A DNA stretch of 52,428 nucleotides. Origin: an uncultured Candidatus Saccharibacteria bacterium (GTDB taxonomy: Bacteria > Patescibacteriota > Minisyncoccia > UBA11713 > 2-01-FULL-45-33). The stretch covers positions 1 through 52,428 of the forward strand of contig CAYXFX010000004.1 in the NCBI GenBank assembly GCA_964464405.1. Reading direction: 5' to 3'. Shown one piece after another: positions 1-52,428 of the stretch (positions within the stretch are counted from its first letter, which is position 1; every line of letters starts with the position of its first letter). The notes under the pieces are model-generated. The model was not told where the DNA came from. It did not search any database and was given only the letters and a program-made list of their open reading frames with translations. A program made the position numbers and the translations under genes.

Positions 1-76
1 GTGCCTCCATTTTTGCTAAAATTAGTTCGAGCCTCGTTCAAGAGGCACTCCAGAATCCGCTCTTTGGGGAGCGAAT

Positions 77-757
77 TTAAAGTCCTAATCTTGCTAAAAA
101 TAAAATTACACTGTTGGAAAGAATGTGTACGAGAAATGGAAGAGACGGACTGCCAGACCATAAAAGCAATAAAATGGACAGCGCTCCCGGAAAAAGCATA
201 GAAAGAGCATAGGGGCTGCTGTACGCATGTGCTATTGCAAAGCCGACAGTGCTTAAACAGAAAGCGCCTGTGCGGCCAAAACAAGACAAGGCCAAATAAT
301 ATAATGCGAATCTGTCCGTAAGTTCTTCGATAAATGCGGCGCATACCCAATCAAGAATTTGCGCGGATTCTGCCATTTTTTTCATTTCGAGCCAAATTTC
401 CGGCCGACTATAAAGCAAAAACAAAGAAAGCAATCCAAGCGCACCAACACTGATTAGCAAGCGAAGAATTATTTTTTCAGAAAGAATTTTAAAATTACAG
501 GCGGGCACACCAAATGCGATATTAAAAAAGCCCTGCTTCATAGCGAGCATGAGCAGTACGATTATAGTGACCAAAACGGCAACGGCATCAATTGTTACTC
601 CTAAAGATTGGAATATCCCAAAAAAGGCATTATAAGTGTTTGATTTTTGCAACCGTATAAACCCCAAAAGTATCCAAACAAAAAGAAGTGTTTTTTCAAA
701 CCTGCTAAATTCTTTAAATTTGTTTTCAAGTTCCTGGTCTTTTATCCAGTTCCACAT
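77..757 (-). CDS. CPBP family (CAAX protease/Abi-like) intramembrane metalloprotease
   Basis: Multi-TM 226 aa ORF with EExxxR (FIEELTDR), FxxxH (FAIAH) and HxxxN (HILSN) motifs; SD GAGGTG upstream. Confidence 0.8.
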   Translation of the reverse strand: MWNWIKDQELENKFKEFSRFEKTLLFVWILLGFIRLQKSNTYNAFFGIFQSLGVTIDAVAVLVTIIVLLMLAMKQGFFNIAFGVPACNFKILSEKIILRLLISVGALGLLSLFLLYSRPEIWLEMKKMAESAQILDWVCAAFIEELTDRFALYYLALSCFGRTGAFCLSTVGFAIAHAYSSPYALSMLFPGALSILLLLWSGSPSLPFLVHILSNSVILFLARLGL

Positions 758-808
758 GGAGCACCTCGAATTCTCGATTTAATTTAGCAAATAATAAAAA
801 AAGAGCAA

Positions 809-2104
809 TCAGTCGGGTTGCTCTTCTCTATCAATGAAGCGTTCCTCGGTTTGTTCGAGTTCTTTTTCTTTTGCATCAGCTTTATCAATTTCTATATAAA
901 GTCGGTCTAACATATCCCATGCGGCTAAATATTTTGCAATATATCCGATAGTTTCTTGCACCAAAGTTCCCGCTGGCAATTTAAAATTTTCTCTGTCAAT
1001 TTCTTTGCCGGAAATCGCTTTATATAATCGCAGCGCGTTTTCTGGTCCTCCGTTATAAGAAGCAATTGATGTTAAGCCTCCCAATCTTTGATTTGCCTCA
1101 AAGTCGTCTCTTACGCGCCCTGGAAATCTTGCCAGGTCATGGTCTAGGAGGCAAATCGCGGCTTTAATCGAGTTTACCATGTCCGCCGTACCTTCTTTAT
1201 AATTTTCATTAAGTTTTGCGTCAGGATATTTTTCCACTATTTTCTTATACGTTGGAACTCTCGGCGTATTCATAAACTGCATAAGCCCGCTTGCTTTTGC
1301 GGAGCTTAAAGAAAGTCCGAATGCCCTGCCCGCATTTCTCCAAATATGAGTCAAAAATTTATTGAAAGCGTATTCAGGATCATCAATAAATTCTTTGTCA
1401 TCCGTTTGCTCGATAAAAGCCAAATTAAAAATTAATTTTTCGTTAAATACTTCGCAAAGCGCTTTTGTAGGATACGCACGGGACGTTACTCGAAATGTGC
1501 AAAGTTCTCTTTGCGCTTCTCTTATACGGTCTCTTAGGAATCTTCCGCCTTTTATTTTTCCGTAATCGCTTATGTAAATATTTGAAAACGGAAAGTATAC
1601 TTCACCCCTTCTAGTCGCTGTGATTAAATGGCGGCCGTCAAGAAAAATCAATTCTTCCTCGTTGCGTTCGACAGAAAAATCAAGCCGGATAACTCCGAAA
1701 CCTCTGATTCGCTCAACCTTATAATGCGGAGTTAAAACTGAGAAGATAAAGCTCGGCTCTTCTTTCTTTTGGCTGGCAACTTTTGTTTTTATGCACTTTT
1801 TATTTCGCCATTTAATACATTGCCGGATTTCTTTTTTTCGGGGCGGATCAACTATTACTTCCAAGCGGACAAGTTCGATTTTGTCGCGGAAAGGGGAGTA
1901 TGCCGCAAGCAGAATTTCTCGCGAAGTAATTTTTCCGCTTTCATCAACATAATAGTGCACAGTTTCTTTTTCAAGAATTTCTCGCGCATCTTTGGATTTT
2001 TGCTCAAGAAATTCAGGGGTTATCTCAGCTGCTTTGATTTGACATTGCGAAATAAAAAAAAGGAAAAAGGCCAGAGCCCATAAAGCAATCAAAATTTTTT
2101 TCAT
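809..2104 (-). CDS. Secreted lytic transglycosylase (SLT-like) domain protein
   Basis: Signal peptide; SSAKASGLMQF, ASYNGG and ETIGY motifs match SLT motifs; putative catalytic Glu in AFIEQ. Confidence 0.7.
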   Translation of the reverse strand: MKKILIALWALAFFLFFISQCQIKAAEITPEFLEQKSKDAREILEKETVHYYVDESGKITSREILLAAYSPFRDKIELVRLEVIVDPPRKKEIRQCIKWRNKKCIKTKVASQKKEEPSFIFSVLTPHYKVERIRGFGVIRLDFSVERNEEELIFLDGRHLITATRRGEVYFPFSNIYISDYGKIKGGRFLRDRIREAQRELCTFRVTSRAYPTKALCEVFNEKLIFNLAFIEQTDDKEFIDDPEYAFNKFLTHIWRNAGRAFGLSLSSAKASGLMQFMNTPRVPTYKKIVEKYPDAKLNENYKEGTADMVNSIKAAICLLDHDLARFPGRVRDDFEANQRLGGLTSIASYNGGPENALRLYKAISGKEIDRENFKLPAGTLVQETIGYIAKYLAAWDMLDRLYIEIDKADAKEKELEQTEERFIDREEQPD

Positions 2105-3015
2105 TCGATTCCTCCGATGAAATTAGAAGGGTCAACTGGTATATCATAAATTCTTGTCTCGAAATGAAGATGCGGACCTTGCGATTTGCCGGTATTTCCG
2201 GAAAGGGCGATTAACTCGCCTTGCTTTACAGTTCGAAATTTGTTTACTTTAAATTTTTTTAGATGAAAATACAAACTAAAGACTCCTCGTCCGTGGTCAA
2301 TAATTACGGTATTTCCTGAACCCAATAAACTTTTTGCCATTACAATTATGCCGTTTTCAACTGTAAAAACGGGAGTCCCTATTGGCGCACGGAGATCTAT
2401 GCCTTTATGCGGCTTTAATTTTATTTCCGAATCACCTTCGTATCTTTTACGCCATATTTTCCCGAAGATTTGAGTTACGGTCAGCGTTTCCAACGGCGGA
2501 GAAAAGGCCAAATTTCTTTCAAAAAATATTGTTTCTGTTTTGTGGCTGAATATTTCTTTTAGCTCTTCTTGTTCATACTGCAACCGTTTAAGAATCGCCG
2601 GTTTAGGGTTGCCGATGAACTGGACTCCGCGGGAGACGGGAAAATAGACATTTTCTATCTCAATTTTTTTCAGATACAAAAAATTATTTCCTTTAATAAC
2701 AATTTCTTTTTGTCCGGGTTTGTCTAAAGTGGCTATGGGAAGCAATGCCATTTGCATTCCGTGTTTGAAGCGAAAGCTTTCTGTTTTGCGAATGTCGGCG
2801 AAGTTATCTCTCAACAAGACGTCGTACGGTTCTTTTTGTATGCGTCCTTTAATTTCAATTTTTATATACCCGCCTTGTTTAACTTTTGTTGGTGCATTTA
2901 CAACAATATCCTCACAATGCACTATTCCGATTGAAATAAAAATAAGCAATAAATACATAAGCAATATCCACCAAAAAATGGCACAAATTTTTTTTCCGCG
3001 ATTTTTCATACGCAT
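2101..3015 (-). CDS. M23 family metallo-endopeptidase
   Basis: HKGID (HxxxD), GNTVIIDHG, GPHLHFE (HxH); N-terminal TM/signal. Start probably ATG at 3009 (GAGGT SD). Confidence 0.9.
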   Translation of the reverse strand: MRMKNRGKKICAIFWWILLMYLLLIFISIGIVHCEDIVVNAPTKVKQGGYIKIEIKGRIQKEPYDVLLRDNFADIRKTESFRFKHGMQMALLPIATLDKPGQKEIVIKGNNFLYLKKIEIENVYFPVSRGVQFIGNPKPAILKRLQYEQEELKEIFSHKTETIFFERNLAFSPPLETLTVTQIFGKIWRKRYEGDSEIKLKPHKGIDLRAPIGTPVFTVENGIIVMAKSLLGSGNTVIIDHGRGVFSLYFHLKKFKVNKFRTVKQGELIALSGNTGKSQGPHLHFETRIYDIPVDPSNFIGGIE

Positions 3016-3113
3016 ACCTCTTTTTCAATCTAAAAACAGTTTAGCGCAGAATGTTTTCGAAACAATCTTGACGTTTAAATAAAAAAACGCTCCGTTATAG
3101 AGCGTCTTGAAAT

Positions 3114-5327
3114 CTAATCTGATGGAGCTTCGGCATCTTCAATATTACCCAGATCCTTCATCTCTTTTTCTAATGATTTAGGATCAATAATAGATTGAAG
3201 ATACCCATCGGTTTCTTCGGGAAAGGGAATAGATTCATTGGGGGCATACCAATTTTCCAGCACATATTTTGAAATTGGCCCTGCTATAGACCCTCCTGTT
3301 GCTCGGTCGCCCAAAGATTCCTCGTAACTCTCAGGACCGCCGACCCATCCGCCGAATGTAATATTTGTTGTAAAGCCAATGAACCAAGCGTCCTTGTATC
3401 CTTCTGTCGTTCCTGTTTTTCCAGCGACAGGTTGTGGCAGCGAGTTAAATGATCTTGCTGTTCCAAATTTCACGGTTCCTCTTAAGGCGTCTACCATGAC
3501 TCCCGCCAAAACTTCGCTGATTCCGCATTCAAGCTTTATTTCTTCTTTTTCTTTAATTTCCTGTTGAACCACTCTTTTTCCTTTTTGAACGGTTTTATAA
3601 GAAGTTTTAACCAGAGCATATTTTCCGCAATCTTTTTGTTTTTCCGGCAATCCGTGTTTTGCGATAATTTCGCCGCGGAAATTTGTAATTTTTGAGATCA
3701 TATATGTTTTATAAAGACTCCCTTTATTGGGAAAAACCGAATATGCGCGCACCATTTGGTACAGTGAAATACTCGATGCTCCCAATGCGCTAGGAAGATG
3801 TTCGTCAAATGGGCTTGTAATTCCGAGTCGGCGTACCATCATTGTAACTCGTGGATTTAGCGCGCATTTTCCCACTTGTGCTGTCCAGACAGCCGGGCGG
3901 TTTATAGATTGGGCAATTGCCATGCGCCGCGAATAGTTTGCGGCACGGAATTTTTTTTCGTCAAAATTTCTTGGAGACCATATGGTCCAAGATTTTGTTT
4001 TCGGATTCCAAGTGCTTCTGCATGCCATGGGCGCGTTTGAAACGTTTCGATCCAAAAGTGTTTCGGGTTTTTTCCCGTCTTCCATGTCCTCTTCGAACTT
4101 TGCCGAATATATAAAAGGTTTAATAGATGATCCGTCTTGTCTGTCTCCGAATACATGATTGAATTTTCTGCGTGAATAATCGTTTCCGCCTACCATTGCA
4201 AGAATTGCCCCGGTTCCGTTTTCAATTGTTAAAAATGCGCCTTCAGCATCGATGGCCCGTTCCTTATATTTTGCATGATATGTTTCAAGCGCTTTCTTTA
4301 CTCCTTCTTTTGCGAAAATTTGCATTTCCTTATCGATGGTGAGATGGATGCGTATTCCGTGCCAGGCCTCGTTTTCGCCTTTAGGGTCAAAAACTAGCCC
4401 ATATTTATTTATCTCGCGAGCCGTATAATCCATTAAGTGGCCATCAAAGTTGCAAACTTTTGTGAACTCATCAGAAATTACAATTGGCTCTTTTAAGGCT
4501 TGTTCGTATTCTGCCTTGCTTATAACTTTTTCTTGTAAGGATTTAAACAGCACGACATCACGTGCTTCTTTTGCGCGTGCGGGATTTTCTTTTGTTGGCG
4601 ATCTTGTGGCGGGGGATTTAATCATGCTGGCAAGCACCGCTGCTTCGGAAATAGTTAATTCGGAAGCGGTTTTATTAAAGTAAAATCTTGCCGCCGCTTC
4701 GACGCCGTAACGCTGGTGGTCCATTGCAATTTCACTTAAGTAAAGAGCAAGAATTGCGTCTTTATTTTTGTTGAATTTCCAGAAAAGACCGAAAGCAAGC
4801 ATGACTTCTTTAATTTTTCGTTCATAAGTTTTTTCAAAGCGCTCCTCGGGCGAAAGTAATTGTTTTACGAGTTGCTGGGGGATAGTGGATCCGCCTTCGA
4901 CAATTTTCCCTGCGTTATAATTCTCGGCTTGAGCTCTTATGATTGCTTTCAAATCAAAAACCATGAAATTTCTGCTGTAAAATCTTTTGTCTTCGGCAGC
5001 TAAAATAATGCGCGCCGCGCGCATATTTTTTATATTTTGCGGATAAACAATATCGCGCCATCCGTTTTCCCACGCTTTGCATCCCAAAATTTTGCCATTT
5101 TTGTCTAAAATATAACTTGTTTGGTAGGGATTGTAGTTAAAATACGGGTCGTAACCCGGCAGATTCTGATATATTTGCCAGAGCCAAATTCCGGCATAGG
5201 TCGAGCTACCGAGAAAAAACAGTAAAAATATCCACTTTAACCAATAAAATACGCACTTAAAAATTTTGGTAACGTAAGTCCATGTTTTTTTTATGGCACC
5301 GACAAAGGCCTGCCATGCTTTTTTCAC
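3114..5327 (-). CDS. Class A penicillin-binding protein (PBP1A family, transglycosylase + transpeptidase)
   Basis: AEDKRF, GGSTIPQQLVK, RKIKE transglycosylase motifs; SSIK (SxxK), SIN (SxN), KTGT transpeptidase motifs; N-terminal TM; GTG start with AAGGAG SD. Confidence 0.93.
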   Translation of the reverse strand: MKKAWQAFVGAIKKTWTYVTKIFKCVFYWLKWIFLLFFLGSSTYAGIWLWQIYQNLPGYDPYFNYNPYQTSYILDKNGKILGCKAWENGWRDIVYPQNIKNMRAARIILAAEDKRFYSRNFMVFDLKAIIRAQAENYNAGKIVEGGSTIPQQLVKQLLSPEERFEKTYERKIKEVMLAFGLFWKFNKNKDAILALYLSEIAMDHQRYGVEAAARFYFNKTASELTISEAAVLASMIKSPATRSPTKENPARAKEARDVVLFKSLQEKVISKAEYEQALKEPIVISDEFTKVCNFDGHLMDYTAREINKYGLVFDPKGENEAWHGIRIHLTIDKEMQIFAKEGVKKALETYHAKYKERAIDAEGAFLTIENGTGAILAMVGGNDYSRRKFNHVFGDRQDGSSIKPFIYSAKFEEDMEDGKKPETLLDRNVSNAPMACRSTWNPKTKSWTIWSPRNFDEKKFRAANYSRRMAIAQSINRPAVWTAQVGKCALNPRVTMMVRRLGITSPFDEHLPSALGASSISLYQMVRAYSVFPNKGSLYKTYMISKITNFRGEIIAKHGLPEKQKDCGKYALVKTSYKTVQKGKRVVQQEIKEKEEIKLECGISEVLAGVMVDALRGTVKFGTARSFNSLPQPVAGKTGTTEGYKDAWFIGFTTNITFGGWVGGPESYEESLGDRATGGSIAGPISKYVLENWYAPNESIPFPEETDGYLQSIIDPKSLEKEMKDLGNIEDAEAPSD

Positions 5328-5571
5328 AACATTACTCCTTTTTCAAGCTACTTTTGTTACTGAAATATATACTACGTTGCGCCAGCGATCTTTTCAACCT
5401 TGCAAAAAATTTAATTTATTTCAGTATTATTCAATACTATTTAATGTCGAAAATAAAAGCGATCGCCTTTATTTCTGACATGAAATGTTTGCGGTGCGAA
5501 AATAGGTGGCCTCATACAAAAAAATGACTTTATTTGGTTTTTGTATTAAAATTATTTATATAAATTTTAAA

Positions 5572-5645
5572 GCGGTTGTAGTTTAGTGGCAGAATAATTG
5601 CTTCCCAAGCAATAGGTGTGGGTCCGATTCCCGCCAACCGCACCA
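5572..5645 (+). tRNA. tRNA-Gly(CCC)
   Basis: Cloverleaf: acceptor GCGGTTG/CAACCGC, anticodon stem ATTGC/GCAAT around TTCCCAA, encoded CCA. Confidence 0.95.
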
Positions 5646-5796
5646 CTTCGCCCACGCCGCTTCGCTACGCGGGCTTCGCGGTGTCGTACGCCGCAAAGTG
5701 CTTTGCACGACGTGGCGCAAGCACAAAAAAATCTATAGCTTGCAACATTTTAGAATAAAAAGCGAAGTGGCCCCGCGAAACGCAGTGAAGTGGGGC
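5643..5796. repeat. REP-like palindrome cluster upstream of GIY-YIG gene
   Basis: CCACTTCGC..GCTTCGCGG starting at the tRNA CCA, and inverse GCGAAGTGG-CCCCGCGAAACGCAGTGAAGTGGGG. Confidence 0.7.
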
Positions 5797-5804
5797 AAAA
5801 CAAT

Positions 5805-6044
5805 ATGTATTACTGTTATATCTTACAAAGTCTTAAAGATAAAAGTTTCTACGTCGGATCAACCTTTGATCTTAAAGAAAGATTCGGGCAACATAATAAT
5901 AAAGAGGCTAAATATTCTTCAAGCAAAACCCCGTTTAAAATAATTTGGTATGGTGCATTTGAAAACAAATCCAAGGCTCAAAAATTTGAGAAGTATTTGA
6001 AATCAAGTTCAGGATTCGCATTCAGAAACAAAAGGTTAATTTAA
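5805..6044 (+). CDS. Small stand-alone GIY-YIG nuclease (UPF0213/YhbQ-like), 79 aa
   Basis: YCYILQS..FYVGST..L.ER..QHN and later E..A.KFEKYLK pattern; ATG 5805 preferred over GTG 5790. Confidence 0.88.
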   Translation: MYYCYILQSLKDKSFYVGSTFDLKERFGQHNNKEAKYSSSKTPFKIIWYGAFENKSKAQKFEKYLKSSSGFAFRNKRLI

Positions 6045-6067
6045 TCGCCAGTTGAATTTCAGAAATT

Positions 6068-6235
6068 CTTGCCCATCCATAGCCACGTCTTGCGTGGCGA
6101 AGGAGGGTTGCGGGTTCTTCTCCTTCGCTCTACGAGCTTCGGAAGGACTCAGTAACACTTGCCTTGCCGTAGCCTTGGCGAAGGCAGGTCATCTTGTTGT
6201 CCGCTTGCTTTGCCGTAGCTTTACGCGAAGGCGGG
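6068..6235. repeat. Four REP-like palindromic units downstream of GIY-YIG gene
   Basis: Units fit CCNCCTWCGC-N(2-13)-GCTWYGG at about 6068-6107 (-), 6120-6148 (+), 6157-6189 (-), 6203-6235 (-). Confidence 0.8.
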
Positions 6236-6410
6236 TATAGAGAAATGGATTTTTTTGATTATAAAAATCAATTCTTCTGAAAATTAAACGACTTTTCTTT
6301 TGCAAGCGAGGTTCTAACTTACTTCCGTAAAAACTTGACTTTTTTCTCAAATAGTGTACACTCTTAAACAATCTGTATCTTGAAAAATCAAGTGTTGGGA
6401 GGAAAATACT

Positions 6411-7466
6411 ATGAAAAATGTGGAACTCGTAAAAGGTCGTTGTGCTCTTTGTCGAGGACCGATTGATGAAAAATGGACAGAACATCCTTCCCTCGGCACC
6501 AAATGTAGAGATTGTTCTTACAAAAATCCGGAACCGCAAGTTTTCGGTCCAGAAAATCTGGAAATCTGCGTAAAAAAACAGGTATCTTTTGACCCACTCT
6601 TTGGGGTGTATGATTATTATTTTGAATGGGCTGGCACAAAAGTAAGCATCAATGGGAAGATTGGTATCGTGAGATCGACACAAGCTGATTGCGCTTGGGT
6701 TATCTTCGATGACACAAAGCGGAGTTTCGGTGAACCAATCGACGAACTCGGCTACTGGGACATTTTTCAAATCTACAAAGAAGCAGGAGGAGAAACTGAG
6801 CCACCAACCTTGGATTTGCCGGAACATATTCCGCAAGCGGTTCCATTGATGGAAAAACCGCTTATTCCTCTTGAAATTCAAAAAGATAGACATGACAGAA
6901 TTCAAAATGTTTCTCTACGTGACTCTGAGTTACGTAACTGTTTTTTGGGGACTGATTTGGTTCAGATGTTTCAGGCCTTTTGCAACACATATGTTCGTTT
7001 TAGGTTTGGCCTCGCTCAAAATCTGTGTTGCGAAGGAGGCTTTGTCGGCAGAAATTTCGAGGTCAGAAATTCGATGGGTTGTCTCGGCATCTCGATCGAC
7101 TACAGTTCTTCTTACGATGATATTAACTCTGTGCAAAGTGCGGAGGGACTGAAAACTTTGGCTGTCACACAAGAATTGATCGACATGACCATCGAAAAAG
7201 AAGAAAAAAGAATTAAGAAAGATCGTTCAAAAATTCTTGTGTTAAACCCAAGCTCAGAGCTTATTCTTTCGACATGGGTGACGACACTCGAGACGCTCCT
7301 AAAATATGACTGGCGAAGCCAGAAATATGAAACCATCGAAGACATCTGGCAATGTCACTGCAGAATACAAGATATTCTGCTTAACATCATGCCAGCAGAT
7401 ATACTCCAAGAGGTGCTGGCGTTCGCAAAAAACAACCGTGCTGTTCACTACGGCCAAAGCTTCTAA
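6411..7466 (+). CDS. Hypothetical protein with N-terminal CxxC..CxxC putative zinc ribbon
   Basis: 351 aa ORF, GGAGG SD, CALC and CRDC motifs; no family recognised. Confidence 0.65.
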   Translation: MKNVELVKGRCALCRGPIDEKWTEHPSLGTKCRDCSYKNPEPQVFGPENLEICVKKQVSFDPLFGVYDYYFEWAGTKVSINGKIGIVRSTQADCAWVIFDDTKRSFGEPIDELGYWDIFQIYKEAGGETEPPTLDLPEHIPQAVPLMEKPLIPLEIQKDRHDRIQNVSLRDSELRNCFLGTDLVQMFQAFCNTYVRFRFGLAQNLCCEGGFVGRNFEVRNSMGCLGISIDYSSSYDDINSVQSAEGLKTLAVTQELIDMTIEKEEKRIKKDRSKILVLNPSSELILSTWVTTLETLLKYDWRSQKYETIEDIWQCHCRIQDILLNIMPADILQEVLAFAKNNRAVHYGQSF

Positions 7467-7475
7467 GAAAGATGG

Positions 7476-7515
7476 GCCACTTCTAATCTTTGTATCCGAA
7501 GTGGCTTTTTGTTTT
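7476..7515 (+). terminator. Intrinsic terminator
   Basis: GCCACTTC/GAAGTGGC stem followed by T tract, just after the stop at 7466. Confidence 0.55.
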
Positions 7516-7598
7516 CCTGAATCAATATTACTTTGTTTTATGATAAATCATGTCGGGACATCGTCTATTAAAGTGCACAAATACAGAGCTCAAAGTAA

Positions 7599-8156
7599 TT
7601 ATTTAATTACTGTCACTTCTCCGTTTTCCCATGAATATCCTGGATAATAAATTTTTACTGCGGTATTTTTTTGAATGATATCTAGAATTCGGTTAAGCTC
7701 TTGCGGATCATTTTTATAATGATCTAGGAGCGCGTCTTTTTTGGCTTGCGGAAGAAGTACTATTTTTTTAAAATCTTCCAAAGTAAGCCCGTACAGTTTT
7801 TGGCCGGCCTCTGTTAGGGAAGCGCTGCTATTTTCTTTAATTGCGCCTTGAAGAAGGATTTCGGATTGTTCTTCAAGTCTTGCATTTGCTGTGCGGAGTG
7901 CGATATCCAGCAACTTCGATTCTATAATATTTTCTAAGGCGCGTTTTTTTATATCTGTTCTAGATTCGTTGTTGCCAGATTTTCCGGCATTTTCAAAAGT
8001 TTCTATTGCCGTTAAAACTTTATTAAATTCTGCCATGCTTACAACCTCTCCGTTTATCTTTAGCGCGGGCATTAGATATGATGAAAAAAATATTGCAAAC
8101 AATATTGCCATTCCTACGAAAACTAATAAATATTTTGATTTTAGAAATCTCAGCAT
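7599..8156 (-). CDS. SurA N-terminal-domain-like membrane-anchored chaperone
   Basis: N-terminal TM, KINGEVVSMAEF and ALENIIESKLL pattern typical of SurA/PrsA N-domains. Confidence 0.6.
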   Translation of the reverse strand: MLRFLKSKYLLVFVGMAILFAIFFSSYLMPALKINGEVVSMAEFNKVLTAIETFENAGKSGNNESRTDIKKRALENIIESKLLDIALRTANARLEEQSEILLQGAIKENSSASLTEAGQKLYGLTLEDFKKIVLLPQAKKDALLDHYKNDPQELNRILDIIQKNTAVKIYYPGYSWENGEVTVIK

Positions 8157-8543
8157 TTAAAAATTAAAGAATTTTTTTACACTTTCCCAAATTTCCACTT
8201 TTTTTGTTGTTGTTGCGCTCACCATTTCATTTTTGTCTTCGATAAATACTGCAACTTCTTCACCTTCTTTTTTTAAATTAAATTTTTCGCGGGCTTCTCT
8301 GTCAAGCCCTTCCGGAGTGTTTAGGCTTTCTAGGGTATTTTTCAACAAAAAACTTTCTTTTTTTGTTTCCTGCAATTTTTGTTCGAGGCCCGCGATATTT
8401 TTTTCTAAGAAGATTTTTGCTTTCCACTGCTTCATTGTTCCCCAAAATAATGTTCCCAAAATTGCGAAAATTGCTAATATAATGGGCCAGGAATAGATTA
8501 TATGCTCAATTTTTTTCTTTTCTTGAATTTCTCGGAACGCCAT
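8157..8543 (-). CDS. Septum formation initiator (FtsB/DivIC family)
   Basis: Single TM, coiled coil, LDREAREKFNLKKEGEEV motif. Confidence 0.8.
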   Translation of the reverse strand: MAFREIQEKKKIEHIIYSWPIILAIFAILGTLFWGTMKQWKAKIFLEKNIAGLEQKLQETKKESFLLKNTLESLNTPEGLDREAREKFNLKKEGEEVAVFIEDKNEMVSATTTKKVEIWESVKKFFNF

Positions 8544-8669
8544 AGTATATTTATATCATTATGTTCAGTTCAAAAAAAGTAAAAATTATCTGGAATATAA
8601 TTTCTTTCCTTGTGGTGCTCGCGATGGTCGGTTTTTTGGTAATTCCTTATCTGTAAAAAGAATTTTTTC

Positions 8670-10493
8670 CTACTTCTTAATCATCTTCAAATAAACATCA
8701 TGCGGGATTTCGAAATCGGCGCGCTCTTTTAAGCGCTTTTTGCCTTTTTTTTGCTTTTGCCACAATTTCATTTTTCGCGTTCTGTCTCCTCCGTAGAGAT
8801 GCCCTGTAACATCTTTTGAAAGAGCTTTTAAGGAACGCGCCGAAATGATTCTTCCATCGGCTTTTGCTTGGATTTTTAGAGCAAAAAGCGCGTGAGGTAA
8901 AATTTTATATAATTTCTCAACTGCTTCCTCCGCTTCATGCTCTACGCGTTTCTTTGGAACAATTCGCGCAAAAGCGGGAATTGCTTCTTCATTTACTAAA
9001 ATATCAAGACGCAGCAAATCCGCGGGGCGTGAATCGATAAATTCGTAATTTAAAGAGGCGTAGCCGGAAGAAAAACTTTTTAATTCGTCGAAAAAATTTC
9101 GCATAAGTTCCCGCAAGGGCATTTCTGCGGAAAGTCTGATTCTCGACTCGGAAAATTTATGCGTTTCTCCCAAAATGGCTTCATGTTCTTGTAGAAGTTT
9201 TAAAATATTCGGAAGTTTTTCGGGGGGCATTAAAATTTCCAATTTTAAATACGGCTCCAAAATTTCCAAAATTTCATGCCGTTCCGGAAAGTTAGACGGA
9301 GTATAAATCTCAATTTCTTTTTGCTCTCCTCCTTTTTTAATTTTTATTTTGTATTTTACTGTGGGGGTTGCAACGATTGTTTTTATTCCGTAATCGCGGA
9401 ATATCCGTTCAGAAACGATTTCCAAATGAAGCATTCCTAAAAATCCACAGCGAAATCCGCGCCCCAAAACTCCAGCGGATTCCTCTTCAAACGAAAAAGC
9501 ACTGTCAATTAGCCGGATTTTTTCGAGCGCCTTTTTTAAATCAGGAAATTCATTTTGGTTCATCGGATATACGGAAGAAAAAACGACTGGTTTAATTTCT
9601 TTATATCCAGGAAGGGGAGAGCTGTTAGAATTTTTTATAATTGTATCTCCCACGCGCACTATATTCGCTTCTTTTGCGTTTGTTATAACATATCCAATTT
9701 CTCCGGCGGATAATTTTTCTGTTTCTTTTAACTCTGGTTTAAATATTCCAACTTCGCCTGCAATGAAGTCTTCCTTCGCTTGAAAAAATTTAAGTCTGTC
9801 TCCTTTTTTTATTTCCCCTTCAAAAACGCGCACATGCGCGATTACCCCGCGGTGTATCGAATATTCATAGTCAAAAATTAACGCTCGCGGCTCTTCCGCG
9901 ATATTCAGCGTGCTTTCCGTGTTGTTCCGCGGTGGGGGCATTCTTCGTACAATTTCTTCTAGCAAGTGCCCCACACCTTCTCCTGTTCGTGCTGAAACTA
10001 ATAAAATATCTTCTTCTGCGCAATTTAATATGTTAACGATTTCTTTTTTTGTTTCCGCAATGCGCGCACCAGGAAGGTCAATTTTGTTTATGACTGGAAT
10101 TATTGCCAAATTAAGCTGCCTTGCAAGCTCTACGTTTGAAAGGGTTTGGGCTTCAACTCCTTGAGTTGCGTCTACTAAAAGAACCGCTCCTTCCACAGCC
10201 GCAAGCGCACGCGAGACTTCGTAATTAAAATCAATATGCCCTGGCGTGTCGATCAAATTCAGAATATATTTTGAATTTGAATTTTCAATTTCCAATTGCG
10301 CATGGTATTCCATTCTTACAGGCTGCATTTTTATTGTTATGCCTCTTTCTCGTTCTAACGGATGCATATCTAAAAATTGTTCGCGCATTTTTCGTTGTTC
10401 AATTGTATGAGTCAGCTCAAGCATGCGGTCGGCAAGTGTGGACTTCCCGTGGTCAATATGAGCAATTATGCAAAAATTTCTGATATTTGCCAT
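8670..10493 (-). CDS. lepA: Elongation factor 4 (LepA)
   Basis: IRNFCIIAHIDHGKSTLADR, ERERGITIK, DTPGH, NKID, C-terminal LYGGDRTRKMKLW. Confidence 0.98.
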   Translation of the reverse strand: MANIRNFCIIAHIDHGKSTLADRMLELTHTIEQRKMREQFLDMHPLERERGITIKMQPVRMEYHAQLEIENSNSKYILNLIDTPGHIDFNYEVSRALAAVEGAVLLVDATQGVEAQTLSNVELARQLNLAIIPVINKIDLPGARIAETKKEIVNILNCAEEDILLVSARTGEGVGHLLEEIVRRMPPPRNNTESTLNIAEEPRALIFDYEYSIHRGVIAHVRVFEGEIKKGDRLKFFQAKEDFIAGEVGIFKPELKETEKLSAGEIGYVITNAKEANIVRVGDTIIKNSNSSPLPGYKEIKPVVFSSVYPMNQNEFPDLKKALEKIRLIDSAFSFEEESAGVLGRGFRCGFLGMLHLEIVSERIFRDYGIKTIVATPTVKYKIKIKKGGEQKEIEIYTPSNFPERHEILEILEPYLKLEILMPPEKLPNILKLLQEHEAILGETHKFSESRIRLSAEMPLRELMRNFFDELKSFSSGYASLNYEFIDSRPADLLRLDILVNEEAIPAFARIVPKKRVEHEAEEAVEKLYKILPHALFALKIQAKADGRIISARSLKALSKDVTGHLYGGDRTRKMKLWQKQKKGKKRLKERADFEIPHDVYLKMIKK

Positions 10494-10532
10494 GTTTGAC
10501 TTATTCTAGTATCTGCTCGAAAATAAATCCAT

Positions 10533-11372
10533 ATGTTTTTAGGTTTTATTTTGGCAATATTTGCTGTTTTTTTTACTGAAACCGGCGCTTCTATAGGCAA
10601 ATTCGAAGTTGAAAATAAAAAAGAAAGCCTATATACAATGGGAGTTTTCCATCTTATGTGGGGGACTTTGTTTTTTTTCGCTTACGGTTTATTCGTAAAT
10701 AATGCGTTTATTTTTTCTTACGCGTCTTTGCCGACTTTTGTACTAAGAGCGGTTCTCGAGGTTTTCCAAACGCATATAACAATTCTTGCCATTGTGCGGG
10801 CAGACCGGAGCACATATAGTTTTTTGCGCTCGATGACCGCCCCGCTTCTTTTGGGGGCAGATTTTCTTTTGGGCTATTCGATTTCGCAGGGACAAATTAT
10901 AGGCATAGCAATTATCGCGATATCTCTCATAATTTTATTTATGAATCATGGGATAAATAAAAAGGGCTTTGGCTTTGTTCTTTTTTCCACGATAAACGCG
11001 GTCATTACGATTTCGCTTTATAAATACAATATTACTCATTTTAATTCCGTTGCAGCGGAGCAGGGGATCATAATGTTTATTTTAGTTCTTTATTTCTATT
11101 TTATGGCGAGAACCGTCGCAAAAGAAAATCCGTTCCGGTTTTTAAGAGAGCGTGTATTTTTGGGCCAGTCTCTGGCATTCGGAGCCGGCAGCGTGCTGGG
11201 ATCTTTTGCGTATCTTTTCGCGCCGGCTTCTATTATAAACACTCTTGAGAGGTCGCTTTCGGTGCTTGCTTCAATAATTTCCGGCAAAAAATATTTCCAC
11301 GAAAAACATTTTTTAATTAAACTCGCAGTATTTGCTTTAATTGCAACCGGACTTATATTTTTAATGAGGTAA
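10533..11372 (+). CDS. EamA/DMT-family membrane transporter
   Basis: 279 aa, about 10 TM helices in two repeated halves. Confidence 0.6.
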   Translation: MFLGFILAIFAVFFTETGASIGKFEVENKKESLYTMGVFHLMWGTLFFFAYGLFVNNAFIFSYASLPTFVLRAVLEVFQTHITILAIVRADRSTYSFLRSMTAPLLLGADFLLGYSISQGQIIGIAIIAISLIILFMNHGINKKGFGFVLFSTINAVITISLYKYNITHFNSVAAEQGIIMFILVLYFYFMARTVAKENPFRFLRERVFLGQSLAFGAGSVLGSFAYLFAPASIINTLERSLSVLASIISGKKYFHEKHFLIKLAVFALIATGLIFLMR

Positions 11373-11460
11373 ATGTTATGTGTATAACTAACTACTTGCG
11401 ATGTGTGTGTGATAAAATAATCTAAGGGTCGGTTTTATATTTTTATAAATTTAAAAAGCC

Positions 11461-11484
11461 AACTTTACGCGATCGCGTAAAGTT
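11461..11484. promoter_or_regulatory. Perfect 24-bp palindrome, possible operator
   Basis: AACTTTACGCGATCGCGTAAAGTT equals its own reverse complement; 19 bp upstream of ATG 11504. Confidence 0.4.
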
Positions 11485-11503
11485 AGTCAGGAAAAAATTT
11501 AGT

Positions 11504-12959
11504 ATGAATTATTACAATAGAAGTTATCGCAAAATTTTTGGTATTTTAGTGCCAGCTTTAGTTTTTTTGGGTTTTGTAATTTTTGCCAAAGCGGCTCCAA
11601 CAGTAACGGTGACAGCTCCGAACGGAGGAGAAGTTTTAACGACAAGTAAAATTTATAGGATAACTTGGAATTCGGAAAATGTGGACAAGGTTTCTATCGG
11701 GTATTCTTTCGGTGAGGGAAGTCTTAACTGGATAGCGACAAATAGCGACAAATATTGCAAACACAAATTATTACGATTGGACAGTAAATTTAGGGAATAC
11801 AACTAATACCAAAGCCAAAATTTACGTGCTTGGGTATCAAACCGGCATCGGCTCAGTTTCGGATTACTCAAATGATTTTTTCACTGTCAGTCAGGATCAG
11901 TCTGTAACAACGCAAATAACCACTGTCACTTCCGTCGAATATACCGCAGGATCAAATGGCATTTCAGAAAAATTTGTCTTAATTGGAATTAATTTTTCTG
12001 ATAGCAGTAAACTATATTATACAAATACTTCAACTGGCGTAAGTGGTAATTTAACAAACATTATATATTTTTCTTCCGAAAAAATAACTTTTGCTGGCGA
12101 CTTATATACCGGGAATATGGCAGGAATGTATAAGATAAAAGTTGTAGATGTAAATGGAAAGGGAAGCAATGAAATACTTGTTAATACAGCCCCCGCCATT
12201 TCGACTCAGACAGCATCTACGCCCCTCGTTGATAATAGTCCCGCATCTGCTCCAAGTTTAGAAATTTCAGCGAATCCGAGCACGATTAGCCCTGGTCAAT
12301 CCGCAACGATTTCTTGGTCTACATCTGCCACATTTTGCAATGCGCCTGATTTGTTCCAAGATTCTAATTGGAATAAAAGTGGTTCACAAATAGTTAAAAA
12401 TCTGGAATCCTCCAAAACATTTTCGATGACCTGTTATGCGACCGGTGGTGGTGGAACGGTCACAAAATCTGTTACTGTAAAAGTTGTAGATTTATCTGCC
12501 GACGTGTCCATTACATCAAACAAATCTTCTCTTTCAGATTCCCAAATAAGTTCAATTCTTTCGTTGCTCCAATCTTTCGGCACCGAGCAATCAATAATAA
12601 ATAATGTAGAAAATAGCTTGCGTGGCAAAGTAACTTCAACGACTTCCAAGCCGCCGTTTGCCGGATCTCCTAATTTGCCGGCAGATGTTGATCACGAATC
12701 AACTTATTCCTGCGCGGATCTAAAAAATGACTTAAGATACCGCGCGCGCGATGCAAGCACAAGCGGCGAAGTTTCATTGCTTCAGGATTTTTTACAGGCA
12801 AAAGGATATCTCAAATCCGATCCTACGGGATATTTCGGCCTTCTTACTTTCCAAGCGGTAAAAGATTTACAGAAATTAAATGAAATTTCTCCTACGGGAT
12901 TTGTCGGACCGATTACGCGCGCAAAAATTAAGTCTCTAAGCTGTGTTATCGGTTTATAA
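11504..12959 (+). pseudogene. Frameshifted surface protein (Ser/Thr-rich Ig-like domains + C-terminal peptidoglycan-binding domain)
   Basis: ORFs 11504-11806 and 11826-12959 join into one 481 aa frame if one copy of the 10-bp duplication is removed (WIATNIANTNYYDWTVNLG...KIYVLGYQT); PG-binding GYFGLLTFQAVKDLQ..GFVGPITRAKI. Confidence 0.8.
11732..11751 (+). repeat. 10-bp tandem duplication ATAGCGACAA x2
   Basis: Read directly from sequence; causes the frameshift. Confidence 0.9.
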
Positions 12960-12993
12960 TTTAAAACCTAAATAAACAGTTCATTCTTTTCTC

Positions 12994-13851
12994 ATGCGGC
13001 TATATCAAATTAGCCGCATGATTAATCTAAACTTACAAATTAGGAAAAGAGACGTTTTTTTATCTTTTCTGTTGATAGGTGTTTTGGTAATTGTTGGGTA
13101 TGCGGCGTCAGAGCCCCTTGCTGCTCCTTATCAAGCAAAAACCGAATACGAACAAAGTATTATTAAAGCTGTAGATACTGCTTCGCCGGCCGTAGTTTCG
13201 ATAGCTATTTCAAAAAAAGTTGCGGCGACGGAAGATTGCCCGATCCCTCCGGAATTTAAGGAATTTTTTGATATCATCCCGCAGTGTGCCGTTCCGGGAG
13301 ATGGCTCGACTATCGAAGAAGTTGGCGGGGGTAGCGGTTTTGCGGTTTCTTCGGACGGACTTATTGTTACAAACAAACATGTTGTAAGCGACAAAGAAGC
13401 TGTTTATTCCGTAATACTAAAAGACGGAAGCCGCCACACAGTAGAAAAAATATTAACGGATCCCAATCAAGATATTGCTATTATAAAAATCAAAGCGGCA
13501 AATCTTCCGACAGTGGAGCTTGGAGATTCTGATTCTGTCGTTTTGGGTCAGAGTGCTATAGCGATCGGAAACGCACTTGCTAAATTTGCGAATACAATTT
13601 CGGTGGGCATTGTTTCAGGTACCGGCAGAAGCATAGTCGCGAGCGGCGCTGGAGGAGTTGAGGAAGTGTTTGAAGATGTGCTGCAAACTGATGCGGCAAT
13701 TAATTTAGGAAATTCCGGAGGTCCGCTTTTAAATCTAAAAGGCGAAGTTATCGGCGTGAATACGGCTATTGCGACAAACGCGCAAAATATCGGATTTGCG
13801 ATTCCGATAAATAAAATCAAACAAGGGATAGAATCCGTAAGAAATCAGTAA
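12994..13851 (+). CDS. HtrA/DegP-like trypsin serine protease lacking PDZ domain
   Basis: GSGF, TNKHVV, DIAII, QTDAAINLGNSGGPL; ORF ends directly after the protease domain. Confidence 0.88.
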   Translation: MRLYQISRMINLNLQIRKRDVFLSFLLIGVLVIVGYAASEPLAAPYQAKTEYEQSIIKAVDTASPAVVSIAISKKVAATEDCPIPPEFKEFFDIIPQCAVPGDGSTIEEVGGGSGFAVSSDGLIVTNKHVVSDKEAVYSVILKDGSRHTVEKILTDPNQDIAIIKIKAANLPTVELGDSDSVVLGQSAIAIGNALAKFANTISVGIVSGTGRSIVASGAGGVEEVFEDVLQTDAAINLGNSGGPLLNLKGEVIGVNTAIATNAQNIGFAIPINKIKQGIESVRNQ

Positions 13852-13886
13852 AAAAACTATGGACATCGGATGTCCATAGTTTTTTT
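13850..13886. terminator. Bidirectional terminator (perfect palindrome)
   Basis: A7-CTATGGACAT-CGG-ATGTCCATAG-T7 between convergent genes. Confidence 0.8.
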
Positions 13887-13890
13887 ACTA

Positions 13891-14274
13891 TTATTTGCTC
13901 CAGCATTTTTTTGACCAGATCCACGGACTTGTTCCGTATCTTTTATAAAGCTCGAGAGCCATTGCATAGTTCCCGGTCTCCGTGTAAATATCGTGGCCGA
14001 GCTCTTCGGCGAGACCTTTCCAATAGAGAGCATTGATTTGGAATTTTCCAACGTCATGTTTGTTTACTCCTCCTATAAGCACTTTTCCACTTTCATCAAA
14101 CTGTCTTCCGTGCGATTCGCAAATTGCGATACGATCTAAAATTTCGTTTGCTTTCTTAATTTCAGCGTTTTCTTTAGTTTCAATTTGCACTATTTGGGCT
14201 GGCGCTTGGTGCTCATAGGCAATTTTAGGTACTGAAAGCAATGCGGCTATTGCGGCAAGTAAAATCAAATTCAT
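13891..14274 (-). CDS. Small secreted lysozyme-like/transglycosylase (SLT/Rpf-like) protein
   Basis: Signal peptide; IAICES (catalytic Glu), DVGKFQIN, GTSPW..S..CW. Confidence 0.7.
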   Translation of the reverse strand: MNLILLAAIAALLSVPKIAYEHQAPAQIVQIETKENAEIKKANEILDRIAICESHGRQFDESGKVLIGGVNKHDVGKFQINALYWKGLAEELGHDIYTETGNYAMALELYKRYGTSPWIWSKKCWSK

Positions 14275-14350
14275 AAACTAAAAACCTGTTTAATCTTGCT
14301 AAAAACCTTTATTTTTCAACAGAAAACCGCCATATCAGGCGGTAGCATCC

Positions 14351-14379
14351 ATATTACTCCAAAAAGCCCCAAAAGTCAA
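14351..14379 (-). promoter_or_regulatory. Sigma70-type promoter for the lysozyme-like gene
   Basis: TTGACT-N17-TAATAT on minus strand. Confidence 0.55.
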
Positions 14380-14457
14380 TCCAGCCGAGACCAGGTAATT
14401 CGGCTCGGCTGAATCACAACTCAGCGTAGATTTTTGCGCAATTGCGGTGACGCGGAA

Positions 14458-15303
14458 CTAAAAAACCACTGTTTCTAAAATATTTTCATAGTTAAATCGA
14501 ATTTCATCCGAAGGCGAGAAGTAAAAAACGGTAAACATATAAATAAAATCTGGTTTTGCTAAGACTACGTTTTCATTTTCGTAGAGTCCTGTCGCGTGGT
14601 ACGCCAAACCTTTTTCGCCTCCTACAATTTTTTCTTTAAGCACGCCGTCAGAAAGTTTAAAATTCGAAAAGCCCATTCCGCGAATCCAATTTTCAGCAGT
14701 CATTCCGTCCAAATTATTTTGGTATATTCCTATATTAATAGTAGGCGGAGCTTCTCTTCCAGGCGCTTTTCCTTCCACCAGATTACGATTTTCTTTCGTG
14801 TCTTCCATTAATACAACTTCATATCTGTACCTTTGGCCGGTGCTTAGGTCGCGCTCTGTTGCAAAATAGCCGGTTGGGTATAAAAAACTGATTTTGAGCT
14901 TGGCCGATTTGAACATTTTTGAACCTCTTGCTTCTTTCCCTTCTTTGTCCGTGCGGTAAAGGTAGTCTGTATCTTTGGCGCGCGCTTTAATTTCGTATCC
15001 CGGAGTTATAACTTCCGCGCAGAATTCATTTGTGGCTGCCAAACCGAGGCATGAGTCGGGCCAATCTTTTGCGGAAATGCCCGTAATTTTTACATCGTTG
15101 TTGTGAATTTTTTCTATTTTGGAAATTTCTCCTTTTACGGCAGAAACGGCGCTTGTTGCGTCCGGAGGATATCCAACATCTTTGTCGGAGGAATTTGCGT
15201 TCTCATTTGGATTTTGTATATTTTTTATTAAATCCGGATACAGATAAAACACACCCAACGCCAAGGCGGCCAGTAAAATTACTATTATTAGAAAATATTT
15301 CAT
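14458..15303 (-). CDS. Membrane-anchored hypothetical protein (WPDSCLG..PGY motif domain + possible PsbP-like C-terminal domain)
   Basis: N-terminal TM, 281 aa; domain guesses from pattern only. Confidence 0.6.
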   Translation of the reverse strand: MKYFLIIVILLAALALGVFYLYPDLIKNIQNPNENANSSDKDVGYPPDATSAVSAVKGEISKIEKIHNNDVKITGISAKDWPDSCLGLAATNEFCAEVITPGYEIKARAKDTDYLYRTDKEGKEARGSKMFKSAKLKISFLYPTGYFATERDLSTGQRYRYEVVLMEDTKENRNLVEGKAPGREAPPTINIGIYQNNLDGMTAENWIRGMGFSNFKLSDGVLKEKIVGGEKGLAYHATGLYENENVVLAKPDFIYMFTVFYFSPSDEIRFNYENILETVVF

Positions 15304-15724
15304 AACGCTATTTTATATAAACATTCTTCATGAGGCAATTCTGATATAAATTATTTTAGTTTCGGAAAGGTTTCCGGATCGAAGCCTACACACAACTTTG
15401 CATAACCGCAGGTCAGCGCAGGTTTCGTATCTAATTTAATGGCTGCGGATTTAGAACACCCTCAAACCCCGAAGGAGAACAAGTTTCCTACGGGGCATGC
15501 TTTTGAAATCATTTTGCCAAATCTGATACATAAATCCAAAAAGCAGAACCTCCGCCAACCCGCTACACAGAATGAACATAATATGCTAGCATCAAAGGCA
15601 GTTTAGAAATATTACTTTTACATAGCTACTTGCACGACCATTGTAGCTTTTAGGGAATAAAGATCTTGTTTTCTAAAAGCTGCAATAGGGCAGCGAAAAT
15701 TCAACCCAAAAGGAGGAAACGCCA

Positions 15725-16321
15725 ATGGGTACCGCCTCAATGACGACTGGGCAGTTTCGGGAGTTTGCCGGAGCCGTACTCCGCTCGCTTCCCGACGATC
15801 TTGACCCCACCACCGCGCAGGGATGGATCGAGAACCAGGAAAGCCTGCGCAAGATTCTCCGCGAGGCGCTCACGCCGGACGGCAAACCCGCCGGCAACAC
15901 CTACCCCCTATCCGTGGACTACGGAAGAGGCGTGGAGTGCGCGGTGAAGTCCGGTCGCTACGACTGGGCTAACTCCGATGTCACCTCCAGAAACTTCCCG
16001 ACCGAGCGGAAGGGAACGGTTGAGGTTGCGGTGGAGCTCATCCACTTCAACCGGCACATCTCAACCGGCGAGGTGCACCGCGAACTCGACAGGATGGGAT
16101 ACCGTCCGGCCGAGCTTCACGAGCTTCTCGCCTTTGGCGAGAAGTATCCGGAAGTCCAGCGCGAGTTTCTGATCGTGGCGCTTGGTTCTGTCTGGCAGGA
16201 CCGGGGCGGCGACCTCCGCGTCCCGCGCCTCAGCAGGGACGGTTCGGAGCGCACGCTGTACCTGGGCTGGGTCGAGGACGGCTGGGACGAGATCTACCGG
16301 TTCGCGGCCATCCGCAAGTAG
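15725..16321 (+). CDS. GC-rich hypothetical protein with C-type-lectin/DGR-target-like C-terminus
   Basis: 198 aa, AAGGAGG SD, about 65% GC in a sampled 60-nt line; C-terminus VPRL..DGSERTLYLGW.E.GW.E.YRFAA.RK. Confidence 0.7.
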   Translation: MGTASMTTGQFREFAGAVLRSLPDDLDPTTAQGWIENQESLRKILREALTPDGKPAGNTYPLSVDYGRGVECAVKSGRYDWANSDVTSRNFPTERKGTVEVAVELIHFNRHISTGEVHRELDRMGYRPAELHELLAFGEKYPEVQREFLIVALGSVWQDRGGDLRVPRLSRDGSERTLYLGWVEDGWDEIYRFAAIRK

Positions 16322-16385
16322 CTTCAAATCCTTGGGGCCTTGGTTCCTGAATCCTTTGTGAACCTTTGCTCCTTGGAATCGTTCG

Positions 16386-16420
16386 CCCTCGGCGTGGCAA
16401 CATCGCGCCGAGGGTTTTTT
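16386..16420 (+). terminator. Intrinsic terminator
   Basis: CCCTCGGCG/CGCCGAGGG stem + T tract. Confidence 0.75.
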
Positions 16421-16540
16421 CTTTTGCCAATCAAAATTATATAATGATAGCGGATAGAGTTCTACTCGTCAGCGCGAAGTCTCAAAGAAAAATCCGGCGA
16501 GCGGGCAAAAAATGGAGGGGTTCAAGGGGAGGAAATTTTT

Positions 16541-16614
16541 TGGCTCCGGGACTACGATTCGAACGTAGATTACTCCGTCCAGAGCGGAGCGTCCTACCAT
16601 TAGACGATCCCGGA
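16541..16614 (-). tRNA. tRNA-Gln(CTG)
   Basis: Acceptor TCCGGGA/TCCCGGA, anticodon stem CTCCG/CGGAG around CTCTGGA, GTTCGAAT T-loop, encoded CCA. Confidence 0.95.
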
Positions 16615-16772
16615 ATCTCACTGCGTTATCTTAACAAAAAAAAGCTTAGTTTTCGAGCCTGCGTGGTGTCACGCCTTTTTCACATATAAATCATTCAATA
16701 TTCATGGGAGATCACAGAATTTGCGCGCCGTCAATTTGACGCGAACGATTCATAAATTCTATACTTTTTTTA

Positions 16773-17486
16773 ATGAATGCCAGAGAAAAGATTGCCGGAA
16801 TAAAACAGAAGGCGCTAAAATTAACAGAAGCCCTTTACCGAACGACAGATCTTTTTTCGGATGCCGAGCCCTTAAAATGGTCACTACGGGAAGACGCAAT
16901 CGAAATATTAAATAAAATATCCGGCTTGCAAACAGAAGGAAACTGCGCTAACTATAAAGATCTCGAAATTATCGGGAAAAATATAGAAAAGCTTTTTTTA
17001 AAACTTGAACTTGCTTCTAGCGGAACATTAATTTCGCGAGTGAATTACGAAGTATTGGAGAGGGAATATAAAGTGATTCAATCAGAGATGTCCAATCAAA
17101 TTCAAGAAGAAAATCTATCGGACATGCTTTTATTGGACAATTCTAAAGGACAAAAAACAAAAGTATTGGACATGTCCGATGCGTCCATTGAAACAAATCA
17201 AGTCTTCAAAAGCGTAGAAAATGCTAGCACTGTTATTGCTGAAAGTATTGGGATTGAAAAACAATCTTTTGAATCGCCAAAAACAGTGATAAATGCTTTA
17301 ACACCGAGGAAAGAGGCAATAATTTTTTCGCTGAAAAATAAAGGGTCTAGCAGTATCAGCGACTTGGTTACTAACTTTAACGGTAGTGTGGGAGCAAAGA
17401 CAATTCAGAGGGAGTTAGGTGCATTAGTCTCTGCCGGGTTAATAAAACAGGAGGGTGAAAAGCGCTGGAGAAGGTATTTTGTGTGA
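16773..17486 (+). CDS. Putative regulator: N-terminal four-helix-bundle-like domain + C-terminal winged HTH (DeoR-like)
   Basis: ALKLTEALYRTTDLFSDAEPLKWSLRE resembles 23S-IVP four-helix bundles; C-terminal SISDL..KTIQRELGALVSAGLIKQEGEKRWRRYF wHTH. Confidence 0.6.
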   Translation: MNAREKIAGIKQKALKLTEALYRTTDLFSDAEPLKWSLREDAIEILNKISGLQTEGNCANYKDLEIIGKNIEKLFLKLELASSGTLISRVNYEVLEREYKVIQSEMSNQIQEENLSDMLLLDNSKGQKTKVLDMSDASIETNQVFKSVENASTVIAESIGIEKQSFESPKTVINALTPRKEAIIFSLKNKGSSSISDLVTNFNGSVGAKTIQRELGALVSAGLIKQEGEKRWRRYFV

Positions 17487-17525
17487 GTTTGCTTATGCAA
17501 CTTAGAAGCTTATTCCTGAAGAAGC

Positions 17526-17573
17526 GAGTTATCCACAAATAGATTTTGCTAATAGATTTACGAGCAGTATAAT
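17526..17573 (+). promoter_or_regulatory. DnaA-box-like 9-mer upstream of a putative promoter
   Basis: GAG-TTATCCACA at 17526-17537, TTGCTA-N16-TATAAT at 17546-17573. Confidence 0.5.
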
Positions 17574-17919
17574 AAAGCTACAAAGCAGATGAAAAAATAT
17601 GTGTGAGAATTTAGGTTAATTTGATAGGCCAGTTTTGGTCTATTTATTGGCTCATGACGATTGGTTCTAAATTATCTTTTCTGGAAGCAATCGTCAGAAG
17701 CTAAATTGAAAAGATTTACTTCTGAGACGGAAAGAACATTGACAAATAAATAAACGCACATTTAAGTTTGAAGTTTCCAATAGAAACTTAGGCTGGGTCG
17801 ATTATGAGAACAGCTTTGGTTTCAAGTCGAAAATTTATTATTAGTTTATAAACGGCGTGAGTGTGTTTTTTGTCGAAAAGCATCAAATGCCGTAAATTAA
17901 TTTATTAAAGATAATAATC

Positions 17920-20900
17920 ATGAGTAAAAAGAAATTGACTTCGGTCATGCTGAATGTAAGCACGGCTGTGTTGATCTCCGGTGCTGTTTCATTAGTACCG
18001 ATGGTCGCAAGCGCAGCGCTTACAGAGGCACAGATACAGTCGATTTTGTCGCTCCTTACATCGTTTGGCGCGGATACATCAACTATTAACAATGTTAATA
18101 GTAGTCTCCGTGGACTACCGACATCAGGAACACCGACACCATCGGCTGGAGCATGTACGTTCACCAGAAATCTCACAGTGGGATCGAGAGGTGATGACGT
18201 AACATGCTTGCAATCGTATTTAGGAGTTACGCCTACAACCGGTTACTTTGGTCCGTTGACTAAAGCAGCCGTTGCAAACTGGCAAGCAGCTAACGGGGTA
18301 GCACCGGCAGTCGGATATTTCGGAGCTCTTTCAAGAGCAAAATATTCGGCGTTGGTAGCATCAATTCCTCCTGGCACAACGCCACCAGGAACAACTCCTC
18401 CTTCAACTTTGCCAACAGCGGGAACATTGAAAGTTGAATCGGGAGTACAGCCAGCAGCAACATTATTCCCAATTAATTCAACACGCGTTCCTTTCACGGT
18501 AGTGAAATTTACAGCTCCTTCTAGCGGAGATGTAACTGTAAGTTCATTAGTTGTTGAAAGAACAGGTCTTGCTAATGACACAGCGTTTTCGGGAGTTGTG
18601 CTTTTGGATGAAAGCGGAACACAGATTGGCATTGCCAAAACTTTAAATTCGCTTCATCAAGCATCACTAACCGGCTCGTTTGTTGTTAAAGCCGGGCAAA
18701 CCAGAACCATGTCTTTGGCTGGTAACGCAGAAACTTCATCCAACAGCTTGGCGGGACAAGTTCCTTACCTTAAGTTAGTGTCGGTTACATCAAACGCATC
18801 AGCGGTTGATATGCCGGCATCCGGCATTACCGGAACAGGCCACACTGTTAACGAATCGTTGACAATTGGTACTGTAACAATGCAAAGAGGTTCTCTTGAC
18901 CCAGGAGCAAGCGCGACAAAGAAAGTAGGAACAACCGACTACGCGTTTTCTTCAGTTAAAGTTACTGTAGGATCAGCTGAAAAAGTTTACTTGAAATTTA
19001 TCAAGTGGAATCAAACAGGTTCGGCTGCTTCCGGTGACTTGGCAAACCTCAAAACTTATGTAGACGGAACCGCCTACGACATGCTTTTGAGCACGGACGG
19101 CAAATACTATCTTGCAACTTTTGGAGATAACAACGGAAAAGGCATTTTGATTGACAAAGGATTTTCTAAAGAAGCCACTGTAAAAGGTGACTTGGTAGGA
19201 GGATCCGGAAGAACTGTTGACTTTGATCTAGCAAAAAGAGTTGATGTCGGTTTGGTTGGAGAAAACTATGGTTTCGGAATTACACCTCCTCAAACAGGAG
19301 CTTCAGACCCGACAGACGACTCTGCTAACTTCAGCAGCACGGAAGATCCTTGGTACGATGCCGCGCAGGTTACAATTGACACAGGTTCAATTACAGCTTC
19401 AGCGGCAGCTTCTCTTACGGCGCAAAACATTGCGGTTAACTTGGCAAACCAGCCTTTAGGAGCTTTCGACATCGAAGTAAAAGGTGAGGAAATTTCTGTT
19501 GGACGAATGATTTTCCACATCAACACAACAGGAACCGGACACCCCGGACAAATCACCAACATTACTTTGGTTGATTCAGACGGAGCGGTTGTCGCAGGCC
19601 CCGCAGATGGCTCAAGAGTAGTCGGGGGCGACGGAACAGTAACATTTACCGACACTATAAACTTTAAAGTCGGTAAAAAGACTTACACTTTGAAAGGTAA
19701 GCTTGCAACTAACTTCGTTTCAAACGACACTGTTCAGGCTTCAACGACTCCAAGCTCAAATTGGACAACAGTAACAGGGCTAACGACTTCAAACAGCATT
19801 ACTCCTTCTCCAACTTCAGCCATTACTTCAAGCGTAATGACGGTAAAAGCAGGAGCTTTGGCGGTTTCAGTTTCAAGCGTTCCTATTGCACAAACAATAA
19901 TCGCTGGCGCGCAAAACTTCTTATTTGCAAACTACATCTTGAATGCGACAGCATCCGGAGAAGATGTACGGCTTACAAACATGAGGTTGTCGCTTAACGC
20001 CGGAGGTGCAAGCGCTGCGGCAACGCACGTAACAGGATGTATTCTCTACGATGGAGCAACAGCTGTAACAAGCTCAAAAGATCCATCATCTGCGGCTTCA
20101 ACGACGGCATTTACGTTTAGCAACAACGGCTACACAGTTCCGAAAGGAACCTCAAAGACGTTGGCTTTGAAATGTAACTTATCAACATCTGCTTCAGGTC
20201 AATATCACTGGGGCCTTGACGGAACACAAGCCAATTCAACCAATTGGACAGGAGTGTCCGGCCTAACAAGCGGTCAGACAATTGCTCAAACCGTAACTGA
20301 CAACACGGGTCCAATTATGACTTCAGCATCAGGAGGTTCACTTGCTGTTTCTATTCCCAATAATCCTCCTTATGCGATAGTGGGAGCTGGTCAAACCGGA
20401 GTTGTGCTTGCACGCATTAGATATAGTGCAACCAACGAACCGATTGACTTAAGACAAGTTGCGTTGGTAATGGGCCGCGCGGCCTCAAACACTGTGACTG
20501 ACTTGGTTGGAAGCAAAGTAACATTGTGGACGACCGAGGGAGTACAGATTGCGGAAGCGCAGTTTGACGAAAGCACCGACAGAGCTACTTCGTCTCCGAT
20601 CGCTTCAGGAGCGTTTACGATTCCTCGCGATGGTTATAAAGAATTGGTTGTAAAAGGAGATATCGCAGGCATTTCTGCATCTGGTCCGTTAACTAAATCA
20701 GGTGATTATTTGACGGTTAACTACGATGGAAATAACCGTACTGCTCCGGCAGGTAACTACGGAGTTGGAACGCAATCCAACGTAAACGGTGCTTCAGGAA
20801 TTAACGGTTCAGCGGCAGCTAACTCATCTGGAGTAAGAATAATGAGGGCTTATCCAAATGTTGCGGTAAATACTTCAGGTCTTTCTACCACAATCAATAA

Positions 20901-21513
20901 TGGTGGGGATCAGAAACTATATCGTTACAGCGTAACTGCAAGCAACGGTGATGTTCATCTTTACAAGATGAGATTTGCTATCAGTTCATCGTCTTTGATG
21001 GCAACGACTTCGCTTTACAGCTTGTATGCTTACACTGATTCAGGATTCGCAAACCTTGATACAGCATTTTCTGCAACCGGTTTGATTAACGCAGGACAAT
21101 GTTTCAACGGATCAGTAACCACTTCAGCAGGTCCAAGGCAGGTCGCTGTCTTTCCTGATAAAACAGGATGCAACACTGCCACAACGACTTACGTTGTTCC
21201 AAGCGGCGTAACCAGATACTTCGAGCTTCGCGCAACAGCGGCTAACGTATCCGGAGTTACAACCAGCAAAGACTCAATCTCTGTAAACTTGGAAGGTGAT
21301 TCTGCTTACCCGGTTCCTTCTGGCAACGCTAGCGGTAATATGAATGCGGCAACAATAGCGGACACAGGAGTGCTTACAAGCACAGCGTTCATTTGGTCGC
21401 CTGCTTCAACTTCGACGAACCCTCTATACACTGACGAAGACTTCACAAACGGTTACGGTATAATAGGTTTGCCGGCAGTAGGTACTGCGTCCTTCACGCT
21501 ACAATCGCCATAA
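17920..21513 (+). CDS. Large secreted S-layer-like protein with N-terminal peptidoglycan-binding domain
   Basis: 1197 aa, signal peptide, PG-binding domain (CTFTRNLTVGSRGDDV..GYFGPLTKAAV), Thr/Ser/Gly/Ala-rich beta domains, long 5' intergenic region and strong terminator. Confidence 0.75.
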   Translation: MSKKKLTSVMLNVSTAVLISGAVSLVPMVASAALTEAQIQSILSLLTSFGADTSTINNVNSSLRGLPTSGTPTPSAGACTFTRNLTVGSRGDDVTCLQSYLGVTPTTGYFGPLTKAAVANWQAANGVAPAVGYFGALSRAKYSALVASIPPGTTPPGTTPPSTLPTAGTLKVESGVQPAATLFPINSTRVPFTVVKFTAPSSGDVTVSSLVVERTGLANDTAFSGVVLLDESGTQIGIAKTLNSLHQASLTGSFVVKAGQTRTMSLAGNAETSSNSLAGQVPYLKLVSVTSNASAVDMPASGITGTGHTVNESLTIGTVTMQRGSLDPGASATKKVGTTDYAFSSVKVTVGSAEKVYLKFIKWNQTGSAASGDLANLKTYVDGTAYDMLLSTDGKYYLATFGDNNGKGILIDKGFSKEATVKGDLVGGSGRTVDFDLAKRVDVGLVGENYGFGITPPQTGASDPTDDSANFSSTEDPWYDAAQVTIDTGSITASAAASLTAQNIAVNLANQPLGAFDIEVKGEEISVGRMIFHINTTGTGHPGQITNITLVDSDGAVVAGPADGSRVVGGDGTVTFTDTINFKVGKKTYTLKGKLATNFVSNDTVQASTTPSSNWTTVTGLTTSNSITPSPTSAITSSVMTVKAGALAVSVSSVPIAQTIIAGAQNFLFANYILNATASGEDVRLTNMRLSLNAGGASAAATHVTGCILYDGATAVTSSKDPSSAASTTAFTFSNNGYTVPKGTSKTLALKCNLSTSASGQYHWGLDGTQANSTNWTGVSGLTSGQTIAQTVTDNTGPIMTSASGGSLAVSIPNNPPYAIVGAGQTGVVLARIRYSATNEPIDLRQVALVMGRAASNTVTDLVGSKVTLWTTEGVQIAEAQFDESTDRATSSPIASGAFTIPRDGYKELVVKGDIAGISASGPLTKSGDYLTVNYDGNNRTAPAGNYGVGTQSNVNGASGINGSAAANSSGVRIMRAYPNVAVNTSGLSTTINNGGDQKLYRYSVTASNGDVHLYKMRFAISSSSLMATTSLYSLYAYTDSGFANLDTAFSATGLINAGQCFNGSVTTSAGPRQVAVFPDKTGCNTATTTYVVPSGVTRYFELRATAANVSGVTTSKDSISVNLEGDSAYPVPSGNASGNMNAATIADTGVLTSTAFIWSPASTSTNPLYTDEDFTNGYGIIGLPAVGTASFTLQSP

Positions 21514-21558
21514 TCTAGCCACTTGTGGTACTCGGGTCTTTGGACTCGGTACGGCTAA

Positions 21559-21594
21559 AACCCCGCCCCCTTTTCAGGGGGCGGGGTTGTCTTT
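21559..21594 (+). terminator. Intrinsic terminator
   Basis: AACCCCGCCCCC-TTTTCA-GGGGGCGGGGTT then T-rich tail. Confidence 0.8.
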
Positions 21595-21621
21595 ATGTAA
21601 ATTTTTGTATAAAGTAGTGCT

Positions 21622-22359
21622 ATGAATACAAAATTAACTTTTATAATAATTTTAATTTTGGTGGTTTTGGCAGGCGCCGGCTTTTATATTTATAAAGATT
21701 TTACTTCGATTGATCGAAGTTCGACTTCTATCAATAATAATGAGGAAAGGCCCGAAGGAACGGCTTCCATTTCTCCAGTTACAGAAGTAAAAGAAGATCC
21801 TGCAAACGGAAAAAGTGCCGCGGCTCCCGATTTATCTAAAATTACAATCACAAGCGCTGAAATAGAAAAAATTAAAAAATTAATTGTGATAAATCCTATT
21901 TACTATGAAGCGTGGCTTGAATTGGGAATTTTGCTAAAAAACGCGGGAGACTACGCAAATGCTGCCGAAGCGTGGAAATATGCTGCAATTTTACGCCCGA
22001 CAGAATATGTGCCGCACCATAATTTGGGCGATCTTTATAGATTTTACGTAAAAAATTATCCTGAAGCGGAAAGTCACTGGTTAAGGTCTGTTTCTATTCA
22101 GCCGGATTTTTTGCAAGGATATACCAATTTAAGCGATCTTTACAGATATTCTTATAAAGAAAAGTCATCAGAAGCGCCAAAAATTTTGCTAGATGGCCTT
22201 GCAAAAAATCCAAATAATCTTTTTCTTTTTGGATATCTTGCAAATTACTACGAAGAAATGGGGGACAAAGATAACGCAAGAAAATATTATGGCGATATTT
22301 TAAAAATTGATCCAAAAAACTCAACCGCTTTAGACGCCTTAGCTCGTTTATCAAATTAA
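21622..22359 (+). CDS. Membrane-anchored TPR repeat protein
   Basis: N-terminal TM; TPR patterns (AWLELGILL..AGDYANA; HNLGDLY..AESHW..A; YLANYY..GD...A..YY). Confidence 0.8.
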   Translation: MNTKLTFIIILILVVLAGAGFYIYKDFTSIDRSSTSINNNEERPEGTASISPVTEVKEDPANGKSAAAPDLSKITITSAEIEKIKKLIVINPIYYEAWLELGILLKNAGDYANAAEAWKYAAILRPTEYVPHHNLGDLYRFYVKNYPEAESHWLRSVSIQPDFLQGYTNLSDLYRYSYKEKSSEAPKILLDGLAKNPNNLFLFGYLANYYEEMGDKDNARKYYGDILKIDPKNSTALDALARLSN

Positions 22360-22361
22360 AT

Positions 22362-22868
22362 ATGCTGGGGATTTTAAAAGAACTTCTAAACACGCATTTC
22401 TGGAAATTTTTTATAGTACTTCTTTTAATGGTTGCCGCTGCGCTTTCGATAACCTATTACACGGCATATTACATAAAAAAACCCGAGCGCGATGCCATCC
22501 GCGCAGCCGAAGAAGCGCGCCTCAAAATGGAAGAACTTACGCGCAAATATAACGAAGATACATACGGCGGCAAAACTCCAGAAGAAACACTTGCCTTGTT
22601 TATAGAAGCCCTTAAAAAAGGGGACACAAATTTAGCCGCAAAATATTTTGTGCTGGATAAACAAGAGGAGTGGAGGAAGAATTTGGAGAAAATAAAAAAT
22701 GACGGAAAATTACAAATTATGATAAATGATTTAGAAGGACAAAGAAAAAATTATTCTCTAGGTGAAACCAGAAAAGTTTTTGATATTTTAAATTCTAAAA
22801 AAGAGGTTGTTGCAAGTTTTGATATTGCACGTGGCACGAACGGAATTTGGAAAATTTTGAGCTTATAG
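22362..22868 (+). CDS. Membrane-anchored hypothetical protein (possible NTF2/DUF4878-like)
   Basis: TM, coiled coil, GGKTPEETLALFIEALKKGD..AAKYF, C-terminal GIWKI. Confidence 0.6.
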   Translation: MLGILKELLNTHFWKFFIVLLLMVAAALSITYYTAYYIKKPERDAIRAAEEARLKMEELTRKYNEDTYGGKTPEETLALFIEALKKGDTNLAAKYFVLDKQEEWRKNLEKIKNDGKLQIMINDLEGQRKNYSLGETRKVFDILNSKKEVVASFDIARGTNGIWKILSL

Positions 22869-22904
22869 ACAAAATTCTTCATGATGCGCTAAGGTAAATA
22901 AATC

Positions 22905-25900
22905 ATGAAGAGCATGCAAATAAAATTTTTTATAGCCGTTTCTTTATTGGTGTCGCCGATTTTTTCTTTTGCGTACGATGACAAAACAACTCATCCGGCA
23001 TTAACAGATGAGATAATAGATCTTTTTAACCTCTATTATCCAAATTCAAAATTTTCAAGCGAAGAAAAAGAGTTAATAAAAAAGGGAAGTATCGAAGAAG
23101 ATTTTGCTCCGCGATGGATGACCCATTTTTACGACCCCGTTTATAATCGGGGATTATGGGGGAATCCGTCTGCAAATGTCTGGGCACAAGATTCTGACAC
23201 TCAAGTAACTTTAACCGGATACTACAATCAAACTGGCGTATATAGCGCTTTAACACTTCGACCTTTCGAAGCTCCGAGCGACTATTCTTGGGAACGGGCA
23301 ATTTATGATTACGTTTGGGGAGACAAAAAAAGAGGCATGGAAGCTCTCGGACATGTTCTCCACTTGATTGAAGACTCTTCTGTGCCGGATCACACTCGCA
23401 ATGATGCTCATCCCCCTATTTTGGACTTTGGAAGTCCTTACGAATTTTGGACCAAACGTTTTACGCCCGAAACATTGGATGGCCTTGCCACAGAAATTTA
23501 TTTTACCGGCACTCAAATACCTACTGACTACTCGGGGCTTTATGGGTATTTTAATTCTTTGGCAATGTATTCTAACAATAACTTTTTCAGTAAAGATACT
23601 ATTTTTGACGTCGGATATCATCAACCGTTAGTTGATTTCTATGGAAATGAAATACTAAAAAATGGAAGCGTAGTTAGGTTCGGTTTTAGCGATTCCGGAC
23701 GCGTACATTTGATTCGTGTGCCATTAAATACCTCATGGAGAGCTAGTATCGGTTCCGATGACGTAGTTGAGCCAATATTATCAGATGCGGACGATAAAAT
23801 CCTCACCGATTACTGGACTCGTCTGTCCAAACAAGCTGTTTTGCATGGAGCGGGGGTTGTTAAATTGTTTTTGGAAGAGGCTGAAAAGGAAAGAAAAAGC
23901 AAAGAACTTTGGGCGAAAAATAGATCGCTGGCTGACAAATTGGCTTCTGTCTTTTCTTTTTTCGGCCCCTCGCCAGAACCGGTTTCAAACATTTCAGAAC
24001 TTTCTTCTGATGCTTTCAACTTGGAGTCCCGACCTCCAAGTAACTTAGCAACCGGGTTGCTAAGTGAAGGCGAGTTTGCCAACAGGTCTGCTTCACAAAC
24101 TTCCTCGAATGAAAGCGTTTTGAATACTCCTAACTTCGCAAGTTTATCTGCACCTGCAAATTTAATTAGTTCCGCAAATTCGAATATGAATTCGGGTTTG
24201 CCCACAAATTCTGAAACGCCGAACGGAGGAGACGGTTCGGTTCCTGCCGGTTTCGGCGGGGGAATGCCGATTCCAAACCCTATTAGTAGTACCGTCGAAA
24301 GCTTGGCGCATAGCGCAATAAGCGAATCCGATACAACAGCTCCTGGTGCGCCTGTAGTGCAAAATCCAGTGGACGGTGCAAACTTTACTGTAGCTTCAAT
24401 TAATTTTTCTGGAACCGCAGAAAATGATTCGATAATATCCAATGATTTTAATAATGCGACTACTTCTGTGGATTTACTTGGCAACTGGCTAATTAATTTA
24501 AATAATTTAAACCAGGGCACAACGACAATAAGTTTTTCTGCGCAAGACGCGGCAGGAAACAAATCTTCTTCAACACAAATTTCAATTTTTGTTGATTCCG
24601 AAATTCCCGACTTTAATTTAACAATTCAAGAATGCGAAATTTCTTTAAGCGCCGAAGATTGTGTACTGCTTTTGCCAGACATTAAAATTTCTTGGTCTTC
24701 CTCCGCTTTAGATATTGATCATTTTGAAATTATTTGCAAAAAAAACAATGTACCTTGCGAAAACTTTTTAATCGGAACTTCGACAGCTCTCTATTCTCTT
24801 TCTGAAAATTCAAGCTACATTTTTACCGGTAGGGCTTTTGATAAAAACGGAAATAAAAGTATAGAGATAAATAAATCCGTCACGTATTCTCCGCGCCCAG
24901 TTGTTATTAATGAAATTGCCTGGGCGGGAACAAAATTTCATAATTCTGATGAATGGATAGAGCTTGCAAATATAACGACTAGCGAAATTTCATTGGATGG
25001 ATGGACTCTTTTTGCAAAAAATTCAAATAAACCGTATATACCTCTTTCTGGAAAAATTCCTGCAAAAGGATATTTTCTTTTAGAAAGAACCGATGACGAA
25101 ACAGTAAGCGATATTCCTGCCGACTTAATCTATGGAAATAATGGATCAGCTTGGGCATTAAACGATTCTCCCGCGGATATTTTGGTTTTATCCCACGCAT
25201 CGACAACAATTGATGAGACCATAAGATGCAACACCAGATGGTGCGGAGGGTCAACATCCAATGAACGCCCCTCGGCTGAAAGAATAGCTCCCATGTTGCC
25301 TGGAAGTAATATGGCCAACTGGGCTACGGCGCTCGGCACTGTTAGAAATGGCAAAGACGAAAAGGGGGACCCAATAAAAGGCACACCCAAGGCAAGAAAT
25401 AGCGTCAACTATTTGATTTCTTTAGGCGACAATCTAACGGAAAATAAAATTTTAAAATCGGCAAATAGCCCCTATTTAGTTAACAATTCTTATTTAATAA
25501 TTCCAGAAGGGTTGGAGATGAGTATAGAACCAGGTGTTGTTATAAAAATTGCAAAAAATTCTACGGTGTTGGTAAGAGGAAAATTAAAATCGGAAGGGGC
25601 TCAAAATAACGAAATTGTTTTTACTTCAATAGATGACGACTCTTACGCTGGCGATATGAATGGAAACGGAACTTCCACGTCGCCCATGCCAGGCGATTGG
25701 AGAGGACTGCATTTCTCAAATACAAGTTTAGGTTCCAATGTTTCTTACACAAAATTTATTTATGGAGGAAAATGGAACGGAGGAGAATATGGATACCAAA
25801 GATCTATGGTAAGCGCTGATCACGTTTCTCTGCCGATTTCAAATTCAAATTTTGAAAAATCATTTTCTGCCGGACTTTTCTTAAATTATTCAGATTCGGT

Positions 25901-26774
25901 GGTGGAGAATAGCTCATTTTTAGAAAATAAAACAGGGATCATAATTTATCAAGGGGCTCCCTTGGTGTCAGGAAATATTTTTGAAAGTAATAATGATGGA
26001 ATAAGCCAATTAACAACGCAAAGTGTTGTTAAGGATAATGTATTTAACAATAACACGGGATATGCGGTATTTTCTGCAGATAAAATCGGAACATTTTCGG
26101 GCAACACAGGTGAGGGAAACGGAAAAAATGTAATATCTATTTATGGGAATATAGGCGTCGCAGGCTCAACAACAACTCTTGAAAAAAATGAAATTCCTTA
26201 CGGTTTGCCGGTAAATAGTTACGGACCTTTTATGTTGCCGGCGGGAGCCGGGCTTAAGATTGGGCCTGGGAGTGTTTTTAAAGCGGACAATAAAGGGCAA
26301 ATGGTTATCAACGGTACGCTTCATATAGACGGAACGGAATCTGAACGTATTCGTTTCTCTTCTTTGGCCGAAGGAGGGCCGGGGGAATGGAAGGGCCTTT
26401 TAGTAAATCCAGGAGGACTTGTTTACGGCGGATATTTTAGTTTAAAAAACGGAGGAGGAGATCCTGGATGCGAAAGCACATGCGCTGGGTTTGGAATTAA
26501 AAATGGAAGTATTGAATTATCCAACGGAGTAATCGAAAACAATCTTAGCAGAGGAATGAGAATTGAAAGTTCTTCAACAACATTAATTAACTTCGAATTT
26601 AAAAATCATGCTTCCTCCACCGCATTGCAGGCAATTAATTCAAAAATCACGCTTGACCACGTTTCATTTACAAATAATTTTCTCGCGGTTTCATCCGGCT
26701 CATCAATATTTAACGTCTACGATTTAATTTTTTCCGGAAACATAACGATATCAACGCCGCCGGATCTTTTCTAG
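22905..26774 (+). CDS. Secreted multidomain protein: Zn phospholipase C/P1-nuclease-like domain, Ig-like domain, lamin-tail domain, right-handed beta-helix
   Basis: Signal peptide; TTH, EED, HFYDP, HLIED, PDH, DAH, YE ligand pattern; VINEIAWAGT..DEWIELAN LTD motif; repeated GxxI/N-ladder beta-helix. Confidence 0.72.
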   Translation: MKSMQIKFFIAVSLLVSPIFSFAYDDKTTHPALTDEIIDLFNLYYPNSKFSSEEKELIKKGSIEEDFAPRWMTHFYDPVYNRGLWGNPSANVWAQDSDTQVTLTGYYNQTGVYSALTLRPFEAPSDYSWERAIYDYVWGDKKRGMEALGHVLHLIEDSSVPDHTRNDAHPPILDFGSPYEFWTKRFTPETLDGLATEIYFTGTQIPTDYSGLYGYFNSLAMYSNNNFFSKDTIFDVGYHQPLVDFYGNEILKNGSVVRFGFSDSGRVHLIRVPLNTSWRASIGSDDVVEPILSDADDKILTDYWTRLSKQAVLHGAGVVKLFLEEAEKERKSKELWAKNRSLADKLASVFSFFGPSPEPVSNISELSSDAFNLESRPPSNLATGLLSEGEFANRSASQTSSNESVLNTPNFASLSAPANLISSANSNMNSGLPTNSETPNGGDGSVPAGFGGGMPIPNPISSTVESLAHSAISESDTTAPGAPVVQNPVDGANFTVASINFSGTAENDSIISNDFNNATTSVDLLGNWLINLNNLNQGTTTISFSAQDAAGNKSSSTQISIFVDSEIPDFNLTIQECEISLSAEDCVLLLPDIKISWSSSALDIDHFEIICKKNNVPCENFLIGTSTALYSLSENSSYIFTGRAFDKNGNKSIEINKSVTYSPRPVVINEIAWAGTKFHNSDEWIELANITTSEISLDGWTLFAKNSNKPYIPLSGKIPAKGYFLLERTDDETVSDIPADLIYGNNGSAWALNDSPADILVLSHASTTIDETIRCNTRWCGGSTSNERPSAERIAPMLPGSNMANWATALGTVRNGKDEKGDPIKGTPKARNSVNYLISLGDNLTENKILKSANSPYLVNNSYLIIPEGLEMSIEPGVVIKIAKNSTVLVRGKLKSEGAQNNEIVFTSIDDDSYAGDMNGNGTSTSPMPGDWRGLHFSNTSLGSNVSYTKFIYGGKWNGGEYGYQRSMVSADHVSLPISNSNFEKSFSAGLFLNYSDSVVENSSFLENKTGIIIYQGAPLVSGNIFESNNDGISQLTTQSVVKDNVFNNNTGYAVFSADKIGTFSGNTGEGNGKNVISIYGNIGVAGSTTTLEKNEIPYGLPVNSYGPFMLPAGAGLKIGPGSVFKADNKGQMVINGTLHIDGTESERIRFSSLAEGGPGEWKGLLVNPGGLVYGGYFSLKNGGGDPGCESTCAGFGIKNGSIELSNGVIENNLSRGMRIESSSTTLINFEFKNHASSTALQAINSKITLDHVSFTNNFLAVSSGSSIFNVYDLIFSGNITISTPPDLF

Positions 26775-26791
26775 TCGCCCTTTTATTTTTT
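26765..26791 (+). repeat. 27-bp direct repeat, left copy
   Basis: TCTTTTCTAGTCGCCCTTTTATTTTTT, identical to 27955-27981; contains the stop codon of 22905-26774. Confidence 0.9.
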
Positions 26792-26865
26792 TTGTTTGTC
26801 ACAAATATTTTGTTAACGCATTACCTGTGCTTTACTGGCAATTTAGTAGATTTCCACATCCCCCA

Positions 26866-26894
26866 TTGATTTTTCATTATAAGAGATATATACT
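26866..26894 (+). promoter_or_regulatory. Sigma70-type promoter of the NYN cassette
   Basis: TTGATT-N17-TATACT. Confidence 0.65.
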
Positions 26895-26910
26895 GAAAAT
26901 ATTAACAGCA

Positions 26911-26945
26911 CCACCTCTGTCTTTACGGGCAGAGGTGGTTCTTTT
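26911..26945 (+). terminator. Leader hairpin / intrinsic terminator upstream of NYN-ASCH ORF
   Basis: 11-bp stem CCACCTCTGTC/GGCAGAGGTGG (one G-U), loop TTTACG, followed by TTCTTTT. Confidence 0.65.
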
Positions 26946-27848
26946 GTGTCTATTTGTGCTAAAATTCATTATAAAGTGACTAAAAAAGAAATTGTTGCAG
27001 TATATATTGATGGTAGTAATACGTACAAGAGATTAAAGGGACTGGGAATACCAGATAAGTCACTGCGGTTTGATTTATCATTTTTCGTAAAACATCTTGT
27101 TGGAGAAAGGACCTTGATATCAAAGAGATACTATATCGGCATAGTAAGGAATGTTGATAATTCCGAAAAAGCAGAAAAAATGGCAAAAAGTCAGCAAAAA
27201 TTTTTGGAAAGTCTGCGAACAGAAGGTTTTGATGTGAACCCAGGGAAGATAATGTATGACGGTGGTCGTATCAGGGAGAAGGGTGTTGATGTTAAACTTT
27301 CGGTAGACTTAGTAATAGGCGCAGTAGATAGTATATATGATACTGCGATTGTGGTCAGTTCAGATACAGACTTAATACCAGCAATAAAATATGTTCGCAA
27401 TGTTAAGGGTAAGGTGGTTGAGTATGTTGGTTTTGGAACTAATCCATCGCTTGGGATGATAAAAGAGTCATCGGTATCAAGGGTGTTCTCTCTTACTGAT
27501 TTGGCACAATTTCAAAGCAAAACTATCAAATTTAGAGATTACTTAACAGGCTTGATACTAAAAGGAGAAAAAACCACAACTTGGCGGTTATTTGATGATA
27601 AAAATTTGCTAGTAGGAGACTTATTAAATTTTCAGATATGGGAAACCGGTAAAGATTTTGCAAAAGCTAAAATTATTGAATTAAAAGAAAAAAAATTAAA
27701 AGAAATAGTAGCAAAAGACTATGATGGACACGAGAAATTAAAAGACCAGGAAAGTATGCTCAACCACTTTAGGGAGTTTTACGGAAACAAGGTTAATTTG
27801 GAAACTACGGTTAAGATAGTCAAATTCAATTTAGTTTCAAAACAATAA
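26946..27848 (+). CDS. NYN (LabA/DUF88, PIN-like) ribonuclease fused to C-terminal ASCH domain
   Basis: YIDGSN, EKGVDVKLSVDL, VSSDTDLIP acidic PIN/NYN residues; ILKGEKTTTWR ASCH motif GxKxxTxR. Start may be GTG 26976. Confidence 0.85.
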   Translation: MSICAKIHYKVTKKEIVAVYIDGSNTYKRLKGLGIPDKSLRFDLSFFVKHLVGERTLISKRYYIGIVRNVDNSEKAEKMAKSQQKFLESLRTEGFDVNPGKIMYDGGRIREKGVDVKLSVDLVIGAVDSIYDTAIVVSSDTDLIPAIKYVRNVKGKVVEYVGFGTNPSLGMIKESSVSRVFSLTDLAQFQSKTIKFRDYLTGLILKGEKTTTWRLFDDKNLLVGDLLNFQIWETGKDFAKAKIIELKEKKLKEIVAKDYDGHEKLKDQESMLNHFREFYGNKVNLETTVKIVKFNLVSKQ

Positions 27849-27954
27849 CAATGAGAGACAAACAGTCTTGTGCTTAGGGACTCTTTTTAATCCAGAGCCG
27901 TAAGTTAATTTAAGGTTATACCACCCCACTTGAAATGTCGGGAACCCTGTCTAG

Positions 27955-27981
27955 TCTTTTCTAGTCGCCCTTTTATTTTTT
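27955..27981 (+). repeat. 27-bp direct repeat, right copy
   Basis: Identical to 26765-26791. Confidence 0.9.
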
Positions 27982-27996
27982 CTTTAAATCGCTATA

Positions 27997-28908
27997 ATGA
28001 TTTCTATTATGAAAATTATTGATGCTAGAAAATATACCTATACTTTTTCAATAATTTTAGTTGCTGTGAGTTTGCTGGCGTTTACTTTGTGGGGCCTAAA
28101 GCTCGGAATCGAATTTACGGGCGGCTCTCTTTTGGAAGTCGAATTTAAAGACAACCGTCCTGAAGGAAGCGCGGTAGAAAAAAATTTAAAATCAGCGGGG
28201 CTCGAGGTAGCGACTCCTCAGTCGACCGGAGAGCGAGGAATGATTTTGCGCTTTCCAGACTTGGACGAGTCGAAGCATCAAACGGCTCTTGCGATTTTAA
28301 GAAAATTTGGAGAAGTATCCGAAAAACAATTTACCTCGATTGGCCCTTCGATTGGGGCGGAGCTTAAACGAAATTCTATTTGGGCGATTGCTACTGTAAT
28401 AATAATGATAGTACTTTACATTTCCTGGGCTTTTCGCAAAGTTTCTAGGCCTGTTTCGTCCTGGAAATATGGAATAGCGGCCCTCGTTGCTTTGATTCAT
28501 GATGTTTCAATTCCAGTCGGCTTTTTTTCTTTTCTGGGCTATTTTTATGGAATTACAATTGACACACTCTTTGTTACAGCACTTCTTACAATACTAGGTT
28601 TTTCGGTACACGATACAATTGTGGTTTTTGATCGGATTCGCGAAAACTTAAAGAAGATCGGCTCGCGGGAAAATTTCGAAAATATCGTAGAAATGAGTTT
28701 GCGCCAAACGATTGGCCGTTCGATCAATACATCTCTTACCGTTATGTTTGTGATGCTAATTTTATTTTTCTTTGGCGGAGCTACTACGCAATATTTCTCC
28801 CTCGCAATTTTGGTGGGAGTATTTTTTGGAACCTATTCATCGATTTTTATAGCAAGCTTTATTTTGGTTACTTGGCATAAATTTGCGACCCTCGAAGCGG
28901 GGGGTTGA
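27997..28908 (+). CDS. secF: Protein translocase subunit SecF
   Basis: GIEFTGGS, IGPSIGAEL, HDVSIP, LTILGFSVHDTIVVFDRIRE, RSINTS, GTYSSIFIA. Confidence 0.96.
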   Translation: MISIMKIIDARKYTYTFSIILVAVSLLAFTLWGLKLGIEFTGGSLLEVEFKDNRPEGSAVEKNLKSAGLEVATPQSTGERGMILRFPDLDESKHQTALAILRKFGEVSEKQFTSIGPSIGAELKRNSIWAIATVIIMIVLYISWAFRKVSRPVSSWKYGIAALVALIHDVSIPVGFFSFLGYFYGITIDTLFVTALLTILGFSVHDTIVVFDRIRENLKKIGSRENFENIVEMSLRQTIGRSINTSLTVMFVMLILFFFGGATTQYFSLAILVGVFFGTYSSIFIASFILVTWHKFATLEAGG

Positions 28909-29003
28909 CTTATTTTATAGGGGTGATAGAATTAGATTTAATTGCGGTTTAGCTACGAAATATGCCAAACAGGTTGGGGTTGAATGATTCTACCCGTCAA
29001 GTA

Positions 29004-29053
29004 GAGTTATCCACAGGGCAAAAACTTGCAATATTTTAAAAGCGAGCTAAAAT
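29004..29053 (+). promoter_or_regulatory. DnaA-box-like 9-mer upstream of putative rpoB promoter
   Basis: GAG-TTATCCACA at 29004-29015, TTGCAA-N16-TAAAAT at 29026-29053. Confidence 0.5.
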
Positions 29054-29177
29054 GAACCCCATCGCTTTGGATACGTATTTTTTAGTATTCTGATAGCTTA
29101 AAAAAGACCCTTAATAAGCCTGCTTAAAAGGGTTCGTTTTGCTTATATTTTTAATATTAATAGCTAACTAATTTTAA

Positions 29178-32100
29178 ATGGCTATCGTCAAGAAATATTT
29201 CTCTCGATATAGGGAGCCGTTTGGCAGTATGCCTGATTTGGTCGAAATGCAGACAGCGTCTTACGACTGGTTTTTAAAAAACGGCCTTCGCGAAATTTTC
29301 GATGAATTTACCCCTATATCAGATTATACAACCAAAGAACTTTCTTTGGAATTTCTGGATTACTTTATCGACGAACCTCGGTTTGATGAAAATTATGCAA
29401 GAATAAATAATCTTTCTTTTGAATCGCCTCTTCGTATACGCGCACGGCTTACTAACATAAATACGAAAGAAAAAAAGGAACAGGAAGTTTTTCTGGCAGA
29501 TTTTCCTTTAATGACTCCGAGGGGAACTTTTATCATTAACGGAATTGAAAGAGTCATTGTTTCGCAACTCGCGCGCTCGATGGGGGTTTATTTTAACGCT
29601 TCTATGTCACGAGGCAGAAAGCTTTTTGGCGCAAAAATTATTCCGGTGCGCGGAGTTTGGTTGGAGTTTGAAACCGAGTCTGACGGCGCAATTTATGTAA
29701 GGATCGACAGGAAAAGGAAAATTGCGGCAACCGCGCTTTTGCGAATTTTTGGAATGGAAACCAGCGAAGCAATTTTAAAGGCTTTTGAAAAAGTAGAAAA
29801 CGCATTGCCTTTTATCCAAAGAACTCTTGAAAAAGATTCTTCAAAGAACGCAAACGACGCCTACATCGAAGTTTTTAAACGAATCCGCCAAGGAGAACTC
29901 GCAACTATAGAAAACGCCAGAGAACTGGTGGGTGCAATGTTTACGAGCGAAAGATACGATATTTCAGCGGTGGGACGCTACAAATTGACGCAACGTTTGC
30001 CTTCTCTTGCTGGAAATAAGTTAAAAGAAAGCAGGGTACTTGTTTTAGAAGATTTAATTGCGATTTTGGCGGAGGTTGTAAGGTTAAATAATAATCCTCA
30101 ATCACAGCCAGATGATATTGATAATTTAGGAAACCGAAGAGTAAGATCTGTAGGTGAAATGCTCCAGCAACGCCTAAGGATAGGGCTTACACGAATGAAA
30201 CGCACAATTCAAGACAGAATGTCGACTTTGGATATTGCTACTGTAACTCCGGCCCAACTCGTTAACGCAAGGCCATTTGCCGCGGTTCTTAAAGAATTTT
30301 TTATGACAAACCAGCTTTCACAATTCATGGATCAGACAAATTTACTTGCGGAGCTTGAGCATAAAAGAAGGGTTTCTGCTTTAGGCCCCGGCGGGCTTAC
30401 TCGTGAAAGAGCTGGGTTTGACGTTCGGGACGTTCATCCTTCTTATTATGGAAGGCTTTGTCCGATCATGACGCCGGAAGGCCCAAACATTGGTCTTATA
30501 AATTATTTGGCAGGATATGCGAAAATTAACGATTTCGGCGTTTTAGAAACTCCTTACAGAAAAGTAAAAAATGGGCGGGTAACCGACGAAGTTAAATACA
30601 TGACTTCGCTTGAAGAAGTGCGGCATAAAATCGCACACGCAGGAACGGTTTTGGATGCGGGCGGGCATATTATTGAGAACTTCGTAGAAGGGCGAACCGA
30701 AGGCCAGCCGGCTTTATTTCCCAAGGCGGAAATAGATTTTATAGATATTTCAGCCCAGCAAGCGATGAGTATTTCTACGTCGCTTATTCCATTTTTAGAA
30801 CACGACGACGCAACCCGTGCGATGATGGGTTCAAACATGCAGCGCCAAGCTGTGCCTTGCATTAAGCCGGAGGCTCCCTTGGTATCAACAGGTGTTGAAG
30901 AAAAAGCTGCGCGTGATTCAGGAAGATTGATATTGGCAGGAATGGACGGTGTTGTAAGCGAAGCTGACGCAAGGCATATAGTCATAAAAAAAGAAAAAAA
31001 AGAAGAGCGGCACGATCTTTTAAGTTTTGCGAGGTCCAACAAATCGAGCATTATTCATCAGCGCCCGATTGTTAAAGCCGGAGATAAAGTAAAAAAGGGA
31101 GACGTATTAGTAGACGGCTCCGTTACTGAAGAAGGGCATCTCGCTTTAGGACAAAATTTGCTTGTCGCGTTTTTATCTTGGAGCGGAGCAAATTATGAGG
31201 ACGCGATTATACTTTCAGAAAACGTAGTTAAGAAAAATATTTTTAGCTCGATCCATGTCGAAGAATTTACTGTCGCTGTGCGCGACACAAAACTTGGCCC
31301 TGAAATTACCACTTACGACATTCCAAATGTCGGCGAGGAAAAACTTAAAGATTTAGACGAAGACGGAATTGTCCGCATCGGGGCCGAGGTAAGGGCAGGC
31401 GATATTTTAGTCGGAAAAATTTCTCCGAAAGGGGAATCGGATCTAACTCCGGAAGAAAGGCTTCTGCGCTCGATTTTCGGCGAAAAGGCCAGGGACGTTA
31501 AAGACACTTCTTTAAGAATGGATATCGGCAAAAAAGGAAGAGTAATCGGAGTTAAAATTTTTTCAAGGGAAAAGGGAGATAAATTAGAAACTGGAATTAT
31601 AAAACAAATCCGCGTTGAAATTGCGGAAATGAGAAAGGTATCAGTTGGAGACAAACTTGCGGGAAGGCACGGAAACAAAGGCGTAATTTCTCGGATTTTG
31701 CCTGTAGAAGATATGCCCTATTTGGAAGACGGGACCCCTGTGGATATAATTTTAAATCCTTTGGGTGTTGCGTCGCGTATGAATATTGGGCAAATTTTGG
31801 AAACCCACTTGGGATGGGCCGCTAAAATTTTGGGATATCATGCAGTGACGCCCACGCTTTTGGGAGCTACCGAAATAGAGATAAAAGAAGAGTTAAAAAA
31901 GGCAGGTTTACCGGCAGACGGAAAAGTTGATCTTTTTGATGGAAGGAGCGGAAATGCTTTTGACCAAAAGGTAACAGTCGGCCAAATTTACATGCTAAAG
32001 CTTGAACACATGGTTGAAGACAAGATTCATATGCGCTCGATCGGTCCTTACTCATTAATTACCCAGCAGCCTCTGGGAGGAAAAGCACAGGGAGGAGGAC

Positions 32101-32456
32101 AGCGTTTTGGAGAAATGGAAGTCTGGGCTTTGGAGGGATACGGCGCGGCGCATACTTTGCAGGAAATGCTTACAATAAAATCCGATGACGTAATGGGGCG
32201 CTCCGCTGCGTACGACGCTATTGTAAGAGGCGAGCCGTTTCGTGCGCCGAATATTCCAGCATCTTTTCATGTTTTGATTAACGAGTTAAAAGGTTTATCT
32301 TTGGATGTCGATTTAAAAGGTGTGGTGAGCTTTGTTGAGGAGGAAGAAGAAGCGGCTACGTCTAGAAAAAAAGAAGCAGCAAAAGACAGTTTTGAAGATT
32401 TTATTATCGAAGACGAAGAAGTAGAGAAAAAATCAAAATCATTAAGTAAAAAATAA
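29178..32456 (+). CDS. rpoB: DNA-directed RNA polymerase subunit beta
   Basis: QLSQFMDQ, GPGGLTRERAG, GDKLAGRHGNKG, GGQRFGEME. Confidence 0.99.
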   Translation: MAIVKKYFSRYREPFGSMPDLVEMQTASYDWFLKNGLREIFDEFTPISDYTTKELSLEFLDYFIDEPRFDENYARINNLSFESPLRIRARLTNINTKEKKEQEVFLADFPLMTPRGTFIINGIERVIVSQLARSMGVYFNASMSRGRKLFGAKIIPVRGVWLEFETESDGAIYVRIDRKRKIAATALLRIFGMETSEAILKAFEKVENALPFIQRTLEKDSSKNANDAYIEVFKRIRQGELATIENARELVGAMFTSERYDISAVGRYKLTQRLPSLAGNKLKESRVLVLEDLIAILAEVVRLNNNPQSQPDDIDNLGNRRVRSVGEMLQQRLRIGLTRMKRTIQDRMSTLDIATVTPAQLVNARPFAAVLKEFFMTNQLSQFMDQTNLLAELEHKRRVSALGPGGLTRERAGFDVRDVHPSYYGRLCPIMTPEGPNIGLINYLAGYAKINDFGVLETPYRKVKNGRVTDEVKYMTSLEEVRHKIAHAGTVLDAGGHIIENFVEGRTEGQPALFPKAEIDFIDISAQQAMSISTSLIPFLEHDDATRAMMGSNMQRQAVPCIKPEAPLVSTGVEEKAARDSGRLILAGMDGVVSEADARHIVIKKEKKEERHDLLSFARSNKSSIIHQRPIVKAGDKVKKGDVLVDGSVTEEGHLALGQNLLVAFLSWSGANYEDAIILSENVVKKNIFSSIHVEEFTVAVRDTKLGPEITTYDIPNVGEEKLKDLDEDGIVRIGAEVRAGDILVGKISPKGESDLTPEERLLRSIFGEKARDVKDTSLRMDIGKKGRVIGVKIFSREKGDKLETGIIKQIRVEIAEMRKVSVGDKLAGRHGNKGVISRILPVEDMPYLEDGTPVDIILNPLGVASRMNIGQILETHLGWAAKILGYHAVTPTLLGATEIEIKEELKKAGLPADGKVDLFDGRSGNAFDQKVTVGQIYMLKLEHMVEDKIHMRSIGPYSLITQQPLGGKAQGGGQRFGEMEVWALEGYGAAHTLQEMLTIKSDDVMGRSAAYDAIVRGEPFRAPNIPASFHVLINELKGLSLDVDLKGVVSFVEEEEEAATSRKKEAAKDSFEDFIIEDEEVEKKSKSLSKK

Positions 32457-32462
32457 AAATTT

Positions 32463-35400
32463 ATGGAAACTACAAAAAACACAGAACAAAAAATTACGGA
32501 TTTTAAATCGCTTTCGATAAAACTTGCTTCTCCCGAACGGATTTTGGCGTGGTCTAGAGGTGAAATTACAAAGCCTGAAACTATCAATTACAGAACCCAG
32601 CGGCCGGAAAAAGACGGTTTATTTGATGAGCGTATTTTCGGACCAGAAAAAGATTTTGAGTGTTACTGCGGCAAATATAAACGTGTAAGATATAAGGGCA
32701 TAATTTGTGACAAATGCGGAGTCGAAGTAACGCGTTCAATTGTGCGAAGAGAAAGAATGGGGCACATTGCGCTTGCGGCTCCGGTATCTCATATTTGGTT
32801 TTTGCGGGGAGTTCCTTCCAGAATAGGAATTTTACTTGATATTCCTGTTTCTGACTTGGAAAAAGTAATTTATTTCGGCGGATATATAATTACCAAAATT
32901 GACGAAAAGGCAAAAGCCGATGCCTTAAAAGCGCTTGATCAAGAATTTAAAACAAAATCAAAATCAATTAACGCTTCCGAAAAAGAAGCTTTAAAAACCG
33001 CGTTTGACAAAGCAAAAACCGAAATAAATAATTTGTGCCCCCATTCTATTTTATCAGAAGTCGAATATCACAGGTTAAGTTTAAAATATGCAAATGTTTT
33101 TGAGGCAGGGATAGGGGCAGAGGCGCTTCGTAATATTTGCGCTACTCTCAATTTGCATGATTTAAAAAAACTTGCAGAAAGCGAGCTTGAAGAAGCGGCG
33201 CCGCTCCAGAAGAAAAAAATATCGCGCAGGATTCGATTTATAAGTTCTATGATAAAATCTGGCGTCAGGCCTGAGTGGATGTTTTTAAATATGATTCCCG
33301 TAATTCCTCCAGCATTGCGTCCGATGGTTGCTTTAGAGGGCGGACGGCACGCCACATCCGATGTAAACGATCTTTACCGCCGGGTTATAAATCGCAATAA
33401 CCGCTTAAAAAAATTACTTGAACTTAAAGCTCCGGAAGTGATCGTAAGAAATGAAAAACGCATGCTTCAGGAAGCCGTTGACTCTTTGATTGATAACTCA
33501 ATCAAGCGCTCGCAAGGGCCTGCTGCAACTTCGCAGGCGCAAAAACGGCCGCTTCGGTCCATGGCAGATATGCTGAAAGGAAAACAGGGGCGTTTCAGGC
33601 AGAATCTTTTGGGCAAAAGAGTGGATTATTCAGGGCGTTCTGTTATCGTGGTCGGCCCTGACTTACATTTAAACCAGTGCGGACTTCCTAAGCATATGGC
33701 TTTGGAACTTTTCAGGCCTTTTGTGATACATACATTAATTGAAAAAAATTTAGCTCACACAATCCGCGGTGCTGGCAGACTGATAGATGAACTGATCCCC
33801 GAGGTTTGGGAGTCTTTAGAAGAAGTTATTAAAAATAAATATGTTCTCTTAAACCGTGCGCCCACTCTTCACCGTTTGGGAATTCAGGCATTTCAGCCCA
33901 AGCTTATCGAAGGGAATGCTATTCAACTTCACCCGCTTGTTTGCGAGGCTTTTAATGCCGACTTTGATGGAGACCAGATGGCGGTTCATTTGCCTTTAAC
34001 GGACGAAGCGCAGCAGGAAGCGAGAGATCTAATGGCGTCAAATAAAAATTTATTAAAACCAGGGAACGGCGGCCCTGTCGTGACACCGCGCCAAGACGTT
34101 GTGATGGGCATTGCATATTTAACTCGAATAAAAGAAGGAGCCAAGGGTGAAGGCAAATATTTTTCAAGCCCAAACGAAGCCATTCTTGCTTATGATTTTG
34201 ATTTGGTAAGTTTACAAGCAAAAGTTTTTGTTAAAATAACAAAAACTCCAAAATACCAATCAGTTAAAGGCGAACTTTTGGAAACTACAATTGGCCGACT
34301 TATTTTTAACAGCGTAATACCTCGCGAGTATTCTTTTTTAAACCAGGAAATGAAAAAAAATGATTTGGACCGTTTGGTATCCGACCTAATTCAACGCTTC
34401 GGCATTGATGAAACTCCGCCAATTCTTGATAAAATCAAAAGTATCGGATATCGCTACGCCACCAAATCCGGAATTAGCTGGGGAATGGACGATGTGCAAG
34501 TTCCCAAAGAAAAAAATATATTAATTGACGCTGCCAAGAAAGAGGCGGCTGTTGTTGAAAACCAATACGGCGAAGGTCTTTTAACAGAAAATGAGCGATA
34601 CGAAAAAATTATTGAAATTTGGAGTGCGGTTAAAACTAAAATTGACAAATTAGCTCCTCAAACTCTAGATCCATACGGACCAATTCATTACATGGTAAAT
34701 TCTGGCGCAAGAGGTAGCTGGGCACAGATTAACCAGATCGCAAGCATGAAAGGGCTTGTCGTAAACCCGTCCGGTCGCGTTATTGAGCTTCCTATTTTAT
34801 CTTCTTATAAAGAAGGGTTAAACGTGCTTGAATACTTTATTTCTACGCATGCTGCCAGAAAAGGAACGGCGGACACTGCGCTAAAAACTGCAGTTGCTGG
34901 ATATTTGACACGGCGTTTAGTTGATGTTGTTCAAGACGTAATTATCAGCGAGCCGGATTGCAAAGATGAAGTTGGATTTGAAGTTTATAAAAAGGACTAC
35001 GAAATGATCGGTAAAAATTTCGCAATGAGAATTTTTGGGCGTGTTTTGGCTTCTGATGCCGTAGACTCGGCATCAGGGAAAGTTTTAATTAAAAAAGGAC
35101 ATCTTTTGTCTTTGTCTGATGCCAATTTGATAGCTCAAGCAGATATTCCGACGGTTTCTTTACGCTCACCGATTGCGTGCCGTTCAATCCGGGGAATTTG
35201 CCAGCTTTGCTACGGGTACGATCTTGGCTCAAATACACCGATCAAATTAGGAGAGGCGATTGGGATTGTTGCGGCACAAGCAATCGGAGAGCCGGGAACC
35301 CAGCTTACCATGCGGACTTTCCATGTCGGAGGTATTGCAGGAGCCGCAGATATTACAAGGGGATTGCCGCGAGTCGAAGAAATTTTTGAAATACGAACAC

Positions 35401-36107
35401 CGAAGGAAACTGCTTTTGTGTCAAATGTTTCCGGAGAAGTTGTTGATATTTCAGATGTAGAAGCACCGGGCGGCGGGAGGGACAAATTGATCAGAGTTCA
35501 AAATGAAGACACGAAACAAGTCTCTGATTTTGTGGTTCCATTCAACAAAACAATTTTAGTGAGCCCGGGAGAAAAAATTGCAGCAGGCTCCAGACTCACA
35601 GAAGGATCAGTCGATATGAAAGTTCTGCTTTCTTATGCGGGAGCGCGCGCGGTTCAAAATTATATAATTTTTGAAGTCCAACAGCTCTACACATTCCAAG
35701 GGACAAATATTAACGACAAACATATTGAAGTTATCGTGCGCCAGATGTTTTCACGTGTCCGCATAAAAGATACCGGAAGCACTGGGATGGGCGTTGGCGA
35801 AGTTGTAGAAAAAAGCAGATTCAGAGAAGAAAACTTAGCACAAAGGAAAGTCGGAGGAATGCCCGCGAAAGCCGTTCAGTTAGTGATGGGAATTACGAAT
35901 GTCGCGCTGACTACCGAAAGCTTTCTTTCCGCGGCGTCGTTTATGCAGACGATGCGCGTTTTGACAAATGCCGCAATTGAAGGGAAAGAGGACAGATTAA
36001 GGGGGCTTAAAGAAAACGTAATCATCGGAAGATTAATTCCCGCAGGAACTGGATACAGAAAAGAATATATAAAAAAATTAACTTCTCGCACGGAAGAAGA
36101 AGAATAA
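32463..36107 (+). CDS. rpoC: DNA-directed RNA polymerase subunit beta'
   Basis: CYCGKYK..CDKC zinc finger, NADFDGDQM catalytic motif, SIGEPGTQLTMRTFH-like trigger loop. Confidence 0.99.
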   Translation: METTKNTEQKITDFKSLSIKLASPERILAWSRGEITKPETINYRTQRPEKDGLFDERIFGPEKDFECYCGKYKRVRYKGIICDKCGVEVTRSIVRRERMGHIALAAPVSHIWFLRGVPSRIGILLDIPVSDLEKVIYFGGYIITKIDEKAKADALKALDQEFKTKSKSINASEKEALKTAFDKAKTEINNLCPHSILSEVEYHRLSLKYANVFEAGIGAEALRNICATLNLHDLKKLAESELEEAAPLQKKKISRRIRFISSMIKSGVRPEWMFLNMIPVIPPALRPMVALEGGRHATSDVNDLYRRVINRNNRLKKLLELKAPEVIVRNEKRMLQEAVDSLIDNSIKRSQGPAATSQAQKRPLRSMADMLKGKQGRFRQNLLGKRVDYSGRSVIVVGPDLHLNQCGLPKHMALELFRPFVIHTLIEKNLAHTIRGAGRLIDELIPEVWESLEEVIKNKYVLLNRAPTLHRLGIQAFQPKLIEGNAIQLHPLVCEAFNADFDGDQMAVHLPLTDEAQQEARDLMASNKNLLKPGNGGPVVTPRQDVVMGIAYLTRIKEGAKGEGKYFSSPNEAILAYDFDLVSLQAKVFVKITKTPKYQSVKGELLETTIGRLIFNSVIPREYSFLNQEMKKNDLDRLVSDLIQRFGIDETPPILDKIKSIGYRYATKSGISWGMDDVQVPKEKNILIDAAKKEAAVVENQYGEGLLTENERYEKIIEIWSAVKTKIDKLAPQTLDPYGPIHYMVNSGARGSWAQINQIASMKGLVVNPSGRVIELPILSSYKEGLNVLEYFISTHAARKGTADTALKTAVAGYLTRRLVDVVQDVIISEPDCKDEVGFEVYKKDYEMIGKNFAMRIFGRVLASDAVDSASGKVLIKKGHLLSLSDANLIAQADIPTVSLRSPIACRSIRGICQLCYGYDLGSNTPIKLGEAIGIVAAQAIGEPGTQLTMRTFHVGGIAGAADITRGLPRVEEIFEIRTPKETAFVSNVSGEVVDISDVEAPGGGRDKLIRVQNEDTKQVSDFVVPFNKTILVSPGEKIAAGSRLTEGSVDMKVLLSYAGARAVQNYIIFEVQQLYTFQGTNINDKHIEVIVRQMFSRVRIKDTGSTGMGVGEVVEKSRFREENLAQRKVGGMPAKAVQLVMGITNVALTTESFLSAASFMQTMRVLTNAAIEGKEDRLRGLKENVIIGRLIPAGTGYRKEYIKKLTSRTEEEE

Positions 36108-36126
36108 AATTATAAAACTGATTTAA

Positions 36127-36160
36127 AAAAATGGCAAACTTACCTAAGTTTGCCATTTTT
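36127..36160 (+). terminator. Intrinsic terminator after rpoC
   Basis: AAAAATGGCAAACTTA-CC-TAAGTTTGCCATTTTT perfect inverted repeat. Confidence 0.8.
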
Positions 36161-36214
36161 GAGTTGCCTTGCTACTTTGAAAGTAGAATTAAAGTTGCTT
36201 GACAAGGAGCGAAA

Positions 36215-36676
36215 ATGAAATTTGGAAAAATTTTGGCTATTTTAACTTGGGTGTTGGCGTTTAACGGAATTTCTTTCGCTGGAGGATTGGATCCATTTAA
36301 GATCTATTTAACGGAAGAAAAGTACCCGGAATTTGCAGAGTTGATTAAGGGTGTTGGTCTTACTGAACCCATTGCTTCCAAGGGATTATCAAGTAAACAA
36401 AATAAAGAATATGATTTTGCGGTGCAGGGCCGCGAAGCATGCTTTAATTTAACGGAAGATAAAATGGGTTGCAATGAACCTCTCACCATAATGCATGTCT
36501 TTTTTTCAACTAACGCCAAAAAAAATGCAAAGGGTGAAATTGTACAAGAAGAGGGACAAATTGCGTATGAGTCAAAGGTCATCGGTTTGATTTTTATGGA
36601 GCCTAAAATTGCATGGTTTGCCTCTGAAGACGCCATGAAAGCATATCGGAAATTAGTGATAGGAGAGCCGATTTAG
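36215..36676 (+). CDS. Secreted hypothetical protein
   Basis: Signal peptide, AAGGAG SD, 153 aa. Confidence 0.65.
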   Translation: MKFGKILAILTWVLAFNGISFAGGLDPFKIYLTEEKYPEFAELIKGVGLTEPIASKGLSSKQNKEYDFAVQGREACFNLTEDKMGCNEPLTIMHVFFSTNAKKNAKGEIVQEEGQIAYESKVIGLIFMEPKIAWFASEDAMKAYRKLVIGEPI

Positions 36677-36689
36677 GGGAGGCAGAAAA

Positions 36690-37208
36690 ATGATGGATTT
36701 ACCGCAATGGTTTTACTTGTCGCTTGGCGGAACAGTTCTTTCAATATTTCTTATTTACCTTTCCGGAATTTTCACACGGAAAGCAATTGGCACTTTTTTA
36801 ATGTTTGGATTTACAATACTTGGCAGTTTTGTTTTGTGGCACGGTTTAAATTCTGCCGAGTTGCAGTCTAGATATAACCTTGGCCGTCCTGATCCAAATT
36901 TCACTAAAGGAAGTTATCACATCGTGTGGGGGACTTATGATACTGTAAACAAAAAAGTATATTTATTTTCGAGTGGAAAAGATGAAGATCCGGAACAAGG
37001 TCCGCATTTGTTTGTGGTGGATCCATCTGACAAATTTTTGCAAAAACTTCTTAGAGAATTGCAAAAGAGGCGGCCGTTTATGATGGTTGTCCCCGGCGCA
37101 ATGCGTGGCCGTGATGCAAGGCGAGGGAGCGGAAACATGCAAGATTCCATAGAATTTCATCCAGAGCCCCCGCCCACATCAGCTCCTAAGGCATCGCAAT
37201 CAGGATGA
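36690..37208 (+). CDS. Membrane hypothetical protein (2 TM + soluble domain, Pro-rich tail)
   Basis: GGAGG SD; two N-terminal TMs; ends FHPEPPPTSAPK. Confidence 0.65.
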   Translation: MMDLPQWFYLSLGGTVLSIFLIYLSGIFTRKAIGTFLMFGFTILGSFVLWHGLNSAELQSRYNLGRPDPNFTKGSYHIVWGTYDTVNKKVYLFSSGKDEDPEQGPHLFVVDPSDKFLQKLLRELQKRRPFMMVVPGAMRGRDARRGSGNMQDSIEFHPEPPPTSAPKASQSG

Positions 37209-37218
37209 TTTTTTTAGA

Positions 37219-37255
37219 AATAAAAAATACCGACGGTAACGCCGGTTTTTTTATT
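37219..37255. terminator. Bidirectional terminator between convergent genes
   Basis: A-tract, ACCGAC/GCCGGT stem, T-tract. Confidence 0.55.
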
Positions 37256-37863
37256 TATCCTATAAATCTTGGCTTGTTTCTTACCGCTTCAAATTGGTTT
37301 GAGACGGATTGCTTAATTAAATTACGCGTCTCGTCAATTTGAAACTGCACAATTGTAATTTCATCTCCAACATTTTTTATTATTACTTCACCTTTAAATA
37401 TTACTTCCTTATCTGCGTCCGGAGTTTTCTTTAAAACCACTTCTGCTTTCACGGGAACATTCAGCGAGCCTCCGTGGTTTGAAAAAAAATGGAGATTTAC
37501 TACGTATTTCCCCGGAGGTACACCTTGTGTAACTGCCAGTTCGTAGTTTTCGGGTGAAAACACATCTGCGCCGAGGTCGTCTCTTAAATAAGACCACGTG
37601 GAACTTGTTCTATTGGAATATCCAACTGCGGTACCATCAGGCCCTTTTATCCAAAGATCAATATCTTGAGGTGCGTCATCAGGCCATCTTACTGAGACAA
37701 AAATGTTTCCTCCAATTTGTATAGTTTGGCTTTCTTGTTTTTTCTTTTCTTTTGGCAACAAAGTAAATAGAAATATTATAAATATCAAAAAAACAACTAA
37801 GTTAAATACGACGTCGCCCAAAGGAGTGGAGAAATCGTAGGAGTGTGTATTAGGAATTTTCAT
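37255..37863 (-). CDS. ExbD/MotB-like single-TM protein with YfaP/DUF2135-like soluble domain
   Basis: TM with acidic residue (GDVVFNLVVFL); DIDLWIKGPDG, RDDLG, PENYE, PGKYVVNLHFF; ATG 37863 has GGAG SD and overlaps the upstream gene. Confidence 0.62.
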   Translation of the reverse strand: MKIPNTHSYDFSTPLGDVVFNLVVFLIFIIFLFTLLPKEKKKQESQTIQIGGNIFVSVRWPDDAPQDIDLWIKGPDGTAVGYSNRTSSTWSYLRDDLGADVFSPENYELAVTQGVPPGKYVVNLHFFSNHGGSLNVPVKAEVVLKKTPDADKEVIFKGEVIIKNVGDEITIVQFQIDETRNLIKQSVSNQFEAVRNKPRFIG

Positions 37864-38422
37864 TATTGTGCTCCACATTGAGTTCGCGAACAATCATTCG
37901 CATATAGCCCAATCTGAAAACTGTGTTTAGAAGCATAAGACACGACCATGAAGTTAACATTCCGATGATCGAAGTAAATGCTGCTGTTTTGATTCCACCA
38001 ACAGATTCCTGAATGTATCCAATAATTTTCGCCAAATCAGTTTCGCCTACAATTTTGTGTTCAAAAATTGTAGCAATAAGCATAAATCCGATTAAAGTTC
38101 CTAGAAATCCAAGAATTGGAAGATAACCGTTGATATAGCTCATTAATATTTGCCTGCACTCGAAAGATAATTCAATATCATGCACGGAATTCAGCAATGC
38201 CTCGCGATCTTTTAAAATGAGACGGGTTAACCAGACAATGTTTCCTATGCTGAAAGTTAGGCCTATTATAAAAACCACGATTATAAAAAGCGTAGTTCCA
38301 GTACTATCAAGCGCTAAGAGTGTGTCTAATGTAAGCAAATTTATTTGCCTAAGCTCGGACAAAAGTAAGGCGAATAACCCAAAGAAAAAAAGCCATATTG
38401 TCAAAAAAGCATGTTTTTGCAT
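37850..38422 (-). CDS. MotA/TolQ/ExbB proton-channel family protein
   Basis: YLPILGFLGTLIGF and GGIKTAAFTSIIGML match ExbB/MotA TM signatures; ATG 38422 follows GAGGTGG SD. Confidence 0.75.
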   Translation of the reverse strand: MQKHAFLTIWLFFFGLFALLLSELRQINLLTLDTLLALDSTGTTLFIIVVFIIGLTFSIGNIVWLTRLILKDREALLNSVHDIELSFECRQILMSYINGYLPILGFLGTLIGFMLIATIFEHKIVGETDLAKIIGYIQESVGGIKTAAFTSIIGMLTSWSCLMLLNTVFRLGYMRMIVRELNVEHNNENS

Positions 38423-38536
38423 AAAAACCACCTCTTCTTGTCTGGTTCTATTTAAACATGAACATTTTTTTTTAGCAACTTGTGCATATTATTTGCATTG
38501 ATAATCTGAAAATAGATTGAAATAGGGAAGTGATTT

Positions 38537-39349
38537 ATGAAGAAAGCCGTTTTAACGCTTATTTGTTTTTTAAATTTTTTGATCATTCCGAATGAAATCA
38601 TTGCTTCTCCACTAGGTGATGCTATGCGTATTGCGCGTAGTGCCGCAGTGCGTGTTTTTACGGATTGTGTGTATCTTATTAAATTGAAATCCGGCGCAGA
38701 GTTATATTTAACGCCAATTCCTCGTTTCGGAGGAAACGGTTTTTTTGTAAAAAGCAAAAATTACACCAATGCTGTTTTAACAGCGAGTCATGTAGTTACT
38801 TGTCCCAATTTTTTTGATGAAAATATATTTCCTGATGCTTTTGACAAAGATCAAATTACAACTGTAACTAACGCAGCTAGATTGCGTGTCGAATATAATG
38901 GGTTAAGATATAAGGCAAATCTCGTTAAATTATTGATTTCTGCAGACAATGTGGATAAAGATTTGGCGCTTTTAGATGTGCAATTGCCGTCCGACGTACA
39001 ACACACCAAAGTGAGTATAGATCAGGGAGATGATCTTGATTTAGGTGATGAAGTTTGGGTTTTGGGTTATTTGCAACTATCAAGCGAAGAAAAAGATCCT
39101 CGCTTAAGCTCTTGGCTTATTAGGCATTCTGTAATTTCTGACATAGTTGGAGGAACCATTAAATTAAGAGAGTTTATGTTTCCTGGCGAATCAGGCTCAA
39201 TGATTGCTGTCATAAAAGAAGGGTTGCCATATGCTGTGGCACTTGGAACTTCGGCGCTTTTTATACAATATGACGGCATTATTCCATTGGGAGTTGTCCC
39301 AAAGGGTGTGAGTTGGGCTATGAGAATACCTAAAGATTTTGTTGAGTGA
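38537..39349 (+). CDS. Secreted trypsin-like serine protease
   Basis: Signal peptide; GNGFF, LTASHVV, DLALL, FPGESGS (GxSG). Confidence 0.75.
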   Translation: MKKAVLTLICFLNFLIIPNEIIASPLGDAMRIARSAAVRVFTDCVYLIKLKSGAELYLTPIPRFGGNGFFVKSKNYTNAVLTASHVVTCPNFFDENIFPDAFDKDQITTVTNAARLRVEYNGLRYKANLVKLLISADNVDKDLALLDVQLPSDVQHTKVSIDQGDDLDLGDEVWVLGYLQLSSEEKDPRLSSWLIRHSVISDIVGGTIKLREFMFPGESGSMIAVIKEGLPYAVALGTSALFIQYDGIIPLGVVPKGVSWAMRIPKDFVE

Positions 39350-39356
39350 CTTTTTT

Positions 39357-39384
39357 AACTGCGCAAAGCATAAGCGCAGTTTTT
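39357..39384 (+). terminator. Intrinsic terminator
   Basis: AACTGCGC/GCGCAGTT stem + T tract. Confidence 0.6.
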
Positions 39385-39409
39385 AATTAAATTTGGTATA
39401 ATAATTATA

Positions 39410-41701
39410 TTGTCAAAAAAGAAAAAAAATAAGGAAAAATATGGGAGGCCTCAAAAACCTTCTTGGCATGAAAGTTTAAAGCCTGAAACCAAACACTCAC
39501 TTTGGGCAGTTTTTTCGCTGGCTTTGGGCCTTCTTTTTACTCTTGCCTACTTTGGAAAAGGCGGGCCTGCGGGAGCGGCTGCCCAGCGCGGCCTAAACAT
39601 TATTTTTGGCAAAGGGTTTTTCCTTGTTTCTTTGTCTTTTTTCCTTGCATCTCTTTCGTTTTTGTTTGCTTTAGGAAATCATTTGGTTTTAACGACTGTA
39701 GTCGGCGGGATTTTGTTTTTAATAAGCACTTTGGGTATATCCGATATTATTTTAGGGGAGTTTACTGGCGGCTACATCGGATATTTAGCATCTTATCCAT
39801 TTTTAAAATTATTTGATTTTTGGGCATCTCTTGTAATTTTTGCAGCGCTTCTTCTGGCATCTTTACTTATCATGTTGAATTTTTCTTTGAAACCGAAAAG
39901 GCGGGAAGGCGATTCTGATGAAAATTTAGAAAAAGAAGTTAAAATTTCGCAGCCGGCGCTATCTAATCCTCAGCAAACTTCTCTGCGAACCCAAGAAATT
40001 GCAGCGCAGGAAGGAGAAAAAGAAAAGACGGAAGAAGACGAAGAAGCCCACCCGATTCTTAACATGTTTACACGAACCAAACCAAAATTGCAAAAAGCCG
40101 AATATAAAGCAATTGAGTATAATTTTCCCCCACTCGATATTTTAGAGGATGATAAGGGAACTCCATCTTCGGGCGACATAAAGGCAAATGCAAATATTGT
40201 AAAAAGAACTTTGCAAAATTTCGGAATAGATGTCGAAATGTCGGAAGTCAATGTCGGGCCTTCGGTAACTCAGTATACTTTGAAGCCCGCAGAAGGTATA
40301 AAATTGTCGCGCATCACGGCTTTGCAAAATGATCTTGCTTTGGCGCTTGCTGCGCATCCCTTGCGTATCGAAGCACCGATTCCGGGAAAATCTTTGGTGG
40401 GAATTGAGATACCAAATAGATCCATAGCCCTTGTGGGGCTCAGAAGCCTCCTTGGCATAGAAGATTTTCAAAAAGCCGCGCCTTTATCTATTACCTTAGG
40501 ACGCGATGTTTCAGGACGCGAGGTTTTTGCCGATATTGCAAAAATGCCCCATCTTTTAATCGCTGGAGCAACAGGTTCCGGAAAGTCGATTGCTATACAC
40601 ACGCTAATTATAAGTTTGCTTTATAAAAATTCTCCGGAATTTTTAAGGTTTCTTATGGTAGATCCGAAAAGAGTGGAATTAACAGGATATAACGAAATCC
40701 CGCATTTACTTACACCTGTGATTACTGATGCCAAAAAAACAATCGCTGCACTAAGATGGGCCGTAAGAGAAATGGAAAGAAGATACGAAAAATTATCAGC
40801 GGTTGGCACTCGCGATATTTTTTCATACAACAATGAAATGATAAAATCAAAAAGCCCCGAGGAAATTTTACCGAATATAATAATTATTATTGACGAGCTG
40901 GCTGATCTTATGGCTGCATACCCGCGAGAAATGGAAGCTTCGATCGTGCGTTTGGCGCAAATGTCGCGCGCAGTCGGGATTCATTTAATAGTTTCCACAC
41001 AGAGGCCTTCCGTTGAAGTTATAACGGGATTAATTAAAGCAAATATTACTGCTCGCGTGGCTTTGCAAGTTGCTTCCGGAGTTGATTCAAGAACGATTTT
41101 AGATATGTCTGGCGCCGAAAAGCTGTTAGGGAACGGAGATATGCTTTATTTGGCGGGAGACACGTCCAAACCTCGTAGAATTCAGGGTGCTTTTATTTCC
41201 GAGCGTGAAGTGAAAAGAGTGGTGAATTTCCTTTCCGATCAAGCTACGGAGTTTGCAGGAGCACCGGCAATTGATTTTGATACAAAAAATGTAATAGCTA
41301 CTAACTCGGATTTGCAATTAGATGGTTTTGAAGAAGGGGGGGGCGACGTAGACGATGAATTGTATGAGGAGGCAAAAAAATTAGTAATTGAGGCTCAGAA
41401 AGCGTCGGCTTCCTATTTGCAACGAAGGTTACGAGTAGGATATGCGAGGGCGGCAAGACTTTTAGATGTTTTGGAAAACGAAGGAATAATCGGTCCGGGA
41501 GAGGGAGCTAAACCAAGAGACGTTTTGATAAAGAAAGATGATGTTGAGGAAGCGCTGGTGGAGAATTTCGAAGCCGCAGTCGAGTCTAAAGCGCGCGAAG
41601 AAAAAAAAATTGAAAAAGCAATAGATCGCGTAGAGCGTGCGCCAAGCGACAAAAAAAAGGATGCCGATTCCAACATCCCATATACAAACTTTGATTTTTG
41701 A
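39410..41701 (+). CDS. ftsK: DNA translocase FtsK/SpoIIIE
   Basis: 4 N-terminal TMs, RIEAPIPGK, PHLLIAGATGSGKS, IIIDELADLM, gamma domain SASYLQRRLRVGYARAARLLD; TTG start. Confidence 0.96.
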   Translation: MSKKKKNKEKYGRPQKPSWHESLKPETKHSLWAVFSLALGLLFTLAYFGKGGPAGAAAQRGLNIIFGKGFFLVSLSFFLASLSFLFALGNHLVLTTVVGGILFLISTLGISDIILGEFTGGYIGYLASYPFLKLFDFWASLVIFAALLLASLLIMLNFSLKPKRREGDSDENLEKEVKISQPALSNPQQTSLRTQEIAAQEGEKEKTEEDEEAHPILNMFTRTKPKLQKAEYKAIEYNFPPLDILEDDKGTPSSGDIKANANIVKRTLQNFGIDVEMSEVNVGPSVTQYTLKPAEGIKLSRITALQNDLALALAAHPLRIEAPIPGKSLVGIEIPNRSIALVGLRSLLGIEDFQKAAPLSITLGRDVSGREVFADIAKMPHLLIAGATGSGKSIAIHTLIISLLYKNSPEFLRFLMVDPKRVELTGYNEIPHLLTPVITDAKKTIAALRWAVREMERRYEKLSAVGTRDIFSYNNEMIKSKSPEEILPNIIIIIDELADLMAAYPREMEASIVRLAQMSRAVGIHLIVSTQRPSVEVITGLIKANITARVALQVASGVDSRTILDMSGAEKLLGNGDMLYLAGDTSKPRRIQGAFISEREVKRVVNFLSDQATEFAGAPAIDFDTKNVIATNSDLQLDGFEEGGGDVDDELYEEAKKLVIEAQKASASYLQRRLRVGYARAARLLDVLENEGIIGPGEGAKPRDVLIKKDDVEEALVENFEAAVESKAREEKKIEKAIDRVERAPSDKKKDADSNIPYTNFDF

Positions 41702-41714
41702 TTAGAATAAATTT

Positions 41715-42044
41715 ATGCACATCAGACACTGGATTTTTGCGGGGCTAATTATTTTAGTGTTCGGTTATTTTTTCTTTGAAGCAAGAGGCGTGCTTTTTGG
41801 GCCCGAGCTCGAAATTTTTGAACCAAAAGAAGGCGAATCTTTTAATACAACCTTGATTCATGTGGCAGGGAGAACAATCCCGCAGGCCAATGTTTGGGTT
41901 GCTGGACGAATTATAACAAGCGATGAAAAAGGAATTTTTGAGGAGAATCTCACTTTTCATCCGGGGCTAAACGCTATCGGAGTTTTAGTCAAAGACCATT
42001 TTGGGAACGAAGCAAAAAAAACAGTGCAATTTTATATAAAATAG
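41715..42044 (+). CDS. Small membrane-anchored Ig-like hypothetical protein
   Basis: N-terminal TM then beta-rich domain (P.EG..F.T..I.V.G.T..F...LTFHPGLN.I). Confidence 0.6.
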   Translation: MHIRHWIFAGLIILVFGYFFFEARGVLFGPELEIFEPKEGESFNTTLIHVAGRTIPQANVWVAGRIITSDEKGIFEENLTFHPGLNAIGVLVKDHFGNEAKKTVQFYIK

Positions 42045-42088
42045 TTTGTAACCTAAAGTAAATAAATTAGTTACTTTATTATAACGCC

Positions 42089-42595
42089 ATGTTTCCAAAA
42101 GTTGATGAAATTATAGAATTTGAGCAGATTGATACGAAAGGTTCTTTTCCGACGAAATCTGGCGGGGTTTTATCCGTTCCATTCGCTTTGCCTTTTCACA
42201 TAGTAAAAAGTTTTTTTGAATACGACGAAGAGGAATTAAAAAAAGTTCCGAAAGATATAAGGGGGTTGAGGTATTATTTAGTTGAAAAATTGTCTAAAGG
42301 CCAAAGCGGAGGGAACTCGTACCACCGTGTGCGGCGCGAAGCTGTTTTCGGAATTAAAGGCGCTGTAAAACTTATGTGCGAAGACATTTACGAAAATAAA
42401 AGAGAGTTTAAAATTACTCCAACAAATGGCATTTTGATGCCTCCTTTTATTTTGCAGTCTTACCTTGTGCTAGAAGACGAAAGCGGCCTTGCATCGGTCT
42501 GCAACACTCTTTATCCTTTGCCTCCGGATCCTACGACAAGCGATACATTTCTTGCGGAAGAATTTAGAAAGTTGCAATCAGAAAATAAATTGTAG
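42089..42595 (+). CDS. WxcM/FdtA-like cupin (sugar 3,4-ketoisomerase-like), divergent
   Basis: GGVLSVP, R.YY, GGNSYHR..RE, GILMPP pattern of the FdtA/QdtA cupin. Confidence 0.6.
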   Translation: MFPKVDEIIEFEQIDTKGSFPTKSGGVLSVPFALPFHIVKSFFEYDEEELKKVPKDIRGLRYYLVEKLSKGQSGGNSYHRVRREAVFGIKGAVKLMCEDIYENKREFKITPTNGILMPPFILQSYLVLEDESGLASVCNTLYPLPPDPTTSDTFLAEEFRKLQSENKL

Positions 42596-42629
42596 AAATA
42601 AAAAAATGCGCTTGGAACGCATTTGTAAA

Positions 42630-43517
42630 TCAAAATTCTATTGCGATAGCTGTTGCTTCAGTGTGGGAAATAAAAGTTGAATTTACGTTTAGTATTTCGT
42701 GTTCTCTTTTTTCTTGTAACATACCCGTTAAACCGAATTTGTTATAGGCATCAACTATGTAACGGGCAAGCGCGTTTTCACTTTCGGTTTTTTCACTATC
42801 AATAAGTCCATCTGTAAAAAGTACAATCAACTCAAGATTTTTTACAGGCAGGATTGTTGAAAACCAGCAATCTACAGTCCGCGGATCACCGTTTAATAGG
42901 CCAAACCCACTTAATGATTCTTTATTGTTAACATCTTCTGTGCGTTTCTTTACCCAAAGTTCACAGTACTCATCCCAAGCACTTGCTCTTACTTCTGCTA
43001 ATTTTTCATTTGTTACTTCGGGCAGGCCTTGCATATGTTTTTTCATCACACCTTGGAAGGTTGGTTTGCACCATTTTACATCGTGTTCGTATAGTTGATT
43101 TTTTGTTGCAAAACAGGTGCTGTCTTTATATTTCCAAACCGCACTACTGTCTCCGGTTTGCTCTACCTCAACGTAGATGTCGCCTATTTGCGCGGCTGCG
43201 AAAGTTGCTCCGGGCATTAGCGCAAATGGCAGGTCAAGCTCATTTTTCATCTTTGTAAGCGCCGAATTCGCCATGCTTAATGTTCCCTGGAGTGGAAACG
43301 AGTCGCCGCGACCTTTAAAAGAGTCAATGATTCTTTTAACTGCTAATGTGCCGCTAGTTTCTGTTTTATCAAAACCATACAGCTTTCTTGGGCGTTTTCT
43401 TGAGTAAGGGGTGCTGACTCCGTCGAAAACCGCGAAAACTCTTTGCGAAATGAAAAATCCATCTTCGATTTCTTTGGCCGATCCTTTATCAAATAGCATT
43501 TCTATTTTTTTGTACAT
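42630..43517 (-). CDS. PP2C/SpoIIE-like phosphatase-fold protein
   Basis: IEDG, FAVFDGVS, TGDS, LFTDGL motifs; AGGAGG SD. Confidence 0.65.
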   Translation of the reverse strand: MYKKIEMLFDKGSAKEIEDGFFISQRVFAVFDGVSTPYSRKRPRKLYGFDKTETSGTLAVKRIIDSFKGRGDSFPLQGTLSMANSALTKMKNELDLPFALMPGATFAAAQIGDIYVEVEQTGDSSAVWKYKDSTCFATKNQLYEHDVKWCKPTFQGVMKKHMQGLPEVTNEKLAEVRASAWDEYCELWVKKRTEDVNNKESLSGFGLLNGDPRTVDCWFSTILPVKNLELIVLFTDGLIDSEKTESENALARYIVDAYNKFGLTGMLQEKREHEILNVNSTFISHTEATAIAIEF

Positions 43518-43537
43518 CTACCCTCCTAAATGGGAAT

Positions 43538-44395
43538 TTGTCTTCAATAAACTTAGTATTTATAATTGAATATGTCAATAACGTGCCAAAAACCATACAA
43601 ATAAATAAACCAATTAAACGCGTAATATTTTTAGGAAGAAAGGCGGGGGCGGTGGAAGCCGCGAAATTTTTGCTCCAAAATAATATTGAGATTCCGTTGG
43701 TTGTGTGCCCGGAATCTGGGCATGATGCTGATGCATTTCGAGCGCTGGGCAAGGAGAGTGGAATTGCTATTCTTTCCGACGACAAGATTTTATACAAAAT
43801 GATCCAAGACGGAGACGAGCGGACAAAAAATATTGAACTTGTGGTTTCTTATCTTTATTGGCGGCGCATCAAAATGCCGTTAATAAAATTGGGAGCCGTA
43901 GGATGTGTTAACTTCCATCCGGCGCCGTTACCTGACTACAAATCACGTGCCGGGTACAATACCGCGATTTTAGACGGACAGAAAGAATTCGGAGTCTCCG
44001 CTCATTTTATTGATTCCGAAGAATTTGATTCGGGGCCGATAATAAAAGTCGCGCGTTTTGAAATGCCAGCAACCGGACATGTCCTCGACTTAGTTGATGA
44101 AGCCCAAAAAAAATTGCTTGAACTTTTTAAGGAAGTAATCGAATTATTCCAGAGTGGGATGGAACTTGAGCTGGCTTCTAATAACGGCGGACTTTATTTA
44201 AACGGGGCAGAGCTCGAAAATTTGAAATTAATAGATCCGGAGCGAGATTCAAAAGAAGAAATAAAAAAGAAAATACGCGCTTTTTTCTATCCGCCATACC
44301 ACGGCGCGACGATTGATATCAAGGGGGAAAAATATACCATTTTAGACGAAGAGTCTTTAAGGTTTCTTGCAAAAAAATTAGGCATAATTAGCTAA
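43538..44395 (+). CDS. Formyltransferase (sugar N-formyltransferase / Fmt-like)
   Basis: NFHPAPLPDYKS, HFID..FDSGPII; true start may be GTG 43583. Confidence 0.85.
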   Translation: MSSINLVFIIEYVNNVPKTIQINKPIKRVIFLGRKAGAVEAAKFLLQNNIEIPLVVCPESGHDADAFRALGKESGIAILSDDKILYKMIQDGDERTKNIELVVSYLYWRRIKMPLIKLGAVGCVNFHPAPLPDYKSRAGYNTAILDGQKEFGVSAHFIDSEEFDSGPIIKVARFEMPATGHVLDLVDEAQKKLLELFKEVIELFQSGMELELASNNGGLYLNGAELENLKLIDPERDSKEEIKKKIRAFFYPPYHGATIDIKGEKYTILDEESLRFLAKKLGIIS

Positions 44396-44435
44396 AATAC
44401 TGAAACTACGAGCATAGATCGGGGTTTTATATTTA

Positions 44436-45563
44436 ATGAAATTTTATCCGAGCGCGCGGCCGCACATTGCTGCAAGAGAGAAAAAATACGTGCTGGAAGT
44501 TTTAAACTCCGGTTTTTTAAGTTTGGGAAAAAAACAAGAGTTATTTGAAAAAAAATTTGCGAAATTTACTGGAACAAAATATGCTTGCGCGGTTTCGTCC
44601 GGAACTGCGGGGCTTCATCTAGCGCTAATTGCGGCCGGAATTGGAAGGGGTGACGAGGTTATAACTACGCCATTTTCTTTCGTCGCTTCGGCAAACGCAA
44701 TACTATATGTAGATGCGCGCCCGGTGTTTGTAGATATTGATCCCAAAACTTATAATATCAATCCTTCATTGATTGAGAGCGCAATTACTAAACAAACCAA
44801 GGCCATTTTGGTAGTGCATATTTTGGGCCAACCGGCAGAAATGGATCCGATTTTGCGCATCGCAAAAAAATATAAGTTAAAAATTATTGAAGACGCTTGC
44901 GAATCTCTTGGAGCAACTTACAAAGGCAAAAAAGCCGGAACATTTGGTGAGTCAGCCGTTTTTGCTTTTTATCCGAATAAACAAATGACTACGGGAGAAG
45001 GCGGAGTGATAGTTACAAACGATAAAAATATTTACGAGCTTGTGAGAAGCCTGCGAAATCAGGGCAGATCTGACAATTTGCAATGGCTGGATCATAATAA
45101 ATTGGGGTATAATTATAGAATGGACGAGCTTTCTGCGGCAGTGGGGCTTGCCCAGATGGAAAGAATTGATTTTTTATTGCGCGGCAGGGAGATTGCAAAT
45201 TTGTACCATAAATTTTTAGCGCCACATTCAGAATTAATAATTGCGCCGGAAGTCCATAAAGATAATACGCACACATGGTTTGTCTATACGGCGCGGATAA
45301 AAAACGATAAGATAAACAGGGATAAGGTAATTGAGGATTTAAACAAAATTGGAATCAGCACGAAACCTTACCTTCCTTCAATTCATCTCTTAAGTTTTTA
45401 TAAAAAACAATTTGGTTTTAAAGAAGGCGATTTCCCTGTTTCAGAGACAATAAGCAAGAGCGCGCTTGCACTGCCATTTTATATCGGGCTTAAACAGAAA
45501 GATATAAAGTATATTTCAAATAAAGTTGCTGAAGTCGTAAGAAAACATGCAAAACGAATTTAA
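44436..45563 (+). CDS. DegT/DnrJ/EryC1/StrS PLP-dependent sugar aminotransferase
   Basis: SSGTAGLHLAL, IEDACE, FAFYPNKQMTTGEGG, GYNYRM. Confidence 0.95.
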   Translation: MKFYPSARPHIAAREKKYVLEVLNSGFLSLGKKQELFEKKFAKFTGTKYACAVSSGTAGLHLALIAAGIGRGDEVITTPFSFVASANAILYVDARPVFVDIDPKTYNINPSLIESAITKQTKAILVVHILGQPAEMDPILRIAKKYKLKIIEDACESLGATYKGKKAGTFGESAVFAFYPNKQMTTGEGGVIVTNDKNIYELVRSLRNQGRSDNLQWLDHNKLGYNYRMDELSAAVGLAQMERIDFLLRGREIANLYHKFLAPHSELIIAPEVHKDNTHTWFVYTARIKNDKINRDKVIEDLNKIGISTKPYLPSIHLLSFYKKQFGFKEGDFPVSETISKSALALPFYIGLKQKDIKYISNKVAEVVRKHAKRI

Positions 45564-46587
45564 AGGAAAAAATATTTTAGTTACGGGAGGAACGGGCTCG
45601 ATCGGATCTGAAATCGTATCCCAGCTTTTAAAATTTAATCCGAGAAGCATTCGGATTTTTGCGCGCCACGAAGACAGGCACTACACACTAATGCAGGAAT
45701 TTGGACACGCCGCTTCGCGTCTGCGTTTTGTTGTTGGAGACATCCGCGACAAAGACAGATTGCGCATGGCTATGGACGGGGTGGACATCGTGTTCCATGC
45801 GGCAGCGTTAAAACAAGTAACTATGTGCGAATATAATCCTTTCGAAGTTGTAAAAACCAACATTGTGGGAACCCAAAATGTAATTGAAGTTGCGAGGGAT
45901 TTAAACGTCCCGAAAGTGGTTGGGATTTCAACCGACAAAGTTGCGGAGCCGGAGGGAATTTTGGGAGTCTCGAAACTTATGGCAGAAAAACTTTTTTTGG
46001 CGTCTTATTATTATAAGGGCAATAAAAAAACAAAATTCGCGTGCGTCCGGTTTGGTAATGTGTTGGGAAGCAGGGGAAGCATTCTTCCTTTGATAAAAAA
46101 TCAAATTAGAAAACGCGGAGTCGTCACAATTACAGATCCAAAAATGACGAGATATGTAATGACGATCCCTCAAGCCGCGCGCCTTGTGCTTTCCGCAACG
46201 AAGCTTATGAGAGGGCAGGAAATTTTTGTATTAAAAATGCCCGCGGTTCATATCGGAGATTTTGTAAAAACCGCCGTCGCATTCTATGCTCCATTATTGG
46301 GCAAGGATCCGGAGCAAATAAAAATCAAAGTAATCGGAAGACGTGACGGAGAGAAATTGCACGAAAAGTTGCTGGCGGACTATGAAATTCCAAGAGCGCT
46401 TGAAACCGGAGACATGTATATTTTAACTCCTCATGAAAAAACCATGTGGGATACATATAAAGAAGTTAAATATCCCGCTCGAGCAGTGCACACGAAAACG
46501 GGAAGTTTTTCGTCCGAGCATGCCGAAAAATTGAGCAAAGAAGCAATTTCCAAATTAATAAAAGAGGCGGATATTCGCCAGATTTAA
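45547..46587 (+). CDS. UDP-sugar 4,6-dehydratase (CapD/PseB-like SDR)
   Basis: TGGTGSIG, HAAALKQV, STDK, RFGNVLGSRGS. Confidence 0.92.
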   Translation: MQNEFKGKNILVTGGTGSIGSEIVSQLLKFNPRSIRIFARHEDRHYTLMQEFGHAASRLRFVVGDIRDKDRLRMAMDGVDIVFHAAALKQVTMCEYNPFEVVKTNIVGTQNVIEVARDLNVPKVVGISTDKVAEPEGILGVSKLMAEKLFLASYYYKGNKKTKFACVRFGNVLGSRGSILPLIKNQIRKRGVVTITDPKMTRYVMTIPQAARLVLSATKLMRGQEIFVLKMPAVHIGDFVKTAVAFYAPLLGKDPEQIKIKVIGRRDGEKLHEKLLADYEIPRALETGDMYILTPHEKTMWDTYKEVKYPARAVHTKTGSFSSEHAEKLSKEAISKLIKEADIRQI

Positions 46588-46594
46588 TTTATTT

Positions 46595-48379
46595 ATGGCT
46601 GATGGCAGTGACATAGTGCATTTGGCAGTTTTATTTAAGCGTTCATTTTGGGAATACAAATCCAGAATTTTTTTGCTTACCTCGCTGTCTTTTATCGGAG
46701 GTATTTTGGAAGGAATCGGAATTAACGCAATAATTCCACTTTTTTCGTTTATCAGCAATGAAGGAGGCGGAGGAACAGATTTAATCTCGCGCTCGATCCA
46801 GAGTTTTTTTATGTTTTTTAACATTAGATACACTGTAAAATATTTGCTGATTTTCATAATAGCTCTTTTTATAATTAAAGCGATCGCGGCTTTTTTTACT
46901 GATTATATTTCAATTTATACTAAGTCTCTTTACGAAAAAAAGATTCGCAATGACCTTTTTGAAGCGACTCTTAAAGCCGATTGGCCCTATTTGTCAAAAC
47001 AAAAAGTTGGTTACTTAGAGCAAATTTTAACGACAGATGTTGATACAAGTTCCATTTTTTTTGTTTATGCGTCCAATACCATAGCGGTTGCTGTAAATTT
47101 AGTTGTATATAGTTTGCTTGTAGTTAATATTTCTTGGATAGTAGCGCTGTTTACAATGCTGTTTGGTGTTTTGGCGCTTCTAGCTTTTAAACCATTTTTT
47201 AAAATTAACAGAATAGTTTCCGAAGAGCGAGCGCGCCTTTATAAAATAGTATCCCATTTTGTAAGTGAAAATATTATAGGAATGAAGCTCGTGAAATCCG
47301 CATATGTTCACGAACCGATCTTGGCAAAAGGTAACGAGTATTTCGACAAGGTAAAGAAATTAAACATGCGTGTTGCGATTTCTCGAAATTTAACGACGGT
47401 TACTCTTCAGCCCTTAGGAATGCTTTTTATAATCGCAATTTTCGCCTTTTTTTATAAAACACATTCGTTTAATTTCGGTTCATTTGCCGTAATTGTTTAC
47501 GCGATTAACAAAGTATTCAGTTATTTTCAGCAGACGCAATCTAATCTTCATCTTCTAAATACTTTTATTCCGTACTTAGAAAGCGTAAATAAATACAAAA
47601 ATGAAAGCGATAAATACAAAGAAATAGATAAGGGAATAGGCACATTTAAATTTTCGAAAAAACTTGAGTTTAATAACGTCAGTTTTTCGTATGAAACCGG
47701 AGAGGATGTTTTGAGCAACATTAATTTTACAATTTCAAAAGGAGAAATGGTCGGGCTCATTGGCCCGTCTGGGGCCGGCAAAACTACCATTGTCGATTTA
47801 ATTTTGCGTTTGCTAACACCGAGCAAGGGAGAAATTTTGCTCGACGGGGCGGATATTTCGAATATCAGTTTGGCTGAATGGAGAAAAAATATAAGATATG
47901 TTTCGCAGGATTTATTTTTGTTAAATGACACCATTGAAAATAATATCAGATTTTATAGCGTCGATCTAAATAAAAAAGATATAATACGGGCGGCGAAGCT
48001 TGCTAATATTTACGAGTTTATAGAATCGTTGCCGGAGAAGTTTGATTCAATTGTGGGAGAGCGTGGAATAATGCTTTCGGGAGGACAGCGGCAAAGAGTT
48101 ATTCTCGCAAGAGTGCTAGCCAGGAATCCGCACATTTTAATTTTAGACGAGGCAACGAGCGCTCTTGATAACGAATCGGAGATTTTAATACAAAAATCAA
48201 TAGAAGGATTAAGGGGGGGCGTTACTGTTTTGGCGATCGCGCACCGCTTATCCACGGTAAAAGCTTCGGATAAACTGATTGTCCTGGATAAGGGGAAGGT
48301 AGCTGAAGTTGGCTCGCCGGAAGAACTTTTAAAAAATAAAGATTCCTACTTTTTTAAAGTTTATAATCTAAGAACTTAA
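46595..48379 (+). CDS. ABC transporter permease/ATPase (MsbA/PglK-like glycan flippase)
   Basis: 6 TM + GPSGAGKTT, LSGGQRQR, LILDEATSALD. Confidence 0.92.
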   Translation: MADGSDIVHLAVLFKRSFWEYKSRIFLLTSLSFIGGILEGIGINAIIPLFSFISNEGGGGTDLISRSIQSFFMFFNIRYTVKYLLIFIIALFIIKAIAAFFTDYISIYTKSLYEKKIRNDLFEATLKADWPYLSKQKVGYLEQILTTDVDTSSIFFVYASNTIAVAVNLVVYSLLVVNISWIVALFTMLFGVLALLAFKPFFKINRIVSEERARLYKIVSHFVSENIIGMKLVKSAYVHEPILAKGNEYFDKVKKLNMRVAISRNLTTVTLQPLGMLFIIAIFAFFYKTHSFNFGSFAVIVYAINKVFSYFQQTQSNLHLLNTFIPYLESVNKYKNESDKYKEIDKGIGTFKFSKKLEFNNVSFSYETGEDVLSNINFTISKGEMVGLIGPSGAGKTTIVDLILRLLTPSKGEILLDGADISNISLAEWRKNIRYVSQDLFLLNDTIENNIRFYSVDLNKKDIIRAAKLANIYEFIESLPEKFDSIVGERGIMLSGGQRQRVILARVLARNPHILILDEATSALDNESEILIQKSIEGLRGGVTVLAIAHRLSTVKASDKLIVLDKGKVAEVGSPEELLKNKDSYFFKVYNLRT

Positions 48380-49810
48380 ATGCGCCTTTTTTTTATCAAT
48401 TGGAGCGGCAAAGATCTCGGATTGGTGGATGTGGTAAAAAAAGTTAAACAGCACCACGAGATTATTTACTGGACCTGCGTGAACGCAAAAAAAGAAATAA
48501 ATCCTGCCGAATTCCCCGGAACTATTTTGCACGACCATTTTGACGCTTTGGCCGGAAAGCCAGCAAAAGAGCTGGAAGAAATAAAATTTGATCCGCCCGG
48601 AGAAGAATTGTTGAAACAACTTGCCGAAGCGGAATCTATTTTACTTACCATGATGAATAAACGTTTTGAGGCCTATTCCGTCAGCGAACGGAAGCGCTTA
48701 TATTACGGCTACCTTAAATATTGGAACGGTGTGTTTAAAAAGCTGAAGCCCGATGCCGTTATTTTTACCGTTGCTCCGCACACTGTTTACGATTTTGTAG
48801 TTTTTGCTCTTGCAAAAATTTATAACGTGAATACCGTTATGATGGAGCCCTTGTGGGTAAGCGATCGGATTATAAGCATGAAAGACTATATTGAGGGGCC
48901 TGTAGATTCTTCCGGCGAGGCTCGATTCAATAGCCGAGATGAGGCGTTAAATACTCTAAGCGCCGATTTGAGAGAAGAGTATGAATCTCAAGCTAGGGTA
49001 AAGAAAAATGACACAACAATTTTTGTTAAGAATATTAAAAAACAATATTCGGGCTTCAGAAATTTAAAAATAAAACTCAGATCTTTTTGGACAACGCTCA
49101 CGGTACTGAAAGATTTTTCCGTTTTCATAAAAATTTTTACCTATTTGCCGAGAAGATTACGGCCCAATCAAAAAAAAGAGTATTTAAGTTTAGCAACTCT
49201 GCCGGACTTTAATAAAAATTATATTTATTTGCCGCTACATTATCAGCCCGAGAGAAACAGTTCTCCGCAGGGCGGCTTTTTTGTAGACCAGATTTTGATG
49301 GCGGAAACTTTGTCTGCAGCGCTTCCTAAGGGATGGTTTTTATATATTAAAGAGCATCCTACCCAATGGCTTTTTCGCGGCCCGGATTATTTTAGTTATC
49401 GGTTCCGCGGATATTATCAGGAAATGGCTAAGCTTAAAAATGTTAAGCTTGTGCCGATGTCGGCTGGCTCCCATGAACTTATAAAACACGCAAAAGCGGT
49501 TGCCACAATAACAGGAACTGCTGGCTGGGAGGCCGTCTTAAGAAGAAAGCCGGTTTTGATTTTCGGTTATCCATGGTATATGTATGCTCCCGGCCTTTTC
49601 CGAATTTGGGATACAATTTCTTGCCGTGAGGCTATTACAAAAATTAAAGACGGTTTTTCTTTTTCGGAAGAAGATGTCATTAAATATCTTCAAATGTTGG
49701 ACAAGTCCACTTTCCGCGGCTATATTGATTTTGATGGACGGAAAATTTCCAACTTAACTCCAGAACAAAACAGCATAAATTTAACAGAAGCTATATTAAA
49801 AAAATTATGA
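48380..49810 (+). CDS. Capsular polysaccharide biosynthesis protein (KpsS/KpsC-like, GT-B fold)
   Basis: YLPLHYQPE, KEHP, TITGTAGWEA motifs. Confidence 0.75.
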   Translation: MRLFFINWSGKDLGLVDVVKKVKQHHEIIYWTCVNAKKEINPAEFPGTILHDHFDALAGKPAKELEEIKFDPPGEELLKQLAEAESILLTMMNKRFEAYSVSERKRLYYGYLKYWNGVFKKLKPDAVIFTVAPHTVYDFVVFALAKIYNVNTVMMEPLWVSDRIISMKDYIEGPVDSSGEARFNSRDEALNTLSADLREEYESQARVKKNDTTIFVKNIKKQYSGFRNLKIKLRSFWTTLTVLKDFSVFIKIFTYLPRRLRPNQKKEYLSLATLPDFNKNYIYLPLHYQPERNSSPQGGFFVDQILMAETLSAALPKGWFLYIKEHPTQWLFRGPDYFSYRFRGYYQEMAKLKNVKLVPMSAGSHELIKHAKAVATITGTAGWEAVLRRKPVLIFGYPWYMYAPGLFRIWDTISCREAITKIKDGFSFSEEDVIKYLQMLDKSTFRGYIDFDGRKISNLTPEQNSINLTEAILKKL

Positions 49811-50544
49811 TCGTTATTATTCTTCAAGCAAGAATGGGTTCTACGCGCTTGCCCGGAAAAATTTTAAAAGATCTCTCCGGCAAGCCGATGTTGTGGCATG
49901 TTGTAACACGTTGCTTAGGCTCTAAACTTGCGGAGCGCACAATTGTTGCAACAACCATAAATCCCGAAGACGACATTGTTGAAAGTTTTTGCAAGGAAAA
50001 TAACTTTTTATATCACCGCGGCTCTTCCGAAAATGTTCTTATGCGTTATTACGAAACGGCAAAGAAGTTCGACGCTCAAATTATTGTTCGTGTAACTGGA
50101 GACGACCCATTAACGGATCCAGTAGTTATTGATAAATGTATTGATGCTCTTCAGAAATCAAATGCTGATTATTTAAGCAATATCAATCCGCTTAGAACTT
50201 TTCCGCGCGGTCTAGATGCGGAAGTTTTTAAATTTAGCGCTCTTGAAAAGGCTTACAAAGAAGCGAAGGAAAATTACGAAAGAGAGCACGTCACTCCTTA
50301 TATTTGGGAAAATAAAAAAAATGAATTTAAAATCGGAGCGCCTGTAATTGCAGACGAATCGTATCGCCGCGGGTATCGTTTGGCGGTAGATTATCCGGAA
50401 GATTTTGAACTAATGGAGAAAATTTATTCTAAATTTTATTTCTCTGGGAAACAAGTAGATGTGCCCGAGCTTTTAAAATTTTTAGATTCCAATCCCGATT
50501 GGCTAAAAATTAATGCGAACTGCGCGCAGAAACCTTTGAAGTAA
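49807..50544 (+). CDS. SpsF/PseF-like cytidylyltransferase
   Basis: QARMGSTRLPGK, GSSENVLMRY, RVTGDDPL, REHVTPY, RLAVDYPED. Confidence 0.88.
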   Translation: MIVIILQARMGSTRLPGKILKDLSGKPMLWHVVTRCLGSKLAERTIVATTINPEDDIVESFCKENNFLYHRGSSENVLMRYYETAKKFDAQIIVRVTGDDPLTDPVVIDKCIDALQKSNADYLSNINPLRTFPRGLDAEVFKFSALEKAYKEAKENYEREHVTPYIWENKKNEFKIGAPVIADESYRRGYRLAVDYPEDFELMEKIYSKFYFSGKQVDVPELLKFLDSNPDWLKINANCAQKPLK

Positions 50545-50562
50545 AAAATAGTTATCTGGTTT

Positions 50563-51150
50563 ATGAAGGTATTATTGTTAGGAAGTGATAATGCGGAATG
50601 CGAAAAGCTGAAACAGCATATTGCTTCATGCGGAGATGAGGTTGTATTTAGAAGCGAAAGATTATCGCCCGAAGAAGTACGCAGTATAAATCCGGTAGTT
50701 ATAGTCAGTTATAACTACCGTTTTATTTTAAAAGAAAATATTTTTGATCAGCCGCCTTTGGGAACAATCAATCTGCATATAAGCTATTTGCCTTGGAACA
50801 GAGGAGCCGATCCGAATTTTTGGAGCATTTTTGAAGGAACACCCAAGGGCGTAACAATACATTATATTGATGCAGGAATTGATACCGGAGATATCATAGG
50901 GCAAGAGCTGGTGGAATTTTCCGAAAATGATACTTTGCGATCTTCATATGCTAAGTTGCATTATTCAATTCAAGAGTTGTTTAAAAAACTTTGGCCTAAA
51001 ATAAAAACGCGCCAAATTGTTCCGATAAAGCAGAAAGGAAAGGGCACTTTTCATCTATCTAGAGATAAGGAAAAATTTTCAGCGCTTTTTGCCAAGAAGG
51101 GCCACGATACCCCCATTAAAGAAATTATAAATTCTAGCTCGAGCGGCTAG
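50563..51150 (+). CDS. Second formyltransferase
   Basis: INLHISYLPWNRGADPN, GVTIHYIDAGIDTGDII. Confidence 0.9.
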   Translation: MKVLLLGSDNAECEKLKQHIASCGDEVVFRSERLSPEEVRSINPVVIVSYNYRFILKENIFDQPPLGTINLHISYLPWNRGADPNFWSIFEGTPKGVTIHYIDAGIDTGDIIGQELVEFSENDTLRSSYAKLHYSIQELFKKLWPKIKTRQIVPIKQKGKGTFHLSRDKEKFSALFAKKGHDTPIKEIINSSSSG

Positions 51151-51800
51151 AATTTTTCTTTTACAATATAAGCGGTTGGAGTATTGGCGCCGGGGACGGA
51201 TTTTAATTTAGGATTTTGGTCTTTAAAAAATTCAGAAACTGCGTCCGATTCTCCGTGACCTCTTAATCCGTATTCGTCGAATACAACAATTCCGCCGGGA
51301 GTTACTAGAGGATAAAAATTTCGCAATATTGCCAGTGTTCCTTCGTAGTTATCCACATCTAAATAAAGCATCGCGATTCTAAATCCTAGGTTTTGCTCCG
51401 CGTAAGTTTTTGTAGTGCGCACGACATCTCCTTCAACGAGCTCCACGTTATCTATTCCAAGCTCCGCAAGGTTTTTTAAAATAATTTCTTTGTCGGACAA
51501 AGTTTCATCATGCATGTCCAGAACTTTTTGATCTTCTTTTTTTGAAAAAGTTATATCACGGGAAGATCCAAAAAAATCAAAGCCGACAATTTTTCTTCCG
51601 GAATTCGGAATAACCAGCTTGCTTAGCTTGGCTAGCGTATAAATTCCGCTTCCTTTATATACTCCGCATTCAACAATATCCCCCGGTATTTTTTTAATCA
51701 ATTTAAGCAACTCATATCTCGAAATGATTTTCTGCAAGCGGTCTACGCCGGTATGCGCCAAAAAATCGTCATATAAATTGAGATTGTCCTGTTCTTTCAT
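51147..51800 (-). CDS. TylF/MycF/NovP-family O-methyltransferase-like protein
   Basis: PGDIVECGVYKG, GFDFF, LDVDNYE, PGGIVVFDEY. Confidence 0.85.
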   Translation of the reverse strand: MKEQDNLNLYDDFLAHTGVDRLQKIISRYELLKLIKKIPGDIVECGVYKGSGIYTLAKLSKLVIPNSGRKIVGFDFFGSSRDITFSKKEDQKVLDMHDETLSDKEIILKNLAELGIDNVELVEGDVVRTTKTYAEQNLGFRIAMLYLDVDNYEGTLAILRNFYPLVTPGGIVVFDEYGLRGHGESDAVSEFFKDQNPKLKSVPGANTPTAYIVKEKF

Positions 51801-51848
51801 TTGAGCTTAGTTTATTGAAAAAACGTTATTTTTGCAACCATCGCTAGT

Positions 51849-51890
51849 AAAAAGAAAAGGGGCTGTCCACGATGTTTTGTGGACAACCCC
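51849..51890 (-). terminator. Intrinsic terminator for the GC-rich terminal gene
   Basis: GGGGTTGTCCAC/GTGGACAGCCCC stem + TTTTCTTTT on minus strand. Confidence 0.7.
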
Positions 51891-51900
51891 AATTTTTGCG

Positions 51901-51931
51901 CCTGCCCGCCGAAGCTTTACGCGTAGGTGGG
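51901..51931 (-). repeat. Lone REP-like unit of the GIY-YIG-associated family
   Basis: GCCGAAGCTTTACGCGTAGGTGGG (51908-51931) vs GCCGTAGCTTTACGCGAAGGCGGG (6212-6235): 21/24 identical. Confidence 0.8.
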
Positions 51932-52426
51932 GACGAACCCCGACGCGGAGCCATAGCCCTCGTTGGTGCTGTCGACACAGTAGGCGACGAACTTGACCTC
52001 GCCGCCGCTGAAGCGGAAGACCGGCGCGTCCGAGAACTCGCCAACGGCATCGGGAGCGTATTCGTCACCGGGGCAGTCGATGTGCAACTGCTCGCATTGA
52101 ACGAGCCGCTCGGGATGCGACAGGATCATGCACCCTGCGATGAAGGACCCCAAGCCGAACTCGTGGGGAGCGTAGACCACGCGCACCCTTCGCACGGACC
52201 GACCGCGATGGGTCAGGCCAAACTGCGCTGGAATGAGTAAAAAGTCGTCCTTCTGCTTTTCGCCGATCATCTGAAGCGCGACGGCCGTCCGCTTCGAGAT
52301 CCGCAGGTACTTCGGGCCGAGTGCGCCCTTGCGGTAGTTGTGGAAGGTGCGGGTCTTGCCGATCAGGTCGAGGACCTTCTCGACAGCCTCGTTGTACGAG
52401 GACGCAACCTTCTCCCACCGCGGAAC
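51917..52426 (-). CDS. GC-rich hypothetical protein (5' truncated by window) with DGR-target-like C-terminus
   Basis: Frame is open to the window edge (VPRWEKVASSYNEAVEKVLDL...); ends DAPVFRFSGGEVKF..CVD..NEGYGSASGFVP. Confidence 0.7.
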   Translation of the reverse strand, partial: VPRWEKVASSYNEAVEKVLDLIGKTRTFHNYRKGALGPKYLRISKRTAVALQMIGEKQKDDFLLIPAQFGLTHRGRSVRRVRVVYAPHEFGLGSFIAGCMILSHPERLVQCEQLHIDCPGDEYAPDAVGEFSDAPVFRFSGGEVKFVAYCVDSTNEGYGSASGFVPTYA

Positions 52427-52428
52427 GG

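What the first reader, a model, noticed from the sequence alone, without database searches (positions are those of the whole stretch)
5572..6235. tRNA-anchored GIY-YIG nuclease surrounded by REP/REPIN-like palindromes: candidate nuclease-driven repeat-dispersal element
Seen: the first palindrome begins with the tRNA-Gly CCA itself (CCA-CTTCGC). At least two units precede and four follow a 79 aa GIY-YIG gene, sharing CCNCCTWCGC-Nx-GCTWYGG in mixed orientations. Established: REP/REPIN repeats flank and are attributed to HUH RAYT transposases. Inference: here a GIY-YIG nuclease occupies the RAYT position and may recognise or nick these hairpins, docking at tRNA 3' ends. I know of no demonstration of this for GIY-YIG proteins, but a literature check is needed.
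Basis: partly seen in the sequence, partly recalled or inferred. Interest (0 to 1): 0.75.

Follow-up and report, generated by a model that had tools for sequence, protein, structure and literature searches.

The report
Hairpin-flanked mini GIY-YIG mobile element
A tiny nuclease gene sitting directly behind a tRNA gene and wrapped in conserved DNA hairpins is one copy of a widespread, apparently mobile and, as far as the searchable literature shows, undescribed element of ultra-small bacteria, which may point to a new way that short repeats and genes spread within genomes.

Summary
tRNA-Gly(CCC) (5572-5645) is followed from its CCA onward by GC-rich hairpin units. These surround a 79-aa GIY-YIG gene (5805-6044): three units upstream and four downstream.

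The same layout recurs in relatives. In 80 loci the gene is preceded by an inverted pair of units (CTTG-stem-G[A/T]AGC-loop-GCGAAG-stem'). In at least 70% of them a same-strand tRNA or tmRNA gene ends 30-320 nt upstream.

The unit stems covary, and G·T exceeds A·C by 57 to 12, so the GAAG-bearing strand folds as a single strand. The protein belongs to the Slx1/UPF0213 lineage of structure-specific nucleases, not the homing-endonuclease lineage.

Mobility is well supported:
- Copies differing at 2 of 240 nt sit behind two different tRNA-Gly genes.
- An element is 100% identical between genomes whose flanks are 83% identical.
- Some copies are bounded by 14-16-nt direct repeats running from the T-loop to the tRNA 3' end.

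Solo units occur widely: inside reading frames, in tRNA pseudogenes and on phage-like contigs. They are sparse here, with one in the other 52 kb.

Best reading: a new nuclease-plus-hairpin mobile element. It resembles REP/RAYT in layout but uses different chemistry. That the nuclease acts on the hairpins is inferred, not shown.

The parts
5572..5645 (+). tRNA-Gly(CCC) gene. Its last five bases (CACCA) form the outer part of the first hairpin arm.
   Evidence: ARAGORN; Rfam tRNA, 66.9 bits.
5641..5683 (-). 'A' unit, a compound hairpin unit in inverted orientation. Its arms are CACCACTTCGC and GCTTCGCGGTG, with an extra CTTCGC arm inside.
   Evidence: Sequence; CM hit 5651-5673(-). The same position and orientation is seen in 80 relatives.
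5684..5717 (+). Extra nested unit with a variant core (CGCCGC-AAAGT-loop-ACGAC-GTGGCG). It is an insertion relative to the near-identical copies L001 and L228.
   Evidence: Alignments; weak CM hits at 5682-5719.
5718..5724 (-). CAAGCAC tail of the A unit. It is the reverse complement of the unit's CTTG prefix and is conserved as GCA[A/G/C]GCAC in relatives.
5725..5761 (.). AT-rich spacer. In many relatives this position holds a terminator-like hairpin plus a T-run.
5762..5770 (+). 'B1' half-arm GCGAAGTGG. It is the exact complement of CCACTTCGC at 5643-5651, that is, the tRNA CCA plus the element's left end.
   Evidence: A B1-type arm is conserved in relatives.
5769..5796 (+). 'B' unit. This is the hairpin GGCCCCGC-GAAAC-GC-AGTGAAG-TGGGGC, ending 8 nt before the start codon.
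   Evidence: Best CM hit in the window, 33.8 bits, E=1.5e-6; folds as a hairpin.
5805..6044 (+). 79-aa stand-alone GIY-YIG nuclease of the Slx1/UPF0213 lineage. The conserved set is Y5, Y16, R26, H30, E62 and N75.
   Evidence: Pfam; alignment A1; PDB profile search; AF2 model, pLDDT 83; Foldseek hits to Slx1, TMq 0.65-0.74.
6068..6107 (+). Downstream unit D1 (CTTG-CCCATCC-ATAGC..GCGAAG-GAGGG). It is also present in L002 and absent from L001.
6116..6147 (-). Downstream unit D2, in inverted orientation.
   Evidence: homologous to L001 3969-3999(-).
6158..6188 (+). Downstream unit D3 (CTTG-CCTTGCC-GTAGC-CTTG-GCGAAG-GCAGG).
   Evidence: CM hit, 30.4 bits.
6204..6235 (+). Downstream unit D4 (CTTG-CTTTGCC-GTAGC-TTTAC-GCGAAG-GCGGG).
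   Evidence: CM hit, 28.6 bits.
6236..6258 (.). Right-end sequence tatagagaaatggattttttt. It is shared with L001 (~4052-4075) and is the likely right limit of the element in this lineage.
51902..51933 (+). Solo unit far from the gene. It supplies the last codons and the stop codon of a GC-rich minus-strand ORF.
   Evidence: CM hit, 28.9 bits; translation.

Best explanation
Window 5641-6258 is one copy of a family of small mobile elements that live immediately 3' of tRNA and tmRNA genes. They occur in Patescibacteria and in a few other uncultivated phyla.

Each copy has two kinds of component:
- Roughly 30-nt hairpin units with a conserved core. An inverted pair lies upstream of the gene, and its left arm overlaps the tRNA CCA end. 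Extra units are optional.
- A minimal 79-aa GIY-YIG nuclease of the Slx1/UPF0213 (structure-specific) lineage.

Proposed mechanism (inferred):
1. The GAAG-bearing strand of a unit folds into a hairpin when it is single-stranded or extruded.
2. The nuclease recognises this structure and its core and nicks near the foot.
3. The break is repaired by copying from a unit-bearing locus that carries the gene.
4. The gene and its module are thereby copied into other unit- or tRNA-end sites. This amounts to structure-directed homing.
5. The same activity may mobilise ORF-less units in trans.

Shown: the conserved architecture, the hairpin covariation and strand polarity, the tRNA/tmRNA association, recent mobility, and tRNA 3'-end duplications in a subset of copies.

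Inferred: that the nuclease acts on the units, and how copies are made.
For: Architecture:
- It is conserved in 80 relatives at 48-99% identity. Units in (-) orientation peak at -150..-50 and units in (+) orientation at -50..0 from the ATG.
- The N-terminal mis-extensions of more distant family members translate tRNA T-arms and units.

tRNA/tmRNA association:
- 55 of 79 loci have a same-strand tRNA or tmRNA within 400 nt upstream, and none has one on the opposite strand. The control is 15 of 404 ORFs.

Hairpin:
- 96.4% of cells are paired, 8 of 9 pairs show compensatory changes, and 0 of 500 shuffles reach the observed values.
- G·T versus A·C is 57 to 12, p=4e-8, in a sample selected on the core only.

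Protein:
- The catalytic residues are invariant.
- It is closest to UPF0213 and to the Slx1 nuclease domain, not to I-TevI.
- The two differences between the window and L228 copies are both synonymous.

Mobility:
- The window and L228 copies differ at 2 of 240 nt but follow different tRNA-Gly genes with unrelated flanks.
- L056 and L057 have flanks at 83% identity and an element at 100%. The identical block ends exactly at a 16-nt copy of the tRNA-Tyr 3' end.
- L001 and L002 share only the element.
- 14-nt direct repeats of the tRNA 3' end bound the element in L072 and L077.
- There are population variants.

Concordance within a locus:
- The stem sequence of the B unit recurs in A1, A2 and B1 of the same locus in 42% of loci, against 2% for arms taken from other loci.
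Against: - No experiment links the protein to the hairpins.
- 98% of randomly sampled units have no GIY-YIG gene beside them. Phage-like contigs carry 5-6 units and no such gene.
- Units within one locus differ in their stems, so they are not simple identical copies.
- Most copies with the window's layout show no flanking direct repeat.
- GIY-YIG enzymes hydrolyse DNA and cannot join strands, so host repair must do the copying.
- The prokaryotic Slx1 lineage has been regarded as vertically inherited repair proteins rather than selfish ones (PMC1564403).
- Only one solo unit lies in the remaining 52 kb of the window.
Confidence: 0.5

Rival explanations
1. The gene is a free-standing homing-type endonuclease gene that merely parasitises an independent palindromic repeat family. 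The units (or the tRNA trailer module) are its landing and cleavage site. They are created and dispersed by something else, such as another enzyme, replication slippage or fold-back synthesis.
For: - Units are far more widespread than the gene. Only 2 of 103 have it adjacent, and they occur on GC 0.29-0.68 contigs and on phage-like contigs without it.
- The gene occupies two different positions relative to the module: after the B unit, or between the A and B units. This is what independent invasions would produce.
- Modules without the gene exist behind tRNAs (L046 4713).
Against: - The protein has no DNA-binding domain and belongs to the Slx1 lineage rather than the homing-endonuclease lineage.
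- In many loci the gene-proximal units share stems with each other, which suggests local generation.
- This rival differs from the best explanation only in who disperses the solo units.
Confidence: 0.27
2. This is a host function rather than a mobile element. The small nuclease would be a housekeeping tRNA/tmRNA-linked enzyme (RNA or DNA metabolism) co-located with stable-RNA genes. The hairpins would be processing, terminator or stabiliser structures of the tRNA trailer and the gene's leader.
For: - The gene is always on the same strand as, and downstream of, the tRNA or tmRNA.
- The spacer often holds a terminator-like hairpin.
- A published fusion of a prokaryotic Slx1-like domain to a TrmH-like tRNA methyltransferase led to the suggestion of a role in RNA metabolism (PMC1564403).
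- The G·T bias is equally compatible with RNA.
Against: - The partner tRNA differs from genome to genome: at least 11 tRNA identities plus tmRNA.
- Near-identical copies sit in unrelated contexts, and an element is 100% identical in 83%-identical flanks.
- Direct repeats of tRNA ends bound some copies.
- The A unit folds best on the strand antisense to the tRNA.
- Units occur inside ORFs in either orientation, 10 in the same sense and 10 opposite among the 20 listed.
- Units also disrupt tRNA pseudogenes.
Confidence: 0.12
3. This is a toxin-antitoxin-like or self-regulating cassette. The hairpin RNA or DNA upstream would bind and restrain, or autoregulate, a toxic nuclease. The layout would be analogous to repeat-RNA (type III) antitoxins, which are separated from their toxin gene by a terminator.
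For: The layout is repeats, then a terminator-like spacer, then a nuclease gene. The B unit overlaps the likely promoter or leader, and many loci have TATAAT 7-10 nt before the ATG.
Against: - The units are not tandem direct repeats.
- There is no PADLOC- or TA-type evidence.
- This does not explain the tRNA-end duplications or the dispersed solo units.
Confidence: 0.05

Closest known systems
REP/REPIN-RAYT systems
   Same: - A single small nuclease-type gene is flanked by short imperfect palindromes.
- The palindromes also occur as solo copies and as inverted doublets.
- The hairpins are strand-specific and carry a conserved 5' tetranucleotide (CTTG here, GTAG in REPs).
   Different: - The enzyme is a hydrolytic GIY-YIG, not an HUH/Y1 transposase.
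- The gene is strongly tied to tRNA/tmRNA 3' ends.
- The element itself shows recent horizontal movement.
- Solo units are sparse in this genome rather than present in hundreds.
- Unit stems are diverse rather than near-identical.
Free-standing GIY-YIG homing endonuclease genes (e.g. T4 Seg proteins, including SegB in the T4 tRNA gene cluster; I-TevI) (from my own knowledge)
   Same: - An intergenic, selfish-looking GIY-YIG gene.
- A precedent for residence among tRNA genes.
- Spread by break repair is the most plausible copying route.
   Different: - At 79 aa it has no linker or DNA-binding domain.
- By sequence and fold it sits with Slx1/UPF0213, not with I-TevI.
- It has conserved flanking hairpin modules and dispersed ORF-less units.
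Slx1 / bacterial UPF0213 (YhbQ-type) minimal GIY-YIG nucleases
   Same: - Best sequence and structure matches: 1ZG2, 1YWL and the Slx1 nuclease domain, at 30-40% identity and TMq up to 0.74.
- A minimal stand-alone domain.
- Slx1 cuts branched and stem-loop DNA.
   Different: - No RING domain and no Slx4 partner.
- The published view of the prokaryotic branch is of vertically inherited repair proteins (PMC1564403).
- Here the genes are multi-context, hairpin-flanked and mobile-looking.
Rickettsia palindromic elements and other MITE-like palindromes (from my own knowledge)
   Same: - Short palindromic units inserted in frame in protein genes (L014 YchF-like ORF).
- Also inserted in or next to stable-RNA genes.
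- Nested insertions occur.
   Different: - Units are shorter (~30 nt), with a fixed GCGAAG core.
- They are associated with a specific nuclease gene.
- No clear TIR plus fixed-length TSD.
Integrase-borne genomic islands in tRNA/tmRNA genes
   Same: - Located at the 3' end of tRNA/tmRNA genes.
- In a subset of copies, a direct repeat of the tRNA 3' segment bounds the element while the tRNA stays intact.
   Different: - No integrase is present.
- The element is only 0.4-1.2 kb.
- The repeat runs from the T-loop/T-stem border to the 3' end (14-19 nt).
Fungal mitochondrial GC-rich palindromic clusters / double-hairpin elements with free-standing GIY-YIG ORFs (from my own knowledge; mitochondrial papers surfaced)
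   Same: - GC-rich hairpins in an AT-rich genome.
- Proximity to tRNA genes.
- GIY-YIG ORFs that carry a replacement gene end and leave the displaced end downstream.
   Different: - A different lineage of GIY-YIG.
- An organellar context.
- No conserved inverted-pair module.

Membership tests
REP/RAYT (REPIN) system | The associated gene encodes an HUH/Y1 (IS200/IS605-like) transposase. | tested here: not met
   The gene is a GIY-YIG domain only.
REP/RAYT (REPIN) system | The gene is flanked by imperfect palindromes with a conserved 5' tetranucleotide, and these also form inverted doublets. | tested here: met
   Units with a CTTG prefix lie on both sides of the gene in the window. An inverted pair lies upstream in relatives, and doublets occur elsewhere.
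REP/RAYT (REPIN) system | Tens to hundreds of near-identical copies are dispersed in the same genome. | tested here: inconclusive
   There is one solo unit in ~52 kb of the window and about one per 30 kb in the flanks of relatives. No whole genome was available, and stems are diverse.
Free-standing GIY-YIG homing endonuclease | A GIY-YIG catalytic domain with intact catalytic residues. | tested here: met
   Y5, Y16, R26, H30 and E62 are invariant or nearly so; confident fold.
Free-standing GIY-YIG homing endonuclease | A C-terminal DNA-binding region (NUMOD, zinc finger or HTH) that confers long-site specificity. | tested here: not met
   The protein is 79 aa with no further domain.
Free-standing GIY-YIG homing endonuclease | Membership of the HEase/UvrC+ sequence lineage. 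| tested here: not met
   I-TevI matches at E=0.3 by sequence and E~0.1 by fold. UPF0213 matches at 3.6e-12 and Slx1 at 2e-5.
Free-standing GIY-YIG homing endonuclease | Presence/absence polymorphism in otherwise collinear genomes, and higher conservation than the flanks. | tested here: met
   L056/L057 show 100% versus 83%. L019/L023 show 94% versus 84-87%. The window, L001 and L002 share only the element. A clean empty site for the whole element was not found.
Slx1/UPF0213 minimal GIY-YIG nucleases | A sequence or profile match, plus fold similarity, to UPF0213 and to the Slx1 nuclease domain. | tested here: met
Slx1/UPF0213 minimal GIY-YIG nucleases | Structure-specific cleavage of branched or hairpin DNA. 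| not testable with these tools
   Needs biochemistry.
Integrase-type tRNA/tmRNA genomic island | A tyrosine or serine integrase encoded at the island's end. | tested here: not met
   There is no such ORF between the tRNA and the right end. The element is ~0.6 kb.
Integrase-type tRNA/tmRNA genomic island | A direct repeat of the tRNA 3' segment at the distal end. | tested here: inconclusive
   It is clear in L072 and L077 (14 nt), in L056/57 (16 nt with 1 mismatch) and in L022 (19 nt). It is absent or undetected in most loci and in the window.
IS200/IS605-type single-strand transposon | Subterminal hairpins on one strand plus a TnpA (HUH) gene. | tested here: not met
   The units at the two sides are in inverted orientation, and there is no HUH protein.
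Known RNA family (Rfam) | A match of the module or units to any Rfam 15 model. | tested here: not met
   Only the tRNA matched at E <= 1 in 5300-6500.

The most novel reading that the evidence does not exclude
A stand-alone Slx1-type GIY-YIG nuclease is the dedicated mobilising enzyme of a family of single-strand DNA hairpin repeats. It would be a functional counterpart of RAYT/TnpA that works by structure-specific nicking plus host repair. It would choose the hairpin-like 3' ends of tRNA and tmRNA genes as its docking site. That would make this a new class of DNA mobile element, GIY-YIG-driven and needing neither a transposase nor an integrase. The thousands of 'GCGAAG' hairpins scattered through uncultivated bacteria and their phages would be its non-autonomous progeny.
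Probability: 0.3. Interest if true: 0.92.

Novelty: new variant of a known kind. Interest (0 to 1): 0.8.

Why it matters
- It would add a nuclease family thought to be housekeeping (prokaryotic Slx1-like GIY-YIG) to the short list of enzymes that drive mobile DNA.
- It would explain a very common and, in the searchable literature, unnamed GC-rich palindrome of candidate-phyla genomes. That palindrome breaks assemblies, creates spurious N-terminal extensions and 'AFAKATADK'-type peptides, and inserts into proteins, tRNAs and rRNA operons.
- It offers a tractable system of 79 aa plus a 30-nt hairpin for studying structure-directed DNA cleavage and tRNA-end targeting.
- It also flags tmRNA and tRNA-Ala 3' ends as hot spots of genome plasticity in Patescibacteria.

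Tried and rejected
- Rfam scan of 5300-6500 at E <= 1: only the tRNA matched, so the module is not a curated RNA family.
- First regex for units was mis-registered by one base and gave only background. The corrected version still has a high background (65-78 expected), so I replaced it with a covariance model.
- Systematic search for a copy of the upstream tRNA's last 30 nt within 1.2 kb downstream: positive only in a minority of loci. A universal target duplication is therefore not supported.
- Orthologous empty site through the neighbouring 351-aa gene: relatives are at most 54% identical and not syntenic, so this was uninformative.
- 'Units always accompany the gene': rejected. Only 2 of 103 metagenome units have it, and none of the viral-contig units do.
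- 'Dense REP-like dispersal in this genome': not supported in the 52 kb available.
- Variation of the core motif (GAAAG versus GAAG) with protein subclass: only a weak trend, 22% versus 8%.
- RNase P RNA and 16S V1 insertions of units (L062, L012): suggestive by eye. The RNase P match did not reach Rfam threshold and the 16S hit is weak.
- Eight literature searches found nothing on this association.
- Chance as an explanation is rejected by the shuffles and by the positional enrichment.
Full report
OBSERVATION. The window is a 40% GC Patescibacteria-type sequence. It matches NCBI assembly GCA_016176325.1 at 99.9% identity. ARAGORN and Rfam place tRNA-Gly(CCC) at 5572-5645. Its CCA is followed directly by CTTCGC. 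The ORF 5805-6044 (79 aa) is a GIY-YIG domain (Pfam E=7e-19). Around it, GC content rises to 0.52-0.65, while the ORF itself is about 0.30.

A covariance model of the hairpin unit was scored on every position of the window. Four strong hits are at 5768-5797, 6160-6190, 6206-6237 and 51902-51933. Weaker hits are at 5651-5673(-), 6069-6109 and 6120-6144(-). The cluster is far from chance, because seven of the eight units in 52 kb lie within 670 nt.

ANATOMY. The unit is 5'-CTTG, a stem of 5-7 nt, G[A/T]AGC, a loop (often TTTA), GCGAAG, and the complementary stem.

Upstream of the gene, in order:
- An inverted 'A' unit whose outer arm is CACCA (the tRNA end) plus CTTCGC (5641-5683).
- A nested extra unit (5684-5717).
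- The CAAGCAC tail.
- An AT-rich spacer.
- A half-arm, 'B1' (GCGAAGTGG, 5762-5770), which is the exact complement of CCACTTCGC at the tRNA junction.
- A direct 'B' unit (5769-5796), ending 8 nt before the ATG.

Downstream of the gene there are four more units (6068-6235). They are followed by a short sequence that is shared with a sister copy.

PROTEIN. Twenty-three relatives align without gaps. Y5, Y16, H30, N31, E62, N75 and K76 are invariant, and R26 is nearly so. A profile search of PDB sequences finds the bacterial UPF0213 proteins BH0048 (3.6e-12) and EF2693, then the Slx1 nuclease domain (2e-5). I-TevI and UvrC are marginal.

The AlphaFold model is confident (pLDDT 83) except for the basic C-terminal tail. 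Foldseek gives the same order, with Slx1 at TMq 0.65-0.74 and 30-40% identity, and I-TevI only at E about 0.1. So this is a minimal member of the structure-specific Slx1 lineage. The 2006 phylogenomic survey treated that lineage as ancestral, vertically inherited and non-selfish. In that survey the homing and restriction enzymes derive from the UvrC-like lineage (PMC1564403).

The family is large. There are 2,392 representative clusters at E <= 1e-10, all of them small proteins.

THE LAYOUT IS CONSERVED. I fetched 80 loci of relatives (48-99% identity) from species-representative genomes. Nearly all carry the same upstream module. Units in (-) orientation peak 50-150 nt before the ATG. Units in (+) orientation peak within 50 nt of it. 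The covariance model gives 147 hits, and the great majority lie within 250 nt upstream of the gene.

In 55 of 79 loci a tRNA or tmRNA gene on the same strand ends within 400 nt upstream, most often about 125 nt. None lies on the opposite strand. Among other ORFs of the same loci the figure is 15 of 404. The partners are tmRNA (19), Ala (12), Gly (8), Tyr, Glu, Val, Lys, Leu, His, Thr, Gln and Ser. Several of the 'negative' loci show an unmistakable tmRNA 3' end by eye.

More distant family members were called with N-terminal extensions that translate tRNA T-arms (GSIPATST, RGFESLPLRH) and units (LRSFSEGG, EALAKWG). The association therefore extends across the family. Ten of 86 loci hold a second, divergent GIY-YIG gene within 3 kb on the same strand. 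In L012 two such genes sit behind the two tRNAs downstream of a 16S rRNA gene.

THE UNIT IS A SINGLE-STRAND HAIRPIN. On 31 units, 96.4% of cells pair and 8 of 9 pairs show compensatory changes in 47 cells. No shuffle out of 500 reaches these values, and sliding the partner columns destroys the signal. The three-by-three internal loop (G-N-A opposite G-A-A) and the two inner pairs are conserved.

I also took a sample selected only on the core sequence, 87 units from metagenome and viral contigs. There, G·T mismatches outnumber A·C by 57 to 12 (p=4e-8). A purely double-stranded palindrome would show no such asymmetry. The strand carrying GAAG must therefore fold.

The A unit folds best on the strand antisense to the tRNA, and the B unit on the sense strand. 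Units inside open frames show no orientation preference: 10 are in the same sense and 10 opposite among the 20 listed. I read this as favouring single-stranded DNA over RNA, but it does not exclude RNA.

Within a locus, the stem of the B unit recurs in A1, A2 and B1 in 42% of loci. For arms borrowed from other loci the figure is 2%. The two units of a module are therefore often copies of each other, or they co-evolve.

MOBILITY.
- A Logan contig (L228) from the same sample series as the window organism's short contigs L088 and L089 encodes the identical protein. There are 2 differences in 240 nt, both synonymous. It also has a near-identical module, but it sits behind tRNA-Gly(UCC) with unrelated flanks. 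The species-representative genome L001 has the same arrangement.
- L002, a Lloydbacteria MAG, shares only the element (89%), and there it sits behind tRNA-Val.
- L056 and L057 are two Peribacteria species from different studies. Their upstream flanks are 83% identical, but a block from the spacer to 29 nt past the stop codon is 100% identical. The block ends exactly at ...CCCTCCtGGCCCACCA, a copy of the tRNA-Tyr 3' end, and the sequences beyond it are unrelated.
- In the second architecture (L072, L077, L054) the ORF lies between the A unit and B1 plus the B unit. The element is then bounded by a 14-nt (or 9-nt) direct repeat of the tRNA 3' end.
- In all clear cases the repeat runs from the T-loop/T-stem border to the tRNA 3' end (14, 14, 16 and 19 nt). 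This fits a staggered or structure-defined break at the tRNA 3' region. Most copies with the window's layout show no such repeat.
- Population variants exist. The NCBI assembly of the window organism lacks exactly 5572-5738, that is, the tRNA, the A unit and the nested unit. This may be real or an assembly effect of the duplicated element.
- In the P0017 locus, some samples carry a 1.1-kb insertion that splits the old tRNA-Ile in its D-loop. The insertion brings a new intact tRNA-Ile, a RibD_C gene and a second GIY-YIG gene. The old tRNA remnant is further broken by GC hairpins in its D and anticodon loops.
- A unit also sits in the T-loop of a second tRNA-Tyr copy in L056.

UNITS AWAY FROM THE GENE. 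In the flanks of the 80 loci, about a dozen units lie more than 500 nt from the gene (roughly 1 per 30 kb).
- One is in frame inside a YchF-like GTPase, where it adds LPTEALAKAGE.
- Two are just upstream of tmRNA genes.
- One is a solo A unit behind a tRNA-Ala with no nuclease gene.
- Two are tentative cases, in an RNase P-like RNA and in 16S V1.

An exact search for GCGWAGCTTTAGCGAAG found 17 stretches on IMG/VR contigs. None has the gene, and some contigs carry 5-6 units in 16-19 kb. Among those metagenome units:
- 2 of 103 have the gene immediately downstream.
- 9 of 120 loci have it somewhere.
- 7 of 124 abut a tRNA or tmRNA 3' end in the A orientation.
- Many form nested 'onion' arrays.
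- 25% lie deep inside long open frames, against 54% for random positions.

The units are therefore a widespread dispersed palindrome in their own right. They are enriched next to the gene and next to tRNA ends, but mostly stand alone.

INTERPRETATION.

Shown:
- A conserved composite of a minimal Slx1-type nuclease and strand-specific hairpins at tRNA/tmRNA 3' ends.
- Recent copying of this composite between loci and between genomes.
- tRNA-end duplications in a subset of copies.
- Dispersed ORF-less units.

Inferred:
- The nuclease recognises the folded unit. This rests on the invariant adjacency, on the structure-specific lineage of the enzyme, and on the conserved core combined with freely covarying stems.
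- Breaks at units or at hairpin-like tDNA ends are repaired by copying from a gene-bearing copy. I call this structure-directed homing.
- The same activity may mobilise solo units.

I put this at about 0.5. The main rival (0.27) keeps the selfish gene but makes the units an independent repeat that it merely targets. A housekeeping, tRNA-linked reading (0.12) is weakened by the changing tRNA partner, by identical copies in unrelated contexts and by the duplications. A toxin-antitoxin-like reading is possible but thin (0.05).

COMPARISON AND NOVELTY. In layout this resembles REP/REPIN-RAYT. It fails the defining feature, which is an HUH transposase, and it lacks the copy numbers seen so far. It resembles free-standing GIY-YIG homing genes in behaviour, but it lacks their DNA-binding region and belongs to the other GIY-YIG lineage. 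It resembles integrase islands in site and occasional direct repeats, but it has no integrase.

Eight full-text searches found no description of the association or of the unit sequence or its peptides. I rate it a new variant of known kinds, namely selfish nuclease genes and palindromic repeats. I give a 0.3 chance that it is a categorically new, GIY-YIG-driven class of mobile DNA.

CAVEATS. All the data are from metagenome assemblies, and repeats break such assemblies. No complete genome could be scanned, so per-genome copy numbers and co-occurrence are unknown. The seed alignment of units was hand-picked, although the G·T test and the positional enrichments were not. Taxon labels of many MAGs are generic.

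Noticed in passing
window 15725-16321 (+), next to tRNA-Gln 16541-16614 (-): A 198-aa ORF of about 63% GC sits in a 40% GC genome. It is followed by a strong terminator-like hairpin and converges on a tRNA-Gln gene. It has no Pfam hit and only a weak PHROG hit of unknown function. It looks like recently acquired foreign DNA.
   Followed up: partly
window 51920-52428 (-): A second GC-rich ORF (~65% GC, at least 169 aa) runs off the window end. It has no Pfam or PHROG hit. Its last codons and stop codon are supplied by the solo hairpin unit at 51902-51933.
   Followed up: partly
window 5572-5738 versus L087 (GCA_016176325.1, JACOXL010000016.1): The NCBI assembly of the same organism (99.9% identical) lacks exactly the tRNA-Gly gene, the A unit and the nested unit (167 nt). 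The junction is TTTTAAA|CTTGCAAC. This is either a real deletion/insertion polymorphism or an assembly artefact of the duplicated element.
   Followed up: partly
L088, L089 (Logan contigs) = window 5990 onward; L228 ends at the equivalent of window ~6072: Independent short-read assemblies break inside or just after the GIY-YIG gene. This is consistent with the element being present in more than one context in those samples.
   Followed up: no
L081 1330-1470 and 2400-2560 (also L083, L085) versus L082, L084: In some samples a ~1.1-kb insertion splits a tRNA-Ile gene in its D-loop. The insertion carries a replacement tRNA-Ile with a different acceptor stem, a RibD_C gene and a second (86-aa) GIY-YIG gene. 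The old tRNA remnant carries GC-rich hairpins in its D and anticodon loops.
   Followed up: partly
L014 3772-4857 (unit at 4315-4345): A hairpin unit is inserted in frame in a YchF-type GTPase gene, adding LPTEALAKAGE. This is reminiscent of Rickettsia palindromic elements.
   Followed up: partly
L012 2-3237: Two GIY-YIG genes each follow one of the two tRNA genes downstream of a complete 16S rRNA gene, so they probably lie in the 16S-23S spacer. A weak unit-like hairpin lies in the 16S V1 region (70-101).
   Followed up: partly
L062 5940-6060: An A-type unit with its GCAAGCAC tail lies right after a GGAGGAAAGTCCGG motif typical of RNase P RNA. The RNA did not reach the Rfam threshold, because the locus is cut at its end.
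   Followed up: partly
L102, L107/L093, L105 (IMG/VR contigs): Phage-like contigs carry 5-6 units, including back-to-back inverted doublets, in 16-19 kb. They have no GIY-YIG gene of this family.
   Followed up: partly
L110, L136, L210, L214 and other metagenome loci: These loci hold nested 'onion' arrays, with repeated CTTGTCCGCCGA-type left arms and GCGAAGGCGGA-type right arms around one core. This suggests units insert into the loops of other units. Their reverse-strand translation gives AFAKATADK-like peptides.
   Followed up: no
L056 5250-5486: A second copy of the tRNA-Tyr 3' region plus module lies 2.4 kb downstream of the first. A unit is inserted in its T-loop (GGTTCGAA|unit|TCCCTCC).
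   Followed up: partly
L015 just after the GIY-YIG stop; L072 ~130 nt upstream of tRNA-Gln: 14-19-nt copies of tRNA 5' ends (GGACGATTAGCTCA; TGCGGGGTCGTCTAATGGT) are separated from the intact tRNA by hairpin-containing inserts. Insertions therefore also occur at tRNA 5' parts, and the tRNA is regenerated.
   Followed up: no
many relatives (e.g. L008, L010, L016, L026, L034, L051), last 20 nt before the ATG: A TATAAT-like box lies 7-10 nt before the start codon. This suggests a leaderless mRNA whose promoter overlaps the B unit.
   Followed up: no

What the first reader, a model, noticed from the sequence alone, without database searches (positions are those of the whole stretch)
26765..27981. 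1.19-kb single-gene cassette bounded by perfect 27-bp direct repeats, no integrase
The repeat includes the upstream gene's stop codon; removing one copy plus the insert leaves that gene directly followed by the secF upstream region. This is the footprint of site-specific integration or excision of a minimal mobile cassette mobilised in trans, with a non-tRNA target.
Basis: partly seen in the sequence, partly recalled or inferred. Interest (0 to 1): 0.65.

Follow-up and report, generated by a model that had tools for sequence, protein, structure and literature searches.

The report
Inserted nuclease-plus-hairpin gene cassette
A 1.16-kb foreign unit (one NYN-ASCH nuclease gene with its own promoter and a conserved RNA hairpin) was inserted between two core genes of an ultra-small groundwater bacterium and duplicated about 30 bases of the target; about a quarter of related units in other such bacteria carry similar but unrelated duplications, pointing to an undescribed, integrase-free way of inserting genes.

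Summary
Perfect 27-bp direct repeats (26765-26791 and 27955-27981) bracket one gene. An earlier-sampled strain has 31 perfect bp plus a degenerate extension, so the original duplication was about 31-43 bp.

The closest relative found (SecF 78% identical) has the same upstream gene followed by secF after 28 nt. The cassette is therefore an insertion.

The gene encodes an NYN (PIN-like) nuclease fused to a YqfB-like ASCH domain. Upstream lie a DnaA-box-like motif, a strong promoter, a covarying terminator hairpin and a second -10 box.

The hairpin occurs once per NYN locus in over 80 Patescibacteria loci and nowhere else in 538 kb. About a quarter of these loci are flanked by direct repeats of 21-108 bp, each a different sequence, against 0 of 124 shifted controls.

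Cassette ends are imprecise, there are no terminal inverted repeats, and no recombinase lies in the unit. Neighbouring Fic, ParE-like and other NYN cassettes show the same brackets.

So this is a mobile selfish or defence-type module inserted by a duplicative, non-att process. The "site-specific integration" reading is not supported, and the insertion mechanism remains unresolved. I found no published description. Other agents of this scan flagged the same phenomenon in other genomes.

The parts
22905..26774 (+). Upstream host gene: a 1289-aa secreted LTD / Ig-like domain protein. Its last 10 nt (three codons plus stop) lie in the left repeat.
   Evidence: ORF. Pfam LTD, Big_13 and Big_6. The orthologue in L094 ends ...SPPGLF*, compared with ...TPPDLF* here.
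26765..26791 (.). Left copy of the 27-bp target duplication. This is the functional copy: it holds the gene end and stop.
   Evidence: In the strain of runs X5/X6 identity extends to 26795 (31 bp).
26792..26849 (+). 5' filler of the insert: no similarity to any other NYN locus and no significant fold. Probably a scrap of an earlier flank.
   Evidence: In blastn against all loci, homology starts at 26853-26865. Fold z-scores are about 0. As an analogy, the filler in L055 is a foreign tRNA-Ala half.
26850..26858 (+). DnaA-box-like motif ATTTCCACA, at the 5' edge of the conserved module.
   Evidence: The sequence has 7 of 9 matches to TTATCCACA. The consensus with at most 1 mismatch sits at this position in 40 of 78 NYN loci (14 perfect), against 3 of 149 control windows.
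26866..26894 (+). Promoter P1: TTGATT, 17 nt, TATACT.
   Evidence: Promoter scan. An alignment of 79 loci anchored on the hairpin shows a conserved -35 and an extended -10, gTGTATAAT, at the same distance.
26900..26949 (+). Conserved hairpin motif: 5' UAACAGC, a 13-bp stem (26910-26939) and a U-run. It is a predicted short RNA or terminator.
   Evidence: Fold energy is -23.4 kcal/mol with z = -5.7, and the scan calls it terminator-like. Covariation: 8 of 11 pairs show compensatory changes and 95.5% of cells are paired. The covariance model scores 64 bits here and hits once per NYN locus. No Rfam family matches.
26957..26965 (+). Putative second promoter, an extended -10 (TGcTAAAAT) 10 nt before the start codon. 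It suggests a leaderless nuclease mRNA; this is inferred.
   Evidence: Sequence. In 55 of 75 loci a -10-like hexamer ends at most 14 nt before the start codon, while a Shine-Dalgarno-like motif occurs in only 5 of 75.
26976..27848 (+). NYN (PIN-like) nuclease fused to a YqfB-like ASCH domain, 290 aa.
   Evidence: Pfam NYN E = 9.5e-18 and ASCH E = 5.8e-6. Gene callers use this start. The AF2 model has pLDDT 78.7. Foldseek finds 2QIP (TMt 0.68), MARF1 NYN and YqfB (TMt 0.75). PADLOC HEC-09 scores E = 2e-16.
27849..27954 (+). 3' filler of the insert: unique sequence, no significant fold, and fast-evolving between strains.
   Evidence: No blastn hit in any locus. Fold z = -0.9 on both strands. It is not an in-register copy of the LTD gene end. 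Three of the strain differences fall here (27852, 27948, 27950).
27955..27981 (.). Right copy of the target duplication, non-coding. It supplies the region upstream of the secF -10 box.
27993..28908 (+). Downstream host gene secF, with its -10 box (TATAAT, 27993-27998) and start codon at 28009.
   Evidence: Pfam SecD_SecF_C E = 6e-53.

Best explanation
What is shown. Bases 26792-27954 are a horizontally acquired insert in the short spacer between the LTD-protein gene and secF. The insertion duplicated about 27-43 bp of the target, so both neighbouring genes stayed intact.

The functional core runs from about 26850 to 27848 and is a two-part module found throughout Patescibacteria. Its first part is a strong promoter, preceded by a DnaA-box-like motif, which drives a roughly 45-nt hairpin ending in a terminator. 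Its second part follows immediately: an NYN (PIN-like) nuclease gene, here fused to a YqfB-like ASCH domain.

The bracket is not an att site. In other genomes the same module sits at unrelated sites, and in about a quarter of them it is bracketed by a different duplicated stretch of local host DNA of 21-108 bp.

What is inferred. The module most likely works as a selfish or defence-type RNase held in check by its own hairpin RNA, or acting on it. This layout resembles a type III toxin-antitoxin locus (promoter, RNA, terminator, nuclease). The nuclease mRNA is probably leaderless, transcribed from a second -10 box.

The insertion step most likely does not use an element-encoded or att-specific recombinase. 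I put about 40% on a host-level, replication- or recombination-based illegitimate insertion of imported DNA, such as template switching or homology-facilitated joining. Such a process would copy a stretch of the target on both sides and carry along scraps of the previous flanks. The module's selfish function would then keep the insert in the genome.
For: Insertion and empty site.
- L094, the closest relative (SecF 78% identical), has the LTD gene stop followed after 28 nt by secF.
- The repeat is real and unique in the window.
- The 31-bp version and its extension in an older strain show that one copy is decaying.

Family-wide pattern.
- NYN homologues of 60-85% identity sit in unrelated gene neighbourhoods.
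- The best direct repeat flanking the gene scores at least 16 in about 20-24 of 85 loci, against 0 of 400 mismatched locus pairs.
- With tighter geometry the count is 14 of 71, against 0 of 124 windows shifted by 1.7 kb in the same loci.
- Each repeat is a different sequence and overlaps local gene ends or starts.
- Mismatches inside coding overlaps show no codon-position bias (6/6/8 by position; 7 synonymous, 13 non-synonymous). This fits in-situ duplication followed by neutral decay.

The module.
- The hairpin covaries and is found exactly once per NYN locus and nowhere else in 538 kb.
- P1 is conserved and the DnaA box is enriched.
- A second -10 box is common and a Shine-Dalgarno motif is rare.
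- The protein has NYN and ASCH folds, and the acidic residues are invariant in the alignment.

Not a transposon or att element.
- There are no terminal inverted repeats.
- The distances from the repeats to the conserved core vary: 5-61 nt on the 5' side and -5 to +106 nt or more on the 3' side.
- The window's own fillers match nothing.
- The filler in L055 is the 3' half of a foreign tRNA-Ala.
- Adjacent Fic, ParE/YoeB-like, HTH and second-type NYN cassettes carry the same kind of bracket, sometimes as three copies of one target.
Against: - No empty-site allele was found within the same species, and no circular or excised form. Only assembler contigs could be laid, not raw reads. Two exact-pattern scans of JGI metagenomes found nothing.
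- About three quarters of NYN loci show no detectable bracket. The duplication may have decayed there, or those copies may have arrived by another route.
- No expression data exist (no RNA runs). The short RNA, the leaderless mRNA and any toxin-antitoxin behaviour are inferences.
- The related candidate defence protein HEC-09 gave no phage protection when tested.
- The strict association of brackets with NYN cassettes, and the re-use of the same target with coinciding boundaries in stacked arrays, could instead point to a dedicated enzyme.
Confidence: 0.72

Rival explanations
1. Site-specific integration. The 27-mer is an att core, recombined by an integrase encoded elsewhere in the genome or on a helper element. 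The cassette can excise as a circle.
For: The bracket is a perfect direct repeat, the insert is a discrete unit, and the empty site in a relative corresponds to one repeat copy. The rest of the genome could not be searched for integrases.
Against: - The repeat is native host sequence (the gene end plus spacer) and has no counterpart at other NYN insertions. Their brackets are 21-108 bp long and unrelated in sequence.
- No circle or empty joint appeared in 7 runs.
- The cassette edges are variable.
- No phage or plasmid carries a close relative.
Confidence: 0.05
2. Autonomous element of a new kind. The NYN nuclease itself, perhaps guided by the hairpin or by DnaA bound at the 5' box, makes widely staggered nicks in the target. 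This inserts the unit and generates long, variable target duplications.
For: - Brackets are tightly associated with NYN cassettes (14 of 71 against 0 of 124).
- The hairpin, DnaA box and nuclease co-occur one-to-one.
- The PIN-like fold is shared with DNA flap endonucleases (T5 FEN hit).
- The same target is re-used with coinciding boundaries in stacked arrays.
- From my own knowledge, the Tn5 outside end also contains a DnaA box.
Against: - From established knowledge, characterised NYN domains are RNases (MARF1, Regnase, YacP/Rae1).
- The cassette ends are not precise and carry foreign scraps.
- There are no terminal repeats.
- Cassettes without an NYN gene (Fic, ParE-like pair, HTH) have the same brackets.
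Confidence: 0.13
3. Mobilisation in trans by a transposase of the IS1634/IS1549 type. These enzymes are known to create long, variable direct repeats.
For: IS1549 and IS1634 produce duplications of 8-514 bp (PMC2266710). The length range here (21-108 bp) falls within that range.
Against: There are no terminal inverted repeats or conserved ends for a transposase to bind. No transposase gene lies next to any of the loci inspected.
Confidence: 0.05
4. The bracket is a by-product of homologous exchange between relatives. Once a bracketed cassette exists at a site, it spreads or stacks by RecA-dependent recombination through the repeat, for example a circle carrying one repeat copy that integrates Campbell-style. 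On this view the present copy was acquired that way from a close relative rather than by a new insertion event.
For: Stacked arrays hold three copies of the same target with a shorter middle copy (L021, L066). Related loci L039 and L041 share a target but hold different cassettes. Both are easily produced by recombination between alleles.
Against: This does not explain how a bracket first forms at a new site. The repeat differences look like neutral decay rather than allelic (synonymous) differences. In L041 the second duplication spans the junction with an earlier cassette, which implies a new duplicative event.
Confidence: 0.15

Closest known systems
IS1634 / IS1549 insertion sequences (IS1634 family, IS4-related)
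   Same: Insertion creates long direct repeats of host DNA that vary in length from copy to copy (8-514 bp; PMC2266710). No mechanism has been established for these elements either.
   Different: Those elements encode a DDE transposase and have terminal inverted repeats. This unit has neither, and its ends are imprecise.
Type III toxin-antitoxin loci (ToxIN, CptIN, TenpIN)
   Same: The gene layout matches: promoter, small structured RNA, intrinsic terminator, then an endoribonuclease gene. Both are small, horizontally mobile, defence or addiction-type modules. The layout of type III loci is taken from my own knowledge.
   Different: The RNA here is a single hairpin, not a tandem array of repeats. 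The nuclease has an NYN/PIN-like fold plus an ASCH domain, not a ToxN fold. Toxicity and neutralisation are untested.
LabA-like NYN proteins (Pfam PF01936; PDB 2QIP; MARF1 NYN 6FDL) and the PADLOC candidate HEC-09
   Same: The N-terminal domain passes the Pfam threshold and folds like 2QIP and MARF1. The HEC-09 model matches at E = 2e-16.
   Different: This protein is fused to a YqfB-like ASCH domain and is coupled to a dedicated upstream hairpin. HEC-09 has a different N-terminal domain and gave no protection in the published test.
Homology-facilitated illegitimate recombination, or insertion-duplication during natural transformation
   Same: Both are recombinase-free acquisition of foreign DNA with imprecise ends and carried-over donor flank. 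The example here is the tRNA half in L055. The description of this process is from my own knowledge, not from a paper read here.
   Different: As far as I know, those processes are not known to leave systematic 20-110-bp target duplications, or to favour particular cassette families.
Integron gene cassettes and CALIN arrays
   Same: Both involve single-gene cassettes, often toxin-antitoxin genes, stacked in arrays and separated by repeated sequence.
   Different: The repeats here are copies of local host sequence, not attC hairpins brought in by the cassette. There is no integrase, and the cassettes carry their own promoters.

Membership tests
NYN / LabA-like nuclease (PF01936) | The Pfam model is matched above its gathering score. 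| tested here: met
   65.5 bits against a cut-off of 24.2, E = 9.5e-18, residues 17-165 of the 300-aa ORF.
NYN / LabA-like nuclease (PF01936) | PIN-like alpha/beta fold. | tested here: met
   The AF2 model (pLDDT 78.7) matches 2QIP with TMt 0.68 and E = 2e-7. It also matches MARF1 NYN (6FDL, 5YAA) and T5 flap endonuclease.
NYN / LabA-like nuclease (PF01936) | Conserved acidic metal-binding residues. | tested here: met
   D12, D105, D111, D130 and D132 (motifs IDG.N and SSDTD) are invariant in 14 homologues. Their position in the pocket was not inspected in the model.
NYN / LabA-like nuclease (PF01936) | Ribonuclease activity. | not testable with these tools
   This needs a biochemical assay.
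ASCH domain (PF04266), YqfB-like | Pfam model matched above threshold, and a PUA-like beta-barrel fold. | tested here: met
   27.4 bits against a cut-off of 21.2. Foldseek matches YqfB 9KYF with TMt 0.75, and also PH0355 and ZmASCH. The sequence-level match to YqfB is weak.
ASCH domain (PF04266), YqfB-like | N4-acetylcytidine amidohydrolase catalytic residues. | not tested
   The GxKxxTxR-like stretch (GEKTTTWR) is present, but the residues were not mapped onto the YqfB active site.
Site-specific integrative element (att plus integrase) | A tyrosine or serine recombinase gene in or next to the element. | tested here: not met
   The only ORF in the unit is NYN-ASCH, and its neighbours are the LTD gene, secF and rpoB. 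The whole genome was not searchable.
Site-specific integrative element (att plus integrase) | The same att core at independent insertions of related elements. | tested here: not met
   About twenty bracketed NYN loci have unrelated repeat sequences of 21-108 bp.
Site-specific integrative element (att plus integrase) | A detectable excised circle or empty site in the population. | tested here: inconclusive
   No joints in contigs of 7 runs. Raw reads were not available.
DDE insertion sequence / MITE (including the IS1634 family) | Terminal inverted repeats. | tested here: not met
   The best terminal inverted match is 4-8 nt, no better than shuffled sequence, in 14 of the 15 bracketed cassettes tested (one borderline, L005, p = 0.035).
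DDE insertion sequence / MITE (including the IS1634 family) | A transposase gene, in cis or in the same genome. | tested here: inconclusive
   None lies in the unit or in the flanks inspected.
DDE insertion sequence / MITE (including the IS1634 family) | Target-site duplication. | tested here: met
   27-31 bp perfect here and 21-108 bp in relatives.
Type III toxin-antitoxin system | An RNA gene and terminator directly upstream of an endoribonuclease gene. | tested here: met
   The order P1, hairpin with U-run, then nuclease ORF is conserved in over 80 loci. The layout only is shown; transcripts were not observed.
Type III toxin-antitoxin system | The antitoxin RNA consists of tandem repeats processed by the toxin. 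| tested here: not met
   A single hairpin is present. No tandem repeats occur in the window's leader.
Type III toxin-antitoxin system | Toxicity that is neutralised by the RNA. | not testable with these tools
   This needs expression experiments.
Integron cassette | An attC recombination site brought in by the cassette, and an IntI integrase. | tested here: not met
   The repeat is host sequence that is present in the empty-site relative. It is not palindromic, and no integrase is present.

The most novel reading that the evidence does not exclude
The hairpin-plus-NYN unit is a previously unrecognised class of mobile element. It would also be the clearest marker of a Patescibacteria-wide, recombinase-free insertion route. 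In this route small promoter-to-stop cassettes enter gene boundaries with 20-110-bp target duplications, re-use the same targets to build arrays, and may exploit DnaA or the hairpin.
Probability: 0.22. Interest if true: 0.85.

Novelty: new variant of a known kind. Interest (0 to 1): 0.62.

Why it matters
Patescibacteria have tiny genomes and few recognisable mobile elements, yet they exchange genes. This case shows an insertion with both junctions, an empty site in a relative, and a decaying duplication.

Through its relatives, it also shows that one nuclease-plus-hairpin module has been inserted at many unrelated sites with long, variable duplications and no recombinase of its own. If general, this would explain how accessory, toxin-antitoxin and defence genes enter these genomes without disrupting densely packed core genes.

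It also defines a new small RNA-nuclease pair whose function can be tested directly by expressing the nuclease with and without the hairpin.

Tried and rejected
1. Circle or empty-site signal. Contigs of runs X5/X6 break exactly at the repeat edges, and one 228-nt contig ends in repeat+TTG, which at first looked like a circle junction. Re-laying the reads showed that this strain has TTGT after the right repeat. The repeat is therefore 31 bp, equal to the assembler's k, and collapses into one double-depth 31-mer. I rejected it as evidence of a circle.

2. Higher depth of the cassette body in X5/X6 (about 1.5 times the flanks). No alternative path was found, so I left this as noise.

3. Exact empty-site patterns in JGI metagenomes. 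Two scans gave 0 hits.

4. The 3' filler as a decayed longer copy of the LTD gene end. In-register identity is at background beyond about 12 nt.

5. Terminal inverted repeats. None were found.

6. The donor-allele origin of one repeat copy, tested as synonymous bias in the mismatches. No bias was seen.

7. Rfam. No family matched in 26000-28800 at E up to 1.

8. Phage and plasmid vehicles. Only distant NYN genes were found.

9. RNA-seq. No runs were available.

10. The closest NYN-ASCH relative, L100. It shares only 26889-27842 and has no bracket.

I therefore could not search the 27-mer, extra cassette copies or recombinases genome-wide.
Full report
**The observation**

The window holds a perfect 27-nt direct repeat, TCTTTTCTAGTCGCCCTTTTATTTTTT, at 26765-26791 and 27955-27981, with a spacing of 1190 nt. 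There are no other copies in the 52-kb window at up to three mismatches, and none in 100 shuffles. A 74% look-alike inside secF is chance.

The left copy contains the last three codons and the stop of a 1289-aa LTD/Ig-domain protein gene (22905-26774). The right copy ends 11 nt before the TATAAT box of secF, whose start codon is at 28009. rpoB follows. Between the copies lies one gene, 26976-27848.

The same arrangement is present in an NCBI MAG (GCA_016176325.1) and in Logan contigs of 6 groundwater runs from two studies, and partly in a seventh low-coverage run. It is therefore not an assembly artefact.

**A strain difference that refines the observation**

The 2017 runs X5 and X6 carry a slightly different strain. 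There the four bases after the right repeat read TTGT, as they do after the left repeat, instead of CTTT. The repeat is thus 31 bp perfect in that strain.

Two further changes (T>C at 27948 and 27950) make the 12 nt to the left of the right copy read AACCCCGCCTAG, against AACGCCGCCGGA on the left side. The duplication made at insertion was therefore at least 31 bp and probably about 43 bp. The non-functional right copy has been eroding from both edges in the window's strain.

This also explains why the k = 31 assembler breaks contigs exactly at the repeat edges in those runs. A 31-nt contig of double depth is the collapsed repeat. I first read the breaks as a possible circle junction and then rejected that. 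No run shows a joint that skips the insert or joins its ends. Only contigs could be laid, not reads.

**It is an insertion**

The nearest relative I could find is GCA_041643115.1 (locus L094), whose SecF is 78% identical. It has the orthologous LTD gene ending ...SPPGLF*, against ...TPPDLF* here, followed after only 28 nt by secF. Its sequence aligns to the window's left flank plus one repeat plus right flank.

More distant relatives (about 72% identical) have other small genes in front of secF, among them a HicB-like antitoxin. That spacer is evidently a place where small genes come and go. Two exact-pattern scans of JGI metagenomes for an empty-site allele of this very strain found nothing.

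**What the insert carries**

The protein (290 aa) has an N-terminal NYN/LabA-like domain (Pfam E = 9.5e-18) and a C-terminal ASCH domain (E = 5.8e-6). An AlphaFold model (pLDDT 78.7) gives these structural matches:
- The first domain matches the LabA-like protein 2QIP (TMt 0.68), the MARF1 NYN RNase domain and T5 flap endonuclease.
- The second domain matches E. coli YqfB, an N4-acetylcytidine amidohydrolase (TMt 0.75), and the Zymomonas ASCH protein.

The acidic residues typical of PIN-like nucleases (D12, D105, D111, D130, D132) are invariant among homologues. PADLOC's NYN candidate HEC-09 matches at E = 2e-16. In the paper that proposed HEC-09, it gave no protection against the phages tested (bioRxiv 10.1101/2024.01.29.577857).

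**Conserved non-coding architecture upstream of the gene**

| Element | Coordinates | Evidence |
|---|---|---|
| DnaA-box-like motif ATTTCCACA | 26850-26858 | |
| Promoter TTGATT-17-TATACT | 26866-26894 | |
| 13-bp hairpin with a U-run | 26910-26939 | -23.4 kcal/mol, z = -5.7; |
| Extended -10, TGcTAAAAT, 10 nt before the GTG start | 26957-26965 | |

- **Hairpin covariation.** Across 18 loci the stem covaries: 8 of 11 pairs show compensatory changes and 95.5% of cells are paired, against 35-53% when the partner is slid.
- **Hairpin distribution.** A covariance model built from these sequences hits once, on the gene's strand and just upstream of the start, in practically every NYN locus (over 80). 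It hits once in the window, and not at all in the NYN-less relatives or elsewhere in 538 kb. Rfam has no matching family.
- **Promoter P1.** Anchoring 79 loci on the hairpin shows a conserved -35 and an extended -10 (gTGTATAAT) placed so that transcription would start at the conserved UAACAGC leader.
- **Second promoter.** In 55 of 75 loci a second -10-like box ends within 14 nt of the start codon, and only 5 of 75 have a Shine-Dalgarno-like motif.
- **DnaA box.** The consensus TTATCCACA, with at most one mismatch, lies at the 5' edge in 40 of 78 loci (14 perfect), against 3 of 149 control windows.

My reading, which is inferred, is that P1 makes a roughly 45-nt terminated hairpin RNA and that the nuclease is translated from a leaderless mRNA. 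The pair would work like a small RNA-controlled RNase, with a layout like a type III toxin-antitoxin locus. No RNA data exist to test this.

**The bracket is a family trait, but not a fixed site**

NYN-ASCH and NYN-only homologues (60-85% identical) occur in thousands of Patescibacteria contigs, in unrelated neighbourhoods.

For each of 85 loci I compared the 600 nt before the gene with the 700 nt after it. Between 20 and 24 loci have a same-strand match scoring at least 16, with lengths of 21-108 bp and identities of 80-100%. None of 400 mismatched locus pairs reached that score. With tighter geometry the count is 14 of 71, against 0 of 124 windows shifted by 1.7 kb within the same loci.

Every bracket is a different sequence, and each is a copy of local host DNA. 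Examples are a gene end (here), a gene start (L005, L069) and the region upstream of a tRNA (L055). Where imperfect brackets overlap coding sequence, mismatches fall evenly on codon positions (6/6/8; 7 synonymous, 13 non-synonymous). That is what neutral decay of one copy predicts. These are therefore target duplications made at insertion, not att sites.

**Clues to the insertion mechanism**

- The bracketed units have no terminal inverted repeats.
- The distance from the left repeat to the DnaA box varies from 5 to 61 nt. The distance from the stop codon to the right repeat varies from -5 to +106 nt, and is several hundred nt in some loci.
- In the window, 58 nt at the 5' end and 106 nt at the 3' end match no other NYN locus and have no significant fold. 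The 3' piece is not a decayed copy of the target, and it collects most of the strain differences.
- In L055 the corresponding filler is the 3' half of a foreign tRNA-Ala. Cassettes therefore travel with scraps of their previous surroundings.
- A general repeat scan of the 0.5 Mb of loci found further bracketed segments next to the NYN cassettes. Their contents are a Fic/DOC gene (L041), a ParE/YoeB-like pair (L060), a second type of NYN gene on the other strand (L066), an HTH protein (L050) and a LAGLIDADG endonuclease (L061).
- In L021, L041, L060, L066 and L084 the same target is present three times, separating two cassettes.
- In L041 the second duplication spans the junction with the earlier cassette, which implies a fresh duplicative event.

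Together this argues against an att-specific integrase and against a classical transposase acting on defined ends. It also argues against the NYN protein being required for insertion. It fits best a host-level illegitimate process that duplicates part of the target, such as template switching at a stalled fork or homology-facilitated joining of imported DNA. Spread and stacking by ordinary homologous recombination among relatives would follow.

I hold this mechanistic step at about 40%. The coincidence of boundaries in stacked arrays, and the tight link to particular cassette families, keep a dedicated and still unknown enzyme in play.

**Comparison with known systems**

- **IS1634 and IS1549.** These are known to produce long, variable duplications of 8-514 bp, with no accepted mechanism (PMC2266710). 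They have a transposase and inverted repeats, which this unit lacks.
- **Type III toxin-antitoxin loci.** They share the promoter-RNA-terminator-RNase layout, but not the repeat-array RNA or the toxin fold.
- **Integron cassettes.** They share the array-like stacking, but their repeats (attC) come with the cassette and need IntI.

Full-text searches returned no paper that appeared to describe an NYN-hairpin cassette or long target duplications in Patescibacteria.

**Relation to earlier notes of this scan**

After I had reached this reading, the scan's notebook showed that other agents had flagged the same kind of NYN cassette with long duplications in at least six other genomes. They had flagged similar brackets around zeta-kinase and HEPN-MNT cassettes. 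Those notes are not independent evidence. My own tests agree with them on the brackets and the hairpin.

I did not find here the convergent 3' small RNA that some of them describe. This window's 3' segment is unique.

**Limits**

I could not search the 27-mer, other cassette copies or recombinase genes across the genome, nor survey relatives systematically. Only assembler contigs of the public runs were available.

**Verdict**

This is a clean, well-bracketed example of an apparently undescribed and widespread module. I rate it as a new variant of known kinds (selfish RNase modules; elements that make long duplications). There is a real chance, about one in five, that it represents a new class of mobile DNA.

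Noticed in passing
window 26850-26858; loci L014-L093, 80-190 nt upstream of the NYN start: A DnaA-box consensus (TTATCCACA, in either orientation) sits at the 5' edge of the NYN module. It is found in 40 of 78 loci with at most 1 mismatch (14 perfect), against 3 of 149 control windows. Its role is unknown; it could be regulatory or linked to insertion.
   Followed up: partly
L021 2335-3636; L041 487-2787; L060 2833-4336; L066 2813-4205; L084 2826-5472; nested in L032 2193-3825: The same target sequence is present three times, separating two different small cassettes: NYN plus Fic, a ParE-like pair, a second NYN type, or others. These are hot-spot re-use or recombinational stacking that resembles a cassette array.
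   Followed up: partly
L055 2835-2875 and 3581-3655: The 5' filler of a bracketed NYN cassette is the 3' half of a foreign tRNA-Ala. A complete resident tRNA-Ala(TGC) follows the right repeat. The cassette evidently brought a scrap of an earlier flank with it.
   Followed up: partly
L060 2898-2940 and 3641-3683: The adjacent ParE/YoeB-like toxin-antitoxin cassette begins with the same DnaA-box and -35 promoter segment as the NYN cassette. Either they share a promoter module, or a duplication spans the earlier junction.
   Followed up: no
L095 4031-5001; L096 4492-5001; L097 1-486: In relatives whose SecF is 72% identical, the spacer in front of secF holds other small genes, including a HicB-like antitoxin and ORFs of 95 and 120 aa. 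No brackets are detectable. The position appears to be a recurrent landing site.
   Followed up: partly
window 27819-27985 (strain of runs X5/X6): Six of the nine differences between the 2017 and 2020 strains across 3.2 kb cluster in 170 nt at the cassette's 3' end and right junction. The cassette body (26766-27767) is identical in both.
   Followed up: partly
window 27993-28011: The secF -10 box lies 10 nt before its start codon and no Shine-Dalgarno motif is present. This is the same leaderless-looking arrangement as for the NYN gene.
   Followed up: no
L091 833-4712: Three copies of a 136-181-nt upstream region precede paralogous secreted-protein genes on the minus strand, with NYN genes interleaved. 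This looks like tandem paralogue duplication rather than cassette insertion.
   Followed up: no
L005 2950-2993: An 11-nt unit, AGTTTGTTCGT, is repeated three times between the hairpin and the NYN start in one relative. The window has nothing like it.
   Followed up: no

Follow-up and report, generated by a model that had tools for sequence, protein, structure and literature searches.

What does a short RNA that ends at its own terminator do when it lies directly in front of a nuclease gene? The question is raised by one locus in the window, that is, the whole stretch of 52,428 nucleotides of DNA analysed here, where a promoter is followed by a hairpin with a U tract and then by a gene for a protein with an NYN and an ASCH domain. 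A first-pass annotation had compared this arrangement with type III toxin-antitoxin and AbiF-like loci and proposed that the RNA is an antitoxin or an attenuator for the NYN RNase. The reading that we favour, and which may well hold although we would not call it probable, is that the RNA acts as partner and inhibitor of the nuclease, in a type III-like or AbiF/RCd22-like manner; toxicity of the NYN protein is assumed in it.

The predicted promoter P1 (26866..26894, + strand) is of the sigma-70 type and is composed of the -35 box TTGATT (26866-26871), a 17-nt spacer and the -10 box TATACT (26889-26894), exactly where the first-pass annotation had placed it. Starting 15 nt past the -10 box is the hairpin (26910..26939, + strand; ACCACCTCTGTCT-TTAC-GGGCAGAGGTGGT), which has a 4-nt loop and 13 pairs, 11 of them Watson-Crick and 2 G-U; it is followed by a U-rich tail (26940..26949, + strand; TCTTTTGTGT), and together these are the stem-loop and U tract reported earlier at about this distance. 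The GC-rich stem, short loop and 3' U tract are those of an intrinsic terminator, as predicted from the sequence. The predicted small RNA of ~46 nt (26901..26947, + strand) would thus consist of a 5' tail, the hairpin and a U-rich 3' end, both of its ends being estimates. As a 47-nt RNA, 26901-26947 folds at -23.4 kcal/mol (z = -7.0 vs shuffles). The P1 match to the consensus covers 9 of 12 positions, and 28 such matches are present in 7 kb where 17.3 are expected; for terminator-like sites, 7 were observed against 6.4 expected, a chance estimate from the window alone. Because both counts lie near chance, the evidence from this single sequence is weak, the z-score of the fold excepted. A DnaA-box-like box (26851..26858, + strand; TTTCCACA here, consensus (T/A)TATCCACAG in the locus alignments) lies 7 nt upstream of the P1 -35 box, and homology to other NYN loci starts at this box (blastn: window position 26853). 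Two other promoter-like sites in the window are also preceded by a TTATCCACA box.

The RNA does not correspond to a catalogued family. With Rfam 15 at gathering thresholds, only two tRNAs elsewhere in the whole window match, and a permissive cmscan of 26780-28000 (E up to 10) returned only matches far below the family gathering scores and none to the abiF motif RF03085. Several other identities of the hairpin were considered and rejected. It is not the terminator of the upstream surface-protein gene, as it moves with the cassette into unrelated contexts; it is also found behind opposite-strand genes and behind a tRNA with a terminator of its own. It is not an integron attC site, as its stem is perfect, its place is between a promoter and the gene, and an integrase is lacking. 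A 50-aa open reading frame (26827-26979) that overlaps the RNA was discarded because indels in the alignment break the reading frame.

A second predicted promoter, P2 (26957..26965, + strand), is the extended -10 box TGcTAAAAT (consensus TGnTAnAAT), and it lies 10 nt before the GTG start of the NYN-ASCH gene (26976..27848, + strand; 290 aa), which is supported by Pfam matches, homologues and fold. The likely start is GTG 26976 rather than GTG 26946, as the public gene call is 290 aa long and homologues begin at an equivalent M-x-K-K-E. No Shine-Dalgarno sequence is found between P2 and the start codon. As P2 stands between the terminator and the start codon and a Shine-Dalgarno sequence is absent, the ~46-nt RNA is probably a transcription unit of its own, and the nuclease mRNA is probably leaderless or nearly so. 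A Shine-Dalgarno sequence precedes only ~10 of 42 genes in the window, and at several genes a -10-like box stands 6-13 nt ahead of the ATG, so leaderless expression seems ordinary for this organism. Boxes of the -10 type near start codons are common in the window.

The gene product was identified by domain, structure and homologue searches. Both domains exceed their Pfam cutoffs, NYN (PF01936) with 65.5 bits against 24.2 (E = 9.5e-18) and ASCH (PF04266) with 27.4 bits against 21.2 (E = 5.8e-6), which bears out the earlier call of an NYN-ASCH reading frame behind the hairpin. Searching the PDB by sequence gave no match, and a fold search was needed instead. With an AlphaFold2 model (pLDDT 87), Foldseek found the LabA-like protein 2QIP (E = 5.6e-10, TM 0.81) and the NYN domain of MARF1 (~E = 2e-5), and for the C-terminal domain the ac4C amidohydrolase YqfB (9KYF), PH0355 and Zymomonas ASCH (ZmASCH). 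The acidic NYN residues D12, D105, D111, D130 and D132 are invariant in 18 homologues, and for this reason the nuclease looks active. In PADLOC only NYN models match, including HEC-09 (E = 2e-16), and they do so via the NYN domain alone. Relatives of the protein fall into >3000 clusters; among the best 120 of these >3000 relatives, all source names point to Patescibacteria (Paceibacterota, Parcubacteria, Giovannoni-, Kaiser- and Woesebacteria are named) or to unclassified bacteria. Three architectures are seen: NYN alone (~185 aa), NYN-ASCH (~290 aa) and NYN with another C-terminal domain (~310 aa).

The comparison among loci is what gives the RNA its weight. Fifteen distinct NYN loci were compared at the DNA level, 13 of which were used for RNA identity and for the alignment of P1 and P2 columns. 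Each of the 15 distinct NYN loci, all from Patescibacteria, has the layout of P1, hairpin and P2 ahead of the gene, a single time and on the coding strand, always in the order of box, P1, tail, hairpin, T-rich tail, TGnTAnAAT, 6-10 nt and start codon; conservation of the hairpin upstream of NYN homologues, on which the first-pass annotation had staked its proposal, is therefore complete in this set. Locus L147 is an apparent exception, in which the start codon had been called 82 codons early and the motif is at the expected place. Across the 15 loci, P1 has a -35 box TTGAYT, a 17-nt spacer and a -10 box TATACT or TATAAT, followed by ~8 variable nt. A nearly invariant (A/C)TAACAGCAC directly precedes the 13-bp hairpin, the 5' tail (A/C)UAACAGCAC of the small RNA being nearly invariant among loci, and a T-rich tail follows the hairpin in 15 of 15. 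The invariant P1 columns among the 13 aligned loci include TTG of the -35 box and TA...T of the -10 box, and the P2 columns T, G, T, A, A and A are nearly invariant; such columns are the ones that diagnose a sigma-70-type promoter and an extended -10 box, respectively. In 14 of the 15 loci, 6-10 nt separate P2 from the start codon; in L139 there are 19 nt. Upstream of the NYN-ASCH gene there is no repeat array and at all 15 loci a single hairpin is present, in agreement with the earlier remark that the locus lacks an array of the ToxIN kind. The presence of this upstream layout at at least 15 distinct loci makes the RNA a likely partner or antidote of the NYN nuclease.

The stem itself behaves as a conserved RNA helix. 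In the 15-sequence alignment, 96.9% of its cells are paired, and 7 of 13 pairs have changed on both sides, while five pairs never vary among loci. None of 500 shuffles equalled the real alignment in the number of covarying pairs or in covariation score, and when the 3' partner was slid by 1-3 columns as a control, only 40-56% of cells paired. RNAalifold, applied to the 13 loci, independently recovers the same terminator helix and nothing else, that is, no antiterminator and no alternative conserved structure. Neither an alternative structure nor a ligand-binding domain, either of which would mark a riboswitch, was found, and Rfam gives no such match. Many stem cells are U-G or G-U, which are mismatches on the other strand, and in a comparison of five loci the fold of the + strand is more stable than that of the - strand by 3-8 kcal/mol; both point to a + strand RNA rather than to a double-stranded DNA palindrome. 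The RNA columns are 80% identical (13 loci), against 30% for four-fold synonymous NYN sites, where chance gives 29%, and 40% for the spacer between the P1 -10 box and the start site, so selection acts on the RNA sequence itself. The loci are, as judged from these sites, anciently diverged, and hitch-hiking of the RNA on a recent horizontal transfer was rejected as the cause of its conservation, as synonymous sites are saturated. Some of the conservation of the tail could instead come from base pairing to the U tract or from an operator in the DNA where P1 transcription starts.

The RNA was also sought away from these genes. A profile of the region has exactly one full match per NYN locus, on the coding strand (E = 1e-17 to 1e-23), with no match elsewhere in the ~1 Mb of DNA compared and none at the distant NYN genes of a phage contig and a planctomycete. 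Metagenomes scanned for TAACAGCACNACCNCT held only 2 genuine loci (L027 and L117), both upstream of NYN genes; the remaining matches were due to chance and lay in coding DNA, the pattern being too short for the collection. A pattern scan of viral contigs produced a single match, due to chance, and a protein-profile scan found only distant NYN genes (36% identity) in phage operons, without the RNA. A phage search yielded no relative, plasmids only NYN genes of 26-32% identity, and a search of genome contigs with the single protein one close locus only. By these comparisons the RNA is linked exclusively to this NYN subfamily, and the earlier proposal of a terminated RNA of ~45 nt tied to NYN, here placed at 26901-26947, is strongly backed by conservation and covariation.

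The two genes appear to travel together. Homology to other loci is confined to window positions 26853-27833, flanking genes differ in every lineage, and the RNA is the sole conserved neighbour of the nuclease; on this evidence 26851-27848 forms a self-contained cassette of two genes. A perfect 27-nt direct repeat brackets it; the 52 kb contain exactly two copies, 1190 nt apart, where 0 are expected. The left copy (26765..26791; TCTTTTCTAGTCGCCCTTTTATTTTTT) takes in the stop codon of the surface-protein gene (1289 aa) that lies upstream, and the right copy (27955..27981) is immediately upstream of the promoter and start of secF. Direct repeats of target sequence, 21-97 nt long, flank the cassette in 4 of 15 loci. 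Besides the window locus (26765-26791 / 27955-27981; 27 nt, 100%), L162 has an exact 21-nt repeat of the first codons of the downstream gene, L153 a repeat of ~62 nt (92%) from the 3' end of RmuC, and L009 one of 97 nt (93%) from the 5' end and upstream region of a neighbouring gene. In L153, two alternative versions of the stretch that separates RmuC from a terminator stand in tandem, with the cassette at the joint. Non-homologous flanks inside the repeats vary in length.

A classical transposase was rejected as the agent of insertion, the repeats being too long and too variable and no recombinase being encoded; repeats of 21, 27, ~62 and 97 nt are not the fixed target-site duplication of a transposon. 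Campbell-like recombination or the repair of widely staggered breaks is a possible route. A search for an empty site by means of identical SecF returned only the same organism (GCA_016176325.1, 99.94% identical), and because no empty site was found, we infer the insertion from the repeats and not from a comparison. Judged by these repeats, the cassette has been inserted and is mobile, which is frequent among toxin-antitoxin modules. In the window its neighbours are housekeeping genes (secF, rpoB) and not a defence island, and at other loci they are often toxin-antitoxin, restriction-modification or Abi-type genes.

Two kinds of known system offer precedents for an RNA in front of an effector. 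In type III systems, the antitoxin RNA inhibits the toxin by binding, and the modules are mobile and self-contained. The antitoxin of ToxIN, CptIN and TenpIN is a tandem array of 34-36-nt repeats, cleaved into units by the toxin itself. These systems have one promoter, and their toxins have the ToxN/AbiQ fold in common. An RNA gene reportedly precedes the nuclease gene, with the terminator between them setting the ratio, in work attributed to Fineran et al. 2009 and Blower et al. 2012. The locus described here is like type III in having a Rho-independent terminator between the RNA and the nuclease gene, conserved in 15 loci. It differs in that there are no tandem repeats, two promoters are predicted and the protein has the NYN fold; the protein is not ToxN, AbiQ, CptN or TenpN, and in Pfam matches NYN and ASCH only. 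Set beside known type III antitoxins, the RNA is hardly more than a terminator hairpin preceded by 10 nt of tail, and it lacks their repeats and pseudoknots.

The second precedent, to which the first-pass annotation had also pointed in likening the locus to an RNA and terminator placed ahead of a toxin, proves to be a real one. In AbiF_Cd/RCd22 of the Clostridioides difficile prophage phi027 (RF03085), a sigma-A promoter, a structured RNA and a Rho-independent terminator lie directly in front of the gene for a toxic effector; the abiF mRNA is far outnumbered by the short RNA, which neutralises AbiF by direct binding, in trans too (PMC12373285). RCd22 is ~100-130 nt long and contains two abiF motifs and a separate terminator, and abiF has a ribosome-binding site and no promoter of its own, being made by read-through (PMC12373285). 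The likeness lies in the promoter, short RNA and terminator directly upstream of the gene and in the lack of a long repeat array. In contrast to RCd22, the RNA of the NYN locus is one 46-nt hairpin that doubles as the terminator, and in contrast to abiF, the NYN gene has a predicted second promoter and a leaderless start. AbiF is an Abi_2/AbiD/F protein (related to Cas13), whereas NYN and ASCH domains are found here, so the effector is not of the AbiF kind.

On the protein side, the closest likeness in sequence, fold and acidic active-site residues is to LabA-like NYN proteins (PF01936, COG1432, 2QIP) and to the NYN domain of MARF1. We know of no RNA partner gene reported for LabA-like NYN nucleases or for MARF1 NYN. 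Bacterial LabA-like NYN proteins (COG1432) have no established function (PMC5499597). HEC-09, a PADLOC model for an NYN protein of Hma defence loci, is the only NYN entry of a defence catalogue to have been tested, and it gave no phage protection (bioRxiv 10.1101/2024.01.29.577857); it has an N-terminal helix-turn-helix-like domain, lies inside Hma loci, has no small RNA reported and shares only the NYN domain with the protein studied here. Among the papers covered by a full-text search, none links NYN to an RNA antitoxin or describes the motif. An RNA gene before a nuclease gene with a terminator between them is a known kind of arrangement, to which the locus adds a new RNA, nuclease family and promoter layout.

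What, then, would the RNA do? One alternative, which the first-pass annotation had itself named, is a cis-acting leader or attenuator in which P1 is the sole functional promoter, transcription mostly ends at the hairpin, the nuclease is made by read-through, and the short RNA has either no role or one restricted to cis. The order of promoter, terminator and gene is that of known read-through systems (abiF behind RCd22, toxN behind toxI), P2 has no recognisable -35 box and, with many genes in the genome lacking a Shine-Dalgarno sequence, a read-through mRNA would still be translatable. However, the model leaves unexplained why 14 of 15 loci keep TGnTAnAAT at 6-10 nt from the start, no conserved alternative structure that could switch termination was found, and the 5' tail and stem are conserved well past the needs of a terminator. 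The conserved P2 and the leaderless geometry therefore argue against a simple leader or attenuator and, together with the absence of a Shine-Dalgarno sequence and of an alternative structure, make this explanation unlikely. Transcriptional interference is a related idea, in which the promoter-terminator pair would serve only as an insulator, with P1 and P2 hindering each other, nuclease transcription being blocked and the RNA having no function. The 3' arm of the terminator and the U tract do occupy the position of the P2 -35 box and spacer, so that polymerases would hinder each other there, but a nearly invariant 5' tail of 10 nt and five pairs that never vary are not required for interference, and a terminator alone, without P1, would suffice; we hold this to be decidedly unlikely.

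Conservation itself can be read in another way. The NYN domain has a mean amino-acid identity of 71% among loci, and such unusually high conservation would also fit a housekeeping enzyme. The RNA could then be the cofactor, guide or natural substrate of an RNA-processing NYN RNase within a housekeeping RNA-protein complex instead of restraining a toxin, a view for which we see a rather small chance. The strong conservation of protein (71%) and RNA (80%), even though synonymous sites are saturated, speaks for it, as does the very large size of the family within one lineage (>3000 clusters); NYN (COG1432) is moreover tied by gene neighbourhood to tRNA and rRNA processing (PMC5499597). But no neighbourhood is conserved around the cassette, it would be unusual for an essential gene to show recent insertions flanked by perfect or near-perfect repeats, a variable guide is not compatible with an invariant 5' tail, and the neighbours are often toxin-antitoxin, restriction-modification or Abi-type genes. 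Finally, the inverted repeat might act at the DNA level, as a recombination or mobility site or as a protein-binding palindrome, and not as RNA. Some cis site must exist in a mobile cassette without a recognisable recombinase, but the hairpin lies ~120 nt inside the cassette and not at its end, its wobble pairs are valid on one strand only, it is framed by a conserved promoter and U tract, and it has neither attC-like extrahelical bases nor conserved R/L boxes, all of which leaves this explanation most improbable.

In the reading that we prefer, of the RNA as partner and inhibitor, P1 would produce the ~46-nt hairpin RNA, which would end at its own intrinsic terminator, the transcript ends being those predicted above. 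The weak extended -10 promoter P2 would produce a leaderless mRNA for the fusion of an NYN (PIN-like) nuclease with ASCH. The terminator would shield the nuclease gene from P1 and from upstream transcription, and the RNA would in this way outnumber the enzyme. The RNA would be a dedicated partner that most probably binds the NYN domain and holds the nuclease inactive, binding and inhibition both being conjectural. A bolder form of this reading, which we regard as rather doubtful, is that the hairpin RNA and NYN constitute an unrecognised, Patescibacteria-specific class of RNA-protein toxin-antitoxin or immunity system, with a single repeat-free RNA antitoxin under its own promoter, a leaderless nuclease mRNA, and a selfish, recombinase-free cassette that makes target duplications of 21-97 bp.

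Patescibacteria are ultra-small, mostly uncultured and make up a large share of bacterial diversity, and to our knowledge almost nothing is known of their gene regulation and RNA biology. The RNA described here would be a widespread small RNA gene, conserved in sequence, in these bacteria, and its clear promoter, terminator and leaderless-start signals could be used to calibrate annotation. A dedicated RNA partner would also offer a way into the function of NYN proteins through binding, inhibition and cleavage assays. The flanking duplications, long and variable as they are, suggest that genes in these reduced genomes move by an uncharacterised route. Should the RNA prove to be an antitoxin, the range of RNA-antitoxin systems would grow by a new nuclease fold and by a minimal, repeat-free, single-hairpin RNA.

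Direct repeats of the local target sequence, 21-97 nt in length, bracket the NYN cassette (the gene for a hairpin RNA of about 46 nt together with the NYN-ASCH nuclease gene) in 4 of the 15 distinct loci compared. The pair in the window lies at 26765-26791 and 27955-27981, and further pairs were found in L009 (3733-3829/4862-4958), L162 (2590-2610/3622-3642) and L153, which has two (2463-2525/3580-3642 and 2815-2850/4393-4428) and in which the cassette sits between two alternative versions of a gene arranged in tandem. The cassette itself contains no recombinase. In the window, the spacers separating the conserved cassette from the 27-nt repeats (26792-26852, 61 nt; 27849-27954, 106 nt) are without relatives in the other loci compared, and they may be sequence brought along from a previous site. 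Upstream of the cassette, the gene at 22905-26774 codes for a probable large surface protein of 1289 aa, which has a hydrophobic segment at its N terminus, a lamin-tail domain and weak matches, below the cutoff, to bacterial Ig-like domains.

At the Woesebacteria locus L147, the cassette lies just 3' of a tRNA-like sequence with its own terminator (2817-2890; judged as tRNA by eye), and the public NYN gene call begins 82 codons too early, reading through the small-RNA region. Distant NYN-domain genes are carried by very small Escherichia and Salmonella plasmids (3.5-5 kb) and also by Leptospira plasmids, the plasmid matches overall having 26-32% identity.

Three promoter-like sites in the window have the DnaA-box consensus TTATCCACA 7-10 nt 5' of their -35 element: the small-RNA promoter P1, where the element is a degenerate form of the consensus (26851-26858), a site at 17.5 kb (17529-17537), and the promoter upstream of the housekeeping gene rpoB (29007-29015). 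Further positions entered for the DnaA-box-like element are 11379, 38950 and 51349. The count of TTATNCACA in the window is 6, against 1.4 expected, and 6 was reached in none of 100 shuffles. Between the promoter-like site at 17529-17576 and the 1197-aa gene starting at 17920, about 340 nt (17583-17919) are free of ORFs; this stretch, which gave no Rfam match at gathering thresholds, might represent either a long leader or an RNA missing from the annotation.

The DnaA-box-like element may be a general promoter-proximal element of this organism. Across the start regions of about 42 genes in the window, only about one quarter have a Shine-Dalgarno sequence, and in several window genes, including the housekeeping neighbour secF (27997/28009), a TATAAT-like box lies 6-13 nt 5' of the start codon. 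Taken together, the scarcity of Shine-Dalgarno sequences and the TATAAT-like boxes near starts suggest that leaderless mRNAs are widespread in this genome.

What the first reader, a model, noticed from the sequence alone, without database searches (positions are those of the whole stretch)
26946..27848. NYN ribonuclease fused to an ASCH domain
A single ORF joins an intact PIN-like NYN active site to an ASCH domain with GxKxxTxR. ASCH/PUA domains bind RNA, and E. coli YqfB removes the acetyl group of N4-acetylcytidine. Inference: a nuclease that reads or erases RNA modifications, e.g. on tRNA, as a defence effector or sensor. I do not recognise this fusion as a characterised system.
Basis: partly seen in the sequence, partly recalled or inferred. 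Interest (0 to 1): 0.65.

Follow-up and report, generated by a model that had tools for sequence, protein, structure and literature searches.

The report
NYN RNase fused to ac4C-deacetylase-type ASCH
A tiny groundwater bacterium (Patescibacteria) really does encode one protein joining an RNA-cutting NYN domain to an ASCH domain of the type that removes acetyl groups from cytidine. It is a rare variant of a very widespread single-gene RNase unit that carries its own small hairpin RNA, and nothing links it to phage defence.

Summary
ORF 26946-27848 (+) has an N-terminal NYN domain and a C-terminal ASCH domain, both above Pfam's gathering scores. The model is confident (pLDDT 89.7). The halves match LabA-like VPA0982 and MARF1 NYN, and E. 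coli YqfB ac4C amidohydrolase. The NYN acidic residues and the YqfB-type residues K209, T212, R214 and E263 are intact.

The fusion is no artefact. About 24 other protein clusters and three independent assemblies carry it, and a distant NYN subfamily is also fused to ASCH.

The defence reading is not supported. The NYN half belongs to a highly conserved Patescibacterial family, one locus per assembly in 80 assemblies. It has no conserved neighbours, no defence context and almost no viral copies. Only 2 of the 80 best species-representative loci carry ASCH.

Two further features appeared:
- Nearly every gene of this family is preceded by a consensus promoter and a covarying, terminator-like hairpin RNA that matches no Rfam family.
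- In this genome the whole 1.19-kb unit lies between perfect 27-nt direct repeats, at a site that is empty in a relative.

Best reading (about 0.5): a two-activity RNA-turnover enzyme that couples RNA cleavage with ac4C removal, for salvage or tRNA/rRNA processing. A hairpin-RNA-controlled toxin-like module remains possible.

The parts
26765..26791 (+). Left copy of the perfect 27-nt direct repeat TCTTTTCTAGTCGCCCTTTTATTTTTT. It overlaps the last codons and the stop of the upstream LTD/Ig surface-protein gene.
   Evidence: 2 copies in the window, 0 expected by chance
26851..26894 (+). TTTCCACA box followed by promoter P1 (TTGATT-17-TATACT). The S-layer-like gene and rpoB in this window have the same architecture.
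   Evidence: P1 is conserved in 65 of 65 family loci inspected
26896..26951 (+). Conserved leader RNA motif. It has a 5' UAACAGC tail, a 12-13 bp hairpin (26910-26939) and a U tract, so it looks like an intrinsic terminator.
   Evidence: covariance model R1, 71.7 bits; covariation; fold -23.8 kcal/mol, z -5.8; terminator scan; no Rfam family
26957..26965 (+). Second, extended -10-like box (TGCTAAAAT), 10 nt before GTG 26976. It implies a nearly leaderless NYN mRNA (inference).
   Evidence: conserved TGnTAnAAT 6-12 nt before the start codon in relatives
26946..27848 (+). NYN-ASCH ORF, 300 aa from GTG 26946. The probable start is GTG 26976, giving 290 aa.
26994..27515 (+). LabA-type NYN (PIN-like) ribonuclease domain with D22, N25, D115, D121, D140 and D142.
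27516..27527 (+). Fusion junction (...FQ|SKTIKF...), with no linker. DNA homology to solo NYN loci ends at 27522.
27528..27845 (+). YqfB-type ASCH domain with octapeptide G207-R214. Catalytic-residue equivalents are K209, T212, R214 and E263.
27955..27981 (+). Right copy of the 27-nt direct repeat, 16 nt before secF.

Best explanation
The gene encodes a cytoplasmic two-domain enzyme. The N-terminal half is a LabA-type NYN (PIN-like) metal-dependent endoribonuclease with a complete set of acidic residues. The C-terminal half is a YqfB-type ASCH N4-acylcytidine (ac4C) amidohydrolase with the Lys/Thr/Arg octapeptide and the Glu74 equivalent. The two are joined head to tail without a linker and are predicted to pack as one body.

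It is a rare derivative of a widespread NYN RNase unit of Patescibacteria that shows one locus per assembly. That unit always consists of a strong promoter, a short hairpin/terminator RNA, a second -10 box and the RNase gene.

Inferred mechanism: the NYN domain cleaves cellular or scavenged RNA (tRNA or rRNA). The ASCH domain removes the N4-acetyl group from cytidine, either on that RNA or on the released nucleoside. RNA decay then yields reusable cytidine in an organism of a group with reduced biosynthetic capacity. It acts in RNA turnover, processing or salvage and is not a defence effector.

Shown here: domain identities, intact catalytic residues, recurrence, lack of defence context, the leader RNA, and the insertion. 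Inferred: the substrates, the coupling of the two activities, and the salvage role.
For: - Domains and fold.
- Catalytic residues: NYN acidic residues are invariant. K209/T212/R214/E263 align with YqfB K21/T24/R26/E74 and are kept in 97/96/98/78% of 131 subfamily representatives.
- Published activity: ASCH proteins deacetylate free ac4C and ac4C in tRNA (PMC6972931; preprints 10.64898/2026.02.27.708502 and 10.64898/2026.08.01.741249).
- Independent fusions: P0129 joins an only 33%-identical NYN to the same ASCH subfamily. An AU test rejects a single clade of fused NYN domains (p 3e-5).
- Other fusion partners of this ASCH subfamily are enzymes of kinds that mostly act on small molecules or nucleotides: NUDIX (three of 20 scanned), an AAA_33 kinase, a SAM methyltransferase, an alpha/beta hydrolase, PNPOx and peptidase S51.
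- Family behaviour looks like housekeeping: 50-85% identity across named candidate phyla, one locus per assembly in 80 assemblies, 207 GTDB species hit by two strict peptide patterns, and only 2 distant hits in viral contigs.
- P1 shares its TCCACA-box promoter architecture with the S-layer-like gene and rpoBC.
Against: - No biochemical data exist for any bacterial PF01936 NYN protein, so the RNase substrate is unknown.
- The Glu74 equivalent is missing in 2-3 fused homologues (P0017, P0023, possibly P0024).
- NCBIfam's YqfB equivalog model scores far below its cut-off (19.9 against 93), so substrate specificity may differ.
- No solo ASCH gene lies next to a solo NYN gene, and no neighbourhood is conserved. 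The functional link therefore rests on the fusions alone.
- The promoter-RNA-terminator-RNase layout and the cassette-like insertion also fit a selfish or toxin-like module.
Confidence: 0.5

Rival explanations
1. Modification-guided RNase. The ASCH domain acts mainly as a reader or eraser that docks on ac4C-bearing RNA, for example ac4C34 of elongator tRNA-Met or an rRNA site. It positions the NYN site for a specific cut. This would make a regulated tRNA/rRNA processing or stress nuclease rather than a bulk-decay and salvage enzyme.
For: - pTM 0.84 with no linker suggests a fixed arrangement of the two active sites.
- ASCH proteins act on ac4C within tRNA, and their RNA binding varies from protein to protein.
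- NYN and ASCH were fused at least twice independently.
- NYN domains fused to RNA-binding OST-HTH domains are a known theme.
Against: - The other fusion partners of this ASCH subfamily are kinds of enzyme that mostly act on small molecules.
- More than 95% of the family works without ASCH, and a sister clade carries a different, unknown C-terminal domain.
- No evidence for ac4C in these organisms was obtainable here.
Confidence: 0.2
2. RNA-controlled toxin-like module, analogous to type III toxin-antitoxin or abortive-infection systems. The strongly transcribed hairpin RNA neutralises or programmes the NYN RNase. The unit is selfish and moves as a cassette, and ASCH is an accessory sensor.
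For: - The layout promoter, about 45-nt hairpin RNA with U tract, then RNase gene is found upstream of about 75 of 80 family loci, with only 2 weak sense-strand hits elsewhere in 852 kb searched.
- The stem sequence and a C.A mismatch are conserved beyond what pairing requires.
- The unit here lies between perfect 27-nt direct repeats at a site that is empty in relative L101.
- Genomic position varies between loci.
- The nearest NYN relatives (84% aa, 78% nt) have unrelated flanks.
- PADLOC NYN models match.
Against: - There are no tandem RNA repeats, and the toxin fold is not ToxN/AbiQ.
- The family shows one locus per assembly, is very conserved and is widespread, whereas toxin-antitoxin systems are usually patchy and multi-copy.
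- There is no defence-island context, and the family is nearly absent from viral contigs.
- No recombinase lies nearby.
- The site upstream of secF is a general swap-prone spot with other, unrelated inserts (L098, L099).
- The hairpin may simply be an insulating terminator or an autoregulatory leader.
Confidence: 0.15
3. Assembly or read-through artefact: two separate genes were joined by error.
For: None found. It was considered because the window comes from a metagenome assembly.
Against: - About 24 other clusters from several sources have the same architecture.
- Independent Logan contigs of three samples match with 0 differences.
- Both domains are conserved, in frame, and model well.
Confidence: 0.01

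Closest known systems
E. coli YqfB and YqfB-type ASCH amidohydrolases (PDB 1TE7, 9KYF-9KYH; PMC6972931, PMC9599836)
   Same: ASCH beta-barrel fold (Foldseek TM 0.76). Threonine-type octapeptide GxKxxTxR. Equivalents of Lys21, Thr24, Arg26 and Glu74 are all present.
   Different: Only about 17-19% identical. It is far below the NCBIfam equivalog cut-off. It belongs to a separate, mainly uncultured-lineage subfamily (418 clusters at 50% identity) with extra conserved residues (W213, D217, D218, K219, H262). Here it is fused to an RNase rather than standing alone.
LabA / COG1432 NYN proteins (PF01936; VPA0982, PDB 2QIP; Synechococcus LabA) and the MARF1 NYN domain (5YAA, 6FDL)
   Same: PIN-like NYN fold with the conserved acidic residues. 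MARF1 NYN is a proven ssRNA endonuclease, and it too carries accessory RNA-binding domains.
   Different: No bacterial member has a defined substrate. This Patescibacterial family is unusually conserved and has a dedicated promoter-hairpin leader. Its accessory domain is ASCH, not OST-HTH/LOTUS.
Archaeal ASCH-HTH (AAAD_HTH) tRNA ac4C erasers (preprint 10.64898/2026.02.27.708502)
   Same: A catalytic ASCH domain joined to a second nucleic-acid-directed domain.
   Different: There the partner only binds tRNA. Here the partner is itself a nuclease with an intact active site.
Type III toxin-antitoxin systems (ToxIN, CptIN, TenpIN)
   Same: The order is promoter, short non-coding RNA, intrinsic terminator, endoribonuclease gene.
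   Different: The RNA is a single hairpin rather than tandem repeats. The nuclease is NYN/PIN-like, not ToxN-fold. The family is widespread, conserved and shows one locus per assembly. No toxicity data exist.
PIN_15/PIN_17 VapC-GNAT toxins with neighbouring HTH-ASCH genes (PMC5499597)
   Same: A PIN-superfamily nuclease is associated with ASCH/PUA-like domains and acetyl chemistry.
   Different: Those are VapC-type PINs in multi-gene toxin-antitoxin operons with acetyltransferases. Here a NYN-type domain is fused directly to ASCH, with no partner gene.

Membership tests
NYN domain, LabA-like (PF01936 / COG1432) | Profile match above the curated cut-off | tested here: met
   65.5 bits against 24.2, E 9.5e-18
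NYN domain, LabA-like (PF01936 / COG1432) | Conserved acidic/Asn active-site residues of the PIN-like fold | tested here: met
   D22, N25, D115, D121, D140 and D142 are invariant in 18- and 53-sequence alignments
NYN domain, LabA-like (PF01936 / COG1432) | PIN-like three-layer fold | tested here: met
   Foldseek: 2QIP E 1.4e-9, TM 0.80; MARF1 NYN TM 0.68-0.70
NYN domain, LabA-like (PF01936 / COG1432) | Metal-dependent ribonuclease activity | not testable with these tools
   Needs an enzyme assay
ASCH domain, YqfB-type N4-acylcytidine amidohydrolase | ASCH profile match above the cut-off, and the ASCH fold | tested here: met
   27.4 bits against 21.2; Foldseek YqfB 9KYF E 6e-6, TM 0.76; profile against PDB: PH0355 5.6e-4, YqfB 2e-3
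ASCH domain, YqfB-type N4-acylcytidine amidohydrolase | Octapeptide GxKxxTxR, with Lys and Thr essential for catalysis | tested here: met
   G207-E-K209-T-T-T212-W-R214. K, T and R are kept in 97, 96 and 98% of 131 subfamily representatives. Their essential role is reported.
ASCH domain, YqfB-type N4-acylcytidine amidohydrolase | Equivalent of Glu74 | tested here: met
   E263 aligns with E74. It is kept in 78% of the subfamily and is missing in a few fused homologues.
ASCH domain, YqfB-type N4-acylcytidine amidohydrolase | Orthology to YqfB (NCBIfam equivalog NF003443) | tested here: not met
   19.9 bits against a cut-off of 93. It is a different subfamily, so the same chemistry is inferred, not shown.
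ASCH domain, YqfB-type N4-acylcytidine amidohydrolase | ac4C deacetylation activity | not testable with these tools
   Needs an assay on the nucleoside and on tRNA
Anti-phage defence system | Lies in defence islands or next to known defence genes | tested here: not met
   The window has an LTD surface protein, then the gene, then secF, rpoB and rpoC. Other fused loci have different housekeeping neighbours. Among 142 neighbours of 80 loci the top family is NUDIX, at 3 of 142.
Anti-phage defence system | Match to a curated defence-protein model | tested here: inconclusive
   PADLOC HEC-09 58 bits and the NYN model 36 bits, over the NYN domain only. This shows domain-level homology without the system's context.
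Type III toxin-antitoxin | Promoter, then non-coding RNA, then terminator, then endoRNase gene | tested here: met
Type III toxin-antitoxin | Antitoxin RNA made of tandem repeats that the toxin processes | tested here: not met
   There is a single hairpin and no repeat array between 26800 and 26975
Type III toxin-antitoxin | ToxN/AbiQ-fold toxin | tested here: not met
   The fold is NYN/PIN-like
Type III toxin-antitoxin | Toxicity that the RNA neutralises | not testable with these tools
   Needs expression tests in a laboratory strain

The most novel reading that the evidence does not exclude
The invariant promoter-hairpin RNA and the NYN RNase form a previously undescribed two-part RNA-protein module of Patescibacteria, in which the small RNA neutralises, programmes or autoregulates the nuclease. 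The module moves between genomic sites as a self-contained single-gene cassette. The ASCH-fused form would tie its activity to the acetylation state (ac4C) of tRNA or rRNA. That would make it the first natural enzyme coupling erasure of an RNA modification to RNA cleavage.
Probability: 0.15. Interest if true: 0.8.

Novelty: new variant of a known kind. Interest (0 to 1): 0.52.

Why it matters
ASCH proteins have only recently been proposed as ac4C erasers acting on tRNA and on free nucleosides, and their biological context is still open. A natural, recurrent and independently arisen fusion of such a domain to an intact RNase argues that ac4C removal is tied to RNA cleavage or decay. It also offers a compact protein in which to test that link.

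The host NYN family is one of the most conserved uncharacterised genes of Patescibacteria. It carries a dedicated structured RNA absent from Rfam. Working out this pair could reveal a core RNA-metabolism step, or a new RNA-controlled nuclease, in a very large uncultured part of the bacterial tree.

Tried and rejected
- A single-sequence search of PDB sequences gave only chance hits. A profile and a fold search were needed.
- Rfam at a permissive E-value has no family for the leader or the 3' region.
- No RNA-seq run holds the stretch, so the small RNA and the two promoters could not be checked on transcripts.
- Contigs from four DNA runs showed no allele lacking the cassette and no joints. Contig breaks at the repeats in run X5 look like strain variation and were not interpreted.
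- The exact 27-mer has no match in metagenome contigs.
- No flanking direct repeats were found around fused genes in L001, L003 or L005, so repeats are not a constant feature of the unit.
- The neighbour census found no conserved partner gene. An ASCH HMM against all loci found ASCH only inside the fusions.
- The NYN-domain tree is poorly resolved. Only the AU test was informative.
- The roughly 125-aa C-terminal domain of the 310-aa sister clade has no Pfam match, and the whole-model fold search returned only NYN hits. It remains unassigned.
- An upstream mini-ORF coupled to NYN translation was considered. It was rejected because its frame and length are not conserved.
Copy number in this genome and the presence of TmcA/TmcAL could not be tested.

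Full report
**1. The observation**

The window has an ORF at 26946-27848 on the + strand, 300 aa from a GTG. Pfam finds NYN (PF01936, aa 17-165, E 9.5e-18, 65.5 bits against a cut-off of 24.2). It also finds ASCH (PF04266, aa 195-297, E 5.8e-6, 27.4 bits against 21.2). NCBIfam's ac4C amidohydrolase (YqfB) equivalog matches weakly, at 19.9 bits against a cut-off of 93. Homologues begin at MxKKE, so the likelier start is GTG 26976, giving 290 aa.

**2. Structure and catalytic residues**

An AlphaFold2 model built on a 53-sequence alignment has mean pLDDT 89.7 and pTM 0.84. That pTM is high for two domains and suggests they pack together.

Foldseek against the PDB gives these matches:
- N half: LabA-like VPA0982 (2QIP, E 1.4e-9, TM 0.80) and the MARF1 NYN domain (5YAA, 6FDL).
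- C half: E. coli ac4C amidohydrolase YqfB (9KYF, E 6e-6, TM 0.76), PH0355 (2Z0T) and ZmASCH.

A profile of the ASCH halves finds PH0355 (E 5.6e-4) and YqfB (E 2e-3) by sequence.

In an alignment of 131 representatives of this ASCH subfamily with YqfB, four residues line up:

| Window residue | YqfB residue | Kept in subfamily |
|---|---|---|
| K209 | K21 | 97% |
| T212 | T24 | 96% |
| R214 | R26 | 98% |
| E263 | E74 | 78% |

A few fused homologues lack the Glu (P0017, P0023). The NYN residues D22, N25, D115, D121, D140 and D142 are invariant in fused and solo homologues.

**3. Not an artefact, but rare**

A search of 5.8 billion protein clusters returned about 24 other NYN+ASCH clusters at 59-74% identity, from NCBI, JGI, ENA and Logan. 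It also returned thousands of ~185-aa solo NYN proteins at 65-85% identity over the NYN half. Their source labels include Giovannonibacteria, Kaiserbacteria, Paceibacterota and Woesebacteria.

Logan contigs from three other groundwater samples cover the gene and both flanks with no difference.

In one genome per GTDB species, two strict peptide patterns found 207 loci. The best 80 come from 80 different assemblies, all but a few labelled as candidate-phyla-radiation bacteria. Only L016 and L017 among them are ASCH fusions.

A sister clade of about 310 aa carries a different C-terminal domain with no Pfam match and no assigned fold.

**4. How the fusion arose**

The nearest NYN relatives of the window's protein are solo genes (P0026, P0027; 84% aa). 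At the DNA level they align with the window from 26853 to 27522 (77-79%). That is from the upstream leader to exactly the NYN|ASCH junction. Solo ASCH proteins of the subfamily begin M-K-T-L-K-F. The fusion therefore joins the NYN C-terminus (...FQ) to ASCH residue 2, without a linker.

On a NYN-domain tree the fused forms are scattered among solo forms. An AU test rejects a single fused clade (delta lnL 115, p 3e-5). P0129 joins a NYN that is only 33% identical to the same ASCH subfamily. P0029, of the 310-aa clade, keeps the first ASCH strand (KTLKFKE) before its other domain. Domains have therefore been gained, lost or swapped repeatedly at this junction. NYN and ASCH have come together more than once, which is the main evidence for a functional link.

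**5. What the ASCH subfamily does elsewhere**

Searching 1.84 billion representatives with the ASCH half gave 418 clusters. Most are solo proteins of about 110 aa. Multi-domain members pair ASCH with these partners:
- NUDIX (3 of 20 scanned, in either order)
- an AAA_33/zeta-type kinase
- a SAM methyltransferase
- an alpha/beta hydrolase
- a PNPOx-like domain
- peptidase S51
- membrane-anchored coiled-coil regions

Apart from the membrane-anchored forms, these are kinds of enzyme that mostly act on small molecules or nucleotides. That leans towards a nucleoside or nucleotide substrate.

Published work fits this. It shows YqfB hydrolysing free ac4C (PMC6972931). A 2026 preprint describes EOLA1 in ac4C salvage. 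Another 2026 preprint shows 19 of 19 ASCH proteins removing ac4C from tRNA, with the octapeptide Lys and Thr/Glu essential.

**6. Context: no defence signal**

In the window the gene lies between a 1289-aa LTD/Ig surface protein and secF, followed by rpoB and rpoC. Other fused loci have different neighbours:

| Locus | Upstream | Downstream |
|---|---|---|
| L001 | PEMT | NUDIX |
| L003, L016 | Exo_endo_phos | ABC transporter |
| L005 | Dus | DNA polymerase III delta' |

Solo loci are just as varied. Among 142 immediate neighbours of 80 loci, no Pfam family occurs more than three times (NUDIX, AAA_5, AAA_16). No solo ASCH gene lies near a solo NYN gene. The PADLOC matches (HEC-09, NYN) cover only the NYN domain. 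Only two distant relatives exist in 2.9 million viral contigs. The defence interpretation is therefore not supported.

**7. A dedicated leader RNA**

All eight loci first compared share an upstream element with these parts, in order:
- a TCCACA box
- a consensus promoter, TTGAC/T-17-(TG)TATAAT
- about 7 nt later, a short tail (UAACAGC)
- a 12-bp hairpin and a U run
- a second extended -10 box (TGnTAnAAT), 6-12 nt before the start codon

In the window these lie at 26851-26965. The hairpin is at 26910-26939. It folds at -23.8 kcal/mol (z -5.8) and is called terminator-like.

A covariance model built from 20 copies hit the + strand just upstream of the NYN gene in about 75 of 80 loci. Only two weak + strand hits lay elsewhere in 852 kb, and the window has only this one copy.

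Among 67 distinct copies, pairs covary strongly (for example CG 37/UA 30 and AU 45/GC 19). G.U pairs place the structure on the sense strand. Half the copies keep a C.A mismatch. No Rfam family matches.

The element may be a discrete ~45-nt RNA, an attenuating leader or an autoregulatory target. No transcript data were available to decide. The distant NYN paralogue in L001 lacks the element.

**8. The unit is an insertion here**

A perfect 27-nt direct repeat (26765-26791 and 27955-27981) brackets promoter, leader, gene and 3' region. It occurs nowhere else in the window.

- In relative L101 (SecF 61% and RpoB 77% identical), the surface-protein gene and secF are 36 nt apart. The intergenic sequence there resembles one repeat copy.
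- L099 and L098 have other, unrelated genes at the same place.
- In L098 the insert is bracketed by a 42-nt duplication of the secF 5' end.

The site upstream of secF is therefore swap-prone, and the NYN-ASCH unit arrived as a self-contained cassette. No recombinase gene was seen in the Pfam-scanned neighbours. No empty allele was seen in four runs, and the 27-mer has no match in metagenome contigs.

**9. Interpretation**

- Domain identities and intact catalytic residues are well supported (about 0.95).
- Best reading (about 0.5): a two-activity RNA-turnover enzyme, combining endonucleolytic cleavage with ac4C deacetylation. It would serve RNA processing or nucleotide salvage in an organism of a group with reduced biosynthetic capacity.
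- Rival (0.2): a modification-guided specific RNase.
- Rival (0.15): an RNA-controlled toxin-like mobile module. It fits the promoter-RNA-terminator-RNase layout and the cassette behaviour. It fits poorly with one locus per assembly, high conservation, wide spread and the lack of defence context.
- Artefact is excluded (0.01).

**10. Novelty**

I found no paper describing a NYN+ASCH protein or this NYN family in Patescibacteria. JGI's automatic names already record the two domains. I rate it a new variant of known kinds. The leader RNA and RNase pairing is the more unusual part.

Earlier notes from this scan had independently flagged the leader (e1-5106249, e1-1298962), the repeats (e1-5106248) and the 310-aa variant (e1-4993449). 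I re-derived and tested the first three here.

Noticed in passing
window 26851-26975; same position in L001, L003, L005, L007, L010, L013 and L016-L097: A conserved promoter, hairpin and U-tract RNA element precedes nearly every gene of this NYN family and occurs almost nowhere else. It shows strong covariation, a conserved C.A mismatch and no Rfam match.
   Followed up: yes
window 26765-26791 and 27955-27981; L101 3964-4001: Perfect 27-nt direct repeats bracket the 1.19-kb NYN-ASCH unit. A relative has the empty site, with the surface-protein gene and secF 36 nt apart.
   Followed up: yes
L098 3276-3317 and 4004-4045: At the same site upstream of secF, another genome has a different insert (68-aa and 152-aa ORFs). 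It is bracketed by a 42-nt duplication of the secF 5' end (86% identical). The site looks like a recurrent insertion hot spot with target duplication.
   Followed up: partly
window 17530-17573, 26851-26894, 29008-29053: Three promoters share a T(T/A)TCCACA box (like a DnaA box) 8-10 nt upstream of the -35. They precede the S-layer-like gene, the NYN leader and rpoB. The box also sits upstream of P1 in many NYN loci of other genomes, sometimes inverted.
   Followed up: partly
P0060, P0044, P0066 and others (L013 5001-5933; L019, L022, L035, L070): A well-supported sister clade of the NYN family (~310 aa) carries a ~125-aa C-terminal domain (GVIIEESL...KHKT.W.KQWTLH...HFIIY) with no Pfam match and no PDB fold match in a whole-model search. 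P0029 keeps the first ASCH strand (KTLKFKE) in front of it.
   Followed up: partly
P0124, P0135, P0140, P0157, P0134 (representatives of the ASCH subfamily): The same ASCH subfamily also occurs at the C-terminus of membrane-anchored proteins. Some have a Ser/Thr-rich N-terminus, one transmembrane helix and a coiled coil; others have several transmembrane helices. It is also fused to NUDIX, an AAA_33 kinase, a methyltransferase, an alpha/beta hydrolase, PNPOx and peptidase S51.
   Followed up: partly
window 26932-26948: Only in this genome is the frame open from GTG 26946, directly after the hairpin. The hairpin's 3' arm supplies a Shine-Dalgarno-like GAGGTGG 8 nt upstream, which would add MSICAKIHYK to the protein. 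The homologue-type start here is GTG 26976, not ATG, which is unusual for a leaderless mRNA.
   Followed up: no
L001 12293-12913: A second, very distant NYN paralogue (206 aa) lies 4 kb from the fused gene. It has no leader hairpin.
   Followed up: partly
window 22905-26774: The upstream 1289-aa protein shows only LTD and Ig-like Pfam domains at E <= 0.01.
   Followed up: partly

Follow-up and report, generated by a model that had tools for sequence, protein, structure and literature searches.

A phage- and proteobacteria-borne membrane cassette with a divergent MotA/ExbB/TolQ-family channel, probably acquired by a clade of CPR bacteria

Results

Genes between rpoC and ftsK

We analyzed a module at positions 36215-38422 of the window, by which we mean the whole 52,428-nucleotide stretch of DNA under study. 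An earlier, sequence-only reading of the window had proposed four genes in this module, and all four open reading frames were indeed present, each at the coordinates given below. Gene A is on the minus strand at 37850..38422 (190 aa from the gene-caller start, ATG at 38422; an alternative GTG start is at 38431). Gene B, also on the minus strand, occupies 37255..37863 (202 aa from the gene-caller start, ATG at 37863; an alternative TTG start is at 37893). A and B share 14 nt (37850..37863, minus strand), where A stops and B starts, and 14 nt was also the commonest A-B overlap across the 150 loci described below, including the one of Azospirillum brasilense Sp7, which suggests translational coupling of the two genes. 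Gene C (36690..37208, plus strand, 172 aa) is convergent to A-B, and the converging ends of C and B are separated by a GC-rich hairpin that lies between a run of A residues and a run of T residues (37229..37246). This hairpin is likely a bidirectional terminator that closes both C and the A-B operon. Immediately upstream of C, a 153-aa protein with a signal peptide is encoded on the plus strand at 36215..36676. The four genes had been said to carry Shine-Dalgarno sequences, and we found such motifs (AAGGAG, GGAGG, GGAG and GAGGTG) 5' of all of them.

The region was spanned by one 6.7-kb contig in one groundwater run, and contigs of a different study tiled it with six SNPs; the region is therefore not an assembly artefact, and the observation of a module of intact genes at this site holds as a whole. 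The RpoB protein of the window was 75-77% identical to that of Candidatus Giovannonibacteria, so the assignment to the CPR holds as well. In related Giovannonibacteria, the interval from rpoC to ftsK is filled by other genes; it is a variable slot among these relatives. No flagellar genes were found within the 30-45 kb stretch of the window, nor in the flanks of related loci.

Gene A belongs with the MotA/ExbB/TolQ channels

The A protein has four transmembrane (TM) helices and a very short cytoplasmic loop of about 30 aa, and its charge distribution fits an N-in/C-in topology of the MotA type. In phages, the median A protein is 156 aa long, and its cytoplasmic loop is even shorter. Two family motifs were recognized in A, LGFLGTLIGF, which contains T109, and GGIKTAAFTSIIG, which contains T150/S151. 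The window A alone matched the Pfam family MotA_ExbB (PF01618) weakly (E=6e-4, 20 bits, with a cut-off of 22.9), and the same Pfam family matched 84 of 88 members of the A family, the best with 3.4e-11. When a profile of the A family was compared with the PDB, MotA (8gqy) was the best match (7e-7), and a ZorA-like chain, PomA, TolQ and ZorA were matched as well; with a profile of the CPR branch of A, ZorA-type chains were among the nearest solved relatives by sequence.

Alignment of A with E. coli TolQ by hhalign (E=1.6e-4) placed T109 on TolQ T145 and column 151 of the A alignment on TolQ T178. Column 151 is a threonine in at least 90% of the family and a serine in the window. The ion path of these channels is lined by conserved hydroxyl residues, T145 and T178 in TolQ and T148 and T181 in ExbB. 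Thus A showed both a profile match to the MotA/TolQ/ExbB superfamily over its last two TM helices and the conserved hydroxyl residues of the channel (T109 and column 151). As judged from these sequence comparisons, A is a divergent member of the MotA/ExbB/TolQ channel superfamily.

Gene B combines an Asp helix with a novel beta-sandwich head

The B protein begins with a short N-terminus, followed by a TM helix (residues 15-35), a linker of about 18 aa and a nine-stranded beta-sandwich (residues 54-188); an AlphaFold2 model of the monomer (pLDDT 88.6) also has the TM helix at 15-35. Asp17 within this helix is conserved in at least 90% of 90 B sequences, and the sandwich carries an invariant acidic and aromatic set consisting of W60, D67, D69, W71, D95, D96, G98, E108, Y120 and E168. 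In hhalign, Asp17 aligned in register with Asp25 of ExbD, and this alignment covered the TM helix alone, with a P value (0.009) that is not significant by itself. B thus resembles ExbD, TolR and MotB in having one N-terminal TM helix in which a protonatable Asp lies close to the cytoplasmic end.

The remainder of B is different. Neither the alpha/beta domain of ExbD/TolR nor an OmpA-like peptidoglycan-binding domain was detected in B by sequence or by fold, and hhalign of B against TolR gave nothing. B had no match in the PDB by sequence, and the fold search against the PDB gave none at E<1e-3 among the best 50 of 818 matches; against viral models, the fold matched uncharacterised phage proteins alone. 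Neither Pfam nor PADLOC has a family for the window B, and PADLOC matched none of the 90 B proteins. We conclude that B is like ExbD/TolR/MotB in its TM helix only and that its head is a novel beta-sandwich. The claim of a non-canonical MotA/ExbB channel with a single-TM Asp partner, whose soluble domain resembles neither ExbD/TolR nor OmpA, is accordingly borne out, with profiles, hhalign and fold in agreement.

The head had further been called YfaP/DUF2135-like. YfaP is a protein of the E. coli alpha-2-macroglobulin operon. One motif, W-x(2,3)-D-x-D-[LI]-D-L-[WH]-V-x-x-P-D-G...Y-x-N...G-[KR]-Y-x-V-x-[LI]-x-[FY]-[FY], aligned between YfaP and the B family. The hhalign comparison with E. coli YfaP in which the motif aligned had P=8e-4 with a probability of 24%; Pfam DUF2135 (PF09906) matched one of the 90 B relatives (E=0.0036) and did not match the window B at E<=1. 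The likeness is therefore marginal at the level of sequence. YfaP also differs from B in being secreted and soluble; it has neither a TM helix with an Asp nor a setting among motor genes.

Charge counts were net negative on both flanks of the B helix, so the positive-inside rule cannot decide the topology of B; by analogy with ExbD, its head would lie outside the cytoplasm. Compared with its closest relative, B had a dN/dS of about 0.06 (pN=0.13 and pS=0.72, the latter saturated). B of the CPR copy is under purifying selection, and C evolves similarly, with a comparable pattern of pN against saturated pS.

Gene C encodes a two-helix third subunit

C had been described as a protein with two TM helices and a Pro-rich tail, and both features were found. 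The two helices are joined by a positively charged loop, a conserved LGRPxP motif follows the second helix, an alpha/beta domain occupies residues 74-158, and after this small domain comes a C-terminal Pro-rich tail of about 12 residues with the motif HPEPPPTSAPK. Since the loop between the helices is positively charged, the N- and C-termini of C should be outside, and charge counts also put the domain outside. The AlphaFold2 model of C (pLDDT 83) had no significant fold match in the PDB. Pfam has no family for C, even when 88 C sequences were included, PADLOC gave no match for the window C, and hhalign of C against TolA gave nothing. No fusion to a lysozyme was present in any of the 90 B or 88 C sequences.

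The suggestion that C might be a TonB-like transducer did not hold. TonB and TolA proteins are built from a single N-terminal TM helix with an SHLS/SxxxH motif, a long spacer that is Pro-rich or helical, and a C-terminal domain of the TonB/TolA type; C does not have this build, no conserved Ser or His was found in its TM helices, and it showed neither TolA homology nor a matching fold. The term TonB-like can be applied to C at most as an analogy of gene order and position.

A, B and C form a cassette in bacteria and phages

To define the cassette, 150 loci were recovered through B alone, and A and C were then scored. A was adjacent to B in about 138-140 of these loci, C was found in about 130-141, and all three genes occurred together in about 130-140 of the 150. 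The usual layout is A, B and C in this order on the same strand, with C directly downstream and with overlapping stops and starts. In the window the three genes are likewise adjacent, with B- and C-family homology; the window B is 34-78% and the window C 12-70% identical to family members. Complete trios were identified by profile HMMs in A. brasilense Sp7, which has two cassettes, and in two phage isolates, Sinorhizobium meliloti phage 16-3 (p038/p040/p042) and Rhizobium leguminosarum phage P10VF (P10VF_191-193). Co-occurrence of C with the A-B pair in other genomes and phages, which had been proposed as a check, was thus observed, and C is the obligatory third member of an A-B-C unit.

The cassette is widespread. 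At least 586 GTDB species have B, most of them Alpha- or Gammaproteobacteria, and 58 viral contigs encode it as well; a profile search for the breadth of the family matched 2081 clusters (50% identity). In the viral loci we found genes for T4-like head closure (Hc2), tail-sheath stabilizer, small terminase and helicase loader, together with genes for ssDNA-binding protein, SbcCD-like proteins and DNA polymerase. With head-closure, terminase, tail and replication genes beside the cassette, these loci belong to real phages, and both lytic and temperate phages carry it. The bacterial neighbourhoods consist mostly of housekeeping genes. A set of 135 flanking proteins fell into 108 Pfam families, so no other gene is conserved beside the cassette; in particular, no conserved TonB-dependent receptor or Pal/TolB gene was seen among them, and no load, rotor or effector of the cassette was identified. 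Where B and C records had readable annotation, they were labelled 'hypothetical' or 'unnamed' protein alone. Full-text literature searches turned up no paper that describes the trio or ExbB-like motors of phages, or that treats DUF2135 and ExbB together.

Two neighbouring genes were considered as further components and rejected. The 153-aa secreted protein had been counted as part of the module, but the nearest relatives with the cassette (L007-L010) do not have it, C being directly next to rpoC in them, and it was missing from every other locus too. It showed marginal similarity to the gene after rpoC in one further locus (L154), and it is a lineage-specific neighbour outside the conserved cassette. 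A trypsin-like peptidase (38537-39349) adjoins A in the window, and phage 16-3 (p036) and ten viral loci have HtrA-like proteases close to their cassettes. The window peptidase had no detectable homologue at the other loci, and as a candidate fourth component it was discarded as a backbone gene, since it lies beside ftsK in a cassette-free relative (E=3e-12).

Origin of the CPR copies

The CPR copies grouped together in a single clade (support 100/100), which lay within a set of viral and proteobacterial sequences. Inversion of C is the sole peculiarity of this clade compared with the rest of the cassette family. Five or more CPR lineages share this arrangement, which sits at three different sites in their genomes, and the cassette is sporadic in the CPR. 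The module is not a peculiarity of the CPR, as it might have seemed from the window, but a widespread proteobacterial and phage cassette that one CPR clade apparently acquired. Most likely, the CPR copy was horizontally acquired, ultimately from the phage/proteobacterial pool, and entered the rpoC-ftsK slot. CPR bacteria are described as having no outer membrane, and hence the load of the cassette presumably cannot be an outer-membrane component.

Discussion

Members of the MotA/ExbB class power flagella, Ton-dependent uptake, division through Tol-Pal, gliding and type IX secretion, and Zorya immunity. The cassette looks like another branch of this class, with two partner families of its own, B and C, for which Pfam has no family. 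The closest solved match of the A profile is MotA, and A shares with MotAB and PomAB the four TM helices, the N-in/C-in topology and a partner with a TM Asp. In contrast to these stators, however, A has no torque-generating cytoplasmic domain, B has no OmpA-like domain, and there is a third subunit, C. GldLM/PorLM is a 5:2-type motor whose axle subunit has beta-sandwich domains outside the membrane, and a beta-sandwich on an axle-type subunit outside the membrane is what B would have as well. GldM has an Arg-based TM helix and a long periplasmic shaft of four domains, and GldL is outside the MotA_ExbB Pfam family. Neither GldL nor GldM was present among the sequence matches or among the best 50 of the 818 fold matches.

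We favor the reading, with a probability of roughly 0.6, that A, B and C form one self-contained membrane machine, a minimal and divergent branch of the MotA/ExbB/TolQ ion-driven motors. Most likely, it would be a proton-driven envelope motor of the 5:2 type that needs no outer membrane. In such a machine, a pentamer of A would surround a dimer of B, and proton flow along a path formed by the A threonines and the B Asp would turn or switch the complex. The work would be delivered outside the cytoplasm through the B head, the outside domain of C and its Pro-rich tail. Cooperation between B and C may parallel that of ExbD with TonB or of TolR with TolA, and the order A-B-C would mirror tolQ-tolR-tolA. 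Since hardly any of A forms a cytoplasmic domain and no effector gene belongs to the cassette, the output is probably at the level of the membrane or the cell wall. The CPR copy adds a constraint, in that the machine must work without an outer membrane. Of the interpretation given by the sequence-only reading, then, the non-canonical channel pair and its association with C stand, whereas the secreted protein as a member of the unit and the TonB-like nature of C do not.

The similarity to the Tol and Ton systems raises the question of whether the cassette is an ordinary TolQ-TolR-TolA or ExbB-ExbD-TonB system that has diverged and energises outer-membrane processes. The gene order is the same (a channel, a single-TM Asp partner and a third membrane protein that has prolines in its outside part), A matches TolQ with its LGxxGT and A..T..G motifs and with both channel threonines aligned, Asp17 of B falls on ExbD Asp25, and the linker between the B helix and head is short. 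However, the nine-stranded sandwich of B is unlike the alpha/beta periplasmic domains of TolR and ExbD, and C has two TM helices and a small domain followed by a short Pro-rich tail, with neither TolA homology nor a TonB-like fold. A, moreover, has the four-TM topology of MotA with a tiny cytoplasmic loop, and the cassette has no linked outer-membrane partner (neither a TonB-dependent receptor nor a Pal/TolB gene is a conserved neighbour) and is kept in phages and in the CPR, which are described as lacking an outer membrane. We consider this reading very improbable. A Zorya-type anti-phage system is less probable still. Comparison with Zorya motors had been proposed as a check, and PADLOC did give weak ZorA matches for A (best 2e-5) in addition to the PDB matches to ZorA; the likeness is limited to the channel core and to a shared tie to phage biology. 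Zorya systems have a 70-nm coiled-coil tail on ZorA, a peptidoglycan-binding domain on ZorB, and ZorC/ZorD (PMC11946911). None of these was found in the cassette, in which A is only 190 aa long with no long C-terminal coiled coil, B lacks a peptidoglycan-binding domain like those of ZorB and OmpA, and the linked genes include neither ZorC or ZorD nor any other soluble effector; PADLOC models match neither B nor C. By tail, ZorB domain and linked effectors, the cassette falls outside Zorya types I-III (PMC11946911), and it is extremely unlikely to be one of them.

It could also be asked whether the copy in this CPR genome has any function, given that the rpoC-ftsK site varies among relatives and that the cassette is sporadic in the CPR, as would be expected of a decaying phage remnant or of hitchhiking DNA. 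But A, B and C all have intact frames with ribosome-binding sites, a terminator is present, B has a pN of 0.13 against a saturated pS (C is similar), five or more CPR lineages have retained the arrangement, at three genomic sites, and few SNPs separate independent groundwater samples; loss of function is highly unlikely. A gated ion leak, as opposed to a force-transducing motor, deserves more weight, and we regard it as a minority possibility. Here A-B would be a plugged proton channel with B and C as sensor and plug; once opened by a trigger, for instance damage to the envelope or entry of a phage, it would collapse the membrane potential, with abortive infection as the outcome in cells and lysis timing or exclusion as the outcome in phages. 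Such a leak is consistent with a cassette made of membrane proteins alone, with no effector gene, with its presence in lytic and temperate phages, with an A protein that has almost no cytoplasmic domain for a rotor (median 156 aa in phages), and with the finding that, of the solved chains nearest in sequence to the profile of the CPR branch of A, some are of the ZorA type. It is opposed by the absence of any PADLOC defence model matching B or C and by the location of most bacterial copies among housekeeping genes and not in defence islands. The strong conservation of the B surface that resembles a ligand site, and that of the C tail, also suggests a specific mechanical or binding partner, which is more than a plug would need.

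What a self-contained A-B-C motor would do can be proposed only tentatively. Our best guess, which is weakly supported, is that it takes part in conflicts at the envelope, between phage and host or between phages, perhaps by controlling entry or by exclusion; as to a link with defence, PADLOC matched none of the 90 B proteins and the bacterial neighbourhoods were mostly housekeeping. A bolder proposal, which we think rather unlikely, is that A-B-C represents a separate class of 5:2 motors disseminated by phages and working at the level of the cytoplasmic membrane or the cell wall, in which the invariant acidic and aromatic face of B would bind a universal wall or membrane ligand or Ca2+, B would grip the tail of C as ExbD does TonB, and the whole would act as a proton-powered gate for the passage of phage DNA or protein. 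Such a gate would have to work without any outer membrane, since the cassette is retained under purifying selection in the CPR clade. If this were true, the gate would bring about superinfection exclusion where a phage or prophage carries it, and would give immunity to cells that have domesticated it, the Giovannonibacterium of the window among them. The function is directly testable, because the cassette is present in the tractable A. brasilense Sp7, S. meliloti phage 16-3 and R. leguminosarum phage P10VF.

The A-B-C cassette between rpoC and ftsK

In the window, rpoC (32463-36107) and ftsK (39410-41701) flank five genes. Three of them form the cassette: gene A, encoding a MotA/ExbB/TolQ-type channel (minus strand, 37850-38422; 190 aa from the ATG at 38422), gene B, encoding its single-TM, Asp-bearing partner (minus strand, 37255-37863; 202 aa from the ATG at 37863), and gene C, encoding a two-TM protein (plus strand, 36690-37208). 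A and B are present with these starts as gene-caller products in a public protein collection. Beside C lies the gene for a 153-aa signal-peptide protein (plus strand, 36215-36676). Because of their start positions, A and B overlap by 14 nt. The fifth gene (plus strand, 38537-39349) encodes a trypsin-like peptidase (Pfam Trypsin_2, E=5e-7). The sequence-only reading had assigned Shine-Dalgarno sites to A, B, C and the gene for the 153-aa protein, and such motifs indeed precede all four. C and B converge on a hairpin (37229-37246) that is bordered by an A-run and, on the opposite side, a T-run; another, strong one (TGGCAAACTTACCTAAGTTTGCCA, then a T-run; 36125-36160) stands immediately 3' of rpoC. 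The latter is likely the rpoBC terminator and the left border of the inserted block.

The cassette stretch is not an assembly artefact; one 6.7-kb contig from a groundwater run spans it with zero differences, and a second study provides contigs that together cover it and differ by six SNPs. The window's RpoB shares 75-77% identity with proteins of Candidatus Giovannonibacteria, which identifies the source, by sequence, as a CPR/Patescibacteria bacterium.

Gene A and the MotA/ExbB/TolQ superfamily

A alone matched Pfam MotA_ExbB at E=6e-4 (20 bits, under the cut-off of 22.9) and gave weak ZorA matches in PADLOC (best 2e-5), and 84 of 88 aligned family members matched MotA_ExbB (best 3.4e-11). 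Against solved structures, the family profile retrieved MotA (8gqy, 7e-7), a ZorA-like chain (8vvn), PomA, TolQ and ZorA, and a profile of the CPR branch only retrieved 8vvn at 3.6e-6. An hhalign comparison with E. coli TolQ (E=1.6e-4) aligned the LGFLGT motif and placed T109 of A on TolQ T145 and column 151, a Thr in 90% or more of family members and a Ser in the window, on TolQ T178. Family-wide charge counts put the N-terminus inside, loop 1-2 outside, loop 2-3 inside and loop 3-4 outside, as in the four-helix topology of MotA. The cytoplasmic loop has about 30 residues in the window and is even shorter in phage sequences, where the median length of A is 156 aa. Taken together, the family matches, the TolQ alignment, the topology and the short loop make A a genuine but minimal member of the superfamily.

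Genes B and C

The B protein of the window has no Pfam, NCBIfam or PADLOC family, nor do 90 of its relatives have a Pfam or PADLOC family, save for single weak matches (e.g., DUF2135, E=0.0036). Asp17, on the N-terminal helix, is kept in at least 90% of sequences. With hhalign, only this helix aligned to E. coli ExbD, in register and with D17 on D25 (P=0.009), and no alignment to TolR was obtained. A confident AlphaFold2 model built from 90 sequences (pLDDT 88.6) consists of a helix (15-35) joined to a nine-strand beta-sandwich (54-188) by some 18 linker residues that are poorly ordered. A Foldseek search with B found zero solved structures at E<1e-3, the best matches being generic Ig-like domains, and among viral models B matched uncharacterised phage proteins only. 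The head had earlier been called YfaP-like. The B profile does share the motif W..D.D[LI]DL.V..PDG...Y.N ... G.Y.V...[FY][FY] with E. coli YfaP, and the label itself is weakly borne out (P=8e-4, probability 24%). The invariant residues W60, D67, D69, W71, D95, D96, G98, E108, Y120 and E168 look like a putative ligand or metal site. Charge counts under the positive-inside rule leave the topology of B undecided, and we placed the head outside by analogy with ExbD.

C consists of two helices and a connecting loop with a mean net charge of +2.4 across the family, from which both termini and the soluble part are predicted to lie outside. Its conserved elements are LGRPxP straight after TM2, then a small alpha/beta domain and, at the C-terminus, [FY]xxPxPxxPxK. 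C has no Pfam family and no similarity to TolA, and its structure model, of reasonable quality (pLDDT 83), matched no solved structure (best E=0.057).

A, B and C are inherited as one unit

A word index gave only 11 homologues of B, all on low-GC CPR-like or high-GC metagenome contigs. Profile searches widened the family greatly, with 2081 clusters (50% identity) among 1.8 billion representatives. By profile, B was also found in at least 586 GTDB species genomes, mostly Alpha- and Gammaproteobacteria among those listed, and in 58 IMG/VR contigs; cultured carriers include Azospirillum, Skermanella, Denitrobaculum and Pelagibius. Among 150 loci recovered via B alone, an A homologue adjoins B in about 138-140, and a C homologue does so in 112 by a first HMM of seven sequences and in about 130-141 by clustering; in most of the remaining loci, the match lies near a contig end. 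The common layout is A, B, C on a single strand with overlapping stops and starts, and an inverted C is common to the CPR loci. No further conserved gene emerged from 135 flanking proteins of 79 bacterial loci (108 Pfam families, mostly housekeeping, with five phage portals). Thus A, B and C are a unit inherited together, and the cassette is self-contained.

In a Rhodospirillaceae single-cell genome (L085:2317-4762), A lies between two diverged B genes, giving the arrangement B-A-B-C. Two MAG contigs labelled Candidatus Saccharibacteria (L026, L069; 52-55% GC) are probably mis-binned rather than extra CPR occurrences, because their B proteins stand beside Pseudomonadota in the tree.

Phages and proteobacteria carrying the cassette

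The viral contigs bearing the cassette are real phages. Some hold it between T4-type head-closure/tail-sheath-stabiliser genes and the small terminase gene, and others beside genes for a helicase loader, ssDNA-binding protein, DNA polymerase and SbcCD-like proteins. In Rhizobium phage 16-3, p038 is A, p040 is B and p042 is C; in P10VF the cassette is 191-193, and it also occurs in the isolated phages AF3, RL38J1, RL2RES and the RHph series. In the annotations, all of these genes encode hypothetical or unnamed proteins.

In Kiloniellaceae, Denitrobaculum and Pelagibius (L035, L044, L048, L058, L088), the cassette adjoins a T7-type portal gene (Head-tail_con, E=1.7e-136) and, on its other side, two asparagine-synthase-like genes, a context pointing to an island that is prophage-like or derived from a phage.

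Phylogeny and sites of the CPR copy

A maximum-likelihood tree built from 92 B proteins groups the five CPR sequences in a single clade (100/100) on a long branch, nested in a group that also contains viral and proteobacterial sequences; the deepest split sets off an all-viral clade of 15. The CPR cassette occupies three sites, after ruvA, rtcB and rpoC. In Giovannonibacteria relatives (RpoB 77-86% identical), the rpoC-ftsK interval is occupied by other genes. In a comparison with the closest relative that bears the cassette, B has pN 0.13 and pS 0.72 (dN/dS about 0.06); for C, pN is 0.20 and synonymous sites are saturated, and A diverges more than either. The cassette appears to be functional in the window lineage.

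The rpoC-ftsK slot (36108-39409 in the window) varies among Giovannonibacteria (L154, L155, L156): in one relative it contains a Y1 transposase with proteins of 556 and 519 aa, in another a 73-aa gene and two proteins of about 510 aa, and in the closest a 147-aa gene together with one of 614+ aa. The motor cassette occupies the slot only in the window lineage and its closest cassette-bearing relatives (L007-L010). The peptidase was rejected as a component of the window cassette because it belongs to the ftsK-side backbone, being syntenic beside ftsK in a cassette-less relative. Trypsin-/HtrA-like peptidases lie near the cassette in the window, phage 16-3 (p036), ten viral loci and, with PDZ domains, two bacterial loci; examples of such genes are window 38537-39349, L155:21183-21974, L151:1648-2547, L113:2534-3574 and L103:3620-4321. 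In Candidatus Nealsonbacteria (L005:2056-4573), the cassette is followed by genes for a 256-aa lipoprotein-like protein, a 124-aa protein (weak eCIS_core match) and an AAA ATPase, which may belong to a contractile-injection-like locus.

A proposed mechanism

A is a channel subunit of the MotA/ExbB/TolQ family, and B bears the Asp helix that sits in the channel in this superfamily. We propose an A5B2 assembly that would be driven by proton flow past Asp17 of B and the threonines of A. Because A has no cytoplasmic domain and no effector is linked, B and C would deliver the work by way of their outside portions. The short linker would hold the head of B close to the membrane, as in ExbD, and, speculatively, B may grip the Pro-rich tail of C as ExbD does TonB. 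CPR bacteria are generally described as having no outer membrane, and the trio occurs in lytic and temperate phages alike. The load would therefore probably lie at the level of the membrane or cell wall, and the trio may plausibly take part in conflict between phage and host or between phages.

The main rival to such a motor is a gated proton leak that would bring about abortive infection or time lysis. In logic and gene order, TolQ-TolR-TolA and ExbB-ExbD-TonB are the closest known systems, and in sequence MotA, for the A family profile, or the ZorA-like chain, for the CPR branch. An ordinary Ton/Tol system, a flagellar stator and Zorya (defining features from PMC11946911) were each rejected, since the cassette lacks defining features of each. 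The trio is not described in the examined part of a survey of MotAB and 'generic ion transporters' that reports great diversity among non-flagellar relatives (PMC12505986), and full-text literature searches found no description of it. The window contributes the occurrence of the trio, with C inverted, in CPR, and thus a machine kept where an outer membrane is not expected.

Azospirillum brasilense and rhizobial phages allow direct tests of the cassette. A. brasilense Sp7 carries the whole trio on a 1.75-Mb replicon, with two B-matching places in the record. Two such places were found in each of seven Azospirillum replicons (1.75-2.05 Mb; L159, H59-H65) from A. brasilense, A. argentinense and Azospirillum sp. 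TSH58, which makes Sp7 a convenient genetic model.
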